Shown here piece after piece: positions 1 to 64,000 of a stretch of DNA of 64,000 nt. The position numbers were made by a program, and so were the translations under genes. Below the pieces are notes generated by a model. That model had not been told where the DNA came from. It ran no database searches and saw only the letters and a program-made list of their open reading frames with translations. The stretch is from positions 1,030,032 to 1,094,031 of the forward strand of contig JAQTSV010000001.1 in NCBI GenBank assembly GCA_028711115.1. The letters are read 5' to 3'. This stretch comes from Candidatus Omnitrophota bacterium. GTDB taxonomy: Bacteria > Omnitrophota > Gorgyraeia > Velamenicoccales > JABMQK01. Position 1 is the stretch's first letter, and the number at the start of each line of letters is the position of its first letter.

Positions 1-258
1 ATCTGTCTTTAACATATTTACAACAATACGCACAAACAAAGCAAAAGCAATAACCAGGATTACATATAACCGGAAATCGGCATTCTTTATGTCCAGCTTT
101 CTAAATGACAATACCGGAGACTCATATGTCTCCGTAAGCACGAAGTTATACCTGCTGGTGCTCGGGACATATTTTTTGCCGGACAGATTCTGCGATGTGA
201 TGACGCACCCGCCCAAAAGCATCCCCACAACCACTACAAGAATCAATTTCTTTACCAT
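1..258 (-). CDS. putative lipoprotein/membrane protein, partial (runs off left edge)
   Basis: ATG at 258-256 (rc) preceded by AAAGGGGTGG. Translation MVKKLILVVVVGMLLGGCVITSQ... has a lipobox (LLGGC). The frame stays open to base 1 (checked codon by codon). It is absent from the ORF track because no stop lies in the window. Confidence 0.5.
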   Translation of the reverse strand, partial: MVKKLILVVVVGMLLGGCVITSQNLSGKKYVPSTSRYNFVLTETYESPVLSFRKLDIKNADFRLYVILVIAFALFVRIVVNMLKTD

Positions 259-274
259 GTTTCCACCCCTTTCT

Positions 275-1144
275 TTATTTTGTGAACTCTATTGACAGAT
301 CTATAGCTTGCGGCGAATGGGTGAGCGAACCTACGGAGATTCTGTCCACCCCTAAGCCGGATAATTTTCTCACGTTTGAAAGATTTACGTTGCCGGAAAC
401 TTCAAGCTGGGTTTTTTTGTGTGATTTGTTGCGGAGTGCGACGCACTGTTTCATCTCGCGCGCACTCATATTGTCGAGCATTATGATGTCAGGTGCGGAA
501 TTCAGCGCCTCTCTGAATTCCTTGATACCGGTTACCTCGATTTCCACTTCCATATTTTTATTCCTGGATTTGCGGGCGATTTTAATCACCTCGCCTAAAT
601 TCAGGTGTTTATTCTTCCTTCTCAGGGCCGCGATATGGTTATCCTTGATTAAAATCGCCTCGGCCAGGTCATAGCGGTGATTGTAGCCGCCGCCGACTCT
701 TACAGCGTATTTTTCAAGAAGCCGCAGGCCCGGAGTCGTCTTTCTGGTATCCATAATCCTTGCCTTACGAGGTTTAACTTTATCTACGAATTCACGGGTT
801 TGAGTGGCCACGCCTGACAATTGCGACAAAAAGTTAAGCGCTGTGCGCTCACAGGATAAAATTGAACTCACAGAACCGCTTATCTTTGCCAAAGTATCGC
901 CGACTTTAAATTTATCGCCGTCTTTTTTATGTGAAGAAAACTTTATATTCTTATCTACAAGTGCAAATACCTTTTTTGCCACATTAATTCCCGCCAGGAC
1001 GCCGTTTTCTTTTGCGACTATCGCTGCATTGACCTTTAAATTTCCCAGACCAAGGGCTTTGGTTGTGATATCATTTAGGCAGCAATCCTCAGCCAGGACT
1101 TCTTTTATAAAATTATCTAATTTCTGCGCATCAATTGAACGCAC
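275..1144 (-). CDS. nadC: nicotinate-nucleotide (quinolinate) phosphoribosyltransferase
   Basis: 289 aa with NadC-like sequence over the whole length (ERTALNFLSQLSGVAT, IMLDNM). Overlaps the valS stop by 14 nt. Confidence 0.9.
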   Translation of the reverse strand: MRSIDAQKLDNFIKEVLAEDCCLNDITTKALGLGNLKVNAAIVAKENGVLAGINVAKKVFALVDKNIKFSSHKKDGDKFKVGDTLAKISGSVSSILSCERTALNFLSQLSGVATQTREFVDKVKPRKARIMDTRKTTPGLRLLEKYAVRVGGGYNHRYDLAEAILIKDNHIAALRRKNKHLNLGEVIKIARKSRNKNMEVEIEVTGIKEFREALNSAPDIIMLDNMSAREMKQCVALRNKSHKKTQLEVSGNVNLSNVRKLSGLGVDRISVGSLTHSPQAIDLSIEFTK

Positions 1145-3833
1145 GTAAAATCTCCTTGCATTTGCCTATCTTTTCCTTAATTTCGGCAACTCTTTCCTTT
1201 TCGGCTTCCACGACTTCTTCCGGCGCTTTTGCCAGAAACGCCTTGTTTTTCAGGCGCGACTCCTTATCTATTATCATAGCTCTTAATTCCTCAATTTGCG
1301 ACTTAATCCTTTGTTCTTCCTTTTGCGTATCTACTATGCCTTCCAGAGGAATATTTAGCGAAAGGTCTTTGGAAACCACGGAACTTATGCCTTTTTGTTT
1401 TTCTTTCTTGTCTTTGATAAAAATAATTTCTTTAACCTGCGCCAGAGTCTTGATGATTTCTTTGTTTTCATTTATGAGCGCTGCTTTCGCTTTATTTGTG
1501 GTCTGAATCTGAATGTTAATAAATTCATTTACGGGAATCTTAACGTTACTGCGGATATTTCTCACGCAGGTTATGATATCCATAAGAATCTGCATCTGGC
1601 TGTTTACTTTTCTGTCGATAATCTGTTTCTGAATGTGCGGCCAAGATGAGATTGATATGGATTCTTTGACATTCGGAAGCTTTTGCCAGACTTCTTCTGT
1701 TAGAAATGGCATAAACGGATGTAAAATGCGCAGCGACTTTTCAAGAATCTTGTATAAAATAATTTGGGTATTTTTATCATTTATGTTAAGTTTTGCGATT
1801 TCAAGATACCAGTCGCAGAACTTCCGCCAGAAGAATTCATAAATAAGATTTACTGATTCATTAAACCTGTAATTTGCCAGAGCTTTGTCGAGGTCAGCGA
1901 GCATCTGGTAGAAATTGGATAAAATCCAGCGGTCTGCGAGATTGAGATTTTCTTTTTCAAATACAACGCACAAATCCTGGCTTGTGTTTTCTTCTTTCAA
2001 ATTTAAAAGGATAAAACGCGAGGCATTCCAGATTTTGTTGGCGAAATTCCTTCCTTTTTCGAACTTTTCTTTTGAGAGGAATACATCCTGGCCTGTGGAA
2101 GTAAGCGAAACCAAGCTAAATCGCAGCGCGTCGCAGCCGTATTCTTTTATAATATCCAGAGGATCTATGACATTTCCCAGAGACTTAGACATCTTCTTTC
2201 CTTCGATGTCGCGCACTGTGCCGTGAATGTAGACATCGCGGAAAGGAATGTCTTTTCTAAAATATAATCCCGCCATAATCATCCTGGCAACCCAGAAAAA
2301 TATTATTTCCTGCGCCGTGACTAAAGTATTGGTGGGATAGAAATATTCCAGTTCTTTTTTGACTTTCTCATCTTTATTCGGCCAATAAAATGTGGCGAAC
2401 GGCCAAAGCCACGATGAAAACCAGGTATCCAGAACATCTTCATCCTGTTTTAGATTTATAGAATTGCATTTTGAGCAAGTTTTCGGCGTGTCCACGGATG
2501 CGATTATATTTTTGCAATCCTGGCAATACCAGACAGGGATCCTATGGCCCCACCAGATTTGGCGCGAAATACACCAGTCGCGGATATTTTCCATCCAGTT
2601 CAGATAAACTTTTGTCCAGCGCTTAGGGTAAAATTTTATTTTGCCTTTTTTTACGGCTTCAATCGCTTCTTTTGCCAGCGGCTTCATCTTCACAAACCAC
2701 TGTTTGGATAAATACGGCTCGATTACCGTGTGGCATCTGTAACAATGGCCGACTGCGTGAGCGTAGTCGTCTATTTTTTCGATTAATTTTCTTTCGGTTA
2801 AATCTTCTAAAATCGCCTCGCGCGCCTCAAACCTGTCCATTCCGGAATATTCTCCGGCGTTTTCATTCAATACGCCGTTAGGATGTAAAATATTTATGAA
2901 TTGCAATTTGTGGCGCAAGCCCATTTCATAGTCATTGGGGTCGTGGGCTGGAGTTACTTTTACCAAACCTGTGCCGAATTTGGGATCAACAAGTTGGTCT
3001 GCGATAATTTTTATTTCGCGATTCATTAAAGGCAGGATTACAGTTTCGCCGATAAGGTTTTTAAATCTTTTATCTTTGGGATTTACCGCAACCGCAGTGT
3101 CGCCGAGCATTGTTTCGGGACGGGTTGTGGCCACAACGATATAATTTTTGGATTTAGAATTTTGGATTTTGGATTTGTTTCGGATTTCGGATTTAGGATT
3201 TAGGATTTTATCTTTTAACGGATAACGGATATAATAAAGTTTTCCTTCGACATCGTGGTGGGGCGCTTCCTCGTCAGCCAATGCGGTCTGGCAGCGCGGG
3301 CACCAATTGATAATGTAGTCTGATTGATAAATCAGTCCGTCGTTCCAAAGCTCGACAAAAGCTTCTTTTACTGCCCTGGAATAATCCTCATCCATTGTAA
3401 AACGCAGGCGCGGCCAGTCGCAGGAAGCGCCCAGCTTTTTTAACTGGTTTATGATTGTGGAGCCGTATTGGTCTCTCCACTGCCATACGCGCTCCAGAAA
3501 TTTCTCGCGTCCTAAATCCTGGCGCTTCAAGTTTTGCTTGGCAATATCTTTTTCCACCACATTCTGCGTGGCAATGCCGGCGTGGTCTGTCCCCGGCATC
3601 CACAAGGAACTTTCACCTAACATTCTATGGTAACGGATTAAAATATCCTGAATTGTATTATTTAATGCGTGGCCCATGTGCAGGATTCCCGTGACATTGG
3701 GCGGCGGAATGACTATACAGAACGGCTTTTTTGCGGGGTCAGCTTTTGCGGAAAATAAATTATTTTCTGTCCAAAATTTATACCATTTATCTTCGGTTTC
3801 CTGTGGATTATAACGCGAGGGGATTTCTGTCAT
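1131..3833 (-). CDS. valS: valyl-tRNA synthetase
   Basis: 900 aa. HIGH-type motif PNVTGILHMGHA, KMSKS (KKMSKSLGN), TTRPETMLGD, and a C-terminal coiled coil. Confidence 0.97.
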   Translation of the reverse strand: MTEIPSRYNPQETEDKWYKFWTENNLFSAKADPAKKPFCIVIPPPNVTGILHMGHALNNTIQDILIRYHRMLGESSLWMPGTDHAGIATQNVVEKDIAKQNLKRQDLGREKFLERVWQWRDQYGSTIINQLKKLGASCDWPRLRFTMDEDYSRAVKEAFVELWNDGLIYQSDYIINWCPRCQTALADEEAPHHDVEGKLYYIRYPLKDKILNPKSEIRNKSKIQNSKSKNYIVVATTRPETMLGDTAVAVNPKDKRFKNLIGETVILPLMNREIKIIADQLVDPKFGTGLVKVTPAHDPNDYEMGLRHKLQFINILHPNGVLNENAGEYSGMDRFEAREAILEDLTERKLIEKIDDYAHAVGHCYRCHTVIEPYLSKQWFVKMKPLAKEAIEAVKKGKIKFYPKRWTKVYLNWMENIRDWCISRQIWWGHRIPVWYCQDCKNIIASVDTPKTCSKCNSINLKQDEDVLDTWFSSWLWPFATFYWPNKDEKVKKELEYFYPTNTLVTAQEIIFFWVARMIMAGLYFRKDIPFRDVYIHGTVRDIEGKKMSKSLGNVIDPLDIIKEYGCDALRFSLVSLTSTGQDVFLSKEKFEKGRNFANKIWNASRFILLNLKEENTSQDLCVVFEKENLNLADRWILSNFYQMLADLDKALANYRFNESVNLIYEFFWRKFCDWYLEIAKLNINDKNTQIILYKILEKSLRILHPFMPFLTEEVWQKLPNVKESISISSWPHIQKQIIDRKVNSQMQILMDIITCVRNIRSNVKIPVNEFINIQIQTTNKAKAALINENKEIIKTLAQVKEIIFIKDKKEKQKGISSVVSKDLSLNIPLEGIVDTQKEEQRIKSQIEELRAMIIDKESRLKNKAFLAKAPEEVVEAEKERVAEIKEKIGKCKEILRAFN
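3148..3208 (-). repeat. imperfect heptamer tandem repeat (plus strand TNGGATT, about 8 units) inside valS
   Basis: Plus strand reads ttggatt tagaatt ttggatt ttggatt tgtt tcggatt tcggatt taggatt taggatt. It encodes ILNPKSEIRNKSKIQNSKSK in the variable loop between the YPL and VVATTRPET motifs. Confidence 0.8.
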
Positions 3834-3941
3834 GCTAATTGTGCTTTTATAATTATGGATAAATTAAGGAATTGAATTGTAATCATATTATTAACAAATA
3901 GTTACGTAGAAACGACACGATTTTACTCAGAGATTACTTAT

Positions 3942-4673
3942 TTAACAATAATTCTTCTTTAACCAAGTGAATATAAAGATTAGGAAAGTTGTCCCAATCA
4001 AAATGAAAACTGCAATACCTGGTTCTATTTTGATGCCTTGTGTAAAAAGTGTTGCTAAACCCGCAAAAGGATTGTCCTCGAGCTCTTTCATTGATGTATT
4101 GATTGTATAATGCAACAAATCATTCGCTAAAAATAAGCTAATCATAAGCAAAACCGAAGAAACACAAGCAATTAAGGACGCAACCAGGGTAAGTAGGTAT
4201 TTTTTAAGTATTAACGATAACAAAATAACTAGTAATAAAATATGTGCAATATCTCCCGCAACTATTCCAATGTTAATAAATCTATACATGGGTCTCTCTT
4301 TTAAGATTTCCGGCTCGCCTGCCCTATCTATTACTGTCTCTTTAAAATTTTTAACATCTAACTTTGGTTTAGTATCAATTTCGGTGGACGCTATTGATTT
4401 TTTATTTTCAGTGGCCGACCTTGCCATTTCAAAAGACGATATTGCCGACTTTACCATTTCAAAAGCCGATATTGATTGAGTTCCAACGATTGGGGCTTGG
4501 AATTTACTCAAGGGCAAAAAGATAGAAAAGATGGCAATTGCTATTAAGACATAAGATAAAAATTGCAGAATCATACCTAAACTCAATTCTTTCTTATTTA
4601 AATCTTTACCACAATGTTTGCATCTAATTGCTTCATCCTGTATTTCCTCTGCACAATAATGACATTTTTTCAT
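3942..4673 (-). CDS. zinc-ribbon membrane protein, function unknown
   Basis: 243 aa. N-terminal CxxC...CxxC ([19 protein letters not shown]) followed by several hydrophobic helices. Confidence 0.7.
4417..4476 (-). repeat. 30-nt tandem duplication (2 copies, 25/30 identical) inside the zinc-ribbon gene
   Basis: gaccttgccatttcaaaagacgatattgcc / gactttaccatttcaaaagccgatattgat. Encodes [10 protein letters not shown] / [10 protein letters not shown]. Confidence 0.8.
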
Positions 4674-4778
4674 ACCTTATCTCCAATTTTATTACTAGGG
4701 ACGTTTCATTTGAGAACACCTCAGTCCACTTATCTGTCCCTTTTTGAAACGCCCCCCGATCTTCCAATTATTTTTAGA

Positions 4779-6347
4779 CTACTTCTTCTCCTGATCTTTT
4801 AATAATTTATATTCGATGGAATCAACCAGCGCCTGCCAGCTTGCTTCAATAATATTTTCCGAAACTCCCACGGTAGTCCAGGAATCTTTTTCATCCTGCG
4901 ACTGGATTAAAACGCGCACCTTAGCTGCTGTGCCGGCTTTTTCATCCAGCACCCTTACTTTAAAATCATTCAGGTGCATTTTGGAAAGCGACGGATAAAA
5001 TTGTTTCAGCGCTTTTCGTAATGCGCTGTCCAAGGCATTCACAGGGCCGTCGCCTTCGGAGGCTGTATGTTCCTGGACATTATTTACTTTAAGTTTAATT
5101 GTTGCCTCGGAATAGACTTTATTGTCTTTTCTTTTTTCGATGACAACCTTAAAGCCTTCCAAATCGAAAAACTTTTTATATTTTTTCAGTGCCTTTTTCA
5201 CCAGAATTTCAAATGACGCATCCGCAGCCTCAAATTGATAACCCTGGTGTTCCAAATCCTGGAGTAATTTTAAAATCTTTTTTGTCTGCGGAGATTTTTT
5301 GTCCAAATCCAATTCCATTTCCTGCGCCTTAATTAAAATCGGCGACTTTCCCGCCAATTCCGAAACCAAAACCCGCCTGTGATTTCCCACAAGCTCGGGC
5401 TTGATATGCTCATAGCTCGACGGATTTTTCAAAACGGCATCAATGTGCACGCCGCCTTTATGCGCAAACGCAGAACTTCCCACGAACGGCTGATTTGTCA
5501 TCTGTTTCATATTGGAAATTTCGCTGATAAAATGTGCGGTTTTGGTCAGCTCTTTCAATTTGGCGTCGTTTAAACAATCGATTCCCATTTTAATTTTTAA
5601 AATACCAATGACGGAGACTAAATCTGCGTTACCGCATCTTTCGCCGTAGCCGTTAAAAGTCCCCTGTACCTGCACGCAGCCGCGTTCAACAGCGGCAATG
5701 GAATTTGCCACAGCCAGACCCAAATCGTTATGCGTATGAATTCCTAATGGCAGAGAAATATGTTCTTTGACTTCTTCCAGAATTTCTGCCAATTTAGAAG
5801 TCAACGTTCCGCCGTTTGTGTCGCATAAAATAATTACGTCGGCTCCGGCCTTCTGCGCTGCCTCCAAAGTTTTCAGCGCATAATCTTTATTTGCTTTATA
5901 GGCGTCAAAGAAATGTTCTGCGTCGTAAAAAACCTGTTTGGACTTTGATTTCAGATAAAAAACAGTGTCATAGATCATATTCAGGTTTTCTTCAAGCGTG
6001 GTTTTTAAAACGTCTTTTACGTGTAGATCCCATGTCTTTCCGAAAATCGTGACAATATCCGTCCCTGCCTCGATAAGCGATTTTACATTGGAATCTTTAT
6101 CCACTTTTTCATTTACGCGGCGCGTAGAACCAAAGGCAACCAATTTGGAATTCTTCAAGGGTTTTTTCTTTAATTCCCTGAACAATTCCCTATCTTTGGT
6201 ATTTGACGGCCATCCGCCTTCGATATAGTGAATGCCCAGATTGTCCAATTGCTGGGCAATTCTTACCTTATCGCCAAGCGAATAGGAAATCCCTTCTGTC
6301 TGGGCGCCGTCGCGAAGCGTCGTATCGTAAATAGTAACCTTATTCAT
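4779..6347 (-). CDS. cimA: citramalate synthase (LeuA/CimA family)
   Basis: 522 aa. [16 protein letters not shown] start, GIHTHND, and a LeuA-type C-terminal regulatory domain. N-terminus and length fit the CimA clade. Sits next to lysC, as I recall for Geobacter. 2-isopropylmalate synthase is not excluded. Confidence 0.8.
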
Positions 6348-6367
6348 TTGTTTGGCCTTTCTTTAAA

Positions 6368-7585
6368 TTAATTCTTGCTCACTCCGAATTTATCGTGAAT
6401 AACCTTTAACGCCTTTTCGGCAAATTTCTTCTGAATGATACAGGAAATACTTATCTCTGAGGTAGAAATCATCTCGATATTGATTTTTATCTTTGCCAAT
6501 ATCTCAAACATCTTGGCTGCCACGCCGGGATGCGACTTCATACCCAAGCCCACAATGGAAATCCTGGCGATATCCGGGTCTTCGATAACCTCTCCTGCGC
6601 CGATTCTGGAGGCAATCCTTCTGGTAATCTTGACCGCCTTGGCAGCGTCGGATTTAACCACCGTAAAAGAAATGTCGGTAATTCTGGTATGGCTGACATT
6701 CTGCACAATCATATCCACGCTTACATTGGTCTCGGCTATTTTTTTAAATATCTTGGCTGCTATGCCGGGACGGTCAGGCACATCGCATATGGTTATCTTG
6801 GTTTCATTTTTATTTAAAGTCACTCCTCTGACTACAACTTCTTCCATACTCTTGGCCTCCTTGATAATCATCGTCCCTTCTTTTTTATGAAAAGATGAAC
6901 GCACGTGTATAGGTATATTAAATCTTTTTCCCATTTCCACAGAACGCACCTGCATAACCTGGGCGCCTAATGACGCCATCTCCAGCATTTCGTCATAACT
7001 AATCTGGTCGATTTTCTTTGCCTTCCTGACGATTCTGGGGTCGGCGGCAAACACGCCCTCCACATCGGTATAAATCTCGCATAAATCCGCCTTGAGTGTC
7101 TGGGCCAAAGCCACAGCAGTCAAATCCGAGCCTCCGCGGCCCAAAGTCGTGATATCCTGATTCAAGGTAATGCCCTGAAATCCAGCCACAATCACAATCT
7201 TTCCTTTTCTTAATTCTTCGTTTATGCGATCGGCGTTGATTTTTAAAATCCTTGCCTTGGTGTGAGTAGCGTCGGTAATAATCCCCACCTGCGCGCCGGT
7301 AAAAGAAATTGCTTCAAAACCCAATTTATGCAAGGCTATGGCTAAAAGCGCCACAGATACCTGTTCTCCGGTGGAAAGCAGCATATCCAGTTCCCGCTCC
7401 GAGGGTTCTTTGGTTATACTATAAACCAAATCCAGAAGCTCGTCGGTAGTATCACCTAAAGCAGAAACAACCACGACTAACTTATGTCCTTTTTTTCTGT
7501 AACCCGCCACTCTTTTGGCAACGGATTTAATCCGTTCTATATTGGCTACAGAACTGCCGCCGTATTTTTGTACAATTAAACTCAT
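6368..7585 (-). CDS. lysC: aspartate kinase
   Basis: 405 aa. VQKYGGSS N-terminus, amino-acid kinase fold, and two C-terminal ACT domains. Confidence 0.93.
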   Translation of the reverse strand: MSLIVQKYGGSSVANIERIKSVAKRVAGYRKKGHKLVVVVSALGDTTDELLDLVYSITKEPSERELDMLLSTGEQVSVALLAIALHKLGFEAISFTGAQVGIITDATHTKARILKINADRINEELRKGKIVIVAGFQGITLNQDITTLGRGGSDLTAVALAQTLKADLCEIYTDVEGVFAADPRIVRKAKKIDQISYDEMLEMASLGAQVMQVRSVEMGKRFNIPIHVRSSFHKKEGTMIIKEAKSMEEVVVRGVTLNKNETKITICDVPDRPGIAAKIFKKIAETNVSVDMIVQNVSHTRITDISFTVVKSDAAKAVKITRRIASRIGAGEVIEDPDIARISIVGLGMKSHPGVAAKMFEILAKIKINIEMISTSEISISCIIQKKFAEKALKVIHDKFGVSKN

Positions 7586-7605
7586 ATCGTTTGTGCTCCT
7601 TGGGT

Positions 7606-9210
7606 TTATTCTTTATTTATGGGATTTCTTTTTATTCTGAAAACCCTGATTACATCTATAGTCATTATAAAAGCCAATATAATTAAAATCAATGAAATAG
7701 CAAATAAAAGATAATTTCCATTCTTAAAATTTACTATTGCCTGATAAACCAGCGCCGCCACCGCAGTCACCAGCATAAAGACAGCCGGATAAAGCGTAAT
7801 CTTTGCAGATTTGTTTTTGGATAAAAGCCAGCAGCTTACTACAAATAAAGCCAGGGCAGCCACTAATTGATTGGACGCGCCAAATGCCGGCCAGAGTTTT
7901 TTCCATACGGGAGTATTGAATTTGTCTTTTACCAGAGCCAAGGCCCCGCCTAAAACCACGACTATCGCCGTGGAAAAATACCTGTTGTTAAAATTAAGCA
8001 GCTCTTCGGTTATGTAACGCGTTATGCGCGTGGCCGTATCCAGAGTCGTAAGTATAAAAGCGTTTAAGATGAGCATTGCCATCATTCCGCCGTAACCGAA
8101 TAAAAAACTTTTAGTAATAACGCCGTAGCCGCTTCCGAATAATACTACAGGGCTGGATTTATCTATTAAAGATTGTTTGCCTAATCCGGCGGATATGGCT
8201 AAAATTGCTATCACCGCCACGAGCCCTTCCATAACCATTGCGCCATAGCCGACTTTTTTTACGTCTCTTTCATTAGCTATCTGTTTGGAGGTGGTGCCAG
8301 ATGAAATCAAGCAGTGAAACCCCGAAATTGCCCCGCAGGCCACAGTCACAAACAGCATCGGCCAGATAAATCCTTCGCCTGAGTTAAATTTTATAAAAGC
8401 CGGCAACTGCATTGGCGGATGAGAAATTACCAATCCCAAAAAACCTGCGGCTACGCCAAAAAATAAAAGATAGCCGGATAAATAATCACGCGGCTGAAGC
8501 AGAATATTCACCGGTAAAACCGAGGCAAAGAAACTGTAAACCAATAATATTACCACCCACCAAGTCAAAGAAACCTTGGTTATAAAAAAGAACTGCCCCA
8601 ACACAATTAATGCGACAAATCCCACAAGGCCTATAACCGTTGCCAGGGCATGGTTTGTTTTAAAACGATAAAGTAATAATCCCACTACCAACGCCAGCGG
8701 GATAAGCCCCAATGAAGGCAAAATAATTCTCGGCTCGTTTACAAAAGTATCTGCGCACAAATAGACAAACACCGCTATTACCAGAATCAACGCCAGCCAG
8801 ACGAATATCGCAAACATAATATGCGCGCGCCTGGAAATTGCCTTGGAAGCAATGGTGCTTATGGAATTTCCGCCTTCCCTTATAGATACTATCAATGAAC
8901 TGAAATCATGGACACCACCCAGAAATATTGCACCTAATACAACCCAGATTAATGCCGGCCCCCATCCCCAGATGCAACAGGCAATAACCGGGCCCACAAT
9001 CGGGCCTGCGCCTGCTATGGATGAAAAATGGTGGCCGAATAAAACCAACCAGTTTCTCGCCGGAACGAAATCCACGCCGTCATATTTGGTCTTGCTGGGC
9101 ACGGGGTTTGCTGAATTTATCTGCCATAGATTTTCTAATTTTCTGGCATAAACCCTATAGCCCCAGATAAACAAGAAGAAGCTGATAATCACAATGACCA
9201 AAGAATTCAT
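7606..9210 (-). CDS. cstA: carbon starvation protein CstA (peptide/pyruvate transporter family)
   Basis: 534 aa polytopic membrane protein with CstA-like sequence (HHFSSIAGAGPIVGP). Confidence 0.88.
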   Translation of the reverse strand: MNSLVIVIISFFLFIWGYRVYARKLENLWQINSANPVPSKTKYDGVDFVPARNWLVLFGHHFSSIAGAGPIVGPVIACCIWGWGPALIWVVLGAIFLGGVHDFSSLIVSIREGGNSISTIASKAISRRAHIMFAIFVWLALILVIAVFVYLCADTFVNEPRIILPSLGLIPLALVVGLLLYRFKTNHALATVIGLVGFVALIVLGQFFFITKVSLTWWVVILLVYSFFASVLPVNILLQPRDYLSGYLLFFGVAAGFLGLVISHPPMQLPAFIKFNSGEGFIWPMLFVTVACGAISGFHCLISSGTTSKQIANERDVKKVGYGAMVMEGLVAVIAILAISAGLGKQSLIDKSSPVVLFGSGYGVITKSFLFGYGGMMAMLILNAFILTTLDTATRITRYITEELLNFNNRYFSTAIVVVLGGALALVKDKFNTPVWKKLWPAFGASNQLVAALALFVVSCWLLSKNKSAKITLYPAVFMLVTAVAALVYQAIVNFKNGNYLLFAISLILIILAFIMTIDVIRVFRIKRNPINKE

Positions 9211-9211
9211 G

Positions 9212-10423
9212 TTAATTACTCCCCTCCCTGAAGAAATATTCTATCAATTCTTCGCCTGTGGAGAATTTGACCAAACTTTCTTTTGCCTTCTGCTCGCTCA
9301 TCTCGCTGAATCCGTTATGCGTAATGCCTTCGCCCATAAGGCCGAAACAAACGCTGTCGGAAACGTGTGTGCGCAGCGATAAAGGTGTGGCATGATCCGG
9401 CAAAACCAGCAATCTGAACTTTTCTTTTGACTGCTGAAAATGCTTTAAAAAAGTTCCCACAATATGTTTGTCGAATCTTTCGATGGCTGTGACTTTCTCC
9501 CTTAAATCGCCGTTGTGGCCTGCCTCATCAGGAGCCTCTACATGCACATAGACAAAATCTTTATTATGCAAAGCCCTGACCGCATAGTCGGCTTTTGCCT
9601 GATAATCTGTGTCGTAATAGGCGGTTGCGCCCGGAACATTTATAACGTCTAATCCTAAAATCCTGCCTAATCCTTTTATTAAATCCACCGCAGAAATTAC
9701 TGCGCCTGTTTTATGAAAACGCTCAAAATACGTGGGCATGCTGGGTTTCTTGCCCTGCCCCCATAACCATATCATATTGGCAGGATTCTCCCTTAAATCT
9801 AACCTTACTTTATTGATTTCGTGCTGCGTTAATAATTCCTGTGATTTGTTCATCAATTCTATCAGCACTTCTTCATTCTTGCCGCGTGGCAAATTTTTGG
9901 ATATTTTCTGATTTAAAATATCATGCGGCGGAATGCATTTTACTTTCTCCAAATCACGCCCTTTATTTTTTATGACAAAGAGATTGCGGTAACTTACTCC
10001 GGCATAGAATTTATAATCTTCGCTTCTGAATTTTCTGTTTAGAAAATCAATCAGAACCTCTGTCTCTTTATTGGAGATGTGGCCGGCGCTGTAATCTACC
10101 ATCTGGTCTTCGCTGGCAGTAATTAAATTGCAGCGGAAAGCCACGTCGTCATCTTTGAGCTCCACGCCTAAGTTTGCCGCCTCCAAAGGCCCTCTGCCAG
10201 AATAATATTTTGCCGGGTCATAACCTAAAATGGACATATTAGCCACGTCTGAGGCAGGTGTCATTCCCTTGGGGATAGTAGAAACCTGTCCCAAGGTTCC
10301 TTCCTTGGCTATTAAATCCATATTGGGGGTATAAGCTGACTCCAGCGGCGTTTTATCTGCCAACGCAGGATTCGGATAGTCAGCCATTCCGTCGGGAACC
10401 AGAATTACATACTTCATCATCAT
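9212..10423 (-). CDS. cofactor-independent phosphoglycerate mutase (ApgM) family protein; proposed non-canonical homoserine kinase
   Basis: ApgM-type metalloenzyme sequence (LVPDGMADYP, HVEAPDEAGH, VLPDHATP). The track start at 10441 is TTG. The ATG cluster at 10423-10415 is the more likely start, so the start is uncertain. Lies in a Thr-pathway cluster that has no thrB. Confidence 0.75.
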   Translation of the reverse strand: MMMKYVILVPDGMADYPNPALADKTPLESAYTPNMDLIAKEGTLGQVSTIPKGMTPASDVANMSILGYDPAKYYSGRGPLEAANLGVELKDDDVAFRCNLITASEDQMVDYSAGHISNKETEVLIDFLNRKFRSEDYKFYAGVSYRNLFVIKNKGRDLEKVKCIPPHDILNQKISKNLPRGKNEEVLIELMNKSQELLTQHEINKVRLDLRENPANMIWLWGQGKKPSMPTYFERFHKTGAVISAVDLIKGLGRILGLDVINVPGATAYYDTDYQAKADYAVRALHNKDFVYVHVEAPDEAGHNGDLREKVTAIERFDKHIVGTFLKHFQQSKEKFRLLVLPDHATPLSLRTHVSDSVCFGLMGEGITHNGFSEMSEQKAKESLVKFSTGEELIEYFFREGSN

Positions 10424-10490
10424 ATCTTTATTCTTTCCCAATACTCACTTATGGGGAATTTTCGAATATTCCACACTCGTAAGCGTGGGG

Positions 10491-11144
10491 TTAATTAGAT
10501 TGAAAAGAAATTATTTCCAGCAATTTTCTCGCTAATTCTTTTTTGGAATTGATTTTGCAAAAGACTTTGTCCCGGTCAATAATCAGCGCCTGGTAAGTTT
10601 TTCGTCCGGAAAATGTATTTGCCACAGCCAGATCTGCGCGTGAACTCTGCATTGCCTTTCTTGCCCTCTCTATCATTTTGTCTTGGCTTACGCCTAATTC
10701 TAATTTAAACAACACTAATACCGTCTTGGCTGCATATTTTTTTATGTTATTAATAATCTTAGCGGTTGGTTTTAAAACCAGATTAAGATTTTTTATATCG
10801 GATTTTATCTTTCTGCTATTTTCTTTTTTAAGTTTATAATCGGACACAGCTGCCGAATGTATGACTGCATCGTATTTTCTTGTTTTAAGTTCCTGGCGGA
10901 TTATTTTGTATAATTCGTCGAAATAATTATAGCGTTTAACATTTATTGTTTTGCCTAATTTCGTCTCTCCGATTGGGCCAAGGATTAAAGTTACCCTGGC
11001 TCCCATCTTATCCGCCTGTTTTGCTAAAAGTATGCCTGTATTTCCCGTCGAGATATTAGAAATCACTCTTACTTTATCTATAGCCACCCAGGTCGGGCCT
11101 GCGGTGATGAGAACTCTTCTGCCTTTAAGCGTCGCGCTTTGCAT
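10491..11144 (-). CDS. coaB: phosphopantothenate-cysteine ligase, stand-alone CoaB domain
   Basis: GRRVLITAGPT...ISNISTGNTG motifs. No CoaC flavoprotein domain is fused. The track start 11168 is TTG; the ATG at 11144 gives the typical N-terminus. Confidence 0.8.
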   Translation of the reverse strand: MQSATLKGRRVLITAGPTWVAIDKVRVISNISTGNTGILLAKQADKMGARVTLILGPIGETKLGKTINVKRYNYFDELYKIIRQELKTRKYDAVIHSAAVSDYKLKKENSRKIKSDIKNLNLVLKPTAKIINNIKKYAAKTVLVLFKLELGVSQDKMIERARKAMQSSRADLAVANTFSGRKTYQALIIDRDKVFCKINSKKELARKLLEIISFQSN

Positions 11145-11157
11145 TCGCAATTCTATC

Positions 11158-12210
11158 TCAATAGCCAATCTCTTTTAAGATGGCCTTTGTATCGGCTTTT
11201 ACGACCTTGGGTTTTTTTATGGATTTTATTGCCCGGTCCGGATCTTTAAGCCCGTGGCCGGTAAGAATACAGACTAATTTTCCAGGATTAACCTTAAAAT
11301 ATTTCTTTTTGGATAATTTAATCACACCTGCCACAGAAGCAGCTGAAGCAGGCTCAACAAACAAACCATCTTTTGCGGCTAATAATTTATAGGCCTCCAA
11401 TATTTCCTTATCCGTAACCATATCAATCAACCCGCCGGATTCATCGCGCGCCTGTTCTGCCTTTTTCCAGCTCGCGGGATTTCCGATTTTAATGGCAGTG
11501 GCGATTGTCTTGGGGTTCTTTATAGGATGTCCCTTGACTATTGGTGCTGCACCTGCCGCCTGGAATCCCAGCATTACCGGAAGTTGTTTTATAATTCCAT
11601 TCTTATGGTATTCCTTATAACCCATCCAATAGGCAGTGATATTTCCTGCGTTACCGACGGGAATGGCATGATAGAACGGCGCTTCGCCAAGAGCATCGCA
11701 AATCTCAAAAGCACCGGTCTTCTGGCCCTGGAGCCTGTAGGGATTTAAAGAATTAACCAGAGTAATCTTGCAGCGGCTGGTAATTTCCTTTACGATATTT
11801 AAAGCATCGTCGAAATTTCCCTTTACGGCTAAAACCTTTGCGCCGTGAATCAATGCCTGTGATAATTTACCCAGAGCAATTGCTCCGTCCGGAATTAAAA
11901 CAATACATTTCATTCCCGCCCTGGCTGCGTAAGCTGCGGCTGAGGCAGAAGTATTTCCGGTAGAGGCGCACATAACAATTCCCGAGCCTTCCTCTTTGGC
12001 CTTGGAAATTGCCATAGTCATTCCTCTGTCCTTAAATGAACCCGTGGGATTGGCGCCTTCGTATTTTAAATAAACTTCCAATCCGGTGATTTTACTTAAG
12101 TATTCACTGAACACCAAAGGAGTATTCCCCTCGTTCAAAGATACTATGGGTGTTCTGTCAGTTACCGGCAGGAATTTTTTATATTTATCTATTACGCCTT
12201 TCCAGTACAT
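11158..12210 (-). CDS. thrC: threonine synthase
   Basis: 350 aa PLP enzyme with [10 protein letters not shown] lysine motif. Confidence 0.93.
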
Positions 12211-12213
12211 CTT

Positions 12214-13494
12214 TTAAAGCTCCTCTCTGTGAATTACTACAGTGTTCTTTTTTACCATTGCCAATTTATCAATCGCCTCCAGCGCGAGCCTTATGTCTTT
12301 TTCTCTGACATCGTGGGTCAGCATTATCACCGGCACCACTTTTGCCCTGCTTCTTTCTTTCTGAGTAACCGAGGCAATACTTATTTTACGTTTAGCCAGA
12401 ATTCCGGAAATCTTGGCCAATACGCCGGGCTTATCTATCACCATAAAACGGATATAATACTTCGACCGTATATCATCCATTCTCTTAATTTTTTTGATTA
12501 ATCCCTTCTGCGAAAAATCAATGGGCCTTTTCTGGCTGGCGATATCGATTAAATCGCTTATGACTGCAGAGGCCGTGGGTAATTGCCCTGCGCCCTGGCC
12601 GAAAAATAACAAATCGCCTACCAATTCACCTTTGATATAAACCGCGTTAAAAATTCCGTTTACGCTTGCCAAAGGATGTTCTTCGGAAATCAAAGTAGGA
12701 TGTACCCTGACTTCCAGAATATCTCCGTCTGACTTCTTGGCGATGGCTAATAACTTGATAACCAATCCCAGCTCTTTGGCGTATTTTATGTCCAGAGGAG
12801 AAATTTCTTCAATTCCTTTTACATAGATATCTTTCTGCAGAATATATTTACCGAATGCCAGAAAAGCCAAAATAGACAGCTTGTGTGCGGAATCAAAACC
12901 TTTTATATCTAAAGAAGGATTGCGTTCGGCAAATCCTCTTTTTTTGGCTTCTGACAATGCCTCAAAGAAAGAACAATCCTGTTCTGCCATTTCGGAAAGA
13001 ATGTAATTGCTGGTGCCGTTTATAATGCCCACCACGCTTTCTATGCGGTCAGCAACCAGTCCTTCCGTAAGAGATTTAATAATAGGTATCCCGCCGCAAA
13101 CAGAAGCCTCAAAACGAAGCTGTGATTTATTTTTGTGGGCCACTGCCAGCATAGAGGACAAATCCTGTGCCAATAACGCCTTGTTCGCGGTAATTACACT
13201 CTTACCGGATTCCAAAGAACGCAAAATTATGTCTTTGGCCGGATTTATCCCGCCGATAAGCTCGATTACCACATCGATATCTTTGCTGTTAACTATATCC
13301 TGATATTTGGTGGTAAAAATCCTGGGGCTTATATTCAGCTTACTCCTCAACTTGGGATTCTTATCACAAATCTTTGCCATATTAAAATCGACATCGTATT
13401 TTTTCTTGAAAGACTTTCTCTTTTGTGAAAGAATCTTTAAAACACCACTGCCGATCGTGCCCAGGCCGATTAATCCTATGTTTATCTTTTTCAT
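12214..13494 (-). CDS. hom: homoserine dehydrogenase
   Basis: 426 aa. GLGTIGSG NAD(P) motif, catalytic domain, and a C-terminal ACT domain. Confidence 0.93.
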   Translation of the reverse strand: MKKINIGLIGLGTIGSGVLKILSQKRKSFKKKYDVDFNMAKICDKNPKLRSKLNISPRIFTTKYQDIVNSKDIDVVIELIGGINPAKDIILRSLESGKSVITANKALLAQDLSSMLAVAHKNKSQLRFEASVCGGIPIIKSLTEGLVADRIESVVGIINGTSNYILSEMAEQDCSFFEALSEAKKRGFAERNPSLDIKGFDSAHKLSILAFLAFGKYILQKDIYVKGIEEISPLDIKYAKELGLVIKLLAIAKKSDGDILEVRVHPTLISEEHPLASVNGIFNAVYIKGELVGDLLFFGQGAGQLPTASAVISDLIDIASQKRPIDFSQKGLIKKIKRMDDIRSKYYIRFMVIDKPGVLAKISGILAKRKISIASVTQKERSRAKVVPVIMLTHDVREKDIRLALEAIDKLAMVKKNTVVIHREEL

Positions 13495-13853
13495 TTTGTT
13501 TCCTTTTTTGAAAAATAATTTACCGTGTTCCTGACGAATTCCTTGGATTGGTCGTCCATATAATTAAACACCAGCCTTGTTTCATAAATCAGATCGTGCG
13601 CAATCTCTTTTGATTCTAAAACCTTTCCTAATAATCTAATGTAACTGGAAATAAAAGGCAATTTAATCTCTATGGCTAAAATTGTGCCGTTATCGAATGC
13701 GCAGTTTGTTGTCAGTAGCATTCCCCCTTCGCTGATATTCTTCGTCTGGGAAATATCTATGTTGTCGGGGTCGCCATAAATCCTATAATTGACTACAAAG
13801 TTTTTATGGACACGCGGATTCCTTCTTCTCTCCGGACCGCCATAAGATACCAA
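13491..13853 (-). CDS. small PilZ-domain protein (c-di-GMP receptor type)
   Basis: RRRNPR (RxxxR) and NISEGGM (N-x-S-x-x-G) motifs. Proposed TTG start at 13853 with AAGGGGG 5 nt upstream. The longer track ORF runs through tRNA-Pro. The stop overlaps the hom ATG (ATGA). Confidence 0.7.
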   Translation of the reverse strand: MVSYGGPERRRNPRVHKNFVVNYRIYGDPDNIDISQTKNISEGGMLLTTNCAFDNGTILAIEIKLPFISSYIRLLGKVLESKEIAHDLIYETRLVFNYMDDQSKEFVRNTVNYFSKKETK

Positions 13854-13942
13854 GATTGCCCCCTTGTTCAAAAGACAATAACTTATGGAACTTAACGAAT
13901 ACAAGTTGCTGCCTGAATTATTCCCGCTGCAAAAATTTATTT

Positions 13943-14021
13943 TGGTCGGGGCGGTCGGACTCGAACCGACGACCCCTTGAACCCCATTCAAGTGCGCTGA
14001 TCCAAACTGCGCCACGCCCCG
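13943..14021 (-). tRNA. tRNA-Pro (anticodon GGG), CCA encoded
   Basis: rc reads CGGGGCGTGGCGCAGTTTGGATCAGCGCACTTGAATGGGGTTCAAGGGGTCGTCGGTTCGAGTCCGACCGCCCCGACCA. Cloverleaf folded by hand; anticodon loop AUGGGGU. Confidence 0.9.
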
Positions 14022-14051
14022 CCATTTAATCTACGCTACGGTAAATTCTAT

Positions 14052-15053
14052 TTATTGCTCTGCCTTTCTTCTCCTTAACATCAAATCCTTCAATGCTTTC
14101 TGAGGTGCTTTATGTTTATATAATACACAATATATCTCTTTTGTGATAGGCATTTCTACATTGTATTTACCTGCCAAGGTATAAGCTGCTTTGGTCGTAG
14201 AAACGCCCTCTGCCACCATCTGCATATCTTTTTCTATATCACTTAATCTCTTTCCCTTTGCTATCTGTTCGCCTACAAATCTATTGCGGGAATATAAACT
14301 TGTGCAAGTCGTTACTAAATCGCCCAAACCGCTTACGCCAAAGAATGTCTCTCTGTTTGCTCCCATAGCCACGCCCAGACGGCTTATTTCCACCAAACCC
14401 CGTGTAAGTAAAGCCGCCTTGGCATTTGTGCCTAATTTCAGCCCGTCGGAAATACCACAGGCCAAAGCAATTATATTTTTAAGGCTGCCTCCCAATTCTA
14501 CGCCTACCACATCGCTATTGGTATAGACGCGGAATTTTTCGTTCATCAATAAATTCTGGAAATAACCGGCTGTGTGGTGATTTTTAGATGCCACCACTGA
14601 AACTGCCGGCATGCCCCTGGCTATCTCCTGAGCTATGTTCGGCCCGGAAAGCACCGCCAAATTAACTCCGCCTAATTCGTCGGTAATAACCTCCGACATC
14701 GTCATAAGACTTTTGTATTCAATTCCTTTTGTAGCGCTTAAGAATAAACGGTCCTTTGTTTTTGTGCCTTTTATCTTTTTCAAGACGCTACGCAAATATT
14801 GTGAAGGAACAGCCAAAATAATAGTCTGAGCACAACATAATGCCTCTTTTAAGTCAGAAGTAATAAATACCTCTTTGGGGATTTTTATTCCTTTTAAGAA
14901 CTTTGAATTTACCCTTTTCTTTTTCAAAGATTCTGTATAATCCCTGAATATCCCCCAGAGGCAGACGTTGTATCCTTTCTTAGATAATAGAATAGACAGA
15001 GTCGTACCCCAACCACCGTCACCTAAAATAGTTATATTTTGTCTTTTCAGCAT
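14052..15053 (-). CDS. gpsA: NAD(P)H-dependent glycerol-3-phosphate dehydrogenase
   Basis: 333 aa with GDGGWGT Rossmann start and GpsA-like sequence throughout. Confidence 0.93.
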   Translation of the reverse strand: MLKRQNITILGDGGWGTTLSILLSKKGYNVCLWGIFRDYTESLKKKRVNSKFLKGIKIPKEVFITSDLKEALCCAQTIILAVPSQYLRSVLKKIKGTKTKDRLFLSATKGIEYKSLMTMSEVITDELGGVNLAVLSGPNIAQEIARGMPAVSVVASKNHHTAGYFQNLLMNEKFRVYTNSDVVGVELGGSLKNIIALACGISDGLKLGTNAKAALLTRGLVEISRLGVAMGANRETFFGVSGLGDLVTTCTSLYSRNRFVGEQIAKGKRLSDIEKDMQMVAEGVSTTKAAYTLAGKYNVEMPITKEIYCVLYKHKAPQKALKDLMLRRRKAEQ

Positions 15054-15163
15054 AATAAAAGGTAAGTTTTTATAGGTCTTTATTTTATAATAAGATAGAA
15101 AGAAATGTCAATGATTATTGGGCGGGAATAACGGAAAGCGATAAAATAGATATTATTGATAAA

Positions 15164-15910
15164 TTAACCTATTTTTATGTTTTTTTTGGTGCGCATCTTG
15201 GCTAATTCCCAGGAATATTCGTATAGATGCAGACCTTTGCTTAATGCTATAATTTCGCCGTCTTCCACTCCGATTTCTTCAGCCATATATTGCTTAACCA
15301 ACTGCAACCCTCCCAGATTTGAAGGAAAGCCGCCCCATAAATCCCAGGAACGAAAATAAAGTATGAAATGCAACTTGCCATTGCGGATTCTTGTATCGAT
15401 TAAACGCAGGCACGGCGGGTCAGCCAAATAAATATCCGAAGGCATTCCTATTTCCATAGTGGCCTGGTTTGTACCAAAGCCTTGCGTCTTATACATCTTA
15501 ATAACCTCTTCCACCTGATTTACATTAAGAGGGATTTCTTTGACCATTTCTTTGCCGTCTTTAGATTCTTTAATTCTGACTTTTGCGTCAACCAATCTCT
15601 CGCCGTAAGTATAATCTTCAGTATTCGTCTTTGTCCCGGTGAGAAGATAACTCAAGTATCCCTGAATATAATCCATATCTGTGGGCGCAGGAATACTCAT
15701 ACCTTCAGGGATTATAGGGATAATCTGATGCCCGGGATTTTTTACGTGCACGCAGGCCAAATCAAATTCCAGGCGCCTCTGGCCCTGGTAACTGCCCCTT
15801 GTGATTTCATAGACCACGCCGTTATCCAGTATAGAACTCAGACACTGGAACCAGGCGTCGTCCAAATCGAAGGCCTCAATAAACACAGGTTTTAGAAATT
15901 TATTCTCCAT
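15164..15910 (-). CDS. thymidylate synthase (ThyA) superfamily protein, divergent/archaeal-like
   Basis: 248 aa. The core aligns by eye with E. coli ThyA: PPC catalytic Cys (ADPPCLRL), FRSWDLWGGFPSN versus YQRSCDVFLGLPFN, LHLYE versus THLYS. Confidence 0.7.
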   Translation of the reverse strand: MENKFLKPVFIEAFDLDDAWFQCLSSILDNGVVYEITRGSYQGQRRLEFDLACVHVKNPGHQIIPIIPEGMSIPAPTDMDYIQGYLSYLLTGTKTNTEDYTYGERLVDAKVRIKESKDGKEMVKEIPLNVNQVEEVIKMYKTQGFGTNQATMEIGMPSDIYLADPPCLRLIDTRIRNGKLHFILYFRSWDLWGGFPSNLGGLQLVKQYMAEEIGVEDGEIIALSKGLHLYEYSWELAKMRTKKNIKIG

Positions 15911-15915
15911 ATTAT

Positions 15916-17157
15916 TTAATGGCTAAAAGAAGTATACACCAAACCTGCCGAAAGTAAAATCATTATAACAATCACAGCCCAGGTGATAATATTATAAATC
16001 GGAGAATTAGTATGCTCACCCATCAGCCGCTTTCTGTTGATTAATAATAACATTAGGATAAGCACAAAGGGAAGTAAAATCCCATTTGCCACCTGGCTTA
16101 TAAGCATAACTTTTACAAAATTTACTCCGGGAATTAAAACTGAGATAGCGCCGATTAATATTATAACCGAATATAACCAGTAGAATTGCGGTGCCTCTCT
16201 GAATTTTTTGTTTACGCCCAATTCCCAGCCCATACCTTCACATACTGTATAGGCCGTAGATAAAGGCAGTATCGACGCCGCAAACAAAGAAGCATTTAAT
16301 AATCCGATAGCGAAAAGTAAATAACAATAATTGCCGGCCAACGGCCTTAAAGACTTGGCTGCATCTGCTGCGGTAGAGATATGGATTCCGTTAACATATA
16401 AAGTTTCCGCGCAGACTATTATAATAAAAATAGCCACTATATTTACAATGAATGCGCCGATAATAACATCCAGACGGTTAAAGGCGTAATCTTTTATTTT
16501 AATCTCCTTTTCCACGACGGCAGCCTGCTGATAAAACTGCATCCACGGAGCAATGGTAGTACCTATCACGCCGATTAACATAAAAAGATACGGGCGGTTA
16601 AATTCGATACTTGGTTTTATAATATTGGTCCCTACTGCCTTCCAGTCCGGAGTAACAATAAAACCGGAAATTATATACGATACATAAAATACACAGGCTG
16701 CTAAAAATACCTTTTCTACGGATTTATAATTCCCTTTTAAAATCAAAAACCACACAAACCATGCGCACAAAGGAACCAGGATGAATTTGTTCATGCCCAA
16801 TAATTCCGCACTTGCGGCAATGCCGGCAAATTCAGCCATGGTATTACCAAAGTTAGCCAAAATCAAAATAATCATGGAATAGAATGTGATCTTTACGCCA
16901 AATTCTTCCCTGATTAAATCGGCTAAACCTTTTCCTGTTACCACAGCCATGCGTGAACACATTTCTTGAATTACTATCAAAGCTATAACGATGGGAATAA
17001 AAGACCACAGCAGCTTATAACCAAAATGCGCACCGCAAACCGAATACGTGGCAATTCCGCCAGCATCATTATCCACATTTGCGGTAATGATTCCCGGACC
17101 CATTATCGCAAAAAATATCAAAATGCTCTTCCAGTATCGTATAAATTTATTTTTCAT
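15916..17157 (-). CDS. Nramp-family transporter with Mg2+-type (NRMT/NrmT-like) metal site
   Basis: Polytopic protein. TM1 GPGIITANVDNDAGGIAT and TM6 IGTTIAPWMQF align gaplessly with MntH DPGN / A..MPH. The track start 17181 is GTG. The ATG at 17157 forms an ATGA overlap with the upstream stop. Confidence 0.85.
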   Translation of the reverse strand: MKNKFIRYWKSILIFFAIMGPGIITANVDNDAGGIATYSVCGAHFGYKLLWSFIPIVIALIVIQEMCSRMAVVTGKGLADLIREEFGVKITFYSMIILILANFGNTMAEFAGIAASAELLGMNKFILVPLCAWFVWFLILKGNYKSVEKVFLAACVFYVSYIISGFIVTPDWKAVGTNIIKPSIEFNRPYLFMLIGVIGTTIAPWMQFYQQAAVVEKEIKIKDYAFNRLDVIIGAFIVNIVAIFIIIVCAETLYVNGIHISTAADAAKSLRPLAGNYCYLLFAIGLLNASLFAASILPLSTAYTVCEGMGWELGVNKKFREAPQFYWLYSVIILIGAISVLIPGVNFVKVMLISQVANGILLPFVLILMLLLINRKRLMGEHTNSPIYNIITWAVIVIMILLSAGLVYTSFSH

Positions 17158-18470
17158 ATCGCAGGATTCTTCTTGCGCCACCTTCGCCAGGCAATGCTGA
17201 TTAAATGATCCAGTATATCGTCTACGGTGATAATCCCCTGAAGTATTTTTTCCTCATTGACCACAGGTATAACATTTATCTTATATTTTTCCATTAGTAC
17301 AGCTATTTCCTTCACACTGTCGGTAGGATATATAAAAATATTATTTCTGAATTTGGCTTTTAAAATATTTTCTTTGGGATCCAAAGAAATAAGCCGGCGC
17401 AAATTTGTCGCACCCAAAAGCTGGCCTTTCTCATCTACAATATACAGATACTGCATCGATTCCGGCTTGGAATCGTCCATTTTAATCATCGCCAAAGCCT
17501 CGCCCACCGTCATCTGCTGCGGCAAGGCAAAAAATTCTGTAGTCATTAAGCCGCCTGCGGATTCGCTCTTGTAGCCAAGAAGCGTGGATAATTTTTTTGC
17601 CTTGGGAGTCTCCATCACAGAAAGCATCTTATTTACGGATTCTTTTGGTAGTTCATCCAACAAATCCACTGCTTTATCAGAAGGCATATTAGAAATTATC
17701 TCCAAAGTTTCCTTATAGGATAAATCATCCAATAAAGACTTCTGTTCTGGAAAATCCAACAAAGAAAAAATTTCGCTTTTAGTATCTAAATCCAGAGTCC
17801 TGAATAAGGCAAGCCTGTGCTTGTGGTCCAGATTCAGCATAATCTCGGAAAGGTCTGCGGGATGGATATCGTTTAATTGTCTCTGCGAAACGTCAACCTT
17901 TATTGTTTTAGATACCGGGTTTATGGAGAGCGGCTGAATATGTTTCCAGGAAATCAACTTTTCTTTATTGAGATAAATTGCCTTTTCATTAAATAATCTG
18001 ACAATAGTGTCTACTATTTTTTCGAAACCTAAGCGCCTTATAAATCCTCTTGCGCCGATATCAACATGCGCCAGCATCAAATCCCTTTCAACTATGAGCA
18101 GATGGATATCATTTACCCTGATAACATTATGATTGGAAATATCCACAACCTGCTGATCCAGGATATCTCTTTTTAAAACGAGTTTCTCCCGGTTGTTTAC
18201 AGGAATATCGAATTTCACTTCCTTAGAAGATAGATTTATCTCTATACTGTGTTTTGTCCTTTCCTTGACTAATCCCCACGGCACAACAGCATAACGCCTA
18301 TTAAATAAACCCTTGGCTATAATTAAATGGGTGGCCTTGGGATAAACCGCAATCTCCGATTGGCCCACAATAACATCGTATAAACTTCCGATATGCTTTT
18401 CTTCTTTGTCCACAACATCTATATTCACTAACTGCGAAAAATATAAAAACATTTTACCGTTTTGATTCAT
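17154..18470 (-). CDS. soluble PRC-barrel + MgtE N-domain + CBS-pair protein (no membrane domain)
   Basis: 438 aa. N-terminal PRC-like repeats, an MgtE_N-like helical region (ADLSEIMLNLDHKHRLALFRTLD...), and a CBS pair. It ends where the MgtE TM domain would begin. Confidence 0.8.
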   Translation of the reverse strand: MNQNGKMFLYFSQLVNIDVVDKEEKHIGSLYDVIVGQSEIAVYPKATHLIIAKGLFNRRYAVVPWGLVKERTKHSIEINLSSKEVKFDIPVNNREKLVLKRDILDQQVVDISNHNVIRVNDIHLLIVERDLMLAHVDIGARGFIRRLGFEKIVDTIVRLFNEKAIYLNKEKLISWKHIQPLSINPVSKTIKVDVSQRQLNDIHPADLSEIMLNLDHKHRLALFRTLDLDTKSEIFSLLDFPEQKSLLDDLSYKETLEIISNMPSDKAVDLLDELPKESVNKMLSVMETPKAKKLSTLLGYKSESAGGLMTTEFFALPQQMTVGEALAMIKMDDSKPESMQYLYIVDEKGQLLGATNLRRLISLDPKENILKAKFRNNIFIYPTDSVKEIAVLMEKYKINVIPVVNEEKILQGIITVDDILDHLISIAWRRWRKKNPAI

Positions 18471-18495
18471 AAATTACCTCAACACAAAAAATTTA

Positions 18496-18566
18496 AGCGG
18501 GAGAAGGGAATCGAACCCTCATATATAGCTTGGAAGGCTATTGTTCTACCATTGAACTACTCCCGC
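18496..18566 (-). tRNA. tRNA-Gly (anticodon TCC), no encoded CCA
   Basis: rc reads GCGGGAGTAGTTCAATGGTAGAACAATAGCCTTCCAAGCTATATATGAGGGTTCGATTCCCTTCTCCCGCT. Anticodon loop CUUCCAA. Confidence 0.9.
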
Positions 18567-18819
18567 ATAAATTTATCTATTGTAGCTTGTCCCGCATGCG
18601 CACTTCGTGCTTTGCGGGATCCCGCCTCGTCACTTAAACTATAAGGCGGGAGAAGGCAAATGCTCTACCAACTGCCCGCCAAAAATCTTGGCGGGTCCGC
18701 TTAATTTTTGGCGGAGATGTCCGCCGATTTTTTGTGGCGGAAGCTACACCCACATAATTTTATTTTATTCACTTTATAGCCTGCCGCCTATGAAGAAGTA
18801 AATTTTTGAAAATTTAAAA
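18567..18819. other. GC-rich multi-hairpin spacer with a tRNA-like remnant between tRNA-Tyr and tRNA-Gly
   Basis: At least 6 GGCGG/CCGCC-type hairpins lie in an otherwise AT-rich context. Bases 18645-18680 (rc GGCGGGCAGTTGGTAGAGCATTTGCCTTCTCCCGCC) carry the D-arm 14-mer CAGTTGGTAGAGCA shared with tRNA-Thr. Confidence 0.4.
18710..18733 (+). terminator. intrinsic-terminator-like hairpin in plus orientation
   Basis: GGCGGA-GATG-TCCGCC followed by GATTTTTT. No annotated plus-strand gene lies upstream. Confidence 0.45.
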
Positions 18820-18902
18820 TGGACAGGAGAGGATTTGAACCTCTGAAGCACAAGTGCAGCAGATTTACAGTCTGCCCCCTTTGGCCACTTGGGTACCTGT
18901 CC
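18820..18902 (-). tRNA. tRNA-Tyr (anticodon GTA), long variable arm
   Basis: rc reads GGACAGGTACCCAAGTGGCCAAAGGGGGCAGACTGTAAATCTGCTGCACTTGTGCTTCAGAGGTTCAAATCCTCTCCTGTCCA. Confidence 0.9.
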
Positions 18903-18916
18903 AAAAATTTTTACAG

Positions 18917-18989
18917 AGCTGGCGGAGGGAGTCGAACCCACGACCTGAGGTTTACAAAACCCCTGCTCTACCAACTGAGCTACGCCAGC
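18917..18989 (-). tRNA. tRNA-Thr (anticodon TGT)
   Basis: rc reads GCTGGCGTAGCTCAGTTGGTAGAGCAGGGGTTTTGTAAACCTCAGGTCGTGGGTTCGACTCCCTCCGCCAGCT. One U-U mismatch in the T stem. Confidence 0.88.
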
Positions 18990-19007
18990 ATAAAATTCTT
19001 AAAAGAG

Positions 19008-19949
19008 CTATTTTTCGGATTTAAACCAATCGACTGTCAATCTTAAACCTGTCTCAAAATCAATCTTAGGTCTATATCCTAATTCCTTCTCTGCTTTTGA
19101 TATATCAGCAAATGTCCTGAGAACATCACCGGCCCGTAGAGGAGTAAAAGCCGGCTTAATGGATTTACCCATAATTTTATTTAAAATTTCGACCAGCTCT
19201 AAGATAGTATGGTCTTTATTGTTGGCGATATTAAAGACATCACACTTTATATTCTGCCTGGTTGCTGCAAGTATATTTGCATCCACTACATTATCTATAT
19301 AAGTGAAATCGCGTGACTGCTTTCCGTCGCCATGAATAGGCGGCTGCCGATTATTCATCATGGCATTAATAAATTTTGGGATCACGACCGAATATTCATC
19401 GTCTAAACTTTGACGCGGGCCATAGACATTAAAATATCTCAAACTCACAGTCTCTAACTTGTAATTTACGCTGAAGATTTTGCAATAATACTCGCCTGCC
19501 AATTTGCTCAGTGCATAAGGAGAAATCAATAGCGGCAGCGAATCTTCCCTTTCGGGAAAAATATCTGTCTCTCCGTATATGGAGCTTGAGGAAGCAAAAA
19601 CAAAGCGTTTAATCCTGTTTTTCAAAGAAGCCTTCAAGAGATTTAGCGTGCCGTTAATATTCACATCGTTATAGCTGTAAGGGTCATTCATTGATTTAGG
19701 CACCGAACGTAAAGCCGCCTGGTGAAAAACACAATCTATATCTTTTGTGGCGCGAAGGCATACTTTATAATCTCTGATGTCACCTTTTATCAGCTGAAAA
19801 TTCTTATTTGCCTTGGCGAATTTTAAATTTTCTTTCCTGCCGCTGGAGAAATTATCTAAAACCTTCACAGAACTGCCTTCTCTGAGCAACCGCTCTGCGA
19901 TATGAGAGCCGATAAATCCTGCGCCGCCAGTTACTAAATATTTAGCCAT
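19008..19949 (-). CDS. NAD-dependent nucleotide-sugar epimerase/dehydratase (extended SDR)
   Basis: 313 aa. TGGAGFIGSH Rossmann motif and YxxxK (YALSKLAGE). Substrate not assignable. Confidence 0.85.
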   Translation of the reverse strand: MAKYLVTGGAGFIGSHIAERLLREGSSVKVLDNFSSGRKENLKFAKANKNFQLIKGDIRDYKVCLRATKDIDCVFHQAALRSVPKSMNDPYSYNDVNINGTLNLLKASLKNRIKRFVFASSSSIYGETDIFPEREDSLPLLISPYALSKLAGEYYCKIFSVNYKLETVSLRYFNVYGPRQSLDDEYSVVIPKFINAMMNNRQPPIHGDGKQSRDFTYIDNVVDANILAATRQNIKCDVFNIANNKDHTILELVEILNKIMGKSIKPAFTPLRAGDVLRTFADISKAEKELGYRPKIDFETGLRLTVDWFKSEK

Positions 19950-19950
19950 A

Positions 19951-20829
19951 TTATTTTATGCTCTTTTTAATAGCCGCTGGTATACAATCGATAATATCTG
20001 AGGCAATAAGCGCCAGCTGAGTCTTTTCCTGTGCCGCCAAATCACCGGCCAAACCGTGCAGATACACACCATATTTTGCCGCGTCAAAACTATTCAATCC
20101 CTGCGCCAGTAATGCCGCAATTATCCCGCTCAATACATCTCCGCAGCCCGCTGTGCTCATTCCGCTGTTGCCGGTTTTATTGACGTATATCGAACCTGCC
20201 GGATCAGCAACTACTGTCTGATATCCTTTTAGAACCACAACCAGATTATATTCTTTGGCAAAATTTCTGGCAACTTCCCTTTTCTTATTCTGGATATTCT
20301 TTGGACTGACATCCAATAACCTTGCCATTTCCCCGGGATGCGGAGTAATAATCCTGAAATCAGTTTTATCCAAGGGCAGGCAAGAAATCCCTACTTTGAA
20401 TTTATCCAAAAATCCCGCCCAGGCATTTATAGCGTCGGCATCTATTAAAGTTTTAACGCGCGATTCAAAGATTGTCTTTCTGATTAATTCCTGTGTCTGG
20501 ATATTCTGCGAAAGTCCCGGGCCAATCAACAAAACATCGGACTTCTCCAGAAATTCCTTAATCTTATCGAAGGCAGTTTTGGACAAAGTTCCGTCGCTGG
20601 TTTCGGCCAAAGGCAACATCATCACTTCAACGGTGTGGCTGGCAACAGCACGGACCAGACTCTCAGGCAAACCCAAAGTGACTAATCCAGCTCCGCAACG
20701 TAACGCCGACTTCGCCGCTAAAATCGCAGCTCCGGTCATTCCCAAAGAACCCGCCAGAATAAAAACATGGCCGAAATCGTTCTTATGCGAATCTTCTTTT
20801 CTTTTATATAACTGCTGTGGCAATTGCAT
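19951..20829 (-). CDS. nnrD: ADP-dependent NAD(P)H-hydrate dehydratase (YjeF C-terminal domain only)
   Basis: 292 aa. SHKNDFGHVFILAGS and GNSGMSTAGCGDVLSG motifs. No N-terminal epimerase domain. Confidence 0.85.
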   Translation of the reverse strand: MQLPQQLYKRKEDSHKNDFGHVFILAGSLGMTGAAILAAKSALRCGAGLVTLGLPESLVRAVASHTVEVMMLPLAETSDGTLSKTAFDKIKEFLEKSDVLLIGPGLSQNIQTQELIRKTIFESRVKTLIDADAINAWAGFLDKFKVGISCLPLDKTDFRIITPHPGEMARLLDVSPKNIQNKKREVARNFAKEYNLVVVLKGYQTVVADPAGSIYVNKTGNSGMSTAGCGDVLSGIIAALLAQGLNSFDAAKYGVYLHGLAGDLAAQEKTQLALIASDIIDCIPAAIKKSIK

Positions 20830-21139
20830 ATTTATCTGTGTGCGCTATGGAAAGATGGATATGATTTTTCTTCCTGTTAATCCTGCAGGAAGGTTTGCCG
20901 AATTTATCATTAATTATCTCTATATCTTTAAATGTTACGGGGCTATTGCCAAATGCCTTGATAATCGCCTCTTTTGCCGCAAATCTGGCAGCCAAGTGCT
21001 GGAAAGGAAAACGTTTCTGCATGGAATAATCTATTTCCTTTTTATTGAATACGCGATTCAGAAAACTATCTCCCCATTTATCAATGGCGCGCTTCAGTCG
21101 CGAAATCTCAACTATGTCTATGCCTATGCCTTTGTTCAT
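20804..21139 (-). CDS. acpS: holo-[acyl-carrier-protein] synthase
   Basis: 111 aa with GIGIDIVEISR start, typical of AcpS. pdxJ-acpS adjacency as in E. coli. Confidence 0.9.
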   Translation of the reverse strand: MNKGIGIDIVEISRLKRAIDKWGDSFLNRVFNKKEIDYSMQKRFPFQHLAARFAAKEAIIKAFGNSPVTFKDIEIINDKFGKPSCRINRKKNHIHLSIAHTDKYAIATAVI

Positions 21140-21858
21140 AACGAATGCAAATCTATAAGCCTTTTCATTTCCCTGACTGCTTTATCCAATCCCACTATTA
21201 CCGCACGGCAGATAATGGAATAACCGATATTTAATTCATTCAGCTGGGGAATTTTGCAAATGGCAATCACATTCTTATAATCCAAGCCGTGGCCTGCGTT
21301 AACGCCCAGGCCTATTTTATGAGCGTGCGAGGCTGCGTCTTTAATAATTGCCAGATTATCCAGCAATTCTTTTTCGTCTTTGCTATTGGCGTATGCTCCT
21401 GTGTGCAATTCAATAAATTCAGCGCCTACGTCTTTAGATGCGTCGATTTGTTTTCTGTCCGGCTCGATAAAAAGACTTACCAGAATATCTTCGCCGTGTA
21501 ATTTTTTCACCACCTCTTTAATTTTACTTTTCAGCGACACCACATCCAAACCGCCTTCTGTGGTAAGCTCCTGTCTTCTTTCCGGGACTAATGTCGCCTG
21601 GTCCGGCGCAACTTTACGGGCAATATCCACAATCTCTTTGTTTATGGACATCTCAAGATTCAACCTTGTCTTTACTGTCTCTGTTAATATAGAAAGGTCT
21701 CTGTCTTTAATGTGGCGGCGGTCTTCCCTTAGATGGACAACTATACCGTCAGCGCCTGCCAATTCACAAATCCCGGCGGCAATAACCGGTTCCGGTTCTC
21801 TTGACTTTCTTAATTCCCTCAGGCTTGCAATGTGATCAATATTTACGCCTAATTTCAT
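21136..21858 (-). CDS. pdxJ: pyridoxine 5'-phosphate synthase
   Basis: 240 aa. LGVNIDHIASLRE start and EFIELHTG motif. Confidence 0.93.
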   Translation of the reverse strand: MKLGVNIDHIASLRELRKSREPEPVIAAGICELAGADGIVVHLREDRRHIKDRDLSILTETVKTRLNLEMSINKEIVDIARKVAPDQATLVPERRQELTTEGGLDVVSLKSKIKEVVKKLHGEDILVSLFIEPDRKQIDASKDVGAEFIELHTGAYANSKDEKELLDNLAIIKDAASHAHKIGLGVNAGHGLDYKNVIAICKIPQLNELNIGYSIICRAVIVGLDKAVREMKRLIDLHSL

Positions 21859-21870
21859 AAACCTTTATCC

Positions 21871-21969
21871 TTATCCGTTTACGTGAAACCAAATCACCAC
21901 AGCCAAGATAAAAGAAATAATCTTAAGAAAAATATTATTTGTAAACCATCTCTTTATTTTATCTATCAT
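21871..21969 (-). pseudogene. 32-codon ORF resembling only the N-terminal membrane anchor of CdaR/YbbR (remnant or micro-protein)
   Basis: The ATG at 21969 lies 2 nt after the cdaA stop. The peptide is MIDKIKRWFTNNIFLKIISFILAVVIWFHVNG*. It matches the typical YbbR-protein N-terminus pattern and sits in the cdaA-cdaR position. No YbbR domains follow. Confidence 0.4.
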
Positions 21970-21971
21970 TA

Positions 21972-22739
21972 CTATGTCTCCTGCCGCAACAGGTTTCTTA
22001 AAGTCCGCGACAATTCTTCCCTGGAGATATCGCTGATGATATGACCCTCTGTAGCCAAAGATATATTGCCTGTTTCCTCTGAAACAATAATTACCACAGC
22101 ATCTGTGTCTTCGGATAAACCCAGCGCTGCCCTGTGCCGCGTTCCATGAGTACGGCTTAACCGCGCATTGTCATCTATGAGAGGAAAAAGGCAACATGCC
22201 GCGGCAATGCGTCCGCCGACAATTACCACGCCGCCATCATGCAGAGGGCTGGAAGGGAAAAATATCGCTTCTAAAATTTCCTCGGAAACCATGGAATCCA
22301 TCTGTACGCCGCTATCAATATAGACCTTCAGAGAATCATCTCTTTCCAGAGCAATCAATGCCCCTATCTTTTTCTCAGAGAAATTCACAGCCGCCTTTTC
22401 CAGCTGCCTGATTAATATTTCTAATTCCTCTGCCTTTAAAAGAGGTGAGGTCAAGAATACCTGCCTGGCACCCAGGCGGGCAAGGCCCTGCCTTAATTCC
22501 GGCTGAAAAATAATAAATATTCCGATTATAGAAATGGCGAATATCTTGGTCATAATCCAATCCAGGGTATGGAATCCCAGTTTCTGGAAAATGAAAAACA
22601 TCACCACCAAGATAATCAGGCCTCTCAATACATTTCTGGCGCGCGTCCTCTCAAAGAAAACCAGCAAATTATAAATAGCATACCACAAAATTGCTATCTC
22701 TAAATAAGGCCTCCAAAGTAATAAGATTTCTTTAATCAT
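21972..22739 (-). CDS. cdaA: diadenylate cyclase (c-di-AMP synthase), membrane-anchored
   Basis: 255 aa. Three N-terminal TM helices plus a DAC domain (DGGVVI, HGTRHRAALG, IIVSEETG). Confidence 0.9.
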   Translation of the reverse strand: MIKEILLLWRPYLEIAILWYAIYNLLVFFERTRARNVLRGLIILVVMFFIFQKLGFHTLDWIMTKIFAISIIGIFIIFQPELRQGLARLGARQVFLTSPLLKAEELEILIRQLEKAAVNFSEKKIGALIALERDDSLKVYIDSGVQMDSMVSEEILEAIFFPSSPLHDGGVVIVGGRIAAACCLFPLIDDNARLSRTHGTRHRAALGLSEDTDAVVIIVSEETGNISLATEGHIISDISREELSRTLRNLLRQET

Positions 22740-22750
22740 AATATATAAAA

Positions 22751-24055
22751 TTAATTTACTATTTTAGATAATGCTGCGTACTTTCTGGAAAAAACCGTTC
22801 TTTTTGTCTCGTCTTTGACTATGGCGTCGCAAACACAGGCAACTTCCTGCATCTGTTTTACATCATGAACCCGCAAAATGTGAGCGCCGTTTTGTATAGA
22901 TAAAGCTATTGCTGCAGCCGTGCCGAATATTCTTCCGTCTGGTTCGGCATTGAGAATCTTTCCCAAAAAAGATTTGCGCGACACGCCTAACAATATGGGT
23001 TTTCCCAATACCTTAAATTCCTTCAGGTTTCTTAAGATTTCTAAATTATGCTCTAATGTTTTACCAAATCCTATACCGGGATCTATAATTATACTATCAC
23101 CGGATATTCCAGAATCAACTGCTAATTCTATTCTCTGGGCCAAAAAAGAAATTACCTCTTCTAATAAGAATTCATATTGGGGGGCTTTTTGCATTGTACG
23201 CGGCGTGCCTTTCATATGCATGATAATTGTGGCCGCACGATACTTTGCTATCAGTTTTCTCATCTTAACATCTTTTAAACCTGTGATATCGTTAATGATG
23301 CTGGCGCCCAAATCCAGGGCGACCTTCGCTACTTCCGGTTTGTAAGTGTCGACCGAAACCGGCAATTTAAATTTCTTCACTAAAATATTCAAACAACAGG
23401 AAATTCTCTTGATCTCTTCTTTTTTGTCTATGGGTTTTGCTCCGGGCCGAGTAGACTCAGCTCCGATGTCAATGATATCGGCCCCGCCTTCTATCATCTG
23501 CTCTGCCTTTTCTAAAACGAGATTCTCCATCCTGTCTTTTGTGGCTTTATCAAATACCTGCCCCAGCAAACCATCGCCGCTGAAAGAATCATCCGTCACA
23601 TTGATTATCCCCATAATCAGAGTTTTCCTGTCGGTATTTAAAACATAATTCCTGCATTTAATCAAAAATTTATCTTTTTTATAATTAGTTACGGACTTTG
23701 CCAAATCCTTTCCTATATTAGCTAACCCGAAAGGCTGCCTGTTTAATTTCTCAATCAATCTTTTCAGTTGTACAAAATTACCTATCAATAAACAGTCGGT
23801 ATTTTTATCCCTGCCTGTTATGGACTGGCGGCTTATAGCCACATCGCCGCCCAAAGAGAGCATTTCCTGTTTCAAGATATTGGCGGCAATGGAAGATACG
23901 TCCGCAATCTTAATCAAGAAAGAATCTGCCTTGGGAGACATTATCTTAATGCCATATTCATCTACTTTGATATCTCGTAATTGACGGTCTAAATTTGATT
24001 GATTATTAAAAGAAAGGATACGGGCAAGCATCTCTGACTTAATTGGAATTTTCAC
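22751..24055 (-). CDS. folP: dihydropteroate synthase with ~145-aa N-terminal extension
   Basis: The pterin-binding domain starts at MGIINVTDDSFSGDG. The N-terminal domain carries ANILKQEMLSLGG, which I recall from long FolP forms in other anaerobes. The track start is GTG, so the start is uncertain. Confidence 0.88.
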   Translation of the reverse strand: MKIPIKSEMLARILSFNNQSNLDRQLRDIKVDEYGIKIMSPKADSFLIKIADVSSIAANILKQEMLSLGGDVAISRQSITGRDKNTDCLLIGNFVQLKRLIEKLNRQPFGLANIGKDLAKSVTNYKKDKFLIKCRNYVLNTDRKTLIMGIINVTDDSFSGDGLLGQVFDKATKDRMENLVLEKAEQMIEGGADIIDIGAESTRPGAKPIDKKEEIKRISCCLNILVKKFKLPVSVDTYKPEVAKVALDLGASIINDITGLKDVKMRKLIAKYRAATIIMHMKGTPRTMQKAPQYEFLLEEVISFLAQRIELAVDSGISGDSIIIDPGIGFGKTLEHNLEILRNLKEFKVLGKPILLGVSRKSFLGKILNAEPDGRIFGTAAAIALSIQNGAHILRVHDVKQMQEVACVCDAIVKDETKRTVFSRKYAALSKIVN

Positions 24056-24059
24056 CTGA

Positions 24060-25940
24060 CTAATTCAATTGTTCTTTTTTGTCCTCGAAACCCAATAATT
24101 TCTTTACGTCCTCTGCATCCAAAACTTCCTTCTCCAGAAGATTTTTCGCCAAGAGGTCCAATTTATCGCGGTGTTCCACCAACAGCGTACTCGCCTGCTT
24201 AAAACAATCGTCGATAATCCTGCGTACTTCTTCGTCTATTTTCTTGGCGGTCTCTTCGCTGTAATTTCTCTCTTCAGCCAAATCCCTGCCTAAAAATATC
24301 AAGCCATTACGCTGACCAAAAGTCAGATGGCCTAAAACATCCGACATACCAAACTGGCAAACCATTTTTCTTGCCATCTGCGTGGCCATTTCCAAATCAT
24401 TCTCTGCGCCGGTAGTCACATCGCCAAAATTTATGACCTCTGCTGCCCTGCCGCCGAGAAGTACGGTAATCCTGCCGACCAGTTCTTTTCTGGTCATTAT
24501 GTATCTATCCTGCAAAGGCATCTGCATGGTATAACCCAATGCAGCTATTCCCCGGGGAATAATAGAGACTTTATGCAAAGGATCAACATCGGGAATCAAT
24601 AAAGAAACCAAGGAATGACCGCTCTCATGATAGGCAACAATCTCTTTTTCTTTTTTGGAGATTACCCTGCTTTTTCTTTCTGGTCCGGCCACTACCCGTT
24701 CTATGGCTGATTCCAATTCTTCTGTGCCTACGGCTTCTTTATTATTGCGTGCTGCAAGCAAAGCAGCTTCATTACAAAGATTGGCTAAATCAGCTCCGGA
24801 AAAACCCGGCGTCTGGCGCGCAATATGATCCAGCTTCACATTTTCTGCTAATTTAATATTACGCACATGAACCTTTAGTATGGCTTCTCGTCCTTTGATA
24901 TCCGGACGGTCTACAACCACGTGGCGGTCAAAACGCCCGGGCCTGAGTAATGCCGGATCCAAAGTATCCGGCCTGTTTGTGGCAGCCACGAGGATTATGC
25001 CTTCCTGCGGATCAAAGCCATCCATCTCCACCAAAAGCTGGTTAAGCGTCTGTTCGCGTTCATCGTGGCCTCCGCCTATGCCTGAAAAACGCAACCTTCC
25101 CACGGCATCTATTTCATCTATAAAAATAATGCAGCCCCTGCCGCTCAATTTGGCTGCTTTTCTGCCTTGTTCAAAAAGGTCTCTTACACGCGACGCACCA
25201 ACACCTACAAACATCTCCACAAAATCAGAACCGCTGATATTATGGAAAGGAACACCTGCTTCTCCGGCAACAGCCTTTGCAATTAATGTCTTTCCGCAAC
25301 CCGGCGGGCCGACCAATAAAACTCCCTTGGGAATTTTTCCTCCCAATCTCTGAAATTTCTTGGGATCTTTCAAAAATTCAATTATTTCTTTTAATTCTTC
25401 CTTGGCTTCATCCACTCCGGCTACATCCTCAAATGTAATTTTCTTATCTTTTCCATCACCGGATACGCGCGCGCGAGCCTTTCCAAAAGACCAAAGCTTG
25501 TTTCCTACTTCTGTGCCGCGCCTGGACATATACCAAAATAATAATATAAACAAAAGTACCGGCCCGAATGAAAAGAACAAATTCGCCCACAAGCTGCGCG
25601 AAGTCCTCACCGTAAAATTAGGCACATTGTCTCTAATTACAGATAATAACCCATCGTCTTTTTCCGGAATGATAACAAAGAATTTATCGCCGTTATTCAG
25701 CTCTCCTTTAAGAGTAATATCTATCAATTCCAGGCTCTTTATAGAGGAAGGATTTTCTTTTAAAATATGATAAAATCCGCCGTAACTCATCTCTTTTGGC
25801 AAGCCATACATATTATTCACGACATTGGAAGTAGTCACCAAATTGGCAAACCAAAGGACAATCAGGGTAAAAACTATCCAGCCGATAATACCCCTGTTGT
25901 TTTTTTTATTGCTCTTTCTGACTCTCTTTTGCATATTCAT
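24060..25940 (-). CDS. ftsH: ATP-dependent zinc metalloprotease FtsH
   Basis: 626 aa. Two TM helices, Walker [12 protein letters not shown], and HEXXH (HESGH). Confidence 0.97.
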
Positions 25941-26039
25941 ATCTCTTTTCTATTTATTTATTTTTGCGCAGCAAATAATTATATTCCTAACTCCTTACAA
26001 AATCAAGACTTTATTTGCTATTTATTTAATATATAATAT

Positions 26040-27008
26040 TTATTTTTTATAAATAACAATATTATACTTATCTTTTTTTGCGCAAATATCTTTGGTTAAA
26101 TGCACAATCGAGCCATTTGGCCTTTTATTGATTAAATCCTGAGTCTCTTCCCAGTGTTTATAGGTAAAACTGCGTAAGTCTTGTGCAATTCTTTCCAAAG
26201 CCACTCTGATAGCCATACGTTGCAGGGCCAAATGGAGATTGCCAAGTTTGAGCAAATCCAGTTTCACCGAATCCCCATTTCCCTTTACATAATGCTTTGC
26301 CTGCTGGTACAGATAATCATAATCTGCGGCTGCCTGCTGGGCAAAACGCGCCAGTGTTGGTTTTATATTGGGATTCATCCTGCTTAAATCCTTCAGCAGA
26401 CCGTGCCTTAATTTATTTCTCAGGAATATTTTACTGAAATTCGTCTTATCTATGCGCGGCCTTACTTTTATTTTCTTTAAATAATCTTCTATCTGGCTGC
26501 GGGAAGTTTCAATCATGGGGCGGATGATATCAAATGCGCCTTCTCTTCTCTTGGGTAAAATAGAAATCAGGCCGTAAAGTCCGGTGCCTCTGATAAATCT
26601 CATTAATACCGTCTCGGCCTGGTCGTCTAAAGTATGCGCCAAAGCAATTTTATCTATTTTGTATTTCTTGGCCACGCTAAATAAAAAATCATAGCGCAAT
26701 TTACGCAGCGCTTCTTCGCTGGGCTTTGATTTTGTAGAGGTCCATCTGATTTTTCTGGAAACACAATCCAGGCCGAGGCTGCTGGATATATTCTTTACAA
26801 ATTCTTCGTCTAAGTCAGAAGCCTTGCCTCTTAGGCCGTGATTTAAGTGGGCAACAATAATTTTAATTCCCAGTTTAACTTTTAAGTCATAAAGTAGATA
26901 CAAAAGCGCAACCGAATCTGGCCCGCCTGAAACACCGACTAACACCCTGTCCAAAGAAGACAAAAGGTTATATTTCCGGATAGTCTGTAAAATTTTATCC
27001 CTAAACAT
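26040..27008 (-). CDS. tilS: tRNA(Ile)-lysidine synthase (short form)
   Basis: 322 aa with PP-loop SGGPDS. tilS-ftsH order is conserved. Confidence 0.9.
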   Translation of the reverse strand: MFRDKILQTIRKYNLLSSLDRVLVGVSGGPDSVALLYLLYDLKVKLGIKIIVAHLNHGLRGKASDLDEEFVKNISSSLGLDCVSRKIRWTSTKSKPSEEALRKLRYDFLFSVAKKYKIDKIALAHTLDDQAETVLMRFIRGTGLYGLISILPKRREGAFDIIRPMIETSRSQIEDYLKKIKVRPRIDKTNFSKIFLRNKLRHGLLKDLSRMNPNIKPTLARFAQQAAADYDYLYQQAKHYVKGNGDSVKLDLLKLGNLHLALQRMAIRVALERIAQDLRSFTYKHWEETQDLINKRPNGSIVHLTKDICAKKDKYNIVIYKK

Positions 27009-27012
27009 AGGA

Positions 27013-27510
27013 TTACCTAGATTGCTTTTTTATTTTCTCAAATTGTTTTATTACCGACGGGTGAGTGAAAAAATAGGTGACTGACACAGAAAGAGACAAG
27101 ACAAATAAGATGCCAATGCAAAGAGCTATCACGGGAATTTGCGTCGCATATTCATTAACAATCGCGATATTGATAAATATGTCTATGACTTTATTCAGGA
27201 AATAAATTCCTATGGAAATCAGCAATAACTGGCGCGCCCATTCTTTTAACAACAATGTGCCGATACCTGCAATAATCCAACAAAGCATTATCAATAAACT
27301 TATCAAAGTTGACAACCAAAAAGCTGTGAGATTTATTGTAAAATTGGGGAATTGAGTAAACAGGGTGGACATATGGTCTTTAAACTGAAGCTCTAATTGC
27401 AGCTGAAAAAAAGAAATTATGGTATACAGGAAATTAAATGTACCCAGTAAAATAAGGAAGGAAGAAAAAACTATTACTCCTCTGGAGGCTTTTCTTCTAC
27501 GGTCTCTCAT
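27013..27510 (-). CDS. hypothetical integral membrane protein
   Basis: 165 aa with about 4 hydrophobic helices and no recognisable motif. ATG start lies 16 nt after the tRNA-Met 3' end. Confidence 0.6.
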   Translation of the reverse strand: MRDRRRKASRGVIVFSSFLILLGTFNFLYTIISFFQLQLELQFKDHMSTLFTQFPNFTINLTAFWLSTLISLLIMLCWIIAGIGTLLLKEWARQLLLISIGIYFLNKVIDIFINIAIVNEYATQIPVIALCIGILFVLSLSVSVTYFFTHPSVIKQFEKIKKQSR

Positions 27511-27526
27511 CTTTTGATAATAAAAA

Positions 27527-27603
27527 TGGTGGCGGCGACTGGATTTAAACCAGTGACCTATCGGGTATGAGCCGACTGCTCTATCAGGCTGAGCTACGCC
27601 GCC
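27527..27603 (-). tRNA. tRNA with CAT anticodon (elongator Met or lysidine-Ile2), CCA encoded
   Basis: rc reads GGCGGCGTAGCTCAGCCTGATAGAGCAGTCGGCTCATACCCGATAGGTCACTGGTTTAAATCCAGTCGCCGCCACCA. G1-C72 pairs, so it is not an initiator. Confidence 0.88.
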
Positions 27604-27604
27604 A

Positions 27605-28399
27605 TTATTTCTTGGATTTTCTGTACGCCTCTAAATATGCCTTGCAATAAATCTGCTGATTTAAAATCAACTCTGCGGTAATAAGAGCATCCATAAGTTT
27701 TTCGTCTAACGGATCCAATATGGCCGCATCCAATCCTGCCTCTTGAGCCATGACCAAAAAAGTCCTGTTGACCAAACTCCTGTCCAGCGCCCCTTGAGAA
27801 ATATTGCTCAAGCCTACAATAGTCTTTGGCGACGGGTCGCATAATAATTTGAATTCTCTGACTGCCTCTATGATTCCTTTTAACTGCGCCTGCGCCACAT
27901 CTACCGGCATTACTACCGGATCCAGATATAGCTCAGTCACGGGAAAATCGTTTTCCATACAAAAGGCAATGATATTTGCAGCCAATTCCAATCTCTGTTC
28001 CTTATTCTGCGGAATGCCTTTCTTATCTATAGAAAGTGCAATCAATCCGGAATTATATTCTTTGGCCAAAGGCACGAGTATCTCCAATTTCTCTTTATCG
28101 GCAGTGGTGGAATTGATGATTACCTTGTTTTTGGCTTTCTTGATTGCCTCACAAATTACTTTGGATTTGCTGGAATCAATGACAATGGTCTTGTCGGTTA
28201 CGCTCTGCACATTATCAATAAGCCACTGCATATCCGTAATCGGATCTTTGGATACAGGCCCGCAATTTAAATCCAATGCATCTGCGCCTGCATCTACCTG
28301 TGCCTTGGCAATTTTCTGAATGACGGATTTATCTTTTTTGACTATTGCCTCGCCTACTTCTTTATACATTCCGTTTAACAATTCACCGATAATCAACAT
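27605..28399 (-). CDS. acsE: methyl-H4folate:corrinoid/Fe-S protein methyltransferase
   Basis: 264 aa pterin-binding barrel (DAGADALDLNCGP, LSNISQG). Last gene of the acs-like block. Confidence 0.85.
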   Translation of the reverse strand: MLIIGELLNGMYKEVGEAIVKKDKSVIQKIAKAQVDAGADALDLNCGPVSKDPITDMQWLIDNVQSVTDKTIVIDSSKSKVICEAIKKAKNKVIINSTTADKEKLEILVPLAKEYNSGLIALSIDKKGIPQNKEQRLELAANIIAFCMENDFPVTELYLDPVVMPVDVAQAQLKGIIEAVREFKLLCDPSPKTIVGLSNISQGALDRSLVNRTFLVMAQEAGLDAAILDPLDEKLMDALITAELILNQQIYCKAYLEAYRKSKK

Positions 28400-28400
28400 A

Positions 28401-29366
28401 TTATCTCTCCATCAATTTATCTATGGTTTGTCTTACAGCGTCTATTGCCCTGGGATGGCGCATAACCAAAATATCTGCGCCTGACTGTAAAAATGTTGTG
28501 GCGGTTAAGGCCTCCCAGACAACACCCCTTTCTAATTCTTTGCCCCATTGAGGATATTCGGCCATGGTTGCCTTTGCTTCTTTGGCACGCCAGCTCTCAG
28601 AACCCACAAAACAAATAAACGGCTGCGCCAGCATCTTGTCTCCTGTCAAGGCAGCAAGCCTTGCCCTCTCCATAATGGAATAAGCATACTCCAAACCATA
28701 ACCCAAGGCACCGACAGTGGGATTGATTACAATTTTATCCAGGGCAAATCCCATTTCATGAATCAAAATATTGAGCTGCTTGGCGATGTTTATATCTATG
28801 GGCGATTCGGCAATAATATTGTGCCCGTCGGCCAAACAGGCCCCGACCAGGGTTTTGTAATTCTCCTGGGCTGCACTACCGAATAAACACCTTTCACCTC
28901 TGGCTGCCTCAGCGCAGGCAGGTAAAACCAAATTATCTTTTGCGTCGTCACCGCAACCCACTACTATTAAAGGTAATGAGGTCTTGGAAATAATTTCCCT
29001 GACTAATTTTGCTTCCTGTTCCGGGCTGCGGTTGCCAAAATCCGGATGCGCGCCCTGCAATCTCAAACAAATTAAATCTGCCTTGATTTTATCAATCGCC
29101 TTTTTCGACCATAATACCGGATCGGAATAAACATCTTTTAATTCCGCATCCAAAGAAGGAGACCAGTCAATAGGAGCTATATCCCAGACCTCAGCGGCAA
29201 TAACCGGCCTGTGTGGAATTTCTCCGTCGCTAAATATAAACGGCAATGTAGCTTGCCCGCCGATTTTTATATTAGATGATCTGGTACCGCCTTCATTTTT
29301 GGTGGCACCTATGGTTACCGTATTAATCTTTGCTGACCATTTTTCCTGTGCTAATTCTTTAAGCAA
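28401..29366 (-). CDS. acsD: corrinoid/Fe-S protein small subunit (CdhD/AcsD)
   Basis: 321 aa with AcsD-like sequence. TTG start with AAGGAG 8 nt upstream. 16-nt overlap with cooC. Confidence 0.85.
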   Translation of the reverse strand: MLKELAQEKWSAKINTVTIGATKNEGGTRSSNIKIGGQATLPFIFSDGEIPHRPVIAAEVWDIAPIDWSPSLDAELKDVYSDPVLWSKKAIDKIKADLICLRLQGAHPDFGNRSPEQEAKLVREIISKTSLPLIVVGCGDDAKDNLVLPACAEAARGERCLFGSAAQENYKTLVGACLADGHNIIAESPIDINIAKQLNILIHEMGFALDKIVINPTVGALGYGLEYAYSIMERARLAALTGDKMLAQPFICFVGSESWRAKEAKATMAEYPQWGKELERGVVWEALTATTFLQSGADILVMRHPRAIDAVRQTIDKLMER

Positions 29367-30109
29367 GACCTGCTCCTTTCGGTGATATGAGAAAATATTT
29401 CGTTTGTCTCTTTGATAATCTGTGTTTTTTCGTCTAAATTCATTATACTTATCTCACCTGCATCTGAAATATTTACATCTTCGGAAATAAATCCGGCAAT
29501 CTCCGCGGGAAAATCAATATCTGTCTTTTTGTTTAACTTTACCCGATTGACGACGAGATAAATTTCTTTATATTCTATCTTCAGTTCTTTCACCAAATCA
29601 AAAATTCTCCTGGCTGCCTTAAGGCCCTGCGGCGTGCTGTCACTGATAATAATAAGCGTATCTATTTTCTTTAATGTCTTGCGGGAAAGATGCTCAAAGC
29701 CAGCCTCGTTATCTATCACGATATAATCGTAATTCGACATAAGTTTTGAAGATACGTTTCTTAAGACATTATTTACATAACAATAACAACCTGTGCCTTC
29801 CGGCCTTCCCAGCGTCAACAAATCGAATCCCTCGGCTTCGTCGAGCGTTGTCTCGATGCGATAACTGATAAATTCGTCCTTACTCATATTAAGCGGAATC
29901 TGGCTGATATTTCTGGAAATGTCGTCGATGATTCTGCCGATATCCTGTGTAGGTTTGAATCCCAGCAATTCTCCTAAATTACTGTTCGGGTCCGCATCTA
30001 TAGCTAAAACAGAACCGGCTTTTTGTTTAACCAGATAACGGATAAGAAGGCTGGCAATGGTAGTCTTACCCACTCCTCCTTTTCCGGCAAATGCAATTAT
30101 ATTATTCAT
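29351..30109 (-). CDS. cooC: CooC/AcsF-type Ni-insertion ATPase
   Basis: 252 aa. Deviant Walker A GKGGVGKT and CxC metal motif (GTGCYCYV). Confidence 0.85.
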   Translation of the reverse strand: MNNIIAFAGKGGVGKTTIASLLIRYLVKQKAGSVLAIDADPNSNLGELLGFKPTQDIGRIIDDISRNISQIPLNMSKDEFISYRIETTLDEAEGFDLLTLGRPEGTGCYCYVNNVLRNVSSKLMSNYDYIVIDNEAGFEHLSRKTLKKIDTLIIISDSTPQGLKAARRIFDLVKELKIEYKEIYLVVNRVKLNKKTDIDFPAEIAGFISEDVNISDAGEISIMNLDEKTQIIKETNEIFSHITERSRSCLKN

Positions 30110-30132
30110 ACGCCTCGCTTAATTTTACATTT

Positions 30133-30558
30133 TTATAATAAGTATCCATATTGGGAATAACCGCCTCCCATACTTATGGCGCCATTTTCATCGATATATA
30201 TGCTATAGCCAGTAGCGTTACCTAAATAATATTCGACGTCTGTTCTCCTAGTAGCTACTCCCACTAATCCTCCTATCGCTGCTACTCTACCCCAATATCG
30301 AAAATATTTCCCATAATTCGTTCCATAATTATCTATCGTGACATCCAACGGAGATATGTCTGCTCCACAATAAGCCCCATATTGTGCATAATATGTGAGT
30401 TGTGCAGAACGTATTGTGGAAAGTATATTTTTTGCCTCTGCTACTCTGGATTTCTCAGCAATTCTCTGATATCTTGGTAAAGCAATAGATGCCAAAATTC
30501 CAATTACAATAATAACTATAATTAATTCAATCAAAGTAAAACCATCTCTGTAAAACAT
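30133..30558 (-). CDS. type IV pilin-like protein (prepilin N-terminal methylation motif), Tyr-rich
   Basis: MFYRDG|FTLIELIIVIIVIGILASIALP with Glu5. 19 of 135 mature residues are aromatic (16 Tyr), counted by hand. Confidence 0.85.
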   Translation of the reverse strand: MFYRDGFTLIELIIVIIVIGILASIALPRYQRIAEKSRVAEAKNILSTIRSAQLTYYAQYGAYCGADISPLDVTIDNYGTNYGKYFRYWGRVAAIGGLVGVATRRTDVEYYLGNATGYSIYIDENGAISMGGGYSQYGYLL

Positions 30559-30621
30559 TTGGTTCTTATTTCATTCTCCTCTTATAAACTAGAATAAACC
30601 GAAACAAGAAGTTAATCAAAC

Positions 30622-32511
30622 TTATATTTTGACTGAAGCAAATCTATTACTATCCGTATGCGGAAAAAACAAGGCCGCCACATATTCATCCATATACGTC
30701 GCATCTGTAGAAAGCTCAAAATAAGTCATCTTCTTGGCAATGTCCTGGGATTTTTGCAAAGCGTCAGAAGACAACAATATTTCTCTTGAGCCCGCCAAAG
30801 AACTATTGCCTATAAAGCTGAATTTCTTTCTGTCTAAATCCGGTAAAAGGCCGATAGTAATCGACTTTTCTATATCCAGGTATGTGCCGAATCCTCCGGC
30901 AATAAAAATCTGCTCAATTGCGGAAAATTCCAAACCCATATGTCTCACCAAAACAGAAGCCGCAGAAAAAATCGCAGCCTTGGCGCGTTTTATATTCTCT
31001 ATGTCTGCCTCGGTAATAACTATATCGGAATCTTTTTTATTGGCGACGACGAATTCCTTGCCTTGCTCACCGTCACGGATACGCGTATTTGCCTTATTGG
31101 TATTGAATTTACCGTTCTTATCGATTATTCCTGTCTTCAAAAGCTCAGCCAAAAGGTCAATATATCCTGAACCGCAGATTCCTGAAGGCGGAACATTACC
31201 TATGGTATCGCACTTCAGAGATAAATCTTTGGGATTTATGCTCACTCTTTGTATGGCTCCGTTGACAGCGCGCATTCCGCAGGCAACGCCGCTTCCTTCA
31301 AACGCCGGGCCGGCAGAAGCTGCGGCGCAGATTAACCAATCTTTATTGCCTAAAACAATCTCGCCATTTGTCCCGATATCAATAAATAAAGTCAATTTTT
31401 CCGTCTTATACATTCCGCTGGACAAAACTCCTGCTGTGACATCTCCACCCACATAACTGGATATACCGGAAACGCAGAACAATAAACCACGCGGATTAAT
31501 CCTTAAGCCTGCCTCGGCCGCCCGGACAACCGGAACAAAATTTGCCGTGGGCACATACGGGTCCCTTCTGATAAAAGTGGGATCCACTTTTAAAAGCAGA
31601 TGGATCATCGTGGTATTCCCGGCACATACGCAACAAGTCACATCGGACAAATTAATGCCGTGCTCGCTGATTAAATCAACAATAATCATATTCATTCCGT
31701 CTATGACAGCGTGGTGCAATACTCCCAATCCGTCTTCTTTCTGCGCATAAATTATGCGGCTGATAACATCAGCGCCAAATGTCGCCTGCCTGTTATAGGT
31801 AATCCTTGTGCCCAATACCTTTTTGTTATTAAGATCAACCAACTGGCCAGACAAAGTAGTCGTGCCTATATCAAAGGCAATACCATAATTTTTCAAAGAT
31901 GTGTCTTGCGGCTCAACCAAAACTATCTCAGTCGTGCCATTCCTGTTGCCTAATGTCACCGTGACTTTCCAATCGCTTAAACGCAATAGCTCTCCCAGCC
32001 CACGGATATTAGCCAGACCGGTCTGCATAATCTGGATGTCTTTAATCTTGCAAATCCCGCGGTACAATCTCTCCAGATCGCTTATGCGGTCTGCTTGATC
32101 TGGCTGCGGTAATTCTAAAAATAATTTCGTGGCCAAAGGCGAATGTATAAAAATATCTTCACTCTCGGCTGGTTTTACTGTCTCTATCTCTTCTGTCTTT
32201 GTATAGACGCTAATCCTGTCCAAACCCAGACGCGACTCTGCAGGGATTTCCACCTCTAAATCGCTCTCTATAGTGGCCAGACACGCCAAGACATAACCTT
32301 TTTTTCTTTCTTCCTGAGAAATTCGTCCGCTCGGCTGCGCATAGACAGAACCTTTTTTGACAATAACCTTGCACCTGCCGCAGACACCATCTCCGCCGCA
32401 GCTGGAGTTAAGGTAAATTCCAGCCGAAATCGCAGAAGAAAGTATTGTGCTGCCTTTATCTACTTCTGCAACTTTGTTATCCGGATAAAATGTGACTTTG
32501 AATTTTTCCAT
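30622..32511 (-). CDS. reductive activator of corrinoid/Fe-S protein (RACo/AcsV; 2Fe-2S ferredoxin + ASKHA ATPase)
   Basis: 629 aa. N-terminal plant-type ferredoxin Cys cluster (CGGDGVCGRC...C) followed by ASKHA-like domains. Sits between acsC and cooC, as in known acs clusters. Confidence 0.85.
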   Translation of the reverse strand: MEKFKVTFYPDNKVAEVDKGSTILSSAISAGIYLNSSCGGDGVCGRCKVIVKKGSVYAQPSGRISQEERKKGYVLACLATIESDLEVEIPAESRLGLDRISVYTKTEEIETVKPAESEDIFIHSPLATKLFLELPQPDQADRISDLERLYRGICKIKDIQIMQTGLANIRGLGELLRLSDWKVTVTLGNRNGTTEIVLVEPQDTSLKNYGIAFDIGTTTLSGQLVDLNNKKVLGTRITYNRQATFGADVISRIIYAQKEDGLGVLHHAVIDGMNMIIVDLISEHGINLSDVTCCVCAGNTTMIHLLLKVDPTFIRRDPYVPTANFVPVVRAAEAGLRINPRGLLFCVSGISSYVGGDVTAGVLSSGMYKTEKLTLFIDIGTNGEIVLGNKDWLICAAASAGPAFEGSGVACGMRAVNGAIQRVSINPKDLSLKCDTIGNVPPSGICGSGYIDLLAELLKTGIIDKNGKFNTNKANTRIRDGEQGKEFVVANKKDSDIVITEADIENIKRAKAAIFSAASVLVRHMGLEFSAIEQIFIAGGFGTYLDIEKSITIGLLPDLDRKKFSFIGNSSLAGSREILLSSDALQKSQDIAKKMTYFELSTDATYMDEYVAALFFPHTDSNRFASVKI

Positions 32512-32514
32512 GAA

Positions 32515-33843
32515 TTACATTTTCTTCAGAAAAGAAGGCAAGCCCGATGCCTCTTTGGGGCCGACTATAATCTGCCAGCCGCTCTTATCCTCTAAATCTC
32601 CGCTCATTACCGAAACATAACCCGGGATAATGAGCTTATTGTGTTTTATTTTTTCTTTTAATCCTGATTTTGCCAAAGAATCCGTTATCTTTTCCGGTGT
32701 AAACTTTTCCGCTGCCCAGGCTGTAAGAACTGACATGCCTTCGGTATCCACGCTCAAAATATACGACGGAACTTTGCTCGCTTCCACTTCGCCCAAAACA
32801 GTATAATAACTCAGAGAGAAATTAGTCGTGACCATTACCGGCGACTGTTCATTCACCTGTCCGATGTTATAAACCTTAGGCTCAACCTGTAATGGCTTCT
32901 GCGGATCAGTATAAATATTCTGCCTTAAAGTAAGCAGGGCTAAAGTCTGCCACGCCTCTACGGTTTTAATTAAGACTATGGAGGCATATTTTGCAATATA
33001 AGTTCCTGCTTCAATCGCCTCCTGATAAGGATCTGCGTCTTCCACTACTGTTATTACAGGATAACCTATGGAGCGCCTTTTTTTCTTTAAAGCCAGCCTT
33101 CTTGCAAAAGTCAAATCTTCGATTTTCTTGGTTATCGATTTATTGCCGGTATCCAAAACGATATCCGATAAGCCTTCCTGATTTGCTTTCTGGGCAAGCT
33201 CTTCTATTTTTTCTAATTCGCCCGCGCTGATTGCCAGGGAAACGCCGTATGCCTTTGCTAAAGCCGCGAATTCTTTTATATTTTCCTCTGTGGCTTTATA
33301 TATCAAAGGTTTCTGTTTGGCGCAATTTTCCAAAGCCCCTTTTAATGCCTGGACATCGTTAGCCATAAGCACTAAGCCCAAATTGGAAAGCTGGGAAATT
33401 TTCTTTGCCTTCTGGACAAAATTATCCGCCTTGCCGGTTTGCCTTAAAGCAATGAGGTTTACTTTTATCAATTGCCCGACGCGCTCAAAACTTAGATTAT
33501 TTATAATCTTAACCTTATTGCCGAACTCGGAATCGCTGATATTGTCGTCGATAATAAAACCTATGGCTGTGGGATTGTGAAATTTCTCCTCGTGACGGAA
33601 CAATACTGTTTCGTTACCTACCTCTACTTTATCGTCTCCTGTGCCGATTGTTACCGTGCGCATCGGCGGAAGCGATGCCTGCTCCAAGGCATCTTTTACT
33701 TCTGGTTTTATAAAAGGGCATTTTTCCAGCGCAACTTGTTTCTTTGCCAAAGCCATGGCAAAAGCAAGACAGGTGGAATAACCGCACTGGCGGCAATTCG
33801 TCTTGGGCAATAGTTTGTAAATATCCAATCCAGAGAGAGCCAT
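32515..33843 (-). CDS. acsC: corrinoid/Fe-S protein large subunit (CdhE/AcsC)
   Basis: 442 aa. N-terminal 4Fe-4S motif (CRQCGYSTCLAF...CP), then a TIM barrel and a corrinoid-binding domain. Confidence 0.88.
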   Translation of the reverse strand: MALSGLDIYKLLPKTNCRQCGYSTCLAFAMALAKKQVALEKCPFIKPEVKDALEQASLPPMRTVTIGTGDDKVEVGNETVLFRHEEKFHNPTAIGFIIDDNISDSEFGNKVKIINNLSFERVGQLIKVNLIALRQTGKADNFVQKAKKISQLSNLGLVLMANDVQALKGALENCAKQKPLIYKATEENIKEFAALAKAYGVSLAISAGELEKIEELAQKANQEGLSDIVLDTGNKSITKKIEDLTFARRLALKKKRRSIGYPVITVVEDADPYQEAIEAGTYIAKYASIVLIKTVEAWQTLALLTLRQNIYTDPQKPLQVEPKVYNIGQVNEQSPVMVTTNFSLSYYTVLGEVEASKVPSYILSVDTEGMSVLTAWAAEKFTPEKITDSLAKSGLKEKIKHNKLIIPGYVSVMSGDLEDKSGWQIIVGPKEASGLPSFLKKM

Positions 33844-33847
33844 CTTC

Positions 33848-34978
33848 TTATTCTCCTTTGCTGAATTTCGCGATTACATCCTTTAGGGCAATATTTCTTG
33901 AATTAGCAATCTTTACGCAATCATCATATTCGGGAATAATTTTATTGTATTTTTTGTCCGTAACTTCCTTGAACCTTACTTTTCCTATGGAAGAATTTAA
34001 AATACCCTGTCTTCTTTTTAACTTTATCCTGTCGGCCTTAAAATATCTTAAGCCTAAAGTGGTGGTTTGGCGAAAGATAATACGAGCTATTGTATCGAAA
34101 GTTTCATATCTTGACAATACAGAAATTAAAATTCCTGACCGCGATTTCTTTGTATGATAATTCTGAAAATATACTTCCAGGGCTCCTGCCTGGTAAAGTT
34201 TATCCATGAGAAAACCCAGAATCTGCGGGCTCATATCATCGATGTTACACTGCATGACTAAAATTTCATCTTGCTCAAGATTAGTTTTCTTTTCTTCCTG
34301 CAATATAGCGGTTCGTAAAATATTCAAACAATCTGTGGACGCAATACTTCCTGTCCCGCAGCCTGACTTCTGAAGGATAAAACTATATTTAATATCTTTT
34401 TGCATCTGTGAACCTAAGGTAGTAATTATGGCTATCCCTGTGGGCGTTATATTTTCGTATTGATGTTGGCTCAAGCGAATATTCTTTGACTTAAGCATAT
34501 AGGCTGTGGCAGGCGCAACTTTCTCTCCGAAAGGCACCGAAGAATATAAAATGCGATCAACATTTAACTTATTTATCAATATACAGCTTGCAGCGATGTC
34601 GATAATGGAATCCACTTCGCCCAACTGCTCAAAGTGCGCGTGTTTTGCATCGTGCACATTCTTTTCTGCGTTGTAAAGAGTATTATAGACATCCAGGATG
34701 TTCTTTTTTGTCTGGCTATCTAATTTTGAGCCGTTAATCTTATTCTTGATTTCCTTGAATTGAAAAACTCTTTTAGTTCTGGCCGAATCCTTTACTACAA
34801 AACGAAAGGCTTTAATATGGCCTGCCTGGCATTTAAAACTTTTCAATTCGTATTCTCTTAAATTTATTTTCTTTAATTCGCTTTTTAAATAATTAAAATT
34901 ACCGGAAAGATCCAGAAGACTGGCCACAATCATATCGCCGCTGATTCCGTCGATTAAATCAAAGTATAAATATTTCAT
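33848..34978 (-). CDS. larC: LarC (DUF111) nickel-insertion protein of nickel-pincer cofactor biosynthesis
   Basis: 376 aa. MKYLYFDLIDGISGDM start and C-terminal PEYDDCVKIA motif, both typical of LarC. Confidence 0.85.
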   Translation of the reverse strand: MKYLYFDLIDGISGDMIVASLLDLSGNFNYLKSELKKINLREYELKSFKCQAGHIKAFRFVVKDSARTKRVFQFKEIKNKINGSKLDSQTKKNILDVYNTLYNAEKNVHDAKHAHFEQLGEVDSIIDIAASCILINKLNVDRILYSSVPFGEKVAPATAYMLKSKNIRLSQHQYENITPTGIAIITTLGSQMQKDIKYSFILQKSGCGTGSIASTDCLNILRTAILQEEKKTNLEQDEILVMQCNIDDMSPQILGFLMDKLYQAGALEVYFQNYHTKKSRSGILISVLSRYETFDTIARIIFRQTTTLGLRYFKADRIKLKRRQGILNSSIGKVRFKEVTDKKYNKIIPEYDDCVKIANSRNIALKDVIAKFSKGE

Positions 34979-34989
34979 AATTTTTGTAT

Positions 34990-35661
34990 TTATCTGTTAT
35001 TTATGAGGCTGGCTATGTATCCGGCGCCAAATCCGTTATCGATATTCACCACTGCTATACCCGGCGAACAGCTGTTTATCATTGTAAGTAAGGCGGACAA
35101 TCCTTTGAAGTTTGCGCCGTAGCCGCAACTTGTAGGCACAGCTATTACCGGCGCCTTTACCAAACCGCTTACTAGACTTGCCAAAGCAGCCTCCATTCCG
35201 GCCACAACCACTATCACATTTGCCTTCCTCAAGAATTCCAAATGGTTAAGTATGCGGTGCGTGCCTGCAACTCCCACATCATAAACTTTTCGCACTTTAT
35301 TACCCATAATCTCCAGAGTCAGAACCGCCTCTTCTGCCACCGGGATATCTATGGTCCCTGCGGAAAGCACCAAAACTTCCCTATTTTTATTTTTTATCTT
35401 ATTCTTTTTTAAGAATCCGAACCGCGCAGTTTCATTATATTGGAGAAAAGGGAATTTTGATTTCAGATACAGGAATTTTTCTCTATCTAAGCGCGTAAGA
35501 AATATAACTTTTTGATTATATTTGATAAACTGGGAGAGAATTTTGGCTATTTGTTCTTTGGATTTGTTCTCGCAATATATCGCCTCAGAAAAACCCCTCC
35601 GAGCCTGGCGGTCAATGTCCACCTTGGCAAACTTTAAATCCACAAAACCCTTTTTTTTCAT
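34990..35661 (-). CDS. larB: LarB (PurE-like NaAD carboxylase/hydrolase)
   Basis: 223 aa. AKVDIDRQARRGFSEAIYC, AGTIDIPVAEEA and VAGMEAALASLV motifs. Confidence 0.85.
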   Translation of the reverse strand: MKKKGFVDLKFAKVDIDRQARRGFSEAIYCENKSKEQIAKILSQFIKYNQKVIFLTRLDREKFLYLKSKFPFLQYNETARFGFLKKNKIKNKNREVLVLSAGTIDIPVAEEAVLTLEIMGNKVRKVYDVGVAGTHRILNHLEFLRKANVIVVVAGMEAALASLVSGLVKAPVIAVPTSCGYGANFKGLSALLTMINSCSPGIAVVNIDNGFGAGYIASLINNR

Positions 35662-35957
35662 AGATAAACTACAAGATACGACAAAATAGATATAATCAGA
35701 AGAGCAAAGATATAGAAGTCATTGTAGTAGAAGAAATCGCTTATTTTATCCCGGAAAGAATAAGCTAGAGAATTTTGTTTTGCGGTGGGTATTATTTTAT
35801 CTTTGATAGCATCCAGTTGTTCTTGTTTGAATCTTAAGTAAACACCTCCCACTTTATAAGCTGGGATGATGCTTTTTTCCGATAATTCAATAATCTCGCC
35901 TTCGGTAATACCTAAGTATTGCGATGCCTCGCGGATTGTAAGTAACTTCTCTTTCAT
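35658..35957 (-). CDS. excisionase-type HTH protein with C-terminal transmembrane anchor
   Basis: 99 aa. LTIREASQYLGITEGEIIELSEKSIIPAYKVGGVYLRF (HTH_17-like) followed by FYIFALLIISILSYLVVYL. The stop overlaps the larB ATG (ATGA). Confidence 0.65.
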   Translation of the reverse strand: MKEKLLTIREASQYLGITEGEIIELSEKSIIPAYKVGGVYLRFKQEQLDAIKDKIIPTAKQNSLAYSFRDKISDFFYYNDFYIFALLIISILSYLVVYL

Positions 35958-35958
35958 G

Positions 35959-36465
35959 TTAACCTATCTTTCCTGCGGCGATCCAGTCGTCTATTCTCTT
36001 CCTCTCGAATTTCCATTCTTCACCTTCTTTGAAACCAGGGATTTTCCCCGAATTCGCCCACTGCACAATCGTGTCATGATCCAGTTCCAGGTGTTTTGCC
36101 AGATCATCCGCATTGAGAATATCATGCATCATAATACAGGTACCCTGGAATATAGCTCCGTCGGAGATAACCAATCGCGGCGTCTTTATATTGCCTTCCA
36201 CTACAGCATGATTTAACAATTCGATCCTTGAATCTGATTCAATGTCGCCCTTCACCCTGCCGGAGATACTGATATTCTCGCATTTTATATGAGCATCTAC
36301 GAATGCTGTATCGCTGATTGTGAGATTTCCCTTAACTTCCAACCTGCCTTCGAATTTACCGTTTATTTTTAGATTCACCGGATCCTTAAATACCAAACTT
36401 CCCTGCATAGCTGCATCAACGTCGATGGTGTGTTCCTCGCGATCTTTCTTATTTCTTAATCCCAT
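35959..36465 (-). CDS. bactofilin fused to a C-terminal excisionase-type HTH
   Basis: 168 aa. Bactofilin beta-helix repeats (INGKFEGRLEVKGNLTISDTAFVDAHI...GRVKGDI...VVEGNIKT) followed by DLAKHLELDHDTIVQWANSGKIPGFKEGEEWKF. GGAGGTGG lies 5 nt before the ATG. Confidence 0.75.
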   Translation of the reverse strand: MGLRNKKDREEHTIDVDAAMQGSLVFKDPVNLKINGKFEGRLEVKGNLTISDTAFVDAHIKCENISISGRVKGDIESDSRIELLNHAVVEGNIKTPRLVISDGAIFQGTCIMMHDILNADDLAKHLELDHDTIVQWANSGKIPGFKEGEEWKFERKRIDDWIAAGKIG

Positions 36466-36907
36466 GCTCCACCTCCTCTTTCCTTAGCAACGTTCTTTCG
36501 AAGTTACGCAAGAAAAGTAATACTACCAACACAATAATAGTTGAAAAAATTGCTCCAAAATAAAAACCGCAACCCACTGCCAAACCCACTGCAGAGGTAA
36601 TCCAAAGACTGGCCGCAGTGGTAAGCCCTTTGACTGCCATTCCATAGCGGATAATCGCTCCTGCGCCAAGAAAACCAATACCTGTTATTACGCCGGAGGC
36701 TATGCGTGACGGATCCACTGTGCCTATTTCTTTATATATATCAAAAACATGTATGGATGTCAACATTATAAGAGTCGATCCCATACATACCAATATATGC
36801 GTACGTAATCCCGCTTCGTGGCGATGGACTTCTCTTTCTGTGCCGATCAGGCCTCCCAGTATGGCCGATAAGACTATTCTTACCATTGCAGAGAATGCTG
36901 AAATCAT
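36449..36907 (-). CDS. mgtC: MgtC/SapB family membrane protein
   Basis: 152 aa with MgtC N-terminal membrane-domain pattern (GGLIGTEREVHRHEAGLRTH). Confidence 0.85.
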   Translation of the reverse strand: MISAFSAMVRIVLSAILGGLIGTEREVHRHEAGLRTHILVCMGSTLIMLTSIHVFDIYKEIGTVDPSRIASGVITGIGFLGAGAIIRYGMAVKGLTTAASLWITSAVGLAVGCGFYFGAIFSTIIVLVVLLFLRNFERTLLRKEEVEHGIKK

Positions 36908-36938
36908 AACTCCCTCCTTATTACTATTCTTATATTAA

Positions 36939-37943
36939 TTAATATAGAATTGGCTTAAAATTCAAATTATCGCGTTTGCCTAAGCGGTATAATTGATAAC
37001 CTAATCCCGCCACCATAGAAGCATTATCCGTGCATAATCTGTTTTCTGCAATAAAAACTTTTATACCTTTGTTTTCTGCCTGTTTGCGAAGCTGTGCGCG
37101 AAAATATTTATTTGCCGCGACTCCTCCACCCACAACCAAATCCTTGGCCTTCTTTCTTAACGCCGCAGTAATTGCCTTATCCACTAAAGACGCCACAACT
37201 GACTGCTGAAAAGAAGCGGCTAGGTCGCTTGCTTGCTTTCTTGACAACATACCGATTCTCTCTATATCCCGTATTTTATATAAAACCGCGGTTTTAACAC
37301 CGCTGAAACTAAAATTTAAATTACCATTGTTACTGCAACCAAAATTATATGCCTTATGATTGCCGCCTTGGGCAATTTTTTCCACCAAAGGTCCGCCGGG
37401 ATAACCCAGCCTTAACAGTTTTGCCACTTTATCAAAAGCCTCTCCGGCTGCATCATCCAATGTCTCTCCTAAAACTTCAAACTTATCAAAATTTTTAAAA
37501 TAGTAGAGGCTGGTATGTCCTCCGGAAACAATCAGGCCCACAAAGGGGAATTTCGGCGATTGTTTATGACCGTTTGAACTTAAAAATGGGGCATAGATGT
37601 GTGACTGGACATGATCCACGCCAATAATAGGTATTTTATTGGCAAAACTTAAAGCCTTGGCAAAAGAAATGCCCACCAATAATGAACCGATTAAACCCGG
37701 GCCTTTGGTTACGGCAATTAAATCCAAATCGCCAATTTTTACGCCGCTTTTTTTTATGGCCCGGTCAACTACAAAATTTATATATTCTAATTGCGCGCGC
37801 GAAGCAATCTCCGGTATTACGCCTCCGTATTTGGCATGTAATTTTATGCTCGAGGCGATAATGTGAGAACAAATTTTTCTACCTTTATATACAACGCTAG
37901 CCGCTGTTTCATCACAGGAAGTCTCAATTCCCAATACATACAT
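36939..37943 (-). CDS. tsaD: tRNA N6-adenosine threonylcarbamoyltransferase
   Basis: 334 aa with GIETSCDETA start; Kae1/TsaD family. Confidence 0.95.
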   Translation of the reverse strand: MYVLGIETSCDETAASVVYKGRKICSHIIASSIKLHAKYGGVIPEIASRAQLEYINFVVDRAIKKSGVKIGDLDLIAVTKGPGLIGSLLVGISFAKALSFANKIPIIGVDHVQSHIYAPFLSSNGHKQSPKFPFVGLIVSGGHTSLYYFKNFDKFEVLGETLDDAAGEAFDKVAKLLRLGYPGGPLVEKIAQGGNHKAYNFGCSNNGNLNFSFSGVKTAVLYKIRDIERIGMLSRKQASDLAASFQQSVVASLVDKAITAALRKKAKDLVVGGGVAANKYFRAQLRKQAENKGIKVFIAENRLCTDNASMVAGLGYQLYRLGKRDNLNFKPILY

Positions 37944-37962
37944 TATAAAAATCCCCCGTTTT

Positions 37963-38886
37963 CTAATCTATGAGTTCTGAAACAAAAACAAATTCATAAC
38001 CTGCTTCGTCTAATTGCGGCATCGTCTCTTTAAGTATCAGTAAAGTATTATCTTTATCATGGCCAATGCCTATGGCTTCGCCTTTTTCATCTACTTCTTT
38101 TACCAGCTCCATTAATTGACCGCGGATATATTCCGGATCGGGCTTATTATCTAAGAAAATAGAACGCCGGGAAAATTTTATTCCTAATTCTTTGGCAACA
38201 TCTCTGCACACAGAATCTGGCGCTACAAAACTATCCAAAAAATAAAGATTATGTTGCTTTAATTCTTTAAATACAGTTCTGATAAATGCCTTATTGGTTG
38301 TAGCCAGAGAACCCATATGGTTATTAACCCCTTCGGCATAAGGAATATCATTCAACGCTTCGTTTAAAATGGTCTTTATCTTCTCGGGATTCATGGATAT
38401 CATAAGTGTCTTTGGCTCCAATCCTACTTTTTCTTTATCGTCTGGTTCCATGGGCATATGGATAATGACTTCATAATTGTGCGCGTGGGCAAATTCTGCT
38501 ATTCTATGCGAATAATAACGAAACGGCAGAATCGCCAATGTCAGAGGCAATTTTATCTCCTTAAGCATCTCTAAATCATCTGCATTATAACCCCAATCGT
38601 CTATAACAATGGCGATCTTTCCTTTTATTTTTCTGGGCACTATCTTTTGTGCCATCTTTTTTACGGGTTTTTTGACGATAACTCTCTGGGCTTCAACCTT
38701 GACAAATTTCTTTTTAGTGATAACCGAAGGGGCCTTGGTGGTAGGGGTCTTAGGAATTAAAAATAGCAAAAGAATGGTTTCGAAAAGAAGGATTAATGAC
38801 AGAAAACCGATTGTGAAACTATTGCTTCTATTTTTTATCCCGTGAGAGGATTTATGACGTCTTCTTTTGTGTCTGAATAACGGCAT
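37963..38886 (-). CDS. divergent polysaccharide deacetylase (YibQ-like)
   Basis: 307 aa. N-terminal TM helix, then IAIVIDDWGY...HMPMEP...NHMGS motifs. Confidence 0.8.
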   Translation of the reverse strand: MPLFRHKRRRHKSSHGIKNRSNSFTIGFLSLILLFETILLLFLIPKTPTTKAPSVITKKKFVKVEAQRVIVKKPVKKMAQKIVPRKIKGKIAIVIDDWGYNADDLEMLKEIKLPLTLAILPFRYYSHRIAEFAHAHNYEVIIHMPMEPDDKEKVGLEPKTLMISMNPEKIKTILNEALNDIPYAEGVNNHMGSLATTNKAFIRTVFKELKQHNLYFLDSFVAPDSVCRDVAKELGIKFSRRSIFLDNKPDPEYIRGQLMELVKEVDEKGEAIGIGHDKDNTLLILKETMPQLDEAGYEFVFVSELID

Positions 38887-38900
38887 TATCTGTCAATCTA

Positions 38901-40178
38901 TTATTGCTGCGAACTGGTATATATTAATAACCCTTTTAGGACAGCTACCGCCCGCATCAATTGGTTATCAAGTTTATATTTCTTCATAAATAAATCTCCG
39001 GAGGTATTGTCTAAACCAAATACCTTAGCTATTTCCTCGGGGACGTTTTGGTCCTGTTCTATGTTTACACCAGGAGGCAGCTGTATAGGTTCCACATTTA
39101 TGTCTGGCTCAATACCTTCACCCTGGATACTGCGTCCCAGCGGAGTAAAGTATTTGCTGGTCGTTAACTTTACCGCAGAACCGTCGGATAAAGGAATAAT
39201 CGTCTGGACAGAACCTTTGCCGAATGTCTTGCGGCCTACTATTATTGCCCGTCTATAATCCTGTAGCGCCCCCGCTAGAATTTCACTTCCGGAAGCGCTG
39301 CCTTCATTAACCATAATAACCATCAGTAAATCTTTGTGGGGAGAATTATGTTTGCTGCGGAATTCCAGAGTCTGCACATCTGCCTTGCCTTTTGTGGAGA
39401 CAATGAGTTTATTTTCGTCTAAAAACATCTCTGCGACCTGAGCCGCTACTGTCAATAATCCTCCGGGGTTATTCCTCACATCCAAAACCAGAGCCTTCAT
39501 TCCTTTCTTCTTTAAATCTTCCAAAGCTAGAGCCAAGTCATTGGGGGTTTCTTCGCTAAACTCCACTAATCTTATATAGCCGATACCGGGTTCAATAATA
39601 CGCACGTCTTTGATATCATCAATCTTAATTATTGCCCGTGTTATTTTCAATTCTAACAATTCCTTTACGCCCTGCCTCCAGATAGTAATTTTTACTTCTG
39701 TGCCAGGTTTGCCTCTCAGCGCTCTCACAGCATCATTTAAGGTATAATCTTTTAGGACTTTGTCGTCTATCTTGACAATTATGTCTCCTGTCTTTATACC
39801 GGCATTCCAGGCAGGCGTATTTTCTATTGGGGAAATCACTGTTATCAAACCGTCTTTAGTGGTAATTTCCATACCCACTCCGCTGAATTTCCCCTCTGTA
39901 TCAGATTTTAACTCATTATATTCTTGAGGATCAAGAAACTCCGAATAAGGATCCAATGCCGAGAGCATGCCTCTTAATGTGCCGTATATTAAATCCTTGG
40001 GCTTTGACTCTTCTACATATTGAGTCTGAATTATATAAAGGGTATCGGAAAGAAGGCCCAGTTCTTTATATGTTTCGTCTTTGACTGTGCGGTCTACTTT
40101 CATTGACGAACCCACAAAGAATAAAAAACACACTGTTAATAAAATGAAAAATTTTATATAATTTTTCTTAAGAAACAT
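38901..40178 (-). CDS. ctp: S41 carboxyl-terminal processing protease
   Basis: 425 aa. PDZ domain plus S41 catalytic region (GSASGSEI, KTFGKGSVQ). Confidence 0.9.
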   Translation of the reverse strand: MFLKKNYIKFFILLTVCFLFFVGSSMKVDRTVKDETYKELGLLSDTLYIIQTQYVEESKPKDLIYGTLRGMLSALDPYSEFLDPQEYNELKSDTEGKFSGVGMEITTKDGLITVISPIENTPAWNAGIKTGDIIVKIDDKVLKDYTLNDAVRALRGKPGTEVKITIWRQGVKELLELKITRAIIKIDDIKDVRIIEPGIGYIRLVEFSEETPNDLALALEDLKKKGMKALVLDVRNNPGGLLTVAAQVAEMFLDENKLIVSTKGKADVQTLEFRSKHNSPHKDLLMVIMVNEGSASGSEILAGALQDYRRAIIVGRKTFGKGSVQTIIPLSDGSAVKLTTSKYFTPLGRSIQGEGIEPDINVEPIQLPPGVNIEQDQNVPEEIAKVFGLDNTSGDLFMKKYKLDNQLMRAVAVLKGLLIYTSSQQ

Positions 40179-41604
40179 TTTTCAGCCTCCTTAAAATTAT
40201 ATCCTTTACTACTTTGGGATTTGCCTTGCCTTTTGATAATTTCATGGCCTGGCCCACTAAAAACATAATAGCATTTTCTTTGCCTGACAAAAAATCATTT
40301 ACAGAATTGGGATTTTCCTTAATTACTTTTTTAACGATTTCTTCCAGCTCTTTTTCGTCGGAAATCTGGGTTAACCCAGATTTCTTTATGGCTTCACCCG
40401 CTGTTGTCCCTTCGTATAACATAACGGAAAATACACCCTTGGCAGCTAAATTGCTTAACTTGCCATCATCTACATTCTTAATCAGTTCTACTAATTCCTG
40501 CGGTTCTAATTTTATTTCTTTAACCTGTTTACCAGTTTCATTAATATAGGCCAATAATGGGCCGCTTATCCAATTATATATCTTCTTTGGTTCGATACCA
40601 AGCCCCACACATTTTTCAAAAAAGACACACAAATCTTTGTCCTGAATAATTACCTCTGCCTCTTTGGGGCTTAAATTAAAATTACCCGTGTATCTTTCTT
40701 CTCTGTCTTTGGGAAGCTCGGGAATTTCTTTCTTGAGTCTTTCTATAAACTCTTTACTAAAGGTAAAAGGAACCAAATCCGGGTCGGGAAAATACCGATA
40801 ATCGTGCGCTTCTTCTTTTGAGCGCATGGAAGATGTCAATTGCTTATCCTCATCCCACAGCCGCGTCTCCTGAGTTATTTTATGGCCTTTACCAAGTAAG
40901 CCTTGCTGGCGTTTGATTTCATAATCCAGCGCCAGCCTAACACCTTTAAACGAATTCATATTCTTCAGCTCTGTCTTGGTGCCTAAAGCCTCCTCTCCTT
41001 TTGGCCTCAGTGATATATTGGCATCGCAACGTAGGCTTCCTTCTTCCATATCGCAATCAGAAACTCCCAAGTATTGAATTATCAGTTTCAGATTCTTCAA
41101 ATATTCGAATGCCTCCAGCGGTGAATTTATATCCGGTTCGCTGACAATTTCTAAAAGCGGGATTCCGCAACGATTATAATCCACTAAACTATAATCGGAA
41201 TCTTCTTTATGAATGAGTTTGCCTGCATCTTCTTCCAGATGCACACGTTTGATACGGATTTTTTTCTTTGCGTTTTCCAAATCGATTTCAATAAAACCAT
41301 CCAAACCTATGGGCATATCATACTGGGAAATTTGGTAATTCTTGGGAAGGTCTGGATAAAAATAATTTTTACGGTCGAATTTTATGAATTCCTGGGCTTT
41401 ACAATTCAAAGCCAAAGCAACCTTTACCGAATACTCCAAAGCCTTTTCATTTAAGACCGGCAAAGATCCCGGAAACCCCAGACAGACAGGACAAGTCTGG
41501 GTATTGGGCTCATTGCCGAATTCAGTGGAACAACCGCAGAAAGCCTTTGTCTCGGTCTTTAAATGGACGTGAACCTCTAAGCCAATAACTGTTTCGAATT
41601 CCAT
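40168..41604 (-). CDS. gatB: Asp/Glu-tRNA amidotransferase subunit B
   Basis: 478 aa with EFETVIGLEVHVHL start. Confidence 0.96.
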   Translation of the reverse strand: MEFETVIGLEVHVHLKTETKAFCGCSTEFGNEPNTQTCPVCLGFPGSLPVLNEKALEYSVKVALALNCKAQEFIKFDRKNYFYPDLPKNYQISQYDMPIGLDGFIEIDLENAKKKIRIKRVHLEEDAGKLIHKEDSDYSLVDYNRCGIPLLEIVSEPDINSPLEAFEYLKNLKLIIQYLGVSDCDMEEGSLRCDANISLRPKGEEALGTKTELKNMNSFKGVRLALDYEIKRQQGLLGKGHKITQETRLWDEDKQLTSSMRSKEEAHDYRYFPDPDLVPFTFSKEFIERLKKEIPELPKDREERYTGNFNLSPKEAEVIIQDKDLCVFFEKCVGLGIEPKKIYNWISGPLLAYINETGKQVKEIKLEPQELVELIKNVDDGKLSNLAAKGVFSVMLYEGTTAGEAIKKSGLTQISDEKELEEIVKKVIKENPNSVNDFLSGKENAIMFLVGQAMKLSKGKANPKVVKDIILRRLKNVS

Positions 41605-41610
41605 AATATT

Positions 41611-43047
41611 TTAAACTTTAATATCCGGTTTTATCTTATGCCAATCCGTATTCTGTTCAAAGGCATAAGCTGCCCTGAATAAATTTTCTTCTTTGAACGG
41701 GCCGCTCAATATCTGCAAACCTATAGGCAATTTATCTTTTGTCAAACCGCAAGGCAGAGATATTGCCGGTATACCGGCTAAATTCGCTGAAATAGTATAG
41801 ATATCCGACAAATACATGGAAAGCGGATCGTCTAATCTTTCTCCGATTTTAAATGCTGCCGTGGGAGAAGTGGGCGTAAGAACGCAATCGAATTCTTTGA
41901 ATACATCGTCAAAATCTTTTTTTATTAAACTCCTGACTTTCAGAGCCCTCAGGTAATATGCGTCGTAGTAACCGCTGGATAAAACATAGGTTCCCAAAAT
42001 GATTCTTCTCTTTGCCTCTGACCCGAATCCTTTGCCTCTGGTCTGTTTATACATCGTAATCATGGGATTGGCATCTTTTGCGCCAGTGCATCTTAAACCG
42101 TATTGCACGCCATCAAAACGCGCTAAATTGGAACTTGCTTCAGCTGTGGCAAGAATGTAATAAACAGCCACAGCATATTTAGTGTGCGGTAAGCTTACTT
42201 CTTTAAAAGTCGCCCCTAATTTTTCTAATTTATTTTTTGCTTCTTTGATCGCGGCTTCCACATCTTTATCCAAGCCTTTAATAAAATATTCTTTGGGCAG
42301 AGCTATCTTCAAGCCTTTGACATCTTTTTTCAGACAACTCAAATAATCATCTGCTTTAATATCTACGGACGTAGAATCTCTCTCGTCATGGCCGGCAATG
42401 ATATTTAAAAGCAGGGCTGCATCATAAACATCTTTGGTAATCGGCCCGATCTGGTCAAGGCTGGAGGCAAAGGCAATAAGGCCGTAGCGCGAAACCCTGC
42501 CGTAGGTTGGTTTTAATCCCACGATGCCGCATAATGCTGCGGGTTGTCTGATAGAGCCTCCTGTGTCTGAGCCAAGCGCCCATATCGCCTCATCAGCTGC
42601 CACTGCAGCAGCAGAACCGCCACTAGAACCGCCGGGGACTCTTTTTAAATCCCAGGGATTGCGTGTAGGCCCATAGAAAGATGTTTCGCAGGAAGAACCA
42701 AAGGCAAATTCGTCCATATTAGTCTTACCGAATATAACAGCGCCTTTTTCTTTTAACCTTTCTATAACTGTGGCATCATAAGGCGGTATAAATCCGTCAA
42801 GTATATGAGAAGAACACGTGGTTAGCGCCTCTTTTGTGCAGATATTATCTTTTATGGCAATGGGAATGCCTTTAAGAAAAGAATCTTTATTGACTGGCTC
42901 TGAATTATTGGGCGCGTGTGCGTAGGCTTTAATTTTTGGTTCAGTTTTTTTAATCTGTGATTTCAGGTCGGAGAGAATCTCATTCTGCGTAATCTGGCCT
43001 TTATTCAGCAAATCTATGAGTTCGTGGGCAGTCTTGGTATTCAACAT
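41611..43047 (-). CDS. gatA: Asp/Glu-tRNA amidotransferase subunit A
   Basis: 478 aa with amidase signature GGSSGGSAAAVA. Confidence 0.96.
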   Translation of the reverse strand: MLNTKTAHELIDLLNKGQITQNEILSDLKSQIKKTEPKIKAYAHAPNNSEPVNKDSFLKGIPIAIKDNICTKEALTTCSSHILDGFIPPYDATVIERLKEKGAVIFGKTNMDEFAFGSSCETSFYGPTRNPWDLKRVPGGSSGGSAAAVAADEAIWALGSDTGGSIRQPAALCGIVGLKPTYGRVSRYGLIAFASSLDQIGPITKDVYDAALLLNIIAGHDERDSTSVDIKADDYLSCLKKDVKGLKIALPKEYFIKGLDKDVEAAIKEAKNKLEKLGATFKEVSLPHTKYAVAVYYILATAEASSNLARFDGVQYGLRCTGAKDANPMITMYKQTRGKGFGSEAKRRIILGTYVLSSGYYDAYYLRALKVRSLIKKDFDDVFKEFDCVLTPTSPTAAFKIGERLDDPLSMYLSDIYTISANLAGIPAISLPCGLTKDKLPIGLQILSGPFKEENLFRAAYAFEQNTDWHKIKPDIKV

Positions 43048-43334
43048 TATTCAATCACCTTGGGAACCTTAAAAAACTTACCTTGTTTTTGCGGGGAATT
43101 CTTGAGAACTTCCTCCGCTTTGAGAGATGGACGTAATTTATCTTTTCTGGTGACATTTTTAATGGGCAAAACGTGTGCCGTAGGCGGAATTTTCGATATA
43201 TCCACTTCTTTCAGCTGCTCGATATAACGCAGAATATCATTTAGCTGCAGAGAAAATTTTTCTAATTCCTCTTCAGCCAATTCCAGTCTGGCTAAATTAG
43301 CTACGTATTTTACTGTATCTTTAGTAATATTCAT
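43047..43334 (-). CDS. gatC: Asp/Glu-tRNA amidotransferase subunit C
   Basis: 95 aa. VANLARLEL motif; position in gatCAB. Confidence 0.9.
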   Translation of the reverse strand: MNITKDTVKYVANLARLELAEEELEKFSLQLNDILRYIEQLKEVDISKIPPTAHVLPIKNVTRKDKLRPSLKAEEVLKNSPQKQGKFFKVPKVIE

Positions 43335-43399
43335 AAGTTAGGAAAATTATCTTAACACCGGCCTTACGAAAAGTCAAATACTCAATTAAATGGTTATCT

Positions 43400-44110
43400 T
43401 CAAATGAGGGAGAAATTTCTGTCGATAAATTCCAGCAGTTTTTTCTGGACAGGAGCCGGGATATTGTAGAATTCTACCCCCATTCCGGGATGGATGTGTT
43501 GTTGCACTTGCTTGTCAGACAACCATACGACTCTGGCATCAAGTTTTATTTCTTCAGAAGAAGGTGAAAGTTTAATTATTAAAACAACCTCATCGCCTAA
43601 TTTGAATTGGCTGCAACCATATATATAAGCGCCTAAGGCGCTCAAATCCAGGAGGTCTGTCTTAAAACAGACTTTTTCTTTATCGTATTTACCTTTTACC
43701 TCTATTTTAATATCAATGGGCAGGCGCTTGAATCTGCGGCGCAATTGCAGTTTCTGAATATTTTCTATGACTCTGTCTTCCTTGAAACTATTTATCGCCA
43801 ACTCCTCCTCAACATAGATATCCATGGCCTTGTCCAGCCCTGTAATTGAAAACAGGTTCCTAAGGTGTGCCGGAATATTTATAAACTTCATCCTGCCGTT
43901 ATTATTTGTCACATCTTTATAAGCGATTACCACTACGGAAATACCCATATAATCGATAAAATCAACATTCTCGAAGTTGCAAAGTATATCGCGATAGCCG
44001 TCGTGCAGGCACTCGCCTATAACTTCGATAAAATTAGCGGCATTCACATCAATGCGGCCGCTTAAATCCAGTATCACAATTCCGTTCTTGGTCCTGCCCT
44101 TAATTTCCAT
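43400..44110 (-). CDS. STAS (anti-sigma-antagonist-like) domain fused to a PilZ domain
   Basis: 236 aa. The N-terminal STAS pattern is ILDLSGRIDV...VDFIDYMGISVVV...FSITGLD. The C-terminal part carries RRRFKR (RxxxR) and DLSALGA (D-x-S-x-x-G). Confidence 0.75.
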   Translation of the reverse strand: MEIKGRTKNGIVILDLSGRIDVNAANFIEVIGECLHDGYRDILCNFENVDFIDYMGISVVVIAYKDVTNNNGRMKFINIPAHLRNLFSITGLDKAMDIYVEEELAINSFKEDRVIENIQKLQLRRRFKRLPIDIKIEVKGKYDKEKVCFKTDLLDLSALGAYIYGCSQFKLGDEVVLIIKLSPSSEEIKLDARVVWLSDKQVQQHIHPGMGVEFYNIPAPVQKKLLEFIDRNFSLI

Positions 44111-44163
44111 ATTTTGGCTCGCTTCGGATAGTTAATTTGTTTAAAAATAAGCAACTTGAATTA

Positions 44164-45018
44164 TCATACATTATTTTTATCTTTAATGCAATCAAAACAT
44201 AAATTGCTAATACGGGTATAATCTTCTATGGATAAATTTTCCGCCCTGAGATTATGATCTATATTTAATTTGGATAATATCCCGCTAAGACTATCTTTAT
44301 CCAATACGGAAGATAAAGAATTCAGGATATTTTTTCTGCGTTGATTAAACGCTGCACGAATAATCTTAAACAGCAACTTCCTGTCTTTAAGTTTTAATTC
44401 TTTCAACCAATATCCCTTAGGCCTTGGTTCTAATTTTATAAAACTGGAATCCACCTTAGGTTGAGGCTTAAAGCATGTCCTGTTCACAGAAAAAAGCAAA
44501 GTTGGCTTGGTATGAAACTGCGTAAAGCAAGAGATACTGGAGTAATCTTTGGTATTTGGTTTGGCTATTAACCTTAAGGCAAATTCCTTCTGCACCATAA
44601 GATAAACACTCTCTAATAAATCTATATTTTCAAAAACATATTCCAATATGGGCGTGGTAATACTATAGGGAATGTTGCCTACGAGCTTAATTTTTTTCTT
44701 TATCCTCGATTTCTTCAAAAACCCGCCTAAATTAAATTCCAAAATATCGCTATTAATCAAATCGATATTATGGAAATCCCTTAAGGACAATCCGAGGTGC
44801 TCGTATAATTTTTTGTCTAATTCTACGGCGATAACCTTTTTAACCTGACCTGCTAATTCCCCGGTAAGAATACCCTGGCCCGGGCCGATTTCCAAAACTA
44901 CATCGTCTTTAGACAGGGATGCTCTGGCTAATATCTTTCTGATTATATTCTTGTCTGTGAGGAAACTCTGGCCGAATCTTTTTTTGGGATAGAAATCTAA
45001 AGGTAGAATGAGCATCAA
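44164..45018 (-). CDS. rsmA: 16S rRNA (adenine1518/1519-N6)-dimethyltransferase
   Basis: 284 aa. KRFGQSFL start and VLEIGPGQG SAM motif. Confidence 0.93.
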   Translation of the reverse strand: MMLILPLDFYPKKRFGQSFLTDKNIIRKILARASLSKDDVVLEIGPGQGILTGELAGQVKKVIAVELDKKLYEHLGLSLRDFHNIDLINSDILEFNLGGFLKKSRIKKKIKLVGNIPYSITTPILEYVFENIDLLESVYLMVQKEFALRLIAKPNTKDYSSISCFTQFHTKPTLLFSVNRTCFKPQPKVDSSFIKLEPRPKGYWLKELKLKDRKLLFKIIRAAFNQRRKNILNSLSSVLDKDSLSGILSKLNIDHNLRAENLSIEDYTRISNLCFDCIKDKNNV

Positions 45019-45968
45019 TTCCTTAGTTTATTTCTGGTAAGTGTATATGCTAATTTAACCGCCTCTAACATTGAATGATAATCTGCCTTATTTTTACCCG
45101 CAATGTTAAATGCGGTGCCGTGCACCGGCGAGGTGCGGATAAACGGAAGGCCTAAAGTCAGATTCACACCCTCAAAGAAATCCAGCATCTTGAAAGGAAT
45201 CAAACCCTGGTCATGATACATGCATATAACAGCGTCAAATTCTTTATTAAAACCGGGTTTAAAAAGCGTATCCGCCGGCAGAGGTCCGTATATCGTCTTA
45301 TATTTATTTTTCAATTGAGCGATAACGGGCTTAATCACCCTGTCCTCTTCATCTCCCATCAAACCGTCTTCCGAGGCATGAGGATTCAATCCTGCCACTG
45401 CCAACCTAGGATTATTAATTCCGAAATAATTCTTCAAAGCGCTGTAAGTAAGCGAAATTGTTGCGGCTATATTTTCTTTTTTAATATTTTTGGAGACATC
45501 ATTTAAGGCAATGTGGCGCGTAACGAGGCTTACCTTTAGATTTCTAGAAACAAACATCATGACAAAATCTTTAGTCCGGAACTGAGAAGCCAGAAACTCG
45601 GTATGCCCGCAAAATCTTATCCGGTTTAAACTTATGGCTTCCTTGCTCACCGGTGCAGTTACCAACGCATTAATCTTGCCTTTCTTTAGAAATTCCACTG
45701 CTTTCTTTAAATAAGTAAAACTCACCAAGCCAGATTCTTTAGTTAACACACCCATCTTAAACCCTTTTTTGCTTACTTTATTTAAATCTATCAGATTGAA
45801 TTTATTTTTTTTCTTTAATCCGCTTTTTGACAATGTTAATCTGTCACCAAGAATAATAATTTCACAGTCTAAAGGCAATCTGAATTTATCCAATGCCTCC
45901 AAAGTCACCTCCGGCCCGATTCCCGAAGGGTCTCCTATAGTTATGCCGATTCTTATTTTTTTATTCAT
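45015..45968 (-). CDS. pdxA: 4-hydroxythreonine-4-phosphate dehydrogenase
   Basis: 317 aa. GDPSGIGPE, MYHDQG and TSPVHGTAF motifs. Confidence 0.93.
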   Translation of the reverse strand: MNKKIRIGITIGDPSGIGPEVTLEALDKFRLPLDCEIIILGDRLTLSKSGLKKKNKFNLIDLNKVSKKGFKMGVLTKESGLVSFTYLKKAVEFLKKGKINALVTAPVSKEAISLNRIRFCGHTEFLASQFRTKDFVMMFVSRNLKVSLVTRHIALNDVSKNIKKENIAATISLTYSALKNYFGINNPRLAVAGLNPHASEDGLMGDEEDRVIKPVIAQLKNKYKTIYGPLPADTLFKPGFNKEFDAVICMYHDQGLIPFKMLDFFEGVNLTLGLPFIRTSPVHGTAFNIAGKNKADYHSMLEAVKLAYTLTRNKLRN

Positions 45969-46849
45969 TATTTTATAGAAATATAAGCTTTACTCTTAAG
46001 TTGTGCAATCCAGGCGTTTAACTTTTCAACAAATTTCATCTCCAAAAGCTTATCATAAATTTCCTGCTGGACTTCAGATATTTTTCTCTCTGCGGGAGGA
46101 TATTTTTGACGGACCAAGAATATAAAGTAGCCTTCCGAAACCTCCAGAGGTTTGGAAAATTTTCCTATCTCCAGACTGAAAATAACATCTTCTATATTTT
46201 TGCGCAGTTTACCTTTTTCTACCACGCCCAAATTAGAACCCTGCGAATACTGCCTCTGCATTTCGCCAAAATCAGCTCCCCCTTTTAATCTGGCATAGAT
46301 ATCCCGGGCTAAATCCTGTTTTTCAACAAAAATACTATCTACCTCTAAACGCTCAGGGGAATAAAAATCTTTAATATGATTTTGATAATAATCCGTGACA
46401 TCCTTGGGGCTGATGAATATCCTGCGGCGTATTTCCTGTGTTATCAATCTGTCGCTCATCATCTGTTCTCTGATACCTTGTTCCAATTCCGCCACAGATA
46501 ATCCCTGCTGCATCAAGAAGTCAGAAAACTCGCTCTCTGTGCTAAATCCTTTCTTCATCTTCTTTAACCTTGCCTCTATTAATCTATCTTCTATTTCTAT
46601 TTTCTTATTTTTTGCCTCTTGGGCCACCAATCTATCTTCTATAAGATTCCCCAGAATTTTAGTCTCGGACATCTCGCGGCTCTTCCATCTTTCCTCTCCC
46701 ATCTGCAATTTCAATAAATTTATATAAGTGTTTAACTCGGCCTGAGTAATGACTTCATTATTTACAATTGCAATTACTTTGTCTTCCGCGCAATAAGCGT
46801 AATTGACTAAAACTACACACATTAAAATTAACAATATTATTTTTTTCAT
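45968..46849 (-). CDS. surA: SurA-like periplasmic chaperone / parvulin PPIase
   Basis: 293 aa. Signal peptide, SurA-N-like region, and one parvulin domain. surA-pdxA-rsmA order as in E. coli. Confidence 0.78.
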   Translation of the reverse strand: MKKIILLILMCVVLVNYAYCAEDKVIAIVNNEVITQAELNTYINLLKLQMGEERWKSREMSETKILGNLIEDRLVAQEAKNKKIEIEDRLIEARLKKMKKGFSTESEFSDFLMQQGLSVAELEQGIREQMMSDRLITQEIRRRIFISPKDVTDYYQNHIKDFYSPERLEVDSIFVEKQDLARDIYARLKGGADFGEMQRQYSQGSNLGVVEKGKLRKNIEDVIFSLEIGKFSKPLEVSEGYFIFLVRQKYPPAERKISEVQQEIYDKLLEMKFVEKLNAWIAQLKSKAYISIK

Positions 46850-46874
46850 AAACTTCCTCTCCTTGAGAAATTAC

Positions 46875-48764
46875 TTAATTGGCTTTATCTTTTAACTGGG
46901 CAACGGCCTGCCTAATCAATCTGCAATACAAATCAAAACCCACGGCCATGATATAGCCGTGTTGTTCCAGGCCCAATAGATTGCCTGCGCCTCTTATCTC
47001 TAAATCCTCCATGGCAATCTTAAAACCCGCTCCCAATTCAGAATATTTTTCTATCGCCTCAAGCCTTTTTTGCGCATCGTAATTTATGGGTTTATCCCTA
47101 GGAATAAGAAAATAGGCATAGGCCTTGCGGTTAAACCGGCCGACCCTGCCTCTTAATTGATGTAAATCGGACAAACCAAAGGTATCCGCATTATTTACGA
47201 TAATCGTATTGGCATTAGGCACATCTATTCCTGATTCAATGATATTCGTGGAAACCAATATATCCACTTCTCCGTTTAAAAAAGAAATCATAATTTTTTC
47301 CAGAATCTTTGCAGGCATCTGGCCGTGGGCGAAATTTATGCAGGTCTTATTGGGCGAAAGATTCTTTACCAAATCCCGCACATCTTCGATATCTTCTACT
47401 CTGTTATGAATAAAATAAACCTGGCCTCGCCGCGAAAGTTCTCTTTCTATGGCCGTCTTTATTAAATCCTTGCTAAATGGCTCCACGTGAGTTTCTATGG
47501 GAATACGATTCTGCGGCGGCGTATTGATTACGGAAAAATCCTTGGCTCCCATAAGGGACATATAAAGAGTACGTGGGATAGGTGTGGCAGTAAGCGTTAG
47601 AACATCCACCAACAATCTGATTTTCTTTAACCTTTCTTTTGCCTTTACGCCGAACTTCTGCTCTTCGTCGATTATGAGCAGACCTAAATTTTTAAATTTG
47701 ATATCGTCGGAAATCAAACGATGCGTTCCGATGATTATATCGATCTTGCCTTCGGCTAAATCCTTGATTATCGCCTTTTGCTCTGATTTTGTTTTAAAAC
47801 GGCTAAGCATGGCTACATTTACAGGAAAATCTTTAAGCCTTTTAATAAAATTCTGATAATGCTGTTCTGCCAAAATGGTGGTGGGTACCAAAAAAGCAAC
47901 CTGTTTATTATCCATAGTGGCTTTGAAACAAGCCCTCATGGCAACTTCAGTCTTTCCGTAACCTACGTCGCCGCATAAAAGCCTGTCCATGGGCCTGCTT
48001 GATTCCATATCTGCCTTAACCTGGCTGGTGGAATTTATCTGATCCGGCGTCTCCTCAAATGCAAAAGTTTCTTCAAACTGCTTCTGCCAATCAGTATCCT
48101 TGGAAAATTTAAAACCGGATAGCGTCTGCCTCTTTGCCTGCATCTCCAATAAATCCAGGGCGACTTTTAATAATCCCTTGCGTGCCCTCTCTTTGATTCT
48201 CTTCCATTCACCCGAGCCGAGACGATAAAGCCTTGGGCTCCTGCCTTCAAAACTAATGTATTTCTGCACTAGGTGTGCCTGCTCCACAGGAACATAAATC
48301 CTGTCATTATTGGCGTATTCGATAGCAAGATGGTCTTTTTCAACATTCTTTATTTTAACTTTTTCTATACCTAAGAAACGGCCGATACCGTGCTTAACAT
48401 GAACTACATAATCGCCCTTTTCTATGTCGATAAAATTGTGCAGCGGCATCTCTTCGAATAAATCACTGGAACGCGCAGCTTGGGTCTTTATGCGGGGTAA
48501 AATTATCACCATCGTATGTTTCCAGATAACTTTACCTGTGATGATATTATAGCTGGCTATGGAAGAAACTTTGTTATAATCGAATTCTATACGGATAGGA
48601 CAATCAAAAGTGGCGGGATAGATATCTACTATTGCGCCATAGCGGCGGAAATCGCCTTCTTCGCGCACCTCGTCCTGCCTGTGATAACCGAAATCCACAA
48701 GAGTACGCAGAAGAAAATCCAAATCTATACTTTGATCTTTATAAATTTTTAGCGAACGGAACAT
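46875..48764 (-). CDS. mfd: transcription-repair coupling factor, short form (no D1a/D2, no D7)
   Basis: 629 aa. RNAP-interacting CarD-like motif GDYVVHVKHGIGRF, helicase motifs GDVGYGKTEVA, DEEQKFG and QLRGRVGR. Begins at the DIYP region and ends right after GFDLYCRLIRQAV. Confidence 0.85.
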   Translation of the reverse strand: MFRSLKIYKDQSIDLDFLLRTLVDFGYHRQDEVREEGDFRRYGAIVDIYPATFDCPIRIEFDYNKVSSIASYNIITGKVIWKHTMVIILPRIKTQAARSSDLFEEMPLHNFIDIEKGDYVVHVKHGIGRFLGIEKVKIKNVEKDHLAIEYANNDRIYVPVEQAHLVQKYISFEGRSPRLYRLGSGEWKRIKERARKGLLKVALDLLEMQAKRQTLSGFKFSKDTDWQKQFEETFAFEETPDQINSTSQVKADMESSRPMDRLLCGDVGYGKTEVAMRACFKATMDNKQVAFLVPTTILAEQHYQNFIKRLKDFPVNVAMLSRFKTKSEQKAIIKDLAEGKIDIIIGTHRLISDDIKFKNLGLLIIDEEQKFGVKAKERLKKIRLLVDVLTLTATPIPRTLYMSLMGAKDFSVINTPPQNRIPIETHVEPFSKDLIKTAIERELSRRGQVYFIHNRVEDIEDVRDLVKNLSPNKTCINFAHGQMPAKILEKIMISFLNGEVDILVSTNIIESGIDVPNANTIIVNNADTFGLSDLHQLRGRVGRFNRKAYAYFLIPRDKPINYDAQKRLEAIEKYSELGAGFKIAMEDLEIRGAGNLLGLEQHGYIMAVGFDLYCRLIRQAVAQLKDKAN

Positions 48765-48799
48765 TTTCTAAATATCCAGTCGATACCAGGAAATATTTT

Positions 48800-50971
48800 C
48801 TATTTATTCCTGCGGAATGCAAATACTAAGGGGGTCGCTATAAAAATAGTAGAATAAGATCCTATGATAAATCCTACTAAAAGCACCAGGGCAAAACTAT
48901 TTAATACTTCTCCACCAAACAAAAATAACGAAACAACAACCAAAAGAGTAGCGAAGGAAGTAAGAACCGTACGAGACAATGTCTGGTTGACTGCCACATT
49001 GATAATATCTTTTAACTTTGCTTTATGCATTTTCTGCGTTATTTCCCGAATTCTGTCGTATATTACAATAGTATCGTTTATAGAATAACCTGCCAGGGTT
49101 AAAAGGGCAGTTATAATCAAAAGGTCAATTTGACGGTTAAAAAGCAAAAGAATACCTGTTGCTATAATTACATCGTGTATCAAGGCAATAATTCCGCCGA
49201 CTGCGAAATCAAAGTGTTTAAACCTGAAGGCAACATATACCAAAATACCCAATAATGACCACAATATAGCCCAAATTGCCTTGTTTTTCAATTGGCGGCC
49301 GACAACCGGTCCTACGTTTTCAATTCTTAGCACCTGAAAATTATTGTCGGGGAAGTCTTTTTTAAATTGCCCCTGAACCAATGCAGAGGTATCCTGAGAA
49401 GTTTTCACTATCACCTGTTTTGCATTATCTTTAAATTGCTGTATCGAGGCATCGCTTAAACCGGCTTCTTTGAATTTATTTCTTAAGTCTTCGATTGCAA
49501 CTGGCCTATCAAAGGAATATTCCTGAATCTGACCTCCGGCAAAATCTATTCCGAATGCATCATTTCCCTTTACAATAAACAGATAAATACTAAACACAAC
49601 CATTAAAGACGAAAGCACTATAAAAATATTTCTCAAACCTACAAAATCGATATTGGTTGGCCTAAAAATCTGTAACATAGGTAACTTCTTGAAATTTCTA
49701 TTAAAATGAGCAATCGTCTCGAAAATTACTTTGGTGACTACGATAGAAGTAAACATACTTGCCATAAGACCCACGGATAAAGTAACTGCAAACCCACGTA
49801 TGGGCCCAGTGCCAAACTGAAAAAGGAAAAAGGCGGCAATTAACGTCGTCAAATTCGAATCAAAAATCGCTGAAAATGCCTTTTGATAACCAAAATTTAC
49901 TGCCGTCTGCAGAGGGCGTCCGATGTTTAGCTCCTCGCGAATGCGCTCATTAATCAAAACATTGGCATCTACCGCCATACCTAATGTAAGTATAATACCG
50001 GCTATGCCAGGAAGCGTAAGCGTTACATGGAACATACCTAAATATCCTAAGATCATAAGCAGGTTAAGCAACAAGGCAACACAGGTAATTAAGCCGGAAA
50101 ATAAATAATATAAAATCATAAAACCAAAAACTAAAGCAATACCTACTATAGAAGCGCGCACGCCGGAATCAATGGAATCCTTACCTAATAAAGGGCCTAC
50201 TGTCCTTTCTTCGGCGACCACTACAGGGGCAGGCAACGAACCAACGCGCAGCACCAAAGCCAAATCCTTTGCCTCTTCCACGCTGAAACGTCCTGTGATT
50301 ACCGCTTCTCCCGACGGAATCGCCTCATTGATGCGCGGCGCAGAATAAACCTTGCCGTCCAAAACAATAGCCAGTCTTCTTCCTACGTTTTCCGAAGTTA
50401 TCTGGGCGAATTTCCTTGCACCTTCAGAATTAAACTTAAGGCTTACTATGGGTTGGCCAAATCCGCTCTGATCAAACTTTACATCAGCATTTACTAATGT
50501 ATCGCCACGCAATAATATTGCCTTTTCTATAAGAAGAGGCTCTTTATCGGATTCTTTTAATTCATATCCTTCCGGGACATTACCAGCCACAGCCTGGGAT
50601 ATTTTATCCACATCCGCGGAAACCAATTTGAATTCCAATACAGCTGTGCGTTTCAGTAATTCTAAGGTGCGTTCTCTGTTTGTCACGCCGGGCAACTGCA
50701 CGACAATCTGGTCCTGGCCCTGTAATTGTATAGACGGCTCTTTTACGCCAAATTCATCTATTCTATTACGGATTATTTCCAAAACTCTTTCGGGAGCATC
50801 TTGTTTAGCTTCCTGTGGAAGGCCCGAGGTATCCACCTGAAGGACTAAATGCATGCCTCCCTGCAGGTCCAGTCCGAGATTTATCTTCTCCTGCAAAGGA
50901 AAAGCATAAAAACAGGAAACAATTACAAGAGCTGCTATTATGACTATTTTTACTAAAAGTTTTGTATCCAT
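48800..50971 (-). CDS. secDF: fused protein-export membrane protein SecD/SecF
   Basis: 723 aa. SecD periplasmic domain plus 6 TM helices, then a SecF-type half, all in one frame. Confidence 0.93.
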   Translation of the reverse strand: MDTKLLVKIVIIAALVIVSCFYAFPLQEKINLGLDLQGGMHLVLQVDTSGLPQEAKQDAPERVLEIIRNRIDEFGVKEPSIQLQGQDQIVVQLPGVTNRERTLELLKRTAVLEFKLVSADVDKISQAVAGNVPEGYELKESDKEPLLIEKAILLRGDTLVNADVKFDQSGFGQPIVSLKFNSEGARKFAQITSENVGRRLAIVLDGKVYSAPRINEAIPSGEAVITGRFSVEEAKDLALVLRVGSLPAPVVVAEERTVGPLLGKDSIDSGVRASIVGIALVFGFMILYYLFSGLITCVALLLNLLMILGYLGMFHVTLTLPGIAGIILTLGMAVDANVLINERIREELNIGRPLQTAVNFGYQKAFSAIFDSNLTTLIAAFFLFQFGTGPIRGFAVTLSVGLMASMFTSIVVTKVIFETIAHFNRNFKKLPMLQIFRPTNIDFVGLRNIFIVLSSLMVVFSIYLFIVKGNDAFGIDFAGGQIQEYSFDRPVAIEDLRNKFKEAGLSDASIQQFKDNAKQVIVKTSQDTSALVQGQFKKDFPDNNFQVLRIENVGPVVGRQLKNKAIWAILWSLLGILVYVAFRFKHFDFAVGGIIALIHDVIIATGILLLFNRQIDLLIITALLTLAGYSINDTIVIYDRIREITQKMHKAKLKDIINVAVNQTLSRTVLTSFATLLVVVSLFLFGGEVLNSFALVLLVGFIIGSYSTIFIATPLVFAFRRNK

Positions 50972-50992
50972 ATCCCTCTTCCTTGTTGAGTT

Positions 50993-51277
50993 TTATTCGG
51001 ATTTCTTTTTTAAATAGGCAATTGCGCTTTTATCTATTTCGATCTTGGCGTTATCATCTATCCTCAACGCAAAAGTCTTTTCTTTGACATTTACGATAGT
51101 GCCGTGTATACCGCTGTTTGTAACCACTTCATCGTTCTTCTTTAAATTATTAATCATCTTTTTGTGCTCTTTCTGTTCATTTTTCTGCGGCCTTATGATA
51201 ATAAAATAAAAAACCGCATAAATTATGATTATGGGAATCAACATACTTGCCAACGGACTCTGATTTGCTGGATTCAT
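50993..51277 (-). CDS. yajC: preprotein translocase subunit YajC
   Basis: The ATG at 51277 is preceded by AAAGGAGAGGG; the track start 51313 is TTG. One TM helix plus the motif GIHGTIVNV. Confidence 0.85.
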   Translation of the reverse strand: MNPANQSPLASMLIPIIIIYAVFYFIIIRPQKNEQKEHKKMINNLKKNDEVVTNSGIHGTIVNVKEKTFALRIDDNAKIEIDKSAIAYLKKKSE

Positions 51278-51356
51278 ATCCCTCTCCTTTTCTAATAAAC
51301 AGACAATCTGCAAAGCTTAAGCTAATTAAATTACAGGCCGAATGTCCGTCTGCGAG

Positions 51357-51602
51357 TTAAACTTTTAATTTTTTATATAAACTGGCTACGGTATTTGTGG
51401 GCTGCGCACCTTTGCTCACCCAGTAGTCGTATCTTTCTTTCTTAATCTTTAGGCCAACCGGTTCCTTGGAAGGATCATAATGGCCTATCTCTTCAATATG
51501 CTTGCCGTCCCGGGCATCCCTTTTATCCGTGACTACAATACGGAAGTTATATCTTCCTTTTGAAGTAGTGCTTATTTTTCTCAACCTAATTCTTACTGAC
51601 AT
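51357..51602 (-). CDS. rpsP: 30S ribosomal protein S16
   Basis: 81 aa. MSVRIRLRK...RIVVTDKRDARDG. Confidence 0.95.
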   Translation of the reverse strand: MSVRIRLRKISTTSKGRYNFRIVVTDKRDARDGKHIEEIGHYDPSKEPVGLKIKKERYDYWVSKGAQPTNTVASLYKKLKV

Positions 51603-51644
51603 CTTTCTCCTCCCTTGTCATTAATGAAACAGTATGTTTTTATT

Positions 51645-53147
51645 CTAACTGGCTATGGCTTCAATCAATGCCTTTGCCTTATTTTGCGTCTCTTTGTATT
51701 CTCTCTCGGGCACGGAATCAGCCACTATTCCGGCACCGGCCTGGACATAACAGGTGCCGTCTTTTATAATTACTGTCCTTATGGTAATACAGGTATCAAG
51801 ATTTCCGGAAAAACTAAAATAACCCACGCAGCCTGCATAAGGACCGCGACGGATATTTTCCAGTTCATCTATTATCTGCATTGCCCTTATTTTGGGCGCG
51901 CCTGCCACAGTTCCCGCAGGAAAAGCCGACGACAGAACATTGAATATATCGTATCTTTTATCTAATTTAGCCACAACAGAACTGACTATATGCATCACAT
52001 GGGAATATTTTTCAACTTTCATAAACTCCTGAACCTTCACCGAGCCTTTTTGCGCAACTCTACCTAAATCATTTCTGCCCAAGTCAACAAGCATGATATG
52101 CTCTGCCTTTTCTTTCTTGTCATTCAAGAGCTCCTGCGCAAGGCGGTTATCTTTGGCTTCGTTATCGCCTCGCGGCCTTGTGCCGGCAATCGGCCTTGTC
52201 TCAATAAAACCATCTTCGCAACGAATCAGCATTTCCGGCGAAGAGCCCACAATATTTAAGTCTTCCAATTTAAGATAATACATATAAGGCGAGGGATTTA
52301 TGGAGCGTAACCTTCTGTATATATTTATGGCGTGGTCAGATAATTTAACTTTAAATCTCTGGGAAAGCACAACCTGAATGATATCTCCTTTTTTAATATA
52401 TTCTTTTGCTTTGGAGACAATCCGGCAAAAATCATTTTTAGAGAAGTTAGAAACTATCTTCAAGGGGATTCTTTTCTTTTGAGATATTTCTTTAATCCCT
52501 GCCTTCTTGGACAAATCCATAACCAAACGCTTAATATTTCTTATGCCTTCTTCATAGGCCTGTTTTATGTATTTTGGTTTTTTATTGTCTTTGATATATA
52601 CATTGGAGATGATTTTAATCTTATGCTCAATATGGTCAAAGACCAGAAGATTATTGGAAAGCATAAAAATACTATCGAAAAGCTTTAAGTCATCTTTATT
52701 TTTGTCGTCGATATTCTCAAAGAATCTTACCGTATCATAAGAAATATAACCTACAAAACCGCCGGCAAATCTCGGCAGTTCCTTTAAGGGCACGTATTTA
52801 TATTTGGCGAGGATCTTTTTAATCTCATCCAGAGGATCCGTTTCGGTAAGGAATTGTTTTTTTGTTTTTCTGCCGGACTTAAATTCAGTAATTTCGATCT
52901 GGCGGTCTTTGCTTTTTATGACCATTAACGGCTGGGAAGACAAAAAAGAATACCTGCCGATTTTCTCCTGACCTTCCACTGATTCAAGCAAATACGCGTA
53001 ATCGCTGTCGCAAATCTTTAGAAAACTAGACATTGGCGTCTCTAAATCTGCCAGTAATTCAGTATAGACCGGCACAAGATTTCCCTTTCTGGCCAGTTTT
53101 GAAAAAGTCTTAAAGTCCGGAGATATATTATAATGTTTTGTGTTCAT
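51645..53147 (-). CDS. trpE: anthranilate synthase component I (TrpE/PabB chorismate-binding family)
   Basis: 500 aa. LLESVEG...GRYSF and NPSPYMYY motifs favour TrpE. The ATG overlaps the hisI stop (ATGA). No trpG in the window. Confidence 0.75.
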   Translation of the reverse strand: MNTKHYNISPDFKTFSKLARKGNLVPVYTELLADLETPMSSFLKICDSDYAYLLESVEGQEKIGRYSFLSSQPLMVIKSKDRQIEITEFKSGRKTKKQFLTETDPLDEIKKILAKYKYVPLKELPRFAGGFVGYISYDTVRFFENIDDKNKDDLKLFDSIFMLSNNLLVFDHIEHKIKIISNVYIKDNKKPKYIKQAYEEGIRNIKRLVMDLSKKAGIKEISQKKRIPLKIVSNFSKNDFCRIVSKAKEYIKKGDIIQVVLSQRFKVKLSDHAINIYRRLRSINPSPYMYYLKLEDLNIVGSSPEMLIRCEDGFIETRPIAGTRPRGDNEAKDNRLAQELLNDKKEKAEHIMLVDLGRNDLGRVAQKGSVKVQEFMKVEKYSHVMHIVSSVVAKLDKRYDIFNVLSSAFPAGTVAGAPKIRAMQIIDELENIRRGPYAGCVGYFSFSGNLDTCITIRTVIIKDGTCYVQAGAGIVADSVPEREYKETQNKAKALIEAIAS

Positions 53148-53476
53148 TTAATTTTTCTGAAGAAACAACTGTAATTTCCCGTATGGCACGCAACACCTTT
53201 CTGCCTTACCTTAATCAAAAGGCAATCCAGGTCGCAGTCATAATAAATTCCTTTTACGAACTGAAAACAACCCGAAGTTTCGCCTTTAATCCAGAACTTT
53301 TTGCGCGAACGCGACCAGTAGCAGGTCTTTCCTTCTTTTAAGGTAACTTTAAGCGATTCTTTGTTCATGTAAGCAACCATAAGCACGTCTTTGGTCTTAT
53401 AATCCTGGATTACAGTCGGAATTAAGCCATTTTTATCAAACTTCAGTGCATTGATATTAAATTTTATTTTTTTCAT
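53144..53476 (-). CDS. hisI: phosphoribosyl-AMP cyclohydrolase
   Basis: 110 aa. LIPTVIQD and WSRSR...WIKGETSG motifs. No HisE domain. Confidence 0.9.
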
Positions 53477-54243
53477 AAGCGTACGTTTACTCCTTCTTTT
53501 TTTAAATATTCCTTAATTTCGCTTACCGAGAATTCTCCGTAGTGAAAAATTGACGCGGCCAATGCAGCGTCAGCTTTGCCCACCGTTAAAACATCCTTGA
53601 AATGTTTTGGCTGGCCTGCACCGCCGGAAGCGATTACGGGAATTTTTACGGATTCACTTATCCTTCTATTCAATTCAATATCATATCCGTCTTTTGTGCC
53701 GTCAAAATCCATACTGGTAAGAAGGATTTCTCCCGCGCCAAGAGATTCGGCTTGTTTTGCCCATTTTATGGCGTCTTTTCCCGCAGGAATCCTTCCGCCA
53801 TTAACATAAACTTCCCAGCCTTTGTTTCTTTTCTCATCTACTACGCGTTTGGCGTCAATTGCCACGACAATACACTGGCTTCCGAATTTTGTCGCCGCCT
53901 GTTTTATGAGTTTAGGATTTTTTACTGCAGCAGTATTTATGGAAACCTTATCCGCTCCGGCATTCAATAAATTCCTAATGTCAGCCAGATTTCTTATGCC
54001 GCCGCCGACGGTAAATGGCATAAACACATTTTCCGCTGTGCGGCGTACTATATCGATAATTATATTTCTCTTTTCATGGCTCGCAGTGATATCCAAGAAA
54101 ACCAATTCATCGGCCTGTTGTTTTTCGTATGCCTTGGCGCACTCTACGGGGTCTCCTGCGTCGCGCAGATGCACAAACCGCACACCTTTTACCACGCGAC
54201 CGTCTTTCACATCCAAACAAGGAATTATTCTTTTGGCTAACAT
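53473..54243 (-). CDS. hisF: imidazole glycerol phosphate synthase cyclase subunit
   Basis: 256 aa with [20 protein letters not shown] start. Confidence 0.96.
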
Positions 54244-54971
54244 AACTTTATTGCCTCTTTCAAATCAATCTTACCTTTATAAAGCGCTTTGCCCACTATA
54301 ACTCCGCAGAGGCCTTTACTTTCTAATTTCTTTAATTTCTTTATATCCTCTGGGCCTGAAACGCCTCCGGAAGCAATAACCGGAATTTCTGTCAACTTCA
54401 GAATATTTTCTATGCCTTTAAAATCCGGTCCATTCAACATCCCGTCCTTCATTATATTTGTATAGATAAGCGTTCTTAAACCAAGGGTTTCTAATTCCTG
54501 CAAAAATATACTTATATCTTTTTTGGAATTCTGCGTCCAGCCTTTTTTTACGATGACTCTATTCTTTGCGTCGAGGCTAACTGCAATCTTATCTGCGTAA
54601 TCTGCTAAGGCCTTCTTTAGAAATTTTATATTATCCAAAGCCAAAGTTCCCAATACAACCCTGGAGGCTCCTGCCTTAAAAATATCCTCAACGTCTTTTA
54701 AACTTCTTATTCCGCCTCCGAACTGGACACAGACTCCGTATTTATTGACTTCCTTAATTATCTTCTCTAAAACCACAATACTTTTTTTCTGAATCTTTCC
54801 CTTCTTTGCCCCTTCCAAATCGACCACATGAATCCATTCTGCGCCGCATATGGAAAAATATCTCGCAGTCTCCACAGGGTCTAATTTGTATTCTTCGACT
54901 TTATCAAAATCTCCCTGCGTTAACCTGACGACCTTGCCTTCTTTTAAATCTATGGCTGGAATAATAATCAT
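54237..54971 (-). CDS. hisA: ProFAR isomerase
   Basis: 244 aa with [15 protein letters not shown] start. Confidence 0.93.
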
Positions 54972-54973
54972 CT

Positions 54974-55570
54974 TTATAACTTTGTGAAATTTTCTAAAAT
55001 CTTTAAACCTATTGCCTGGCTTTTTTCCGGGTGAAACTGAATTCCAAATATATTATCTTTGTTGATCACAGAAGCGTAATTTTTTATATAATCAGTTTCA
55101 CCAATTGTAACTTTTTCTTTCGGCTCTACGTAATATGAGTGGCAAAAATATACAAAAGATCCGTCTTCAATCCCTTTAAATAAAGGACTATTCTTTTTGA
55201 TTTTCAGCTGATTCCAGCCAATATGCGGAATCTTCACCTTACCTTTAAATCGCACGACGTTGCCTTTGATTAAGCTCAAACCTTTAATCTTGGGTGATTC
55301 TGTGCTTGATTCAAACAATAATTGTAATCCCAGACAAATCCCCATAAACGGCTTATTGGTTTTTACATAATCCCTGATTGCGTCGCTCATTCCGGATTTA
55401 TTCAAAATAGACATAGCGTCGCCGAATGCGCCCACGCCCGGCAAAACGCAGTGCGTAACGCCTTCTAGCTGTGAAGGCTTGGAAATAATTTTCGCCTTCT
55501 TACCCAATGACAAAAAAGCATTGAACACGCTGTGCAAATTTCCCATTCCATAGTCAATTATGCCAATCAT
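54974..55570 (-). CDS. hisH: imidazole glycerol phosphate synthase glutaminase subunit
   Basis: 198 aa class I GATase (GICLGLQ, HSY..). Confidence 0.93.
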   Translation of the reverse strand: MIGIIDYGMGNLHSVFNAFLSLGKKAKIISKPSQLEGVTHCVLPGVGAFGDAMSILNKSGMSDAIRDYVKTNKPFMGICLGLQLLFESSTESPKIKGLSLIKGNVVRFKGKVKIPHIGWNQLKIKKNSPLFKGIEDGSFVYFCHSYYVEPKEKVTIGETDYIKNYASVINKDNIFGIQFHPEKSQAIGLKILENFTKL

Positions 55571-56178
55571 CAGTCAATAACACCTTTTGTCGAGGGAATT
55601 CCCTTTCGGCGAGGGTCGATTTGAGTGGCTTGATCTAAAGCAATACCTAGCGCCTTAAAGATTGGCTCTAAGTTAGTGTGTAAATCTTGACTTAAAAGGT
55701 TAACAGTTAGAGTTAAATTCATTCCTAAGTGTTTTGCGAATGATTCAAAGAAATGTTCGGCATCCAGAAATAAATAACCATCAGACGTCTTAGCAGCAAA
55801 TGCAGATTGACCGGTATATAAAAATTTGTAGTAGCCCCTGCCACTTATATCAACCGCAATAGAACCCACTACATCTTCCATCGGCACAGAAGCAGAACCG
55901 AATCTTTTGATTCCCTCCTTATCGCCCAGGGCTTTTTTGAAAGCATCACCTAACACAATTCCAATATCCTCATTTGTGTGATGAATGTCCACTTTCAAAT
56001 CGCCTTTGGCGGAAATTTCCAAATCAAACAAACCGTGAAAGGCAAACAGTTCCAGCATGTGATCAAGCAAACCAATCCCTGTATCGATTTTCGCCTTGCC
56101 TGAACCATCGATATTAAGTTTAACTTTTATATCGGTTTCTTTTGTTTTGCGCACAACTTCGGCTATCCTGTTTTTCAT
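55570..56178 (-). CDS. hisB: imidazoleglycerol-phosphate dehydratase (monofunctional)
   Basis: 202 aa. RKTKETDI start and HH..E motifs. Confidence 0.93.
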   Translation of the reverse strand: MKNRIAEVVRKTKETDIKVKLNIDGSGKAKIDTGIGLLDHMLELFAFHGLFDLEISAKGDLKVDIHHTNEDIGIVLGDAFKKALGDKEGIKRFGSASVPMEDVVGSIAVDISGRGYYKFLYTGQSAFAAKTSDGYLFLDAEHFFESFAKHLGMNLTLTVNLLSQDLHTNLEPIFKALGIALDQATQIDPRRKGIPSTKGVID

Positions 56179-56187
56179 TATTTTCTC

Positions 56188-57417
56188 CTATTCAAACCTT
56201 GCCTTTACTGATTCCCAGTGTTTATTTAATCCTTCGATATTACAGATTTTATCTATTACCCCTTTTACATTATCTAAGGATTTCTTATTGTAGGAAATAA
56301 AGTGCGTGCTGCGTATAAAATCCAGGACTGAAAGCCCGGAGAAAGACCTTGCTGTGCCTGCCGTGGGCAGAACATGGCTCGGCCCGGCCACATAATCGCC
56401 TACTGCTGTGGGAGTATACGGACCAAGAAAAACCACGCCGGTATTCCTTATGAATTTAAGCAGCTTACTGGGATTGTTTATCAAAAGCTCGGTGTGCTCA
56501 GGAGCTATGCGGTTATTAATTTCTATAGCCTCCTTGATATTCTTTACCAAAATAATGCAGCCGTTGTTTTTTTCAGGAATCTGGGATTTAACAAATTTCG
56601 CCAATTTTTTCGAAGGCGTAATCAATATCGCCTGGCCGCCCACGTGTTCTTTCTGCGCCAGCAAATCGCTCACTACAAATTTCTGGTCGGTAAATCTATT
56701 GGCAATGACTACTAACTCTGTGGGTCCTGCCACCATATCAATATCCACAAAACCAAACACTTGACGCTTGGCCTCTGCCACATAGGCATTGCCCGGGCCG
56801 ATAATCTTGTCGACTTTTGGTATTGTCTTTGTGCCGAATGCCAATGCCGCAATTGCCTGCGCGCCGCCCACTTTATAAATTTCATTTACTTTTAAAAGAC
56901 TGGCCACAGCCAAGATATAAGGATTTATATTCCCATTCTGGTCTGGCGGACTGACCATGACAATATTCTTTACACCAGCTAATTTTGCAGGCAAAACAGT
57001 CATATACACACAGGAGACCAAAGGCGCTGTGCCGGCCGGTATATAAACTCCCACTCTGTCAATGGGGTCAAATTTCTCGCCCAACACAGAACCTTCATTA
57101 TCCTTAATCTTCCAATTGCGCCTGAGCTGTTTCTTATAAAAACGATTTATGTTTTCTATGACAACCTTGAGCGCCGATATAAAATCAGAAGGGATATTCT
57201 GAAAAGCCGCGCTTATCTCTGCCTCGGTAACCTTAAGCTGCCTCTGCTTAATGTTGGCTTTATCGAATCGCCGGGTATATTTATTCAATGCGTCGTCGCC
57301 GTATAAACGCACATCCTCGATAATCCTGGTAACGTTATCTTTTATGCGTTTCTTCTGGTTAAAAAAACGATTGCAGAGTTTTTCTAATTCTTTACTCGTG
57401 GGTTTTATTATCCTCAT
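56188..57417 (-). CDS. hisD: histidinol dehydrogenase
   Basis: 409 aa with HisD-like sequence throughout (IDMVAGPTE, APEHTELL). Confidence 0.95.
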   Translation of the reverse strand: MRIIKPTSKELEKLCNRFFNQKKRIKDNVTRIIEDVRLYGDDALNKYTRRFDKANIKQRQLKVTEAEISAAFQNIPSDFISALKVVIENINRFYKKQLRRNWKIKDNEGSVLGEKFDPIDRVGVYIPAGTAPLVSCVYMTVLPAKLAGVKNIVMVSPPDQNGNINPYILAVASLLKVNEIYKVGGAQAIAALAFGTKTIPKVDKIIGPGNAYVAEAKRQVFGFVDIDMVAGPTELVVIANRFTDQKFVVSDLLAQKEHVGGQAILITPSKKLAKFVKSQIPEKNNGCIILVKNIKEAIEINNRIAPEHTELLINNPSKLLKFIRNTGVVFLGPYTPTAVGDYVAGPSHVLPTAGTARSFSGLSVLDFIRSTHFISYNKKSLDNVKGVIDKICNIEGLNKHWESVKARFE

Positions 57418-60038
57418 TGTGATAATTCCTTTTTGATAATTTCTTCTGCCTTTTTCATAACTTGGCTTAATCTACTTTTATCTTTTAATCCGCCCTGGGC
57501 GAAATCCGGCCTTCCACCACCGGAACCGCCAAAAGATTCCAAAATCTTACCAAGAATACCAGATGCGGAAGTTTTATCTTTTAAATCTTTGCTTACCCGG
57601 CAAATAAACAAACCATTATCGGAAGCCAAGAATATCACGGACTTTTTAGTCAATTTACTTATGAGTAAATCTGACGCCTTTCTTAAAATATCCGAATCCA
57701 AGTTCTTAAACTGACAGATAATGTAACTATAGTCTTCTACGGTTTTCTTCGAGCTGTTGATTATGTCTGCAATTTGCAAACTGATATTTTCTTCAGTCAG
57801 AGACATAACTTCCTTCTCTAATTTCTTATTTTTCTCCAATAAAGATTCTACCTGAGATGGAATGTCTTCGATTTTAGCCTTAAGCATAACGGATAAATCT
57901 TTCAGTATTTTAGAACTATTCTTCAGCTTCTCATAGGCTAATTTGCCTGTAAATGCCTGGATGCGGCGTAAACCGCTGCCAACAGAACCTTCGTTATCGA
58001 TTAACATCATAGCTACATCTCCTGTGTAATCGAGGTGCGTGCCGCCGCAGAATTCCCTGGAATAATCTGCGATGGAAACCACACGTACACTCTCTCCATA
58101 CTTTTCACCGAATAAAGCAATGGCTCCGCTTTTTAGTGCTTTGTCCTTTTCCATAACTTCTACACTTAATTTATCGTTAGCGCGTATTTTCTCGTTAATC
58201 AAATCCTCAATTCTTGCCAGCTCATCATCCTTCAAATCTTTGAAGTGGGTGAAATCAAAACGAAAATAATCCGGCTCAACCAAAGAGCCCGACTGCTGCA
58301 CATGTTCGCCTAAAACCTTGCGTAAAGACGACTGCAAAAGATGCGTGGCGGTGTGGCTGCGCCTTATCGCCTGCCTTCTTTCAGAATTCACTTCGGCTAA
58401 AACTTTATCCTGAATTTTGAATCCGCCTTTTTTGACTTTTACAATATGCGCAATAGAACCATCAATTTGTTTTGTATCCACGACTTCTGCCAATGATTTT
58501 TTGTCGCTGGAATAAATTTTTCCTGTATCGCCAACCTGACCGCCGGATTCGCCGTAAAACGGAGTTTTATCTAAAATTATCCAAGCCTCGTCGCCTTCTT
58601 TAATTTTATCCGCACTTTGTTTTGACTTAACAATCTGTATAATCTGCACTTCTTTTCTGGTTGTCTCATAACCTAAGAATTGCGTCGGCAATAAATCAAT
58701 AATGTCTTTGGAAAATATATCGCCTGAAATATTGCTACCTGCGCGCGCCATTTTCTTTTGCTTTTCCATCTCCTGGTTAAAACCAGCCAAATCCAGTTCC
58801 AAATTATTATCTTTGGCAAAAATCTCTGTCAGCTCCAGAGGAAATCCGTAAGTATCGTAGAGCTTGAAGATTATCTGACCGGAAATTCTATTAATGTTTT
58901 TGCTTTTAAGTTCAGCTATGGTCTCTTTCAATAAATCGCTGCCTTCGTTTATATTGTTTATAAACTTCTCTTCCTCAGAAAGAACGATGTCGGAAATATT
59001 ATCTCTTCTCTTGGCAAGTTCGGGGTATGGTTCTTTCATCAAATTACAAATCCTGGAAACCAACTTATACAAAAATGGCTTTTTAAATCCTGATTCCTGA
59101 GCAAACCAACTAGCCCGACGGATAAGTTTTCTTACGACATAACCTCTGCCTTCATTGGAAGGCAATACTCCATCGCCGATGGCAAAGACCACCGCCCTTA
59201 TGTGGTCGGCGATACAATTTAGCTTCTCGCTGAATTGAAAAGGTTTAATCTCCAAAATCTGCCTTATCTCATCTATAATCGGTTTAAAGATATCTATTTC
59301 GAAATTGGTCTTTACGCCTTGCAGACAAGAGACAATCCTCTCCAGTCCCATGCCTGTATCAATATTTTTATTGGGCAGCGGATCTAGCTTGCCACCTTCT
59401 TTGCGATTGAATTGAGTAAACACCAGATTCCAAATTTCTACAAACCTTCCGCAGTCGCAGGCCGGAGAACAATCGGATTTGCCGCATCCTGTATCTTTGC
59501 CCCAATCGAAAAATATCTCAGAGCACGGCCCGCAAGGCCCGTTGGGGCCATCGTTAATTGCATTCGATGGCCAAAAGTTTTCCTTCTGTCCAAATTTATA
59601 AATTTTATTTGCCGGCACTTTTATTTCATTTAACCATATATTGTAAGACTCATTATCCTCTTCGTATACTGACACCCACAATTTCTCAGCAGTTATCTTT
59701 AAATCTTTGGTCAAAAATTCCCAGGCCCAAGTAATAGCGTCTTTCTTAAAATAATCTCCGAAAGAAAAATTCCCCAACATCTCAAAGAAAGTATGATGCG
59801 ACGGGGTATGGCCGACTTTCTCCAAATCGCCTGTCCTCAAACACTTCTGGGATGAAGCAGCCCGGCGGAAATCAGTCACTTTCCCCAAAAACTGCTCTTT
59901 AAACTGATTCATCCCTGCCGAAGTAAATAATACCGACGGGTCATTCTTCGGCGCCAAAGAATCGCTGGGAACAATCTTGTGATTTTTCGACTTAAAGAAA
60001 TCCAGGAATCGCTTTCTTAATTCGTCTGTTGTAATCAT
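57414..60038 (-). CDS. alaS: alanyl-tRNA synthetase
   Basis: 874 aa. FTSAGMNQFK motif, editing-domain HTATH, and a C-terminal DHHA1-like region. Confidence 0.97.
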   Translation of the reverse strand: MITTDELRKRFLDFFKSKNHKIVPSDSLAPKNDPSVLFTSAGMNQFKEQFLGKVTDFRRAASSQKCLRTGDLEKVGHTPSHHTFFEMLGNFSFGDYFKKDAITWAWEFLTKDLKITAEKLWVSVYEEDNESYNIWLNEIKVPANKIYKFGQKENFWPSNAINDGPNGPCGPCSEIFFDWGKDTGCGKSDCSPACDCGRFVEIWNLVFTQFNRKEGGKLDPLPNKNIDTGMGLERIVSCLQGVKTNFEIDIFKPIIDEIRQILEIKPFQFSEKLNCIADHIRAVVFAIGDGVLPSNEGRGYVVRKLIRRASWFAQESGFKKPFLYKLVSRICNLMKEPYPELAKRRDNISDIVLSEEEKFINNINEGSDLLKETIAELKSKNINRISGQIIFKLYDTYGFPLELTEIFAKDNNLELDLAGFNQEMEKQKKMARAGSNISGDIFSKDIIDLLPTQFLGYETTRKEVQIIQIVKSKQSADKIKEGDEAWIILDKTPFYGESGGQVGDTGKIYSSDKKSLAEVVDTKQIDGSIAHIVKVKKGGFKIQDKVLAEVNSERRQAIRRSHTATHLLQSSLRKVLGEHVQQSGSLVEPDYFRFDFTHFKDLKDDELARIEDLINEKIRANDKLSVEVMEKDKALKSGAIALFGEKYGESVRVVSIADYSREFCGGTHLDYTGDVAMMLIDNEGSVGSGLRRIQAFTGKLAYEKLKNSSKILKDLSVMLKAKIEDIPSQVESLLEKNKKLEKEVMSLTEENISLQIADIINSSKKTVEDYSYIICQFKNLDSDILRKASDLLISKLTKKSVIFLASDNGLFICRVSKDLKDKTSASGILGKILESFGGSGGGRPDFAQGGLKDKSRLSQVMKKAEEIIKKELSQ

Positions 60039-60493
60039 AATTCGCTCAGGACATCATAAACTATATCTTTGGAAAATCCTTTTCTCAAGAAAAATCCCCA
60101 GAGGCGGTTTTTTATTTTATCCTTATCCAAACCGGAAAGTTTCTTCATCTTCTGGCTCAACAAATCCCTGATTACTTCCTCTTCTTTCTGAGGAAAATTG
60201 TATTCGCTGATTACCTTTTCAATGATACTGTTATTTATGCCTTTGGTCTTTAATTCAAACGACAGGCGTTTTATTCCCAATGGCTTTTTTATGCGGGATT
60301 CCACCCAAAGCCGAGCAAATGCCAAATCGTCTAACAGGTGTATTTTTATGAGCGCTGCGACTGCCTGCTCGATAATTTCCTTGTCAAATCCTTTTCTTGA
60401 CAGATTGCTGCGTAGTTCGTATTCACTGCGAGGCCTAAATTTAATCAAACGAAAACAAGCCTTCTTTGCGCTATTTAAATCCTTTTTATTCAC
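60035..60493 (-). CDS. recX: RecA regulator RecX
   Basis: 152 aa (GVT start codon is GTG) with helical repeats. recA-recX-alaS order conserved. Confidence 0.82.
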   Translation of the reverse strand: MNKKDLNSAKKACFRLIKFRPRSEYELRSNLSRKGFDKEIIEQAVAALIKIHLLDDLAFARLWVESRIKKPLGIKRLSFELKTKGINNSIIEKVISEYNFPQKEEEVIRDLLSQKMKKLSGLDKDKIKNRLWGFFLRKGFSKDIVYDVLSEL

Positions 60494-60558
60494 TAAATTT
60501 CTTCTTTTGACCCTAAAATAGCCTCGAGGGTTTTATCGCTGCGGACTAAATGATACAG

Positions 60559-61605
60559 CTATTTCTTTTTCTGTTCCGCTTCTACTACAACAAGACTATC
60601 AAGAATGCCTTTTTCTATGGCGCTGGCAACCTTGGGATTTGACTTTAAAAAATCAATTGCCGTATCTCTGCCCTGTCCTAACTTTTCGCTGCCAAAAGAA
60701 AGCCATGTCCCGCTCTTCTCAATTACGCCTCTATTTACCGCTGTATCCACAATACTGCCTAATCTGGAGATTCCTTCGGAATGTAGAATCTCGAATTCTG
60801 CCTCTTTGAATGGCGGAGCAACTTTATTCTTCACTACGCGGGCCCTTACCCTTGCACCAAAAACCTGTTCTGCTGATTTGAGATTAGCTATTTTACGCAA
60901 ATCTATCCTTACTGAAGAATAGAATTTTAAAGCCCTGCCGCCGGGCGTAGTCTCAGGATTTCCAAACATCACTCCGATTTTTTCCCTGATCTGATTAATA
61001 AATATCACGCACGTCCTGGACTTGCTAATTGCAGCTGTAAGTTTTCTTAAAGCCTGTGACATAAGCCTCGCCTGCAGACCGATATGGCTATCGCCCATTT
61101 CGCCTTCAATTTCCGCGCGCGGTGTAAGCGCAGCCACTGAATCTATAACGATTAAATCTACGGCATTGGAACGTACCAATGTCTCGGCTATCTCCAGGGC
61201 CTGCTCTCCTGTGTCCGGTTGAGAAATCAGCATCTCCACCAAATTCACGCCTATCTTTTCCGCATATACTGAATCAAAGGCATGCTCTGCATCAATAAAG
61301 GCAGCTACACCGCCTTTTGTCTGCGTCTGTTTAATAATGCTTAAGGTGAGCGTGGTTTTGCCTGAAGCCTCTGGCCCGAAAATCTCCACTACTCTGCCGC
61401 GGGGAACCCCACCGATTCCTAAGGCAATATCCAAAGAAATTGCGCCTGTAGGAATCGACTCCACATTCATCTTTGGCTCACCGCCAAGTTTCATTATAGA
61501 ACCTTTTCCGAATTGCTTTTCAATCTGTGCCAAAGCCAATTCCAGTGTTTTCTTACGGTTAGAAACAATATCTTCCTTACTTTTGGTTTCCTTCTGTGTA
61601 CTCAT
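60559..61605 (-). CDS. recA: recombinase RecA
   Basis: 348 aa. GPEASGKTT Walker A. GGAGGT lies before the ATG. Confidence 0.98.
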
Positions 61606-61685
61606 TTTTACCTCCGTAATAAATTTACTAAGTTTATATTATATTTTATATATTATTTATTTATAGATGGGATAGTTAGAATGTG

Positions 61686-61714
61686 ATTATACAATAATTG
61701 ACTACTATAGTCAA
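61686..61714 (-). promoter_or_regulatory. recA promoter (TTGACT-17 nt-TATAAT) overlapped by a perfect 7-3-7 palindrome
   Basis: Minus strand reads TTGACTATAGTAGTCAATTATTGTATAAT. The palindrome TTGACTA-cta-TAGTCAA occupies 61698-61714. The 5' UTR is about 75-80 nt. Confidence 0.55.
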
Positions 61715-61728
61715 TAATAAAACAATCC

Positions 61729-61761
61729 CTTGAAACCTTTTGTAAAACAATGGGTTTCAAG
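61729..61761. other. perfect 9-bp hairpin (CTTGAAACC / GGTTTCAAG, 15-nt loop) in the recA-upstream intergenic region
   Basis: Read directly from the sequence. In minus orientation it is followed by the partly T-rich GGGATTGTTTTATTATT, so it may insulate against read-through into recA. Confidence 0.3.
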
Positions 61762-61869
61762 CCTAAGGAATTTCTCTTTCTGTTTCAATTTATATTCAAA
61801 CCCACTACAAACTGGCCAAAATCCTAAAAAAGACTTCTTTGTGGTCCCAAAAAAATCTTATTCTCCCCC

Positions 61870-61898
61870 TTGAAATTCCTTTAAAAATATGTTATGGT
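61870..61898 (+). promoter_or_regulatory. sigma70-like promoter for the riboswitch-like leader
   Basis: TTGAAA (61870-75), 17-nt spacer, then TGT-TATGGT (extended -10-like, 61890-98). Confidence 0.5.
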
Positions 61899-61934
61899 TT
61901 ATGTAGAACAAGAAAGCGCTCTTTTAGATGTTTT

Positions 61935-62060
61935 TAGCAAAAGGTAAACTAACCCGAAAGGGGTCCTGAAGCAATTCAGGAATCGAAAGATTAGGGCACA
62001 AAGCCGCGAACCTAAGTCTTTGTAGCATAAGAAGATAAGGTTGTCGGGCTGCCGTAGTCC
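61935..62060 (+). promoter_or_regulatory. candidate c-di-GMP-I (GEMM-I)-like riboswitch aptamer with an inserted two-hairpin module
   Basis: AAAAGGUAAAC..., P1 CUAA|AUC-GAAA-GAUUAG, GGGCACAAAGCC, CCUAAG...UAAGG tetraloop-receptor-like pair, CGGGCUGCCG. Compared from memory with Vc2: GGGCAAACCAUUCGAAAGAGUGGGACGCAAAGCC..CCUAAA. Confidence 0.55.
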
Positions 62061-62093
62061 CAAAGTGTTAAATCCGGGATTTCGTCAAAGTGT

Positions 62094-62123
62094 AAAAACC
62101 CATTCTTTCCGATGGGTTTTTTT
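62094..62123 (+). terminator. intrinsic terminator (expression platform of the leader)
   Basis: AAAACCCAT-tctttccg-ATGGGTTTT followed by a T run, 37 nt before the ATG at 62160. Confidence 0.75.
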
Positions 62124-62159
62124 GTTGACAGCTACCCCGGAAGAACAAGGAGGTAGCAG

Positions 62160-62495
62160 ATGAAAGGAAGAAGGGCATTTAGAGTGATCCTTACAATAGC
62201 AATATTAATTCTAGGTATAATTCTTGTAAAGGCTCTGTTTGCCGATGGCTCTTTCACTGCTGCCGCAACTTGTTATATGCCTCAGTATGTAACACTGGCT
62301 AATGGAGAAAAGGTATTAGCTGATAGCATTAATAATGGTAATAACCAGAATAACCAAATAAATGTTCCAGAAGTAAATAAGGAGGAAATCGAAGAAGATG
62401 CTATAGCAGAAAATGCATCTGCCCTAATCCAGCAACAGGAAGAAGTAGTTTTAGAAGATGGCTTAGGTTTAATTACAACGGTGTTCGCAAGATAA
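62160..62495 (+). CDS. small secreted/anchored hypothetical protein (N/Q- and E-rich)
   Basis: 111 aa and the only plus-strand gene. AAGGAGG lies 7 nt before the ATG. Signal-peptide-like MKGRRAFRVILTIAILILGIILVKALFA|DG. Confidence 0.65.
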   Translation: MKGRRAFRVILTIAILILGIILVKALFADGSFTAAATCYMPQYVTLANGEKVLADSINNGNNQNNQINVPEVNKEEIEEDAIAENASALIQQQEEVVLEDGLGLITTVFAR

Positions 62496-62520
62496 AAAAA
62501 TTCCCACCTGCCACGGTAGG
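62494..62520 (-). terminator. possible intrinsic terminator for the convergent minus-strand OM-type gene
   Basis: Minus strand reads CCTACC-GTGGCA-GGTGGG (one G-U pair) followed by AATTTTTTT. Confidence 0.4.
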
Positions 62521-62527
62521 ATAATTT

Positions 62528-62574
62528 ACCCAGTACTGATTTCTCAGGAAATAAGTCCTGGGTTCTTTATTTTA
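62528..62574 (+). terminator. possible terminator for the 62160 gene
   Basis: ACCCAG...CTGGGT stem with an inner hairpin, followed by TCTTTATTTTA. The large loop makes it weak. Confidence 0.3.
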
Positions 62575-62584
62575 TCACTCGAGA

Positions 62585-64000
62585 TTACTTAATACGGGCT
62601 TGTCTTAAAGGTATGTTATAAAAGAAAGTCATTCCTTCTTCAAGCAATACTTTCTTTCTTAAGGGGACTTTGGGAATATATTTTGTAGGCAGAGTGGTTA
62701 AATCTATCCTAAGATTATGTTCTCCGGGAGAAACCTTTCTGAACAGATATTGGCCTGATTGATCAGTGACAACTCTCTCCTTATCGTCCAAAACCATTAC
62801 TACTCCGCTTATAGGATCATCTCCCCTGTCGAATTCATTGTTGCCATTTATATCCACAAAGACAACTCCTACGATTTCAGAGCGAGTGGTAAGGCCAAAA
62901 TCCAATCTCTTGGTTGCGCCATGTTTTATATCTATATCATAAAAAGCAGCGGTTGTAAAAGTATGACCGCGGGGAAGAGTCTTTAAATCAACGGCAACTC
63001 TTGCCTTCCTGCCTACGATATTCTTAATATTGTAATATCCTTTCTCATCGCTGGCATCAGTCTTTTTGCCGGTTGTGTTTATTACTACGTTTGGTATACC
63101 CTGTTCATCTTTGTCCTTGACGCCATCTCCGTTCAGATCATTAAACACAAAACCGTCAACATGTCCTTTTGTATTCCAGCGTAATCCGGTATCCCAAACA
63201 AGGCGCAAGCCATATCTTATTTCAAGATCCAAATGTTTAGCAACACCTTCATTCTCGGCCCATACATTAGCTACGCGGCAACTCAAATATCCATCCAGGT
63301 ATGGATTTGGCCTATAATCTAATTCTGAGTAGAGTTCAAGCCTGTCTTCCCCTGAAAGATAACTTAAGACGGATGCCGCATCTTCCTCGTCTCGATACAT
63401 AACTCGGAAGTTGCCATAAAAAGGTGACTGCAAAATCCGAGAATAATAACTTAATGCTGTTTCTAATACATTGGACTCCGCATTCTCTCCCGTCATTCTA
63501 TCCTCTATGAAATTATAAGTTTTATAAATACTGCCATTCAGATCGCCTATTATATTGAAACCCAAGCCACCGCTAACAGCATTTCTATCATAATTGGAAG
63601 CAGAGCCCAGAAAAGATTTATTCGTTGAGTTTACATAGCTAAGGTTTGTGCTCAATCTTCTTAAGAAGAAAAATTGCTTTCTTATATTGATTTTCTTAGT
63701 CTGGCTGATTCCCGGAGAAATCGAACCTTTGGTATCTTCCCTTGTATAACCAAAATCCATATTAGTGTGTGGATCAACTTGCCAATTCGCTTCTGAAGCA
63801 AAACTATAATTGGGTCTTTTAGGATCATCTGGATTATAAAATCTGCTGTCCCTTACGGCAGTGAGCGTATTGGAAAGAGAGAAATTATTTGTAGGGTATA
63901 ATCTGACTCCAAACCTTGCAGAGGTTGAACCACCACCGGTGCCACCACCTAAAGGCGAAACAAAATCCCTATCTTCATCTGTAAAACCCAGAGATATATT
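62585..64000 (-). CDS. beta-rich OM-type protein with two C-terminal SdrD-B/Cna-B-like domains, partial (5' end beyond right edge)
   Basis: The frame stays open from 63760 to 64000 (checked), so the track Met is internal. Alternating beta-strand-like N-terminal part. Two repeats: GFVFNDLNGDGVKDKDEQGIPNV...DEKGYY and GVVFVDINGNNEFDRGDDPISGV...DQSGQYLF. Confidence 0.6.
   Translation of the reverse strand, partial: NISLGFTDEDRDFVSPLGGGTGGGSTSARFGVRLYPTNNFSLSNTLTAVRDSRFYNPDDPKRPNYSFASEANWQVDPHTNMDFGYTREDTKGSISPGISQTKKINIRKQFFFLRRLSTNLSYVNSTNKSFLGSASNYDRNAVSGGLGFNIIGDLNGSIYKTYNFIEDRMTGENAESNVLETALSYYSRILQSPFYGNFRVMYRDEEDAASVLSYLSGEDRLELYSELDYRPNPYLDGYLSCRVANVWAENEGVAKHLDLEIRYGLRLVWDTGLRWNTKGHVDGFVFNDLNGDGVKDKDEQGIPNVVINTTGKKTDASDEKGYYNIKNIVGRKARVAVDLKTLPRGHTFTTAAFYDIDIKHGATKRLDFGLTTRSEIVGVVFVDINGNNEFDRGDDPISGVVMVLDDKERVVTDQSGQYLFRKVSPGEHNLRIDLTTLPTKYIPKVPLRKKVLLEEGMTFFYNIPLRQARIK

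Follow-up and report, generated by a model that had tools for sequence, protein, structure and literature searches.

Locus and gene models

The window, by which we mean the whole 64-kb stretch of DNA analysed here, contains a pair of adjoining genes on the minus strand. The first, hereafter the partner gene, is an ORF at 17154..18470 (minus strand) that encodes 438 aa with Pfam and NCBIfam matches. By translation its product ends in ISIAWRRWRKKNPAI directly before the stop codon; a protein of exactly this sequence is recorded at NCBI for a Ca. Omnitrophica MAG. The second gene (15916..17157, minus strand, 413 aa) encodes a transporter with matches to Pfam Nramp and to EleNRMT and is referred to as the NRMT gene. 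As the first-pass annotation had read it, the partner's TGA overlaps the NRMT ATG in the sequence ATGA (17154..17157, minus strand). The 413-aa start agrees with the lengths of homologues and with an identical NCBI protein of the same length (P0121), while a longer start in the ORF list, a GTG at 17181, has no backing from homologues. A Shine-Dalgarno-like GAGGT is located 5 nt before the partner ATG (18476..18480, minus strand), and reading of the sequence before the NRMT ATG revealed no comparable motif. The stop/start overlap combined with the lack of a separate NRMT Shine-Dalgarno suggests that the two proteins are made together. Overlaps of this 4-nt ATGA type are present in 9 of 64 related loci, in which the median gap between partner and NRMT genes is 30 nt. 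Overall, the locus is a genuine two-gene operon in an Omnitrophota bacterium, of the kind known as 'mgtE-nramp' operons.

The pair is preceded by a Thr-Tyr-Gly tRNA cluster detected with ARAGORN and Rfam. Its last member, tRNA-Gly(UCC) (18496..18566, minus strand), has its 3' end 25 nt from the partner start. Between this tRNA and the partner gene we found no promoter- or terminator-like site, and the promoter and terminator scans, which returned no more sites than in shuffled sequence, carry no information. An Rfam scan of 12000-24000 yielded neither an M-box (RF00380) nor another riboswitch before the pair at E<=1. M-box leaders ahead of such operons have been reported (Shin et al. 2014, PMC4072509), and of the 11 partner-containing loci that we sampled two (L068 and L070) have an M-box before the partner gene; in NrmT-associated partner operons the leader is frequent, not obligatory. 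The tRNA cluster occupies here the place of the M-box leader known in some relatives. Replacement of the partner by an M-box in partner-less NRMT loci was also considered and rejected, as none of the nine partner-less loci scanned carries one. Since the operon contains no M-box riboswitch, feedback, if any, would have to operate at the protein level.

Assignment of the transporter

The product of the NRMT gene matches Pfam Nramp (PF01566) with an E-value of 2.6e-104 over profile positions 1-356 of 357. Searches against structurally characterized relatives gave E 2e-107 for EleNRMT, the NRMT of Eggerthella lenta (PDB 7QIA), with 43% identity over the full length, compared with 6e-30 for the MntH DraNramp and 9e-12 for the NRAT 8ONT. 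NRMTs are distinguished by DxxG replacing DxxN in TM1 and by TxxA/T replacing A/CxxM in TM6 (Ramanadane et al. 2022, PMC8806188), and both signatures are present. The TM1 metal-site motif is D31-A-G-G34 (17056..17067, minus strand) and the TM6 motif is T200-T-I-A203-P-W205 (16543..16560, minus strand), in which the alpha-6b His has become Trp. In HMMER alignments TM1 reads D-A-G-G in both the window's protein and EleNRMT versus D-P-G-N in MntH, and TM6 reads T-T-I-A-P-W in both versus A-T-V-M-P-H in MntH. The alignments agree with an earlier comparison with MntH by eye, which had called these same changes, and the placement of the transporter with the NRMTs rather than with MntH, also made at that stage, holds on E-values and signature alike.

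The metal site, with DxxG on one side and TxxA plus Trp on the other, is widened to admit hydrated Mg2+. Both alpha-6b proton-pathway histidines are gone: the first is W205, as in EleNRMT, and the second is Gln where EleNRMT has Asn. E109 and Q355 correspond to Glu133 in alpha-3 and Gln379 in alpha-10 of EleNRMT and are invariant in the NRMT alignment. Thus DAGG, TTIAPW, the alpha-3 Glu and the alpha-10 Gln are all common to the window's transporter and the EleNRMT structures (7QIA, 7QIC, 7QJI, 7QJJ; Ramanadane et al. 2022, eLife). Based on the E-value contrasts and the site motifs, we assign the transporter to the NRMTs, which are LeuT-fold carriers within the Nramp superfamily. EleNRMT transports Mg2+ and Mn2+ in an uncoupled manner (PMC8806188), and the A. 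capsulatum relative favoured Mn2+ (PMC4072509). By homology to EleNRMT, the transporter is expected to import Mg2+, and also Mn2+, without proton coupling.

Domain architecture of the partner protein

From N- to C-terminus, and throughout on the minus strand, the partner is composed of a putative first PRC barrel (residues 8-79; 18234..18449), a putative second PRC barrel with an insertion of ~24 residues (PRC2, residues 93-200; 17871..18194), an MgtE_N helical domain (residues 202-302; 17565..17867; PF03448, E 3.9e-24), a CBS pair (residues 303-425; 17196..17564; PF00571 in two stretches, E 4e-17) and a basic C-terminal tail, SIAWRRWRKKNPAI (17157..17195), which sits at the position of the acidic plug helix of MgtE. 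On residues 9-79 the Pfam PRC profile (PF05239) scored 17.4 bits with the whole protein and 21.0 bits with the N-terminal half, just below the cut-off of 21.2 bits that many partner homologues pass. The PRC2 region has no Pfam match and was delineated by alignment and hhalign; when the profiles of residues 6-92 and 93-200 were compared with each other, the probability was 93% and the E-value 3e-7. The first-pass description of PRC-like repeats followed by MgtE_N and a CBS pair is supported by these results.

In an alignment of 13 partner sequences from different phyla, PRC2 is the best-conserved stretch of the family, with D105, Q107, D110, R118, D121, D137, G139, G142, R145, R146 and W175 invariant. 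Its insertion is basic. Searching with the PRC2 domain returned 626 cluster representatives, nearly all of which have the partner architecture; among the best 150 of the 626, only two longer proteins occur (525 and 595 aa). The tandem PRC module, which holds the family's most conserved motif, appears to be new here. The tail has a net charge of at least +2 in 95 of 128 family members, and 32 of the 128 carry the motif [ASTQ]W[KR].

In sequence, the partner resembles proteins of known structure, the MgtE cytosolic domains 8GPV and 2YVY (E 1e-32). Its AlphaFold2 model has a mean pLDDT of 70.9 and a pTM of 0.36, with PRC2 and the linkers below 50. Residues 8-78 are predicted to be beta-rich (mean pLDDT of 63-89 per 10-residue block), and a helix is predicted at residues 416-434. 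The top Foldseek matches of the model are again MgtE cytosolic domains (8GPV, 2YVY), the others being CBS pairs; structures of CorB/CorC/CNNM proteins matched more weakly.

The NCBIfam mgtE model (TIGR00400) aligns with the partner at positions 16-255 of 450 only, scoring 175 bits against a cut-off of 233. Pfam detects no MgtE pore domain (PF01769) in the partner, and the whole 64-kb window lacks an MgtE transmembrane domain in any frame. The partner is therefore not an MgtE channel, and its TIGR00400 match lacks the membrane part, in line with the earlier remark that the protein stops where the pore of MgtE would begin. Homologues are 412-450 aa long; more than 1600 were found at E<1e-10, and the 120 listed are mostly 420-450 aa. 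A decayed MgtE, either a truncated pseudogene or a gene whose pore is hidden by a frameshift or assembly error, would fit the end of the partner at the start of the MgtE plug helix, but the reading is ruled out by the conserved length of the homologues, which keep this architecture with an intact frame in more than 120 loci across phyla, and by the lack of an MgtE transmembrane segment in the window, while the base right after the partner stop already belongs to the NRMT gene and the tail is a conserved basic motif unlike random read-through. The upstream gene thus encodes a genuine MgtE cytosolic module that lacks a pore, as had been proposed; it carries PRC repeats and is conserved.

Metal, charge and nucleotide residues

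Residues E59 (Mg7), D91 (Mg4) and D95 (Mg6) of Thermus thermophilus MgtE (TtMgtE) are kept in the partner as E233, D265 and D269, and D247 and D250 as D418 and D421, with D418 counted alongside D265 as an Mg4 ligand (for the roles of the MgtE Mg sites see PMC5882242). D269 is conserved in 59 of 60 family members. D226 of TtMgtE is Lys397 in the partner, and one Mg5 ligand has become Lys. The negative charge of MgtE_N underlies the electrostatic clamp of MgtE; the net charge of this domain is -5 in the partner versus a family median of -23.5. Of the six residues with which TtMgtE contacts ATP, two are unchanged in the partner (Y170 and R187), and V207, which makes its contact through the main chain, shows a conservative change to Ile. 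D188, N203 and F227 have become Arg, Phe and Ile, and a TtMgtE F227A mutant loses ATP binding. In the initial suggestion that the module senses Mg2+ and nucleotide in the manner of MgtE, the nucleotide part is weak, given the replacement of D188, N203 and F227. The window's clade has thus lost the key ATP contacts and, in MgtE_N, most of the acidic character, a loss that appears to be new here.

Linkage to NRMT genes across genomes

Of 76 NRMT loci that could be assessed, from at least 10 phyla, 66 have the partner directly upstream in the same orientation. In the other ten this position is not taken by a partner, and nine of them lack one anywhere within 6 kb. Seen from the partner side, an Nramp gene comes directly downstream in 67 of 73 assessable loci (92%). 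DxxG is found in 66 of these 67 Nramps, and of the 62 with a readable TM6 site 61 have the Thr, with A/T/S in place of the Met and W/Y in place of the His; the canonical Asn/Met/His site is found in none of the 67. The first-pass question whether genes encoding only MgtE_N and CBS domains recur beside Nramps of the D-G-T-A type is answered in the affirmative by this survey. The exceptions among the partner loci mostly carry an MgtE pore in cis, and two partners have no nearby transporter (L117, which adjoins a histidine kinase, and L157). With an NRMT downstream or an MgtE pore in cis, the module is almost always attached to a Mg2+ pathway. The identity matrices of NRMTs and partners correlate with a Mantel r of 0.89, a value reached by 0 of 999 permutations. 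Natural fusions of a partner with an Nramp were looked for in 144 loci and among the best 150 PRC2 domain matches, and none was seen. Overall, the pairing of the partner with NRMTs is widespread across phyla.

Comparison with known systems

Shin et al. 2014 (PLoS Genet, PMC4072509) described 'mgtE-nramp operons' in which most NrmT-clade genes adjoin a homologue of the MgtE cytoplasmic domain, and already speculated on feedback regulation by the partner. The pairing was therefore published before and is not the unrecognised two-gene chimera for which it was initially taken. As in the window, the MgtE-cytoplasmic-domain gene is immediately upstream of NrmT in C. acetobutylicum (Ca_c0685) and A. 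capsulatum (Acp2976/Acp2977). In contrast to the operons of Shin et al., the window has a tRNA cluster upstream and no M-box riboswitch, and its clade has a weakly acidic MgtE_N. In C. acetobutylicum the partner is split, whereas here it is a single 438-aa gene. The 2014 study refers to the partner as a 'small' MgtE fragment, and the term 'PRC' is absent from it (PMC4072509). The C. acetobutylicum NrmT functions without its partner, and in the sole published test, co-expression of A. capsulatum Acp2976 with Acp2977 left Mg2+ rescue unchanged (PMC4072509). Regulation of an Nramp by an MgtE-type module, as the first-pass annotation had it, is a proposal and not a finding. In the EleNRMT paper (PMC8806188) the words 'CBS', 'operon' and 'accessory' do not appear and MgtE is cited only as an unrelated transporter. 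We found no study or mention of the partner after 2014 in the full-text literature covered, which includes reviews and leaves most subscription journals outside.

The cytosolic domain of TtMgtE (2YVY, 2YVX, 5X9G) shares MgtE_N and the CBS pair with the partner at ~30-33% identity (E 5e-32), together with the Mg4, Mg6 and Mg7 ligands. TtMgtE continues into a plug helix and a 5-TM pore, and the partner has neither. The partner instead has two extra N-terminal PRC barrels and a basic tail in place of the acidic plug, and differs further in the lost Mg5 ligand and the three replaced ATP contacts. The tandem PRC module is common to the partner and to full-length PRC-PRC-MgtE_N-CBS-MgtE channels from metagenomes (L114, L125, L139, L159), including the PRC2 motif DxQxxD...RxND...GxxRRLG...W. 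These channels are 631-670 aa long, possess the acidic plug helix and the MgtE membrane domain, and are not followed by an Nramp gene. The occurrence of this module in cis, within full-length PRC-MgtE channels, likewise appears to be a new observation. A cytosolic CBS pair also couples the binding of Mg2+ or Mg-ATP to a divalent-cation pathway in CorB/CorC/CNNM proteins; there it is fused to a DUF21 membrane domain, without MgtE_N or PRC, in an unrelated transporter family.

Role of the partner

In our view the best explanation, to which we give a probability of about one half, is an NRMT Mg2+ importer accompanied by a free-standing MgtE-type cytosolic protein that brakes import at high cytosolic Mg2+. 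The partner comprises everything that a PRC-type MgtE channel has in the cytosol, made as a free protein. Like MgtE it would probably dimerise via its CBS pairs, and the dimer would bind the carrier from the cytoplasmic side, where at high cytosolic Mg2+ it would slow or block import. An uncoupled, potential-driven importer would thereby gain the feedback brake that is built into MgtE. Candidates for the contact are the basic helix at the C-terminus and the insertion in PRC2, which is strongly conserved. Such gating of the transporter in trans is plausible. In favour of this explanation are the retained MgtE Mg ligands and the M-box in L068 and L070, which tie the operon to Mg2+, and the occurrence of the module in cis in full-length channels. 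Against it speak the lack of a natural fusion and of a co-expression effect, the activity of C. acetobutylicum NrmT without the partner, the MgtE_N charge of -5, the Lys in place of one Mg5 ligand, the poorly kept ATP contacts, the existence of partner-less NRMT loci and of transporter-less partners, and the low-confidence model of PRC2, the region that would count most in docking.

We tentatively put forward a detachable gating subunit, a possibility in which the same sensor would close MgtE in cis and control the structurally unrelated LeuT-fold NRMT in trans, docking via the PRC2 insertion and the basic helix. In this case the module of the low-charge clade of Omnitrophota and Planctomycetota may answer to something other than bulk Mg2+, or have a different set-point.

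Alternatively, the partner may act in the cytosol as a chaperone, buffer or hand-off factor for Mg2+/Mn2+, accepting ions that the transporter brings in or passing them on to other sites, without gating. This alternative was raised by Shin et al. 2014 (PMC4072509) and is consistent with NrmT transport that is independent of the partner and unaffected by its co-expression (PMC4072509). Most family members also have a very acidic MgtE_N (median -23.5) that could bind many cations, but at -5 the window's partner would make a poor buffer. The conserved residues, moreover, are the inter-domain Mg4, Mg6 and Mg7 sites that drive the conformational change of MgtE rather than general surface acidity, and conservation peaks in the basic PRC2 insertion, not in the acidic domain. 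Free Mg2+ in cells is millimolar, and a chaperone is hard to justify at such levels. We regard this role as unlikely.

A structural or assembly role is similarly doubtful. Here the partner would be bound constitutively for the stability, oligomerisation or localisation of the NRMT and would have no sensing function, at least in the low-charge Omnitrophota/Planctomycetota clade. This clade lacks most of the acidity and some Mg and ATP ligands, the stop/start overlap without a separate Shine-Dalgarno suggests synthesis in fixed proportion, and the pair is strongly co-inherited (Mantel r 0.89). Structural work on EleNRMT reportedly required thermostabilising mutations, which also counts for a stabilising role. 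However, D265, D269, D418 and E233 are kept over long divergence, suggesting that metal binding still matters, and 10 of 76 assessable NRMT loci do without a directly upstream partner. Heterologous NrmTs, too, work without their partners (PMC4072509).

Finally, the partner could be a general signalling protein for Mg2+ or energy state with other targets; with the neighbouring transporter it would merely be co-expressed. The two orphan partners, one beside a histidine kinase (L117) and one with no nearby transporter (L157), fit this idea. CBS-pair proteins, with DarB and AcuB as examples, often regulate diverse partners, and PRC barrels are generic interaction modules. Nevertheless, 92% of assessable partner genes directly precede an NRMT-type gene and most exceptions have an MgtE pore in cis, which makes a role away from the transporter improbable.

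NRMTs are an uncoupled entry route for Mg2+, and to our knowledge it is not understood how cells prevent an excess of cytoplasmic Mg2+ through them. The obvious candidate for the brake is the conserved MgtE-like protein encoded beside them, first noticed in 2014. The window adds no new principle to this; it provides a further example, compact and free of a riboswitch, and points experiments to the PRC2 motif, the basic tail and the low-charge clade. If gating in trans is true, two pore architectures with no relation to each other would be under the control of a single sensor module, which would bear on how transporters are regulated and on Mg2+ homeostasis across many uncultured phyla.

The gene pair and the identity of the transporter

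The gene for the soluble partner (17154-18470, minus strand) encodes 438 aa ending in ...ISIAWRRWRKKNPAI, and its TGA shares three bases with the ATG of a 413-aa reading frame for a Nramp-related Mg2+ transporter (NRMT; 15916-17157, minus strand), forming an ATGA at 17154-17157 (minus strand). Judged by comparison, this ATG is the transporter start, since homologues span 409-417 aa and the NCBI entry of identical sequence has 413 aa. A GAGGT lies 5 nt 5' of the partner ATG and, reading the sequence directly, we saw no comparable Shine-Dalgarno motif before the NRMT ATG, which would fit translational coupling. Each protein is 100% identical to one from a Candidatus Omnitrophica MAG (1.57-Mb contig).

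The transporter matches the Pfam Nramp family (E 2.6e-104). Among all PDB sequences its top match is Eggerthella lenta NRMT (EleNRMT; 7QIA, 2e-107), compared with 6e-30 for Deinococcus MntH and 9e-12 for a plant aluminium transporter. In HMMER alignments the site reads D31-A-G-G34 and T200-T-I-A203-P-W205, the EleNRMT residues, where MntH has D-P-G-N and A-T-V-M-P-H. NRMTs are defined by a DxxG-TxxA/T signature; EleNRMT transports Mg2+ and Mn2+ uncoupled, its T224A mutant no longer transports Mg2+, and Trp and Asn stand in for the alpha-6b histidines (Ramanadane et al. 2022, PMC8806188). The second of these positions is Gln in the window transporter but Asn in EleNRMT, while E109 and Q355 (EleNRMT Glu133 and Gln379) are invariant in the transporter alignment. 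By all sequence criteria the window transporter is an NRMT, and the substitutions that the first-pass annotation had named as NRMT marks were correct: DAGG and TTIAPW as in EleNRMT, the signature as in PMC8806188.

The partner is a complete cytosolic module

The same annotation had described the upstream gene as a pore-less MgtE-type sensor. Its proposed domain search returned MgtE_N (residues 202-302, E 3.9e-24), two CBS domains (E 4e-17) and Nramp, and the first PRC barrel (PRC1) of the window partner scored 17-21 bits, just under the Pfam cut-off of 21.2 that many homologues exceed. Only positions 16-255 of the 450 in the NCBIfam mgtE model are covered. Among solved structures, the cytosolic domains of MgtE come closest (8GPV, 1e-32; 2YVY, 5e-32), the alignment stopping where the plug helix starts, and Foldseek with the AlphaFold2 model again returned MgtE cytosolic domains. 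A frameshift or assembly error hiding the membrane domain was looked for and the pore-less protein proved real, none of the reading frames of the 64-kb window encoding an MgtE membrane domain. A decayed MgtE is refuted by this absence together with more than 1600 homologues at E<1e-10, the best 120 of which are nearly all 420-450 aa long. In a Spirochaetota MAG (L005:4654-5870), partner matches are spread over three reading frames, probably through indel errors of long-read assembly rather than as a real pseudogene.

Profile evidence divides the N-terminal 200 residues into two probable PRC barrels. The second (PRC2) has no Pfam match in the window partner and is poorly modelled by AlphaFold2 (pLDDT <50 over most of 91-196); it matches PRC1 in profile-profile comparison with 93% probability (E 3e-7) and carries an insertion of ~24 residues. 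PRC2 is the best-conserved part of the family across phyla, with D105, Q107, D110, R118, D121, D137, G139, G142, R145, R146 and W175 invariant in 13 sequences. A PRC2-only query of 1.84 billion cluster representatives yielded 626 proteins at E<=1e-3, of which the best 150 mostly have the ~420-450-aa partner architecture, the remainder being chiefly shorter sequences.

Four of the six partner loci without an Nramp gene encode proteins of 631-670 aa with an N-terminal tandem PRC module, MgtE_N, CBS and the MgtE membrane domain (L114:3665-5614, L125:3974-5986, L139:3980-5959 and L159:2076-3971). These full-length channels have the PRC2 motif in common with the free partner and run on into an acidic plug helix at its exact end point, so that in sequence terms the partner is equivalent to the whole cytosolic part of a PRC-type MgtE channel, and its PRC module is no adaptor peculiar to NRMT. 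We found neither a discussion of this subclass nor a paper joining 'PRC-barrel' and 'MgtE' in the searchable literature, which includes a 2025 preprint classifying MgtE architectures. Two orphan partner genes (L117:1608-2894, L157:4001-5248) have neither Nramp nor MgtE pore nearby; the former lies next to a HisKA_2/HWE-type histidine kinase gene (L117:2958-4175).

Partner and NRMT are tightly and specifically linked

One genome per species was scanned for the NRMT site pattern and the best 80 loci were retained, from Omnitrophota, Planctomycetota, Spirochaetota, Syntrophales and other deltaproteobacteria, Aminicenantes, Zixibacteria, Nitrospirota, Acidobacteriota, Firmicutes, Armatimonadota, Binatia and one archaeon-labelled bin. 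Leaving out four with too little upstream sequence to judge, 66 of 76 have the partner directly upstream on the same strand (64 with a homologue, two with its C-terminal end at a contig edge). Nine of the ten others, mostly Terriglobia, have none within 6 kb. The intergenic gap is -4 nt in 9/64 loci (median 30 nt). Eight Acidobacteriota loci (L015, L017, L028, L044, L046, L050, L059, L076) have spacers of 180-265 nt and no overlap, reaching ~2.4 kb in some related loci; Rfam scans of L015 and L046 gave no family match.

Searching metagenomes with the partner as the starting point, we found that in 67 of 73 assessable loci it is directly followed by an Nramp gene on the same strand. TM1 is DxxG in 66/67 of these Nramp genes, and 61/62 readable TM6 sites begin with Thr and have A, T or S at the Met position and W or Y at the His position; the canonical Asn/Met/His site is absent from all 67. 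The recurrence of MgtE_N-CBS-only genes beside D-G-T-type Nramps, which the first-pass annotation had proposed to survey, appears from both directions. Partner and NRMT identity matrices correlate (Mantel r 0.89, reached by 0/999 permutations), which shows co-inheritance, not contact. Site combinations in metagenome loci L095-L158 are DGTAW, DGTTW, DGTTY and DGTSY; the Ser/Tyr variant falls outside the published DxxG-TxxA/T definition and may be a separate subclade, possibly Cellier's 'outgroup'.

Mg2+ ligands are retained and charge is shifted

We mapped the window partner onto Thermus thermophilus MgtE (TtMgtE), with site roles from PMC5882242 and PMC5529423. The inter-domain Mg2+ ligands are retained: D91 and D247 of Mg4 (window D265 and D418), D95 of Mg6 (D269; Asp in 59/60 family members) and E59 of Mg7 (E233). 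Mg5 keeps D250 (D421) and loses D226 (K397). Mg2 and Mg3 ligands sit in the plug helix, which the partner lacks. Of the ATP site, Y170 (Y341) and R187 (R358) are kept, the main-chain contact V207 is conservatively changed (I378), and D188 (R359), N203 (F374) and F227 (I398) are replaced; in TtMgtE, the F227A mutant no longer binds ATP.

Net charge is -5 in the window MgtE_N (17565-17867, minus strand) against a median of -23.5 over 128 family members, and -5 against -11 in the CBS pair. Low charge is a feature of the Omnitrophota and Planctomycetota relatives (L001-L003, L006-L008, L081-L089), whose MgtE_N ranges from about -9 to +1 and whose C-terminal end is nearly always ...[IF]AWR[RK]...; these features suggest a functionally shifted subfamily. 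In 95/128 members the C-terminal tail carries a basic net charge of at least +2, opposite to that of the MgtE plug helix.

Leaders and neighbouring genes

Some relatives are associated with a Mg2+ riboswitch. In 2/11 sampled loci, from Pelotalea chapellei and a Firmicutes bin, an M-box immediately precedes the partner gene (L068:4433-4598 and L070:4435-4605; 131-133 bits), and by position it controls partner and NRMT jointly there. None was found in the window or in nine partner-less NRMT loci scanned. In the window, a tRNA-Thr(UGU), tRNA-Tyr(GUA) and tRNA-Gly(UCC) cluster (18496-18989, minus strand) reaches to within 25 nt of the partner start codon. The interval contains no promoter-like or terminator-like site, so the tRNAs and the pair may share a transcript. 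In partner-less loci L031 and L048, too, a tRNA immediately precedes the transporter gene.

Downstream, with its start 5 nt past the NRMT stop codon, lies a 248-aa reading frame (15164-15910, minus strand) whose only match, to thymidylate synthase, is weak and partial (PF00303, E 2e-10, profile positions 107-223 of 266); the frame may encode a divergent ThyA-like enzyme and belong to the same transcription unit. A PilZ-domain reading frame (13491-14015, minus strand; 174 aa from GTG) overlaps tRNA-Pro (13943-14021), and its true start is probably further downstream.

Possible function of the partner

The identity of both proteins is close to certain. We propose, tentatively and at somewhat less than even odds, that the partner restrains NRMT in trans; our overall confidence, which covers both identity and mechanism, is about 0.5. 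The partner would dimerize via its CBS pairs and bind the cytoplasmic face of the carrier, with the PRC2 insertion and basic helix as candidate contact elements, and a rise in cytosolic Mg2+ would lead it to restrain import, providing the brake needed by an uncoupled, potential-driven importer. Against this mechanism, we found no natural partner-Nramp fusions in the 144 loci surveyed, most acidic charge is lost in the window clade, some NRMTs have no partner and two partners have no transporter.

The sole published co-expression test is also negative. Shin et al. (2014, PLoS Genet, PMC4072509), who named NrmT, reported a neighbouring gene related to the MgtE cytoplasmic domain for most genes of its clade and described these 'mgtE-nramp operons', many with M-box riboswitches, found rescue unchanged when Acp2976 and Acp2977 of A. 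capsulatum were co-expressed; the A. capsulatum transporter preferred Mn2+. They speculated that the MgtE-like fragment serves cytoplasmic feedback regulation or as a chaperone. A chaperone, or a buffer, is one rival to restraint, set beside their finding that C. acetobutylicum transporters function without the fragment. A constitutive structural subunit would accord with the tight linkage and faces the same finding. A general signalling protein would suit the two orphan genes and sits poorly with an Nramp gene downstream of nearly every partner.

The first-pass identification of an MgtE-type sensor paired with an NRMT stands on sequence criteria; the pairing was not unrecognised, having been described in 2014. 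Shin et al. called the partner gene small and never used the term 'PRC'. In the searchable literature, which excludes most subscription journals, no later study of the partner appears, and it goes unmentioned in the EleNRMT paper, the 2025 MgtE classification preprint, a 2026 review of Mg2+ transporters and a 2022 paper on Nramp evolution. Our analysis adds the tandem PRC module, the full-length PRC-MgtE relatives, the TtMgtE ligand mapping, the charge comparison and the leader survey. The window pair adds another member to a two-gene system that has been described without being characterised, and its interest lies in the function of the partner rather than in this locus.

Follow-up and report, generated by a model that had tools for sequence, protein, structure and literature searches.

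The genes from acsC to acsE in this Candidatus Omnitrophota window (the whole 64-kb stretch of DNA that was analyzed) probably make up the corrinoid half of a Wood-Ljungdahl pathway that is split over two chromosomal loci across an Omnitrophota clade, a reading given a probability of roughly two in three. The split-cluster clade is a large Omnitrophota group (class Velamenicoccia, order Gygaellales). The CODH/ACS of the window's own genome is most likely encoded elsewhere in that genome, and larB and the LarC-like gene preceding acsC most likely serve nickel-pincer-type cofactor metabolism rather than the corrinoid module.

The seven genes larB, larC, acsC, RACo/acsV, cooC, acsD, and acsE all lie on the minus strand and are supported by HMMs at the coordinates listed below, bearing out the calls, order, coordinates, and 11-nt and 4-nt spacings of the initial annotation, which had, however, overlooked a prepilin-type ORF between RACo and cooC.

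35658..35957, minus strand: HTH_17/excisionase-type DNA-binding protein, 99 aa (TIGR01764, 32.4 bits)
34990..35661, minus strand: larB, NaAD carboxylase/hydrolase of nickel-pincer cofactor biosynthesis (NF033503 equivalog, 289 bits, cut-off 175)
33848..34978, minus strand: LarC-like protein of a divergent "short-loop" subgroup (PF01969, 323 bits)
32515..33843, minus strand: acsC, large (gamma) subunit of the corrinoid iron-sulfur protein (NF003195, 579 bits, cut-off 306; PF04060 and PF03599)
30622..32511, minus strand: RACo/acsV, ATP-dependent reductive activator of the corrinoid protein (2Fe-2S, linker, middle, and ASKHA domains: Fer2, RACo_linker, Raco_middle, RACo_C_ter)
30133..30558, minus strand: prepilin-type protein, 141 aa, between RACo and cooC (PF07963, TIGR02532)
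29351..30109, minus strand: cooC/acsF-type P-loop ATPase, nickel-insertion accessory for CODH/ACS (CooC1, 3kje, E = 2e-17)
28401..29366, minus strand: acsD, small (delta) subunit of the corrinoid iron-sulfur protein (NF003376, 432 bits, cut-off 280)
27605..28399, minus strand: acsE, methyltetrahydrofolate:corrinoid/iron-sulfur protein methyltransferase (NF005719, 292 bits, cut-off 259; PF00809)

Only 11 nt separate larB from larC and 4 nt separate larC from acsC, which has its ribosome-binding site (AGGAG) within the 3' end of larC. Upstream, the HTH gene's stop codon overlaps the start codon of larB (ATGA), so that larB is coupled as tightly to its upstream neighbor, and all genes in the 64 kb are co-directional and tightly packed. 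As had been claimed, the 64 kb holds no acsA, acsB, larE, or larA according to a Pfam or NCBIfam scan of minus-strand ORFs of at least 90 aa, and tblastn with Omnitrophota AcsA and AcsB queries found no match in the window.

Cys17, Cys20, Cys25, and Cys42 of AcsC are invariant among 38 clade members. RACo scores 670 bits against NF040756, under the exception-level cut-off of 800. The CooC-type ATPase, which occupies the same position as in canonical acs clusters, aligns with CooC1 (3kje, its best solved relative) and keeps both the GKGGVGKT P-loop and the CxC motif; the intact CxC nickel motif was counted in favor of a CODH/ACS encoded elsewhere. The cooC gene has been lost from 8 related loci, as might be expected if ACS maturation were less in demand in some of them. 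No related locus, not even the nearest (L174), has the prepilin-type gene at this place (NCBI names the product of the 141-aa ORF a prepilin-type domain protein); the insertion is specific to the window's lineage.

A genome scan with AcsC returned 80 loci, and the acsC-to-acsE module of 44 related Omnitrophota species genomes is embedded in a single conserved housekeeping block (gatCAB-ctp-deacetylase-tsaD-mgtC-HTH-HTH-larB ... dgkA-tilS-ftsH-folP). The HTH gene belongs to this block and is directly upstream of LarB in the relatives too, dgkA recurs downstream of the module, and the block as a whole, about 25 kb of unrelated housekeeping genes, is equally syntenic. Neither acsA nor acsB was found near the module in any of the 44 loci or in the window. 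In 41 of the 44 genomes larB is directly upstream of the module, even though AcsC identity to the window's protein across these 41 is only 55–65%. One relative (L042) has the module without larB, and in L029 the module lies in a different context, after trpF, again without larB. The slot that separates larB from acsC is variable, with an FmdE-like gene in 27 loci and no gene in 15; a LarC-like gene occupies it in the window and in at least three other lineages (L022, L174, and L175/L176), with LarC proteins 37–64% identical to the window's. The two kinds of slot gene never occur together: an occupied slot has either the FmdE-like gene, whose product carries an HGH...C motif, or the LarC-like gene. 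The larB gene itself belongs to the conserved housekeeping block. In a neighbor-joining tree of 127 AcsC sequences, all AcsC proteins of the larB-type arrangement form one clade, whose sister comprises Omnitrophota with adjacent acsB-acsC; the arrangement has a single origin.

The missing genes were found at a separate, conserved Omnitrophota locus with the order fhs-fchA-folD-metF-acsA-fdx-oxidoreductase-acsB, followed by TPR-polA-glgA-coaE-rho. A metagenome scan with AcsB yielded 14 loci in which acsC does not follow acsB. Ten of them form a coherent AcsB group (71–88% identical, GC 0.40–0.47); fhs...acsA...acsB is seen wherever the flanking sequence is long enough, and most have TPR-polA-glgA-coaE-rho downstream. 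A relative's assembly from the same project as the window (GCA_028710715.1) contains both loci, with larB-FmdE-acsC-RACo-cooC-acsD-acsE on JAQTTO010000006.1 and fhs-fchA-folD-metF-acsA-fdx-oxidoreductase-acsB on JAQTTO010000004.1; in two assemblies, the NCBI protein accessions of the two loci are about 220 apart. This co-occurrence indicates that the Wood-Ljungdahl cluster is split, and favors the option, raised in the initial annotation, that CODH/ACS is encoded elsewhere. None of the 240 AcsB relatives listed lies on a contig the size of the one (1,566,446 bp) that carries proteins identical to the window's, but as the lists give the best 120 matches per search this is no proof of absence. 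Genomes of these families are reported to encode a partial or complete Wood-Ljungdahl pathway, with AcsA/CooS absent from 24 of their species (PMC10066038); some lineages may therefore have an incomplete second locus.

In the proposed scheme, AcsE would transfer the methyl group of methyl-tetrahydrofolate to the Co(I) of the AcsC/AcsD corrinoid iron-sulfur protein, RACo would use ATP to re-reduce accidentally oxidized Co(II), and the CooC/AcsF-type ATPase would aid nickel loading into CODH/ACS. The methylated corrinoid protein would then pass its methyl group to acetyl-CoA synthase (AcsB), which in this clade would be supplied from the second locus, together with the products of fhs, fchA, folD, metF, and acsA, ferredoxin, and an FAD oxidoreductase. 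The larB and larC genes would be functionally independent of the acs genes.

With respect to the latter pair, neither family call was reassigned by HMM searches. LarB matches NF033503 and aligns with Lactiplantibacillus plantarum LarB (7mj0/8soq; E = 1e-62), including the Cys of the "NSC" motif. The LarC-like protein matches PF01969 and exceeds the NCBIfam cut-offs for both LarC1 (100.6 bits, cut-off 90) and LarC2 (125.5 bits, cut-off 50), and keeps 38 of 50 near-invariant LarC-family columns. Its CTP-binding LarC2 half is conserved, but the LarC1 histidine cluster is incomplete: relative to Moorella thermoacetica LarC (12bi), His108 and His116 are kept, His118 is replaced by Glu and Glu119 by Gln, and the His160 loop is deleted. 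Three histidines are essential in Moorella LarC (PMC13510736), and the subgroup lacks two of them. The initial designation of LarC as a nickel-inserting cyclometallase therefore needs qualification.

It is unlikely that the window's genome lacks acetyl-CoA synthase altogether and that AcsE, the corrinoid protein, and RACo act on their own as a methyl carrier serving some other acceptor. Price et al. are said to have reported in 2021 that core-MetE enzymes can take methyl groups from corrinoid proteins, and a folate-independent core-MetE-type methionine synthase is a candidate acceptor, in which case the system would be a split MetH. The lack of acsA and acsB in the 64 kb, the AcsB lists, the dispensability of cooC in 8 loci, and truncated carbonyl branches in these families (PMC10066038) are consistent with such a carrier. 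On the other hand, acsA and acsB are present at a second locus in a relative that shares the arrangement, and Omnitrophota commonly have such loci; the window's CooC keeps its CxC motif, and none of the 44 loci encodes an alternative methyl acceptor close to the module.

Read in a functional sense, the placing of larB-larC "in the position of CODH/ACS" by the initial annotation is weakly supported. A functional tie of larB and the slot gene (LarC-like or FmdE-like), which might provide a pyridinium-dicarboxylate-derived cofactor or metal handling for a module protein, is improbable, and a link between LarB/LarC and the corrinoid protein likewise has weak support. The order is held across 41 divergent genomes, the ribosome-binding site of acsC lies within larC, the two kinds of slot gene exclude each other, and the loss of canonical nickel-site histidines suggests a changed function; gene context has also recently exposed nickel-pincer users outside the LarA family (PMC13524815). 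Tight spacing and deep larB-slot-acsC conservation would also be expected from a functional link. However, synteny is equally strong for the flanking, unrelated housekeeping genes, translational coupling also joins larB to the HTH gene upstream, L042 and L029 keep the module without larB, the slot is often empty, and canonical acs clusters of Omnitrophota and other phyla lack a lar or FmdE gene. Moreover, two Omnitrophota genomes contain larB, larC, and larE without larA, and acsC (K00197) and acsD (K00194) are not among the KOs listed for them, which weakens the case for a place of larB/larC at CODH/ACS. Finally, a chance juxtaposition peculiar to the window's genome is hardly credible. In its favor, all genes in the 64 kb are tightly packed in one direction, and the initial annotation had tied it to acsA/acsB lying elsewhere and to an adjacency unique to this genome. 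The former do lie elsewhere in a relative, but the adjacency is clade-wide: larB-acsC recurs in 41 species genomes and larB-larC-acsC in at least three further lineages with LarC proteins of low identity. Chance adjacency unique to this genome is refuted by that recurrence.

Among known systems, the lar operon of L. plantarum (larA-larB-larC1C2-larD-larE) and larBCE clusters share with the window the LarB equivalog with its active-site Cys and a PF01969 LarC-family gene adjoining larB. The window differs in having no larE or larA within 64 kb and a LarC-like protein without the His118, Glu119, and His160 loop of the nickel site, and most relatives have an FmdE-like gene or nothing in the place of larC. 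NphT, an AKR-family protein, is a nickel-pincer user found by gene context, in a search that required larB, larE, and larC within 20 ORFs (PMC13524815). As in NphT systems, lar biosynthesis genes without larA, seen in two Omnitrophota genomes with larB, larC, and larE, point to a further nickel-pincer user, whereas the window clusters only larB and a degenerate larC, with no AKR-type candidate nearby.

The acs clusters of M. thermoacetica and Carboxydothermus hydrogenoformans (acsA-acsB-acsC-orf7-cooC-acsD-acsE) share the genes and order of their 3' half with the window (acsC, RACo/orf7, cooC/acsF, acsD, acsE). This likeness, drawn in the initial annotation, was confirmed in Bacillota and Omnitrophota loci, where the canonical order is acsA-(fdx-oxidoreductase)-acsB-acsC-RACo-cooC-acsD-acsE. 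In the window, by contrast, the module has no neighboring acsA or acsB; it lies within a housekeeping block, behind larB and a LarC-like gene, and is interrupted by a pilin-type gene between RACo and cooC. Zhuang et al. reportedly described an incomplete Wood-Ljungdahl pathway in Dehalococcoides mccartyi in 2014; this genus retains acsB, acsC, and acsD and is not known to have acsA, acsE, or metF. It is a precedent for a partial acs set outside classical acetogenesis and for a corrinoid protein in an unusual gene set, although the window has acsE and RACo, and in its relatives acsA and acsB are found at a second locus. A further comparison is with one-piece Omnitrophota superclusters (for example, GCA_002780005.1 PEWV01000022.1; L043 and L045), ordered fhs-fchA-folD-metF-cooC-acsA-fdx-oxidoreductase-acsB-acsC-RACo-cooC-acsD-acsE, whose AcsC proteins are 55–58% identical to the window's and form the sister of its clade. 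Relative to these superclusters, the window's clade has the cluster cut between acsB and acsC, with the two halves in different conserved neighborhoods.

The window has a G+C content of about 40%, and essentially all of its genes lie on the minus strand. The acs module and the genes directly upstream of it are arranged as follows.

Features of the acs module in the window (coordinates, strand, product)
35957..35658, -, 99-aa HTH protein, directly upstream of larB
35661..34990, -, LarB (NF033503, 289 bits)
34978..33848, -, LarC-family protein (PF01969, 323 bits)
33843..32515, -, AcsC (NF003195; PF04060 and PF03599)
32511..30622, -, RACo/AcsV (four Pfam domains in order)
30558..30133, -, 141-aa prepilin-type ORF with an N-methylation motif, between RACo and cooC
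30109..29351, -, CooC-type ATPase (match to CooC1, 3kje)
29366..28401, -, AcsD (NF003376)
28399..27605, -, AcsE (NF005719; PF00809)

The initial annotation had called larB, larC, acsC, RACo, cooC, acsD, and acsE from the sequence alone, and the HMM check bears out these calls. All pass curated HMM cut-offs except CooC, for which the libraries used hold no specific model and return only generic ParA/CbiA matches; its closest solved relative is CooC1 (3kje, E = 2e-17), with whose motifs its GKGGVGKT and CYC sequences align. It has the deviant Walker A P-loop, the Cys-x-Cys metal motif, and the acs-cluster location of CooC/AcsF proteins. AcsC (NF003195, 579 bits, cut-off 306; PF04060 and PF03599 both present) and AcsD (NF003376, 432 bits, cut-off 280) are predicted to form the corrinoid iron-sulfur protein, the large subunit having a 4Fe-4S cysteine motif and a CdhD-type barrel/corrinoid domain and the small subunit being of the CdhD type. 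Residues C17, C20, C25, and C42 of AcsC are invariant among 38 clade members. AcsE scores 292 bits with NF005719 (cut-off 259) and contains the pterin-binding TIM barrel (PF00809); under the narrower, exception-level model NF040758 it reaches 147 bits against a cut-off of 370. RACo/AcsV has its 2Fe-2S ferredoxin, linker, middle, and ASKHA ATPase domains in order, and its 670.6 bits with NF040756 fall under the exception-level cut-off of 800.

The reported spacings of 11 nt between larB and larC and of 4 nt between larC and acsC are confirmed from the sequence, and the HTH gene upstream ends in a stop codon that overlaps the larB start codon. The order acsC-RACo-cooC-acsD-acsE also stands, but the 141-aa prepilin-type ORF between RACo and cooC had been missed. 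An insertion of this type occurs at this position in the window's lineage only, and the sole homologue found among unassigned ORFs of the related loci is at locus L044, downstream of acsE. Scans for promoters and terminators gave counts near shuffle expectation and are therefore uninformative on operon limits. Three Candidatus Omnitrophota assemblies, GCA_028716625.1 (JAQUPK010000001.1) and two others, encode proteins identical to the window's.

The puzzle posed by the initial annotation was a complete methyl-carrier system accompanied by two nickel-handling proteins, without a visible nickel enzyme. Its statement that larE, larA, acsA, and acsB are absent from the 64 kb held up: none was found among the minus-strand ORFs of at least 90 aa, all of which were scanned, and neither family scans nor tblastn detected Prismane or CdhC proteins in the 64 kb. 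The stretch holds neither a complete CODH/ACS cluster, with acsA and acsB beside the corrinoid protein genes, nor, lacking larE and larA, a nickel-pincer cluster of larB, larE, and larC together. The other ORFs are housekeeping genes (gatCAB, tsaD, tilS, ftsH, folP, cdaA, his and thr genes, alaS, valS, recA, secDF, and others). TilS, the only PP-loop protein in the 64 kb, was considered as a hidden LarE and rejected, since strong TilS-specific models match it (TIGR02432 at 184 bits, and the substrate-binding domain of TilS); likewise, ORFs of 629 and 723 aa (46.9-51.0 kb), considered as AcsA/AcsB, proved to be a TRCF-type helicase and SecDF. A 248-aa thymidylate-synthase-like protein (15164-15910, minus strand) has as its top model the archaeal "methano" ThyA TIGR03283, at 106 bits (cut-off 174.6).

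A scan with AcsC, one genome per species, yielded 80 loci, the top match being 65% identical to the window's AcsC. By tblastn synteny on these loci, 44 Omnitrophota species genomes have one block in common, with the order gatCAB-ctp-polysaccharide deacetylase-tsaD-mgtC-bactofilin-HTH-HTH-larB-[slot]-acsC-RACo-(cooC)-acsD-acsE-(dgkA)-tilS-ftsH-folP, in which the slot is a variable position between larB and acsC. In 41 of the 44 loci, larB immediately precedes the module; a contig end intervenes in two, and one (L042) is without larB. Chance adjacency of lar and acs genes, unique to this genome, is thereby refuted, larB-acsC being found in 41 species genomes and larB-larC-acsC in at least four lineages. 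The slot encodes an FmdE-like protein in 27 loci and a LarC-family protein in one (L022), and is empty in 15; FmdE-like and LarC-like genes never occur in it together. The FmdE-like proteins, found for instance between larB and acsC in L002-L047 and L172 (L172:7406-7828), have 133-144 aa, belong to PF02663, and carry the motifs FHGHLGPY and SC..DG.Q.STG.T.GKGN. No literature linking FmdE with corrinoids or LarB was found. Neither acsA nor acsB occurs within the 10-kb flanks of any of the 44 loci, and cooC is missing between RACo and acsD in eight (L008, L011, L013, L016, L023, L024, L030, and L042). Block members with a published taxonomy, in the part of Table S1 of PMC10066038 that was available, belong to the class Velamenicoccia, order Gygaellales, families Profunditerraquicolaceae and UBA12090.

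Immediately upstream of larB, a pair of genes is kept throughout the clade; in the window these encode a 168-aa bactofilin domain fused to HTH_17 (35959-36465, minus strand), followed by the 99-aa HTH_17 protein (35658-35957). In one relative, a 6-kb insertion separates acsD from acsE (L023:12435-18380) and encodes a STAS-HATPase protein, a CHASE2-SpoIIE phosphatase, a GAF-HD protein, and three ORFs without family matches.

LarB scores 289 bits with the equivalog model NF033503 (cut-off 175) and matches L. plantarum LarB (7mj0/8soq) at E = 1e-62, with alignment of the cysteine of the "NSC" motif, which we take to be the catalytic residue. Judged by its sequence, it is a canonical LarB, a predicted P2CMN synthase of PurE-like fold, and its LarC-family neighbor is not canonical. 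The latter passes the family models (PF01969, 323 bits; LarC1, 100.6 bits, cut-off 90; LarC2, 125.5 bits, cut-off 50) and matches M. thermoacetica LarC (12bi) over its full length (E = 1e-43). The essential residues of the M. thermoacetica enzyme are H108, H118, and H160, and its acidic pocket, which includes E119, is important (PMC13510736). The window's protein keeps D15, E104, H108, H116, D124, D128, and E187, together with the conserved LarC2 (CTP-binding) residues, but has Glu at 118 and Gln at 119, and the 11-residue loop with H160 is deleted. Its earlier description as a nickel-inserting cyclometallase is thus upheld at the level of the family models and not at the histidine cluster needed for LarC activity, which is incomplete. 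The H108/H116/H118/E119/H160 pattern is present in 98 of 153 aligned family members, and 38 of 50 near-invariant columns are kept in the window's protein, whereas canonical members average 48.5 and keep no fewer than 41. The altered site is also found in the L022 protein and in the nearest 50%-identity cluster representatives. According to look-ups, the cluster representatives P0365 (64% identical) and P0366 (41%) are both encoded within HTH-larB-larC-acsC, in the same slot. Across the lineages with larB-larC-acsC, the LarC-like proteins are 37-64% identical while AcsC stays near 60%. These proteins constitute a fast-evolving, slot-specific LarC subgroup, and it would be premature to credit them with nickel insertion. 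Two Omnitrophota genomes (58 and 231) in the covered part of a published KO table (PMC10066038, supplementary file 6) have larB, larC, and larE without larA; acsC and acsD are not present for them in that part, so that, as far as it extends, lar genes occur independently of acs in the phylum. These two genomes suggest that a nickel-pincer-dependent enzyme other than LarA exists in the phylum.

The ordinary arrangement is seen at loci whose AcsC is less similar to the window's, among them those of other Omnitrophota (L043, L045, and L048). In AcsB look-ups, this one-piece order reads fhs-fchA-folD-metF-cooC-acsA-fdx-FAD oxidoreductase-acsB-acsC-RACo-cooC-acsD-acsE. In a neighbor-joining tree of 127 AcsC sequences, the larB-linked arrangement forms one clade, sister to canonical Omnitrophota, and therefore appears to have arisen once; L042 and L029, in which the module follows trpF without larB, are nested inside it. 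A metagenome scan with AcsB found acsC downstream in 50 loci and no acsC in 14, while 16 were too short to tell. Among the 14, ten make up a coherent group by AcsB sequence (71-88% mutual identity, GC 0.40-0.47). Their layout, which recurs where flanks reach and whose full version comes from look-ups of related AcsB proteins, is rplS-rnhB-UPF0102-fhs-fchA-folD-metF-acsA-fdx-oxidoreductase-acsB, then TPR-polA-glgA-coaE-rho-rpmE-prfA-prmC. AcsB of this type falls into more than 120 protein clusters, many labeled Omnitrophota. The NCBI accessions of AcsB P0172 (MDD4980346, MDD5592366) and AcsC P0332 (MDD4980564, MDD5592587) place the two about 220 proteins from each other in each of two assemblies. 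For GCA_028710715.1, an assembly of the groundwater project to which the window also belongs, contig look-ups place larB-FmdE-acsC-RACo-cooC-acsD-acsE on JAQTTO010000006.1 and fhs...acsA...acsB-TPR-polA on JAQTTO010000004.1. With the two halves on separate contigs, the break in this clade's cluster falls between acsB and acsC, and the suggestion that CODH/ACS is encoded elsewhere holds for this relative. By its corrinoid half, the window falls under a category defined in this analysis as the split Wood-Ljungdahl arrangement of Gygaellales Omnitrophota: its module lies in the tsaD-mgtC-HTH-HTH-larB...tilS-ftsH-folP block, and its AcsC is nested in the corresponding clade. The further element of that category, a second locus with fhs...acsA...acsB and then TPR-polA in the same genome, is shown for GCA_028710715.1 and predicted for the window's genome. 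A partial or complete Wood-Ljungdahl pathway is reported for the families of the block members in PMC10066038, in agreement with a split cluster; a 2026 preprint on complete Omnitrophota genomes makes no mention of the pathway.

At the second locus of the split type, cooC does not precede acsA, as it does in one canonical cluster (L081-L084). In the distant loci L133, L146, and L160 (GC 0.46-0.54; AcsB about 55% identical to that of L043), acsB is followed by TPR-polA and not by acsC, which suggests that the split may reach beyond the clade studied. In several genomes of Omnitrophota and relatives, AcsB is interrupted near residue 506 by an intein that carries a LAGLIDADG homing endonuclease (L045:6164-9991, L048, L054, L071, L134, and L137; P0035, P0040, P0046, P0056, P0079, and P0087), and the NCBI name of some of them is just "LAGLIDADG family homing endonuclease."

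On the best-supported reading, with a probability of roughly 0.68, the region encodes one half, the corrinoid half, of a split Wood-Ljungdahl pathway. AcsE would methylate the AcsC/AcsD corrinoid protein, RACo would repair it, CooC would serve nickel loading, and the second locus would encode the ACS that receives the methyl group; larB and the LarC-like gene adjoin the module by ancient, clade-wide synteny. It is unlikely that the window's genome has no ACS and that the module is a stand-alone methyl carrier. Among 240 AcsB homologues listed (the best 120 per search), none is on a contig of the sizes that carry the window's proteins; in or beside the module at the 44 loci, a search for an alternative methyl acceptor encountered only dgkA, PilZ, pilin, signaling, and other unrelated genes.

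A real functional link between lar and acs, to which we give an equally low weight, would account for a larB-slot-acsC junction that is conserved at depth and translationally tight, for a slot that is FmdE-like or LarC-like and never both, and for the altered nickel site of the LarC-like protein. However, unrelated flanking genes are equally syntenic, larB is coupled just as closely to the upstream HTH gene, canonical acs clusters are without lar genes, and L042, L029, and the 15 empty slots are exceptions. Slightly less probable again is the more specific proposal that larB and the slot gene, LarC-like without the canonical nickel-site histidines or FmdE-like with HGH...C, are a cassette working with the corrinoid/ACS system in this clade. 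Such a cassette might provide a methyl-branch protein with a cofactor derived from pyridinium-dicarboxylate, possibly free of sulfur, or handle a metal for it; if true, the proposal would put Lar chemistry to a new use and give bacterial FmdE-like proteins their first role.

With the corrinoid half and the acsA-acsB half of the split pathway at two loci in the lineage, the nickel-enzyme puzzle mostly dissolves. For pathway calls in metagenome-assembled Omnitrophota, it follows that a split on fragmented contigs can mimic a "partial" Wood-Ljungdahl pathway. What remains of interest is the conserved larB-[FmdE-like, LarC-like, or nothing]-acsC junction, the LarC subgroup with essential nickel-insertion residues missing, and the occurrence of larBCE without larA, each of which could guide a search for new nickel-pincer enzymes; a 2026 study (PMC13524815) described new users of the cofactor that do not belong to the LarA family. 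The genes themselves are of known kinds and already annotated by NCBI (as LarB, LarC family, and ACDS gamma), and it is their organization that is new, a split pathway with a larB-slot-acsC junction, together with the degenerate LarC subgroup and its FmdE-like alternative in the slot.

Follow-up and report, generated by a model that had tools for sequence, protein, structure and literature searches.

The leader of a small predicted secreted protein in the window (the whole stretch of 64,000 nucleotides of Candidatus Omnitrophota DNA analysed here) most probably contains a branched type-1 class-I c-di-GMP riboswitch, in which the hairpin carrying the tetraloop, P1b, is opened into a four-way junction and whose read-out is tentatively OFF; we put the probability of this overall reading at about 0.8. 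Membership of the RNA family, the presence of a conserved and covarying branch, and the conservation of the promoter, hairpin X, terminator T, the SD-sequestering hairpin and the gene are established by the comparisons described below. The features of the leader are collected in Table 1. The tetraloop-bearing hairpin was named P1 by Weinberg 2007 (PMC1950547) and is called P1b or P2 in structural papers.

Table 1. Features of the leader and its gene (positions in the window)
Feature	Position	Strand	Basis and remarks
Promoter	61870–61898	+	Consensus scan; -35 TTGAAA 61870-75, TG extension 61890-91, -10 TATGGT 61893-98
Leader element UCUUUU (5' strand of helix P0)	61920–61925	+	Identical in four leaders whose sequence varies around it
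c-di-GMP-I aptamer	61933–62056	+	RF01051 match, Infernal alignment
Helix A, 5' strand CUA	61949–61951	+	Read from sequence; pairs with UAG 61992-61994; base of split P1b
Inserted hairpin B, CCC-GAAA-GGG	61953–61962	+	MFE folding
Inserted hairpin C, UCCUGAA-GCAA-UUCAGGA	61964–61981	+	MFE folding
Hairpin D, AUC-GAAA-GAU	61982–61991	+	Capped by the canonical GAAA tetraloop (61985-61988)
Helix A 3' strand UAG, internal loop GGC and AC	61992–61999	+	Infernal alignment
AAA linker (62000-62002) and P2	62000–62050	+	Infernal alignment
Hairpin X, CGUAGUCCC...GGGAUUUCG	62053–62084	+	5' strand from the C just after the C92 equivalent
Intrinsic terminator T, AAAAACCCAUU-CUUUCC-GAUGGGUUUUU, then U tract	62094–62123	+	Folding, conservation
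SD-sequestering hairpin, GCUACCCC...GGAGGUAGC	62131–62157	+	Folding in four leaders
Regulated gene, 111-aa protein with signal peptide	62160–62495	+	ORF list

Identification of the aptamer

A cmsearch of the whole window with the Rfam c-di-GMP-I model (RF01051) gave a significant match over the full length of the model (positions 1–87), scoring 55.8 bits where the gathering score is 35, at an E-value of 3.3e-08. The GEMM-I-like riboswitch of the original prediction is thus recovered above the curated Rfam threshold, and RF01051 itself is the best-scoring member of its clan for this element. The class is defined by a P1 built from a 2-bp and a 6-bp stem with a conserved 3-nt internal loop between them (Weinberg 2007, PMC1950547), and the structures of Vc2 reveal ligand contacts by G20, A47 and C92 as well as an inter-helix pair C44-G83 (summarised in PMC11705072). 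In the Infernal alignment the pocket equivalents G20 (61943), A47 (62000) and C92 (62052) are all canonical, and the equivalents of C44 (61997) and G83 (62043) are present. The 2-bp stem is formed by G61944-C61999 and U61945-A61998, which correspond to G21-C46 and C22-G45, the second pair being a compensatory change from C-G to U-A relative to the family consensus. The 3-nt internal loop reads GGC where the consensus is GAC, both versions being found in close relatives. P2 contains the two halves of a tetraloop receptor, CCUAAG (62011–62016) and UAAGG (62036–62040), which together represent the 11-nt receptor with U9A and with A8 kept (numbering of PMC11571812), and its distal stem covaries (UCUU/AAGA vs CCUC/GGAG). 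The GAAA-capped arm, namely hairpin D, and the tetraloop receptor that had been proposed are therefore both found in the aligned aptamer. Judged by its sequence-testable defining features, which are present apart from the closing helix P1a treated below, the leader element belongs to the class-I c-di-GMP aptamers of type 1, in which a GAAA tetraloop is combined with a receptor. Two slips in the earlier transcription of the leader have to be corrected: AAAC-CUAA doubles one C (the actual sequence is AAACUAA), and GAUUAG-GGGCAC contains one G in excess (the actual sequence is GAUUAGGGCAC).

Architecture of the branched P1b

The first hairpin of the class was originally described as a highly conserved, simple stem-loop (Weinberg 2007, PMC1950547). 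In the window, Infernal places 34 nt at the P1 loop site that normally holds 4 nt, which corresponds to an insertion of 30 nt, made up of the 29 nt proposed earlier (61953–61981, plus strand) and of one ambiguous A, 61952. As had been noticed, two additional GNRA-capped hairpins, B and C, are present in the sequence and in the MFE structure, and they turn P1 into a multi-way, more precisely a four-way, junction. These two arms interrupt only the 5' strand of P1b. Indeed, the branch divides the six paired positions of P1 between helix A and hairpin D, whereas the 3' strand is a continuous and intact run of 6 nt. The 2-bp and 6-bp stems of the class are present, though with a branch that lies outside the class definition.

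In 27 of 27 branched members, window included, exactly 6 paired nt separate the GNRA loop from the GRC internal loop, and helices A and D add up to 6 bp with the branch point at 2+4, 3+3 or 4+2. Since the GNRA loop always lies 6 paired nt from the core, helices A and D rebuild the canonical 6-bp P1b. The basal helix A (~3 bp) and the GAAA-capped apical helix D (~3 bp) could stack coaxially, and a stacked A/D would restore the 6-bp helix and set the tetraloop at its normal docking distance from the P2 receptor. The loops of B and C vary in relatives (UUAAAA, AAAAAA, GAACC or AACAAA), so that the constraint is limited to the stems and to the third (GAAA) arm. The insert measures 30 to 54 nt among branched members.

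Branched relatives and covariation

Scanning genome and metagenome collections with sequence patterns recovered 31 metagenome loci and five genome hits, four of the latter in Omnitrophota MAGs. The search patterns demanded core motifs and left the branch pairings outside the pattern, so that the conserved core of the hits partly reflects the design of the search. The branched-domain model is matched by 27 further sequences, 26 of which contain the branch; the window itself scores 51 bits against the branched-P1 covariance model (E about 3e-11). Folding of single sequences yields three adjacent hairpins in almost every pattern hit, and unguided RNAalifold recovers B, C and D alike. In a MAFFT alignment, which is not fitted to the model, 95.1% of the cells pair and both partners change in 13 of 22 pairs; none of 500 shuffles reaches the observed pairing, and slid controls give 34–49%. 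The corresponding values in a model-based alignment of 28 sequences, window included, which is fitted to the model and hence biased towards it, are 95.4% of cells and 19 of 22 pairs, with slid controls at no more than 48%, and here covariation extends to all pairs of helices B (8/8), C (6/6) and D (4/4). Three pairs of hairpin C are altered on both sides in locus L039 (UCUCGC/GCGAGA). The comparison of homologous leaders, regarded from the start as the decisive check, therefore finds the proposed pairings kept, with abundant compensatory change.

Branched sequences occur in several gene contexts, at least two of which, GH1 leaders and small-protein leaders, are unrelated. The unbranched Rfam model detects most of the branched sequences but misaligns some of them, setting the core inside the insert. 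A number of candidates were discarded as branched members: L007 and L016 resemble chance matches inside probable coding sequence, L009 and L028 show no fold, L010 is an artefact of a pattern bridging two tandem aptamers, and in L014 and L031/L032 a decoy GGUAAAC lies upstream of a canonical aptamer. L029 has a canonical 6-bp hairpin, its extra hairpins lying upstream of a second GGUAAAC, and L038 shows another, three-way, arrangement. Weak matches of the branched model at 18656–18756 of the window fall in a GC-rich hairpin array that contains no aptamer. The local GC-rich hairpin array of the window shares the stem type UCCGCC...GGCGGA with the extra hairpins. The literature accessible to us, with subscription journals largely outside its coverage and therefore weak as evidence of absence, yielded no report of a branched P1 or P1b for class-I c-di-GMP riboswitches.

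Leader, gene and expression platform

The order of promoter, aptamer, terminator, RBS and ORF on the plus strand is the same in the three closest relatives (L017, L019 and L039), where the promoter, X, T, the SD hairpin and a small predicted secreted protein are conserved. The sigma70-like promoter first proposed, TTGAAA-17-TATGGT, is retrieved by the consensus scan and conserved in the three orthologous leaders, with CCTTGAAAT and AAATATGTTA invariant across all four. Counted from the predicted transcription start near 61905, the leader comprises about 255 nt, and not ~230 nt as estimated before. AAGGAGG (62147–62153) followed by ATG (62160) was read correctly, and the 111-aa ORF is indeed the only convincing plus-strand gene. 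Its product gave no Pfam match, and a word-indexed protein search returned the query itself only. On the other hand, syntenic homologues with 24–34% identity, located through the RNA pattern and synteny, are encoded in the same three loci, so the protein is not a singleton; conserved are an F-x3-CYMP-x2-V motif and a C-terminus T-V-(C/F)-A-(K/R). A convergent gene encodes an SdrD_B/CarboxypepD_reg protein of about 950 aa, which is a candidate interaction partner. The two PilZ proteins reported for the window are indeed encoded there (13491–14015 and 43400–44110), which makes c-di-GMP signalling plausible.

Upstream of the core, RNAalifold predicts in 4/4 leaders a pairing of UCUUUU with AAAAGG (61939–61944), helix P0. 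As this pairing shows no covariation, we infer it from the prediction; it could sequester the equivalents of G20 and G21. In this class the two flanks form a closing helix, P1a, which becomes complete when the ligand binds. The window and its three closest relatives yielded no convincing canonical P1a or long-range helix between the 5' and 3' flanks, whereas a flank helix of 11–12 bp is present in the GH1-leader group. Hairpin X begins where the 3' strand of P1a would be; its folding energies lie between -6.7 and -12.2 kcal/mol in 4/4 leaders, and G-U vs A-U differences between them are compatible with pairing. Terminator T, behind which the window has U7, shows a folding energy of -11.2 kcal/mol there and of -11.2 to -16.9 kcal/mol across the leaders. 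A simple terminator scan did not flag 62094–62123; the strong terminator proposed there is nevertheless supported by its folding, by U7 and by the compensatory replacement of A-U with G-C pairs in L039. The SD-sequestering hairpin is found in 4/4 leaders at -9.7 to -19.1 kcal/mol, with flanks that vary from leader to leader (CUACCUCC/GGAGGUAG vs GCCCUCC/GGAGGC).

These elements suggest a leader that encodes two mutually exclusive folds. The first would consist of the aptamer together with X and T; in the second, UCUUUU:AAAAGG would lie over the core and be accompanied by a helix Z (GAUUAGGGCA:UGCCGUAGUC; 61989–61998 with 62050–62059), which would use up the 3' strand of P1b and the 5' strand of X together with the cytosines of the pocket. 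c-di-GMP would favour the first fold, X and T would form, and transcription would halt upstream of the gene. We therefore propose, tentatively, an OFF switch. Helix Z reaches -11 kcal/mol in two leaders and -4.5 and -7.4 kcal/mol in the other two, and the four leaders show no covariation for helix Z or the 5' helix.

Alternative interpretations

Thermodynamic folding was tried as a means of assigning ON or OFF and was abandoned for this purpose. T forms in every model, whether full or truncated transcripts were folded and whether or not the aptamer was excluded from pairing, and the sole antiterminator candidate (3' strand of X with 5' strand of T) reaches no more than -2.4 to -3.6 kcal/mol vs -11 to -17 kcal/mol for T, and is thus weak; hence the ON/OFF logic stays tentative, with the OFF assignment taken from topology. 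The same observations leave some room for the opposite logic, in which c-di-GMP promotes read-through or acts mainly on translation via the SD hairpin. A conserved anti-SD/SD hairpin does lie downstream, and class-I switches are known in both directions and with dual transcription-translation control, as for Bc1 (PMC11218506). We nevertheless consider this logic rather unlikely, as no pairing was found by which the ligand-bound aptamer would disrupt T or the SD hairpin, and locking the aptamer in the folding calculations leaves both X and T formed in 4/4 leaders. A change of ligand, to 3'3'-cGAMP as in GEMM-Ib or to another dinucleotide, might be suspected from the CdaA/DAC protein (c-di-AMP cyclase) encoded at 21972–22739 and from the GGC internal loop. 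It was set aside as highly improbable given the canonical pocket positions: G20, A47 and C92 are all retained while GEMM-Ib cGAMP riboswitches carry A at position 20, RF01051 is the best clan member, close relatives carry GGC and GAC alike, and the fold of c-di-AMP riboswitches is unrelated to that of class-I c-di-GMP riboswitches. With the pocket unchanged, c-di-GMP is the predicted ligand.

The role of the branch itself is a further matter. Arms B and C may be tolerated passengers of a functional aptamer, derived perhaps from an inserted GC-rich hairpin repeat, contributing no function themselves, with selection requiring only that they fold compactly out of the way. Several observations agree with this: the loops of B and C lack sequence conservation and the insert varies in length, the branch point shifts as expected if only the A/D geometry counts, the same stem type recurs in the GC-rich hairpin array elsewhere in the window, and the core is unaltered, since branched sequences still score above the threshold of the unbranched Rfam model. 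This explanation is a serious one, although we find it somewhat doubtful. Indeed, the branch is kept, and covaries, in sequences that have diverged and that lie in unrelated gene contexts, which favours retention over decay; branched and canonical copies occur together on the L013 and L015 contigs, so that the lineage can make both forms and keeps both; and the junction of the GH1 group is perfect, with zero unpaired junction nucleotides. To go further and regard the branched P1b as a functionally distinct GEMM-I subclass, topologically permuted in the subgroup of the window, seems improbable to us; the B/C scaffold may then alter folding, affinity or kinetics or bind a second factor, and P1a may be supplied by the 3' hairpin X instead of the flanks, giving a permuted aptamer topology.

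Comparison with known systems

The branched type-1 riboswitch proposed here shares with V. cholerae Vc2 (RF01051, type 1) the two-hairpin aptamer with its 2-bp stem, 3-nt internal loop and 6-bp stem, the GAAA tetraloop with a receptor in the second hairpin, the AAA linker, the G20/A47/C92 pocket and the C44-G83 pair, as well as the location 5' of the controlled gene with an intrinsic terminator downstream. Unlike in Vc2, two covarying hairpins break the 5' strand of the 6-bp tetraloop stem, the receptor belongs to the 11-nt type (with U9A) and not to the Vc2 type, and no closing helix of the flanks was detected in the subgroup of the window, X starting right after the C92 equivalent. The GEMM-Ib 3'3'-cGAMP riboswitches of Geobacter have the overall fold and the Rfam clan in common with it, whereas the G at the position 20 equivalent and the branched P1b set the window RNA apart. 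Bc1 of Bacillus thuringiensis (PMC11218506), which has a long expression platform, is likewise a type-1 aptamer with two successive hairpins ahead of an RBS that can be trapped, and with a regulatory logic beyond a simple overlap of terminator and P2. Its two hairpins, however, both carry U tracts (dual terminators), whereas X in the window has none and the aptamer is branched. By analogy only, the four-way junction of the natural hairpin ribozyme also holds elements that need to dock with each other; that ribozyme is unrelated both as an RNA and in function, and the window junction sits within one of the docking partners, where it might aid docking.

Biological implications

Class-I c-di-GMP riboswitches serve as models of ligand recognition by RNA and of tetraloop-receptor docking, and a natural branch supported by covariation shows the extent of peripheral elaboration that the class-I fold tolerates. 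The element represents a structural variant, specific to its lineage, of a known RNA sensor, and the extra arms of this variant are evolutionarily conserved. Branched and unbranched copies on the same contigs offer a ready comparison of whether junction scaffolds tune docking or the response to ligand. The benefit for annotation is modest and practical, given the misalignments by the Rfam model mentioned above. For the Omnitrophota, a phylum nearly all of which is uncultured, the present results suggest that c-di-GMP controls a conserved small predicted secreted protein encoded beside recA as well as a GH1 glycosidase.

Aptamer identity and the insertion in P1b

A covariance-model search with RF01051, the Rfam model of the c-di-GMP-I riboswitch (gathering score 35), matched the leader of the 111-aa ORF over all 87 model positions (61933-62056, +) with 55.8 bits (E 3.3e-08 for the whole window), bearing out the class assignment of the original prediction. 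Members of the class have an AAA linker and, where a GAAA loop is present, a receptor in P2 (PMC1950547). In the Vc2 structure G20 and C92 touch the ligand, the GAAA loop stacks on its receptor and C44 pairs with G83 (PMC11705072); A47 is named as the third Vc2 pocket nucleotide in the Bc1 paper (PMC11218506). The Infernal alignment places equivalents of these elements in the window (see table), keeps the 2-bp stem, where a compensating U-A stands in place of C-G, and yields an 11-nt receptor with U9A (numbering of PMC11571812). On all criteria testable in sequence the RNA belongs to the c-di-GMP-I family, type 1, and its canonical pocket makes c-di-GMP the predicted ligand.

The P1 loop normally counts 4 nt, and Infernal puts 34 nt there in the window. 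The insertion was thus correctly placed beforehand (61953-61981) but measures 30 rather than 29 nt, with an ambiguous A at 61952. The sequence is AAAAGGUAAAC-UA-A-[CCCGAAAGGG]-G-[UCCUGAAGCAAUUCAGGA]-AUC-GAAA-GAU-UAG-GGCAC-AAAGCC; its earlier transcription doubled one C and added one G, the remainder being right. The GNRA caps described for the two inserted hairpins, B and C, are true of the window only, their loop sequences not being conserved among branched relatives.

Caption: Features of the riboswitch locus and other elements of the window
Feature	Positions	Strand	Remarks
recA	60559-61605	-	Pfam RecA; divergent from 111-aa ORF
UCUUUU element	61920-61925	+	Invariant in four orthologous leaders
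G20 equivalent	61943	+	Infernal alignment
GAAA tetraloop	61985-61988	+	Infernal alignment
Helix Z	61989-61998 with 62050-62059	+	GAUUAGGGCA with UGCCGUAGUC; RNAalifold; -4.5 to -11.3 kcal/mol
C44 equivalent	61997	+	Infernal alignment
A47 equivalent	62000	+	Infernal alignment
AAA linker	62000-62002	+	Infernal alignment
Tetraloop receptor	62011-62016 and 62036-62040	+	CCUAAG and UAAGG; Infernal alignment
G83 equivalent	62043	+	Infernal alignment
C92 equivalent	62052	+	Infernal alignment
Hairpin X	62053-62084	+	Kept in four leaders, -6.7 to -12.2 kcal/mol
Terminator T	62094-62123	+	-11.2 to -16.9 kcal/mol across four leaders
Anti-SD/SD hairpin	62131-62157	+	Four leaders, -9.7 to -19.1 kcal/mol
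111-aa ORF	62160-62495	+	ORF list; flanked by recA and the 951-aa protein gene
PilZ ORF	13491-14015	-	Domain search
tRNA	13946-14021	-	Overlaps 5' end of PilZ ORF
tRNA-Gly	18496-18566	-	
Hairpin array	18590-18745		Five GC-rich hairpins in a row
tRNA-Tyr	18819-18903	-	
CdaA-type diadenylate cyclase	21972-22739	-	DAC domain (E 3.4e-40) and CdaA N-terminal domain
Type IV pilin-like protein	30133-30558	-	N-terminal methylation motif
Bactofilin-HTH fusion	35959-36465	-	
PilZ-STAS protein	43400-44110		Domain search

Relatives and covariation of the branch

Since an indexed protein search with the 111-aa protein returned only itself, DNA was searched by pattern instead (AAGGYAAAC-gap-GRCRCAAAGCC-N4-8-CTAAR). 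It fixes the motifs of the GEMM-I core and demands that P1 be enlarged, but leaves the branch pairings free. Scanning one genome per species (185,579 species) gave eight matches, five of the same architecture (four Omnitrophota MAGs and one labelled Planctomycetales); metagenomes gave 31 loci. Once chance matches, tandem-aptamer artefacts and decoys had been taken out, 27 distinct further sequences fit the branched-domain model, 26 of them carrying the branch; locus L029 was rejected as a branched member, its hairpin proving unbranched. At its gathering threshold the Rfam model detects 17 of 20 branched loci tested, so that such RNAs would already carry the c-di-GMP-I annotation; in some (e.g. 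L005 and L006) Infernal sets the core wrongly, inside the insert.

Single-sequence folds give three neighbouring hairpins in nearly all relatives, the last being a short GNRA-capped stem. In alignment A1 (MAFFT, 16 sequences, fitted to no structure) 95.1% of cells are paired and 13 of 22 pairs change on both sides, a result reached by 0/500 shuffles, with slid controls at 34-49%. Alignment A3, comprising 28 sequences aligned to the covariance model R1 made from A1, gives 95.4% and 19 of 22 pairs (0/500 shuffles; slid controls at most 48%), with covariation at every pair of B, C and the apical hairpin D; being fitted to the model, it leans towards it, and A1 is therefore the cleaner test. RNAalifold recovers B, C and D de novo from A1. 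R1 scores 51 bits against the window (E ~3e-11) and 51-59 bits against its three closest relatives (L017, L019 and L039). The inserted hairpins are thus conserved and covarying, and the multi-way junction proposed for P1 is a four-way junction inside P1b.

The GNRA loop lies exactly 6 nt from the GRC internal loop in 27/27 branched sequences, the window included. These nucleotides are fully paired and divided between the basal helix A and hairpin D as 2+4, 3+3 or 4+2; therefore, the branch breaks the 5' strand of P1b only. We infer that A and D stack coaxially, which would rebuild the canonical 6-bp P1b and hold the tetraloop at its normal position. The hairpin is elaborated in another way at L038:836-925 (-), where the stem with the GAAA cap (CUC-GAAA-GAG) precedes a single long AU-rich hairpin. 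In this three-way arrangement the 6-nt spacing between tetraloop and core is absent.

Gene contexts

As originally predicted, the 111-aa ORF is the only convincing plus-strand gene of the window. It converges with a gene whose 951-aa product has SdrD_B and CarboxypepD_reg domains. L017, L019 and L039 have the whole locus in common with the window, from recA through promoter, aptamer and terminator to the small protein; L019 and L039, whose contigs reach that far, also encode a convergent protein (968-973 aa). The small proteins, 24-34% identical, all have a signal peptide and a C-terminus of the form T-V-(C/F)-A-(K/R), and the motif CYMP is invariant in them; the 111-aa protein has no Pfam match.

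The larger group of branched aptamers is found ahead of a GH1 glycosidase gene (PF00232, E 3.6e-85), at a distance of 144-315 nt, and others stand before unrelated genes; L013 and L015 carry branched and canonical unbranched aptamers on one contig. Among the 14 GH1-group leaders (L003-L006, L011, L012, L024-L027, L034, L035, L037, L041; e.g. L005:6545-6800) a beta-glucosidase gene is demonstrably downstream in 10, the other contigs mostly carrying little downstream sequence. These 14, with L029, L030 and L033, form a perfect flank helix of 11-12 bp (-17 to -20 kcal/mol) between the 5' flank plus core AAAGG (GCCGAUAAAGG) and CCUUUAUCGGC, 20-32 nt beyond the aptamer; in L030 and L033 its pairing is kept by compensation. 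Its formation would tie up G20 and G21. In most of these 17 leaders a CCCAAC..GUUGGG terminator comes next, so that the GH1-group platform is unlike that of the window; at least four loci (L004, L005, L011, L029) have an extended -10-like TGYTATAAT shortly after the terminator.

Nine loci (L003, L006, L008, L012, L025, L026, L027, L034, L041) have a distal P2 extension of ~40-50 nt, their P2 plus 3' segment measuring 77-87 nt against ~38-43 nt in others; both aptamer hairpins are therefore elaborated in part of the lineage. In an Oscillospiraceae MAG (L010:4101-4275, -) at least two, apparently three, canonical c-di-GMP-I aptamers stand in direct tandem, an arrangement already known for the class.

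Expression platform of the window's subgroup

The proposed promoter, TTGAAA-17-TATGGT with a TG extension, was recovered by a consensus scan and is kept in the four orthologous leaders (window, L017, L019, L039). The terminator predicted with it was missed by a simple scan, but has a folding energy of -11.2 kcal/mol and a run of seven U after it; in L039 it shows compensatory A-U to G-C changes. The 5' strand of hairpin X starts directly after the C92 equivalent. Downstream of the terminator, the Shine-Dalgarno region of the 111-aa gene (GGAGGUAGC) pairs with the anti-SD GCUACCCC, in a hairpin whose flanks vary among the four leaders.

For these leaders RNAalifold gives an alternative fold in which UCUUUU pairs with the core AAAAGG and helix Z draws in the pocket cytosines along with the 3' strand of P1b and the 5' strand of X. 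The leader, as modelled, therefore encodes two conformations that exclude each other. When the aptamer is held locked in folding, X and T both form, which suggests that c-di-GMP would favour termination; we give this OFF switch a probability of about one half. However, T forms in unconstrained folds too, and the only candidate antiterminator, the 3' strand of X with the 5' strand of T, is weak (-2.4 to -3.6 kcal/mol). An ON switch is a less probable reading, and some other switching logic less probable again; Bc1 has a long class-I platform with non-obvious behaviour (PMC11218506).

UUCUUU in the terminator loop does not vary among the four leaders, not even where the stem shows covariation. 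GAAAGA (61985-61990), which comprises the tetraloop and the 3' strand of D, is an exact complement of UCUUUC (62104-62109), and the 5' UCUUUU is similar; this may reflect a long-range contact, or chance in AT-rich sequence.

Other features of the window

The two PilZ proteins noted previously were both found by domain search, the second with a STAS domain. The ORF of the first overlaps a tRNA; translation of it probably begins downstream of the start that was called mechanically. With a CdaA-type cyclase encoded, the organism probably uses c-di-AMP too. The hairpin array between tRNA-Gly and tRNA-Tyr has a fold z-score of -5.4 and the stems UCCCGC..GCGGGA, UCCCGCC..GGCGGGA, CCCGCC..GGCGGG, UCCGC..GGCGGA and UCCGCC..GGCGGA; within the window, CCGCC-N-GGCGG is confined to it. 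Its stems are similar to those of B and C in the riboswitches of the GH1 leaders, hence a weak match to the branched-P1 model (21.9 bits). Either a role in processing the tRNA operon or a repeat element could account for it.

Significance of the branched P1b

In the original description of the class, P1b is a highly conserved element with a terminal GNRA loop (PMC1950547), whereas that of the window aptamer carries a covarying four-way junction. Full-text literature searches of incomplete coverage found no description of a branched P1b in the c-di-GMP-I class. In the window's subgroup (window, L017, L019, L039) a search for a canonical closing helix between the flanks, such as the GH1 group has, gave none. 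A reading in which X stands in for P1a, the topology being permuted, and arms B and C modulate folding or binding seems improbable. Riboswitch helices in other classes commonly bear peripheral elaborations, and to a specialist the branched P1b would be neat rather than startling.
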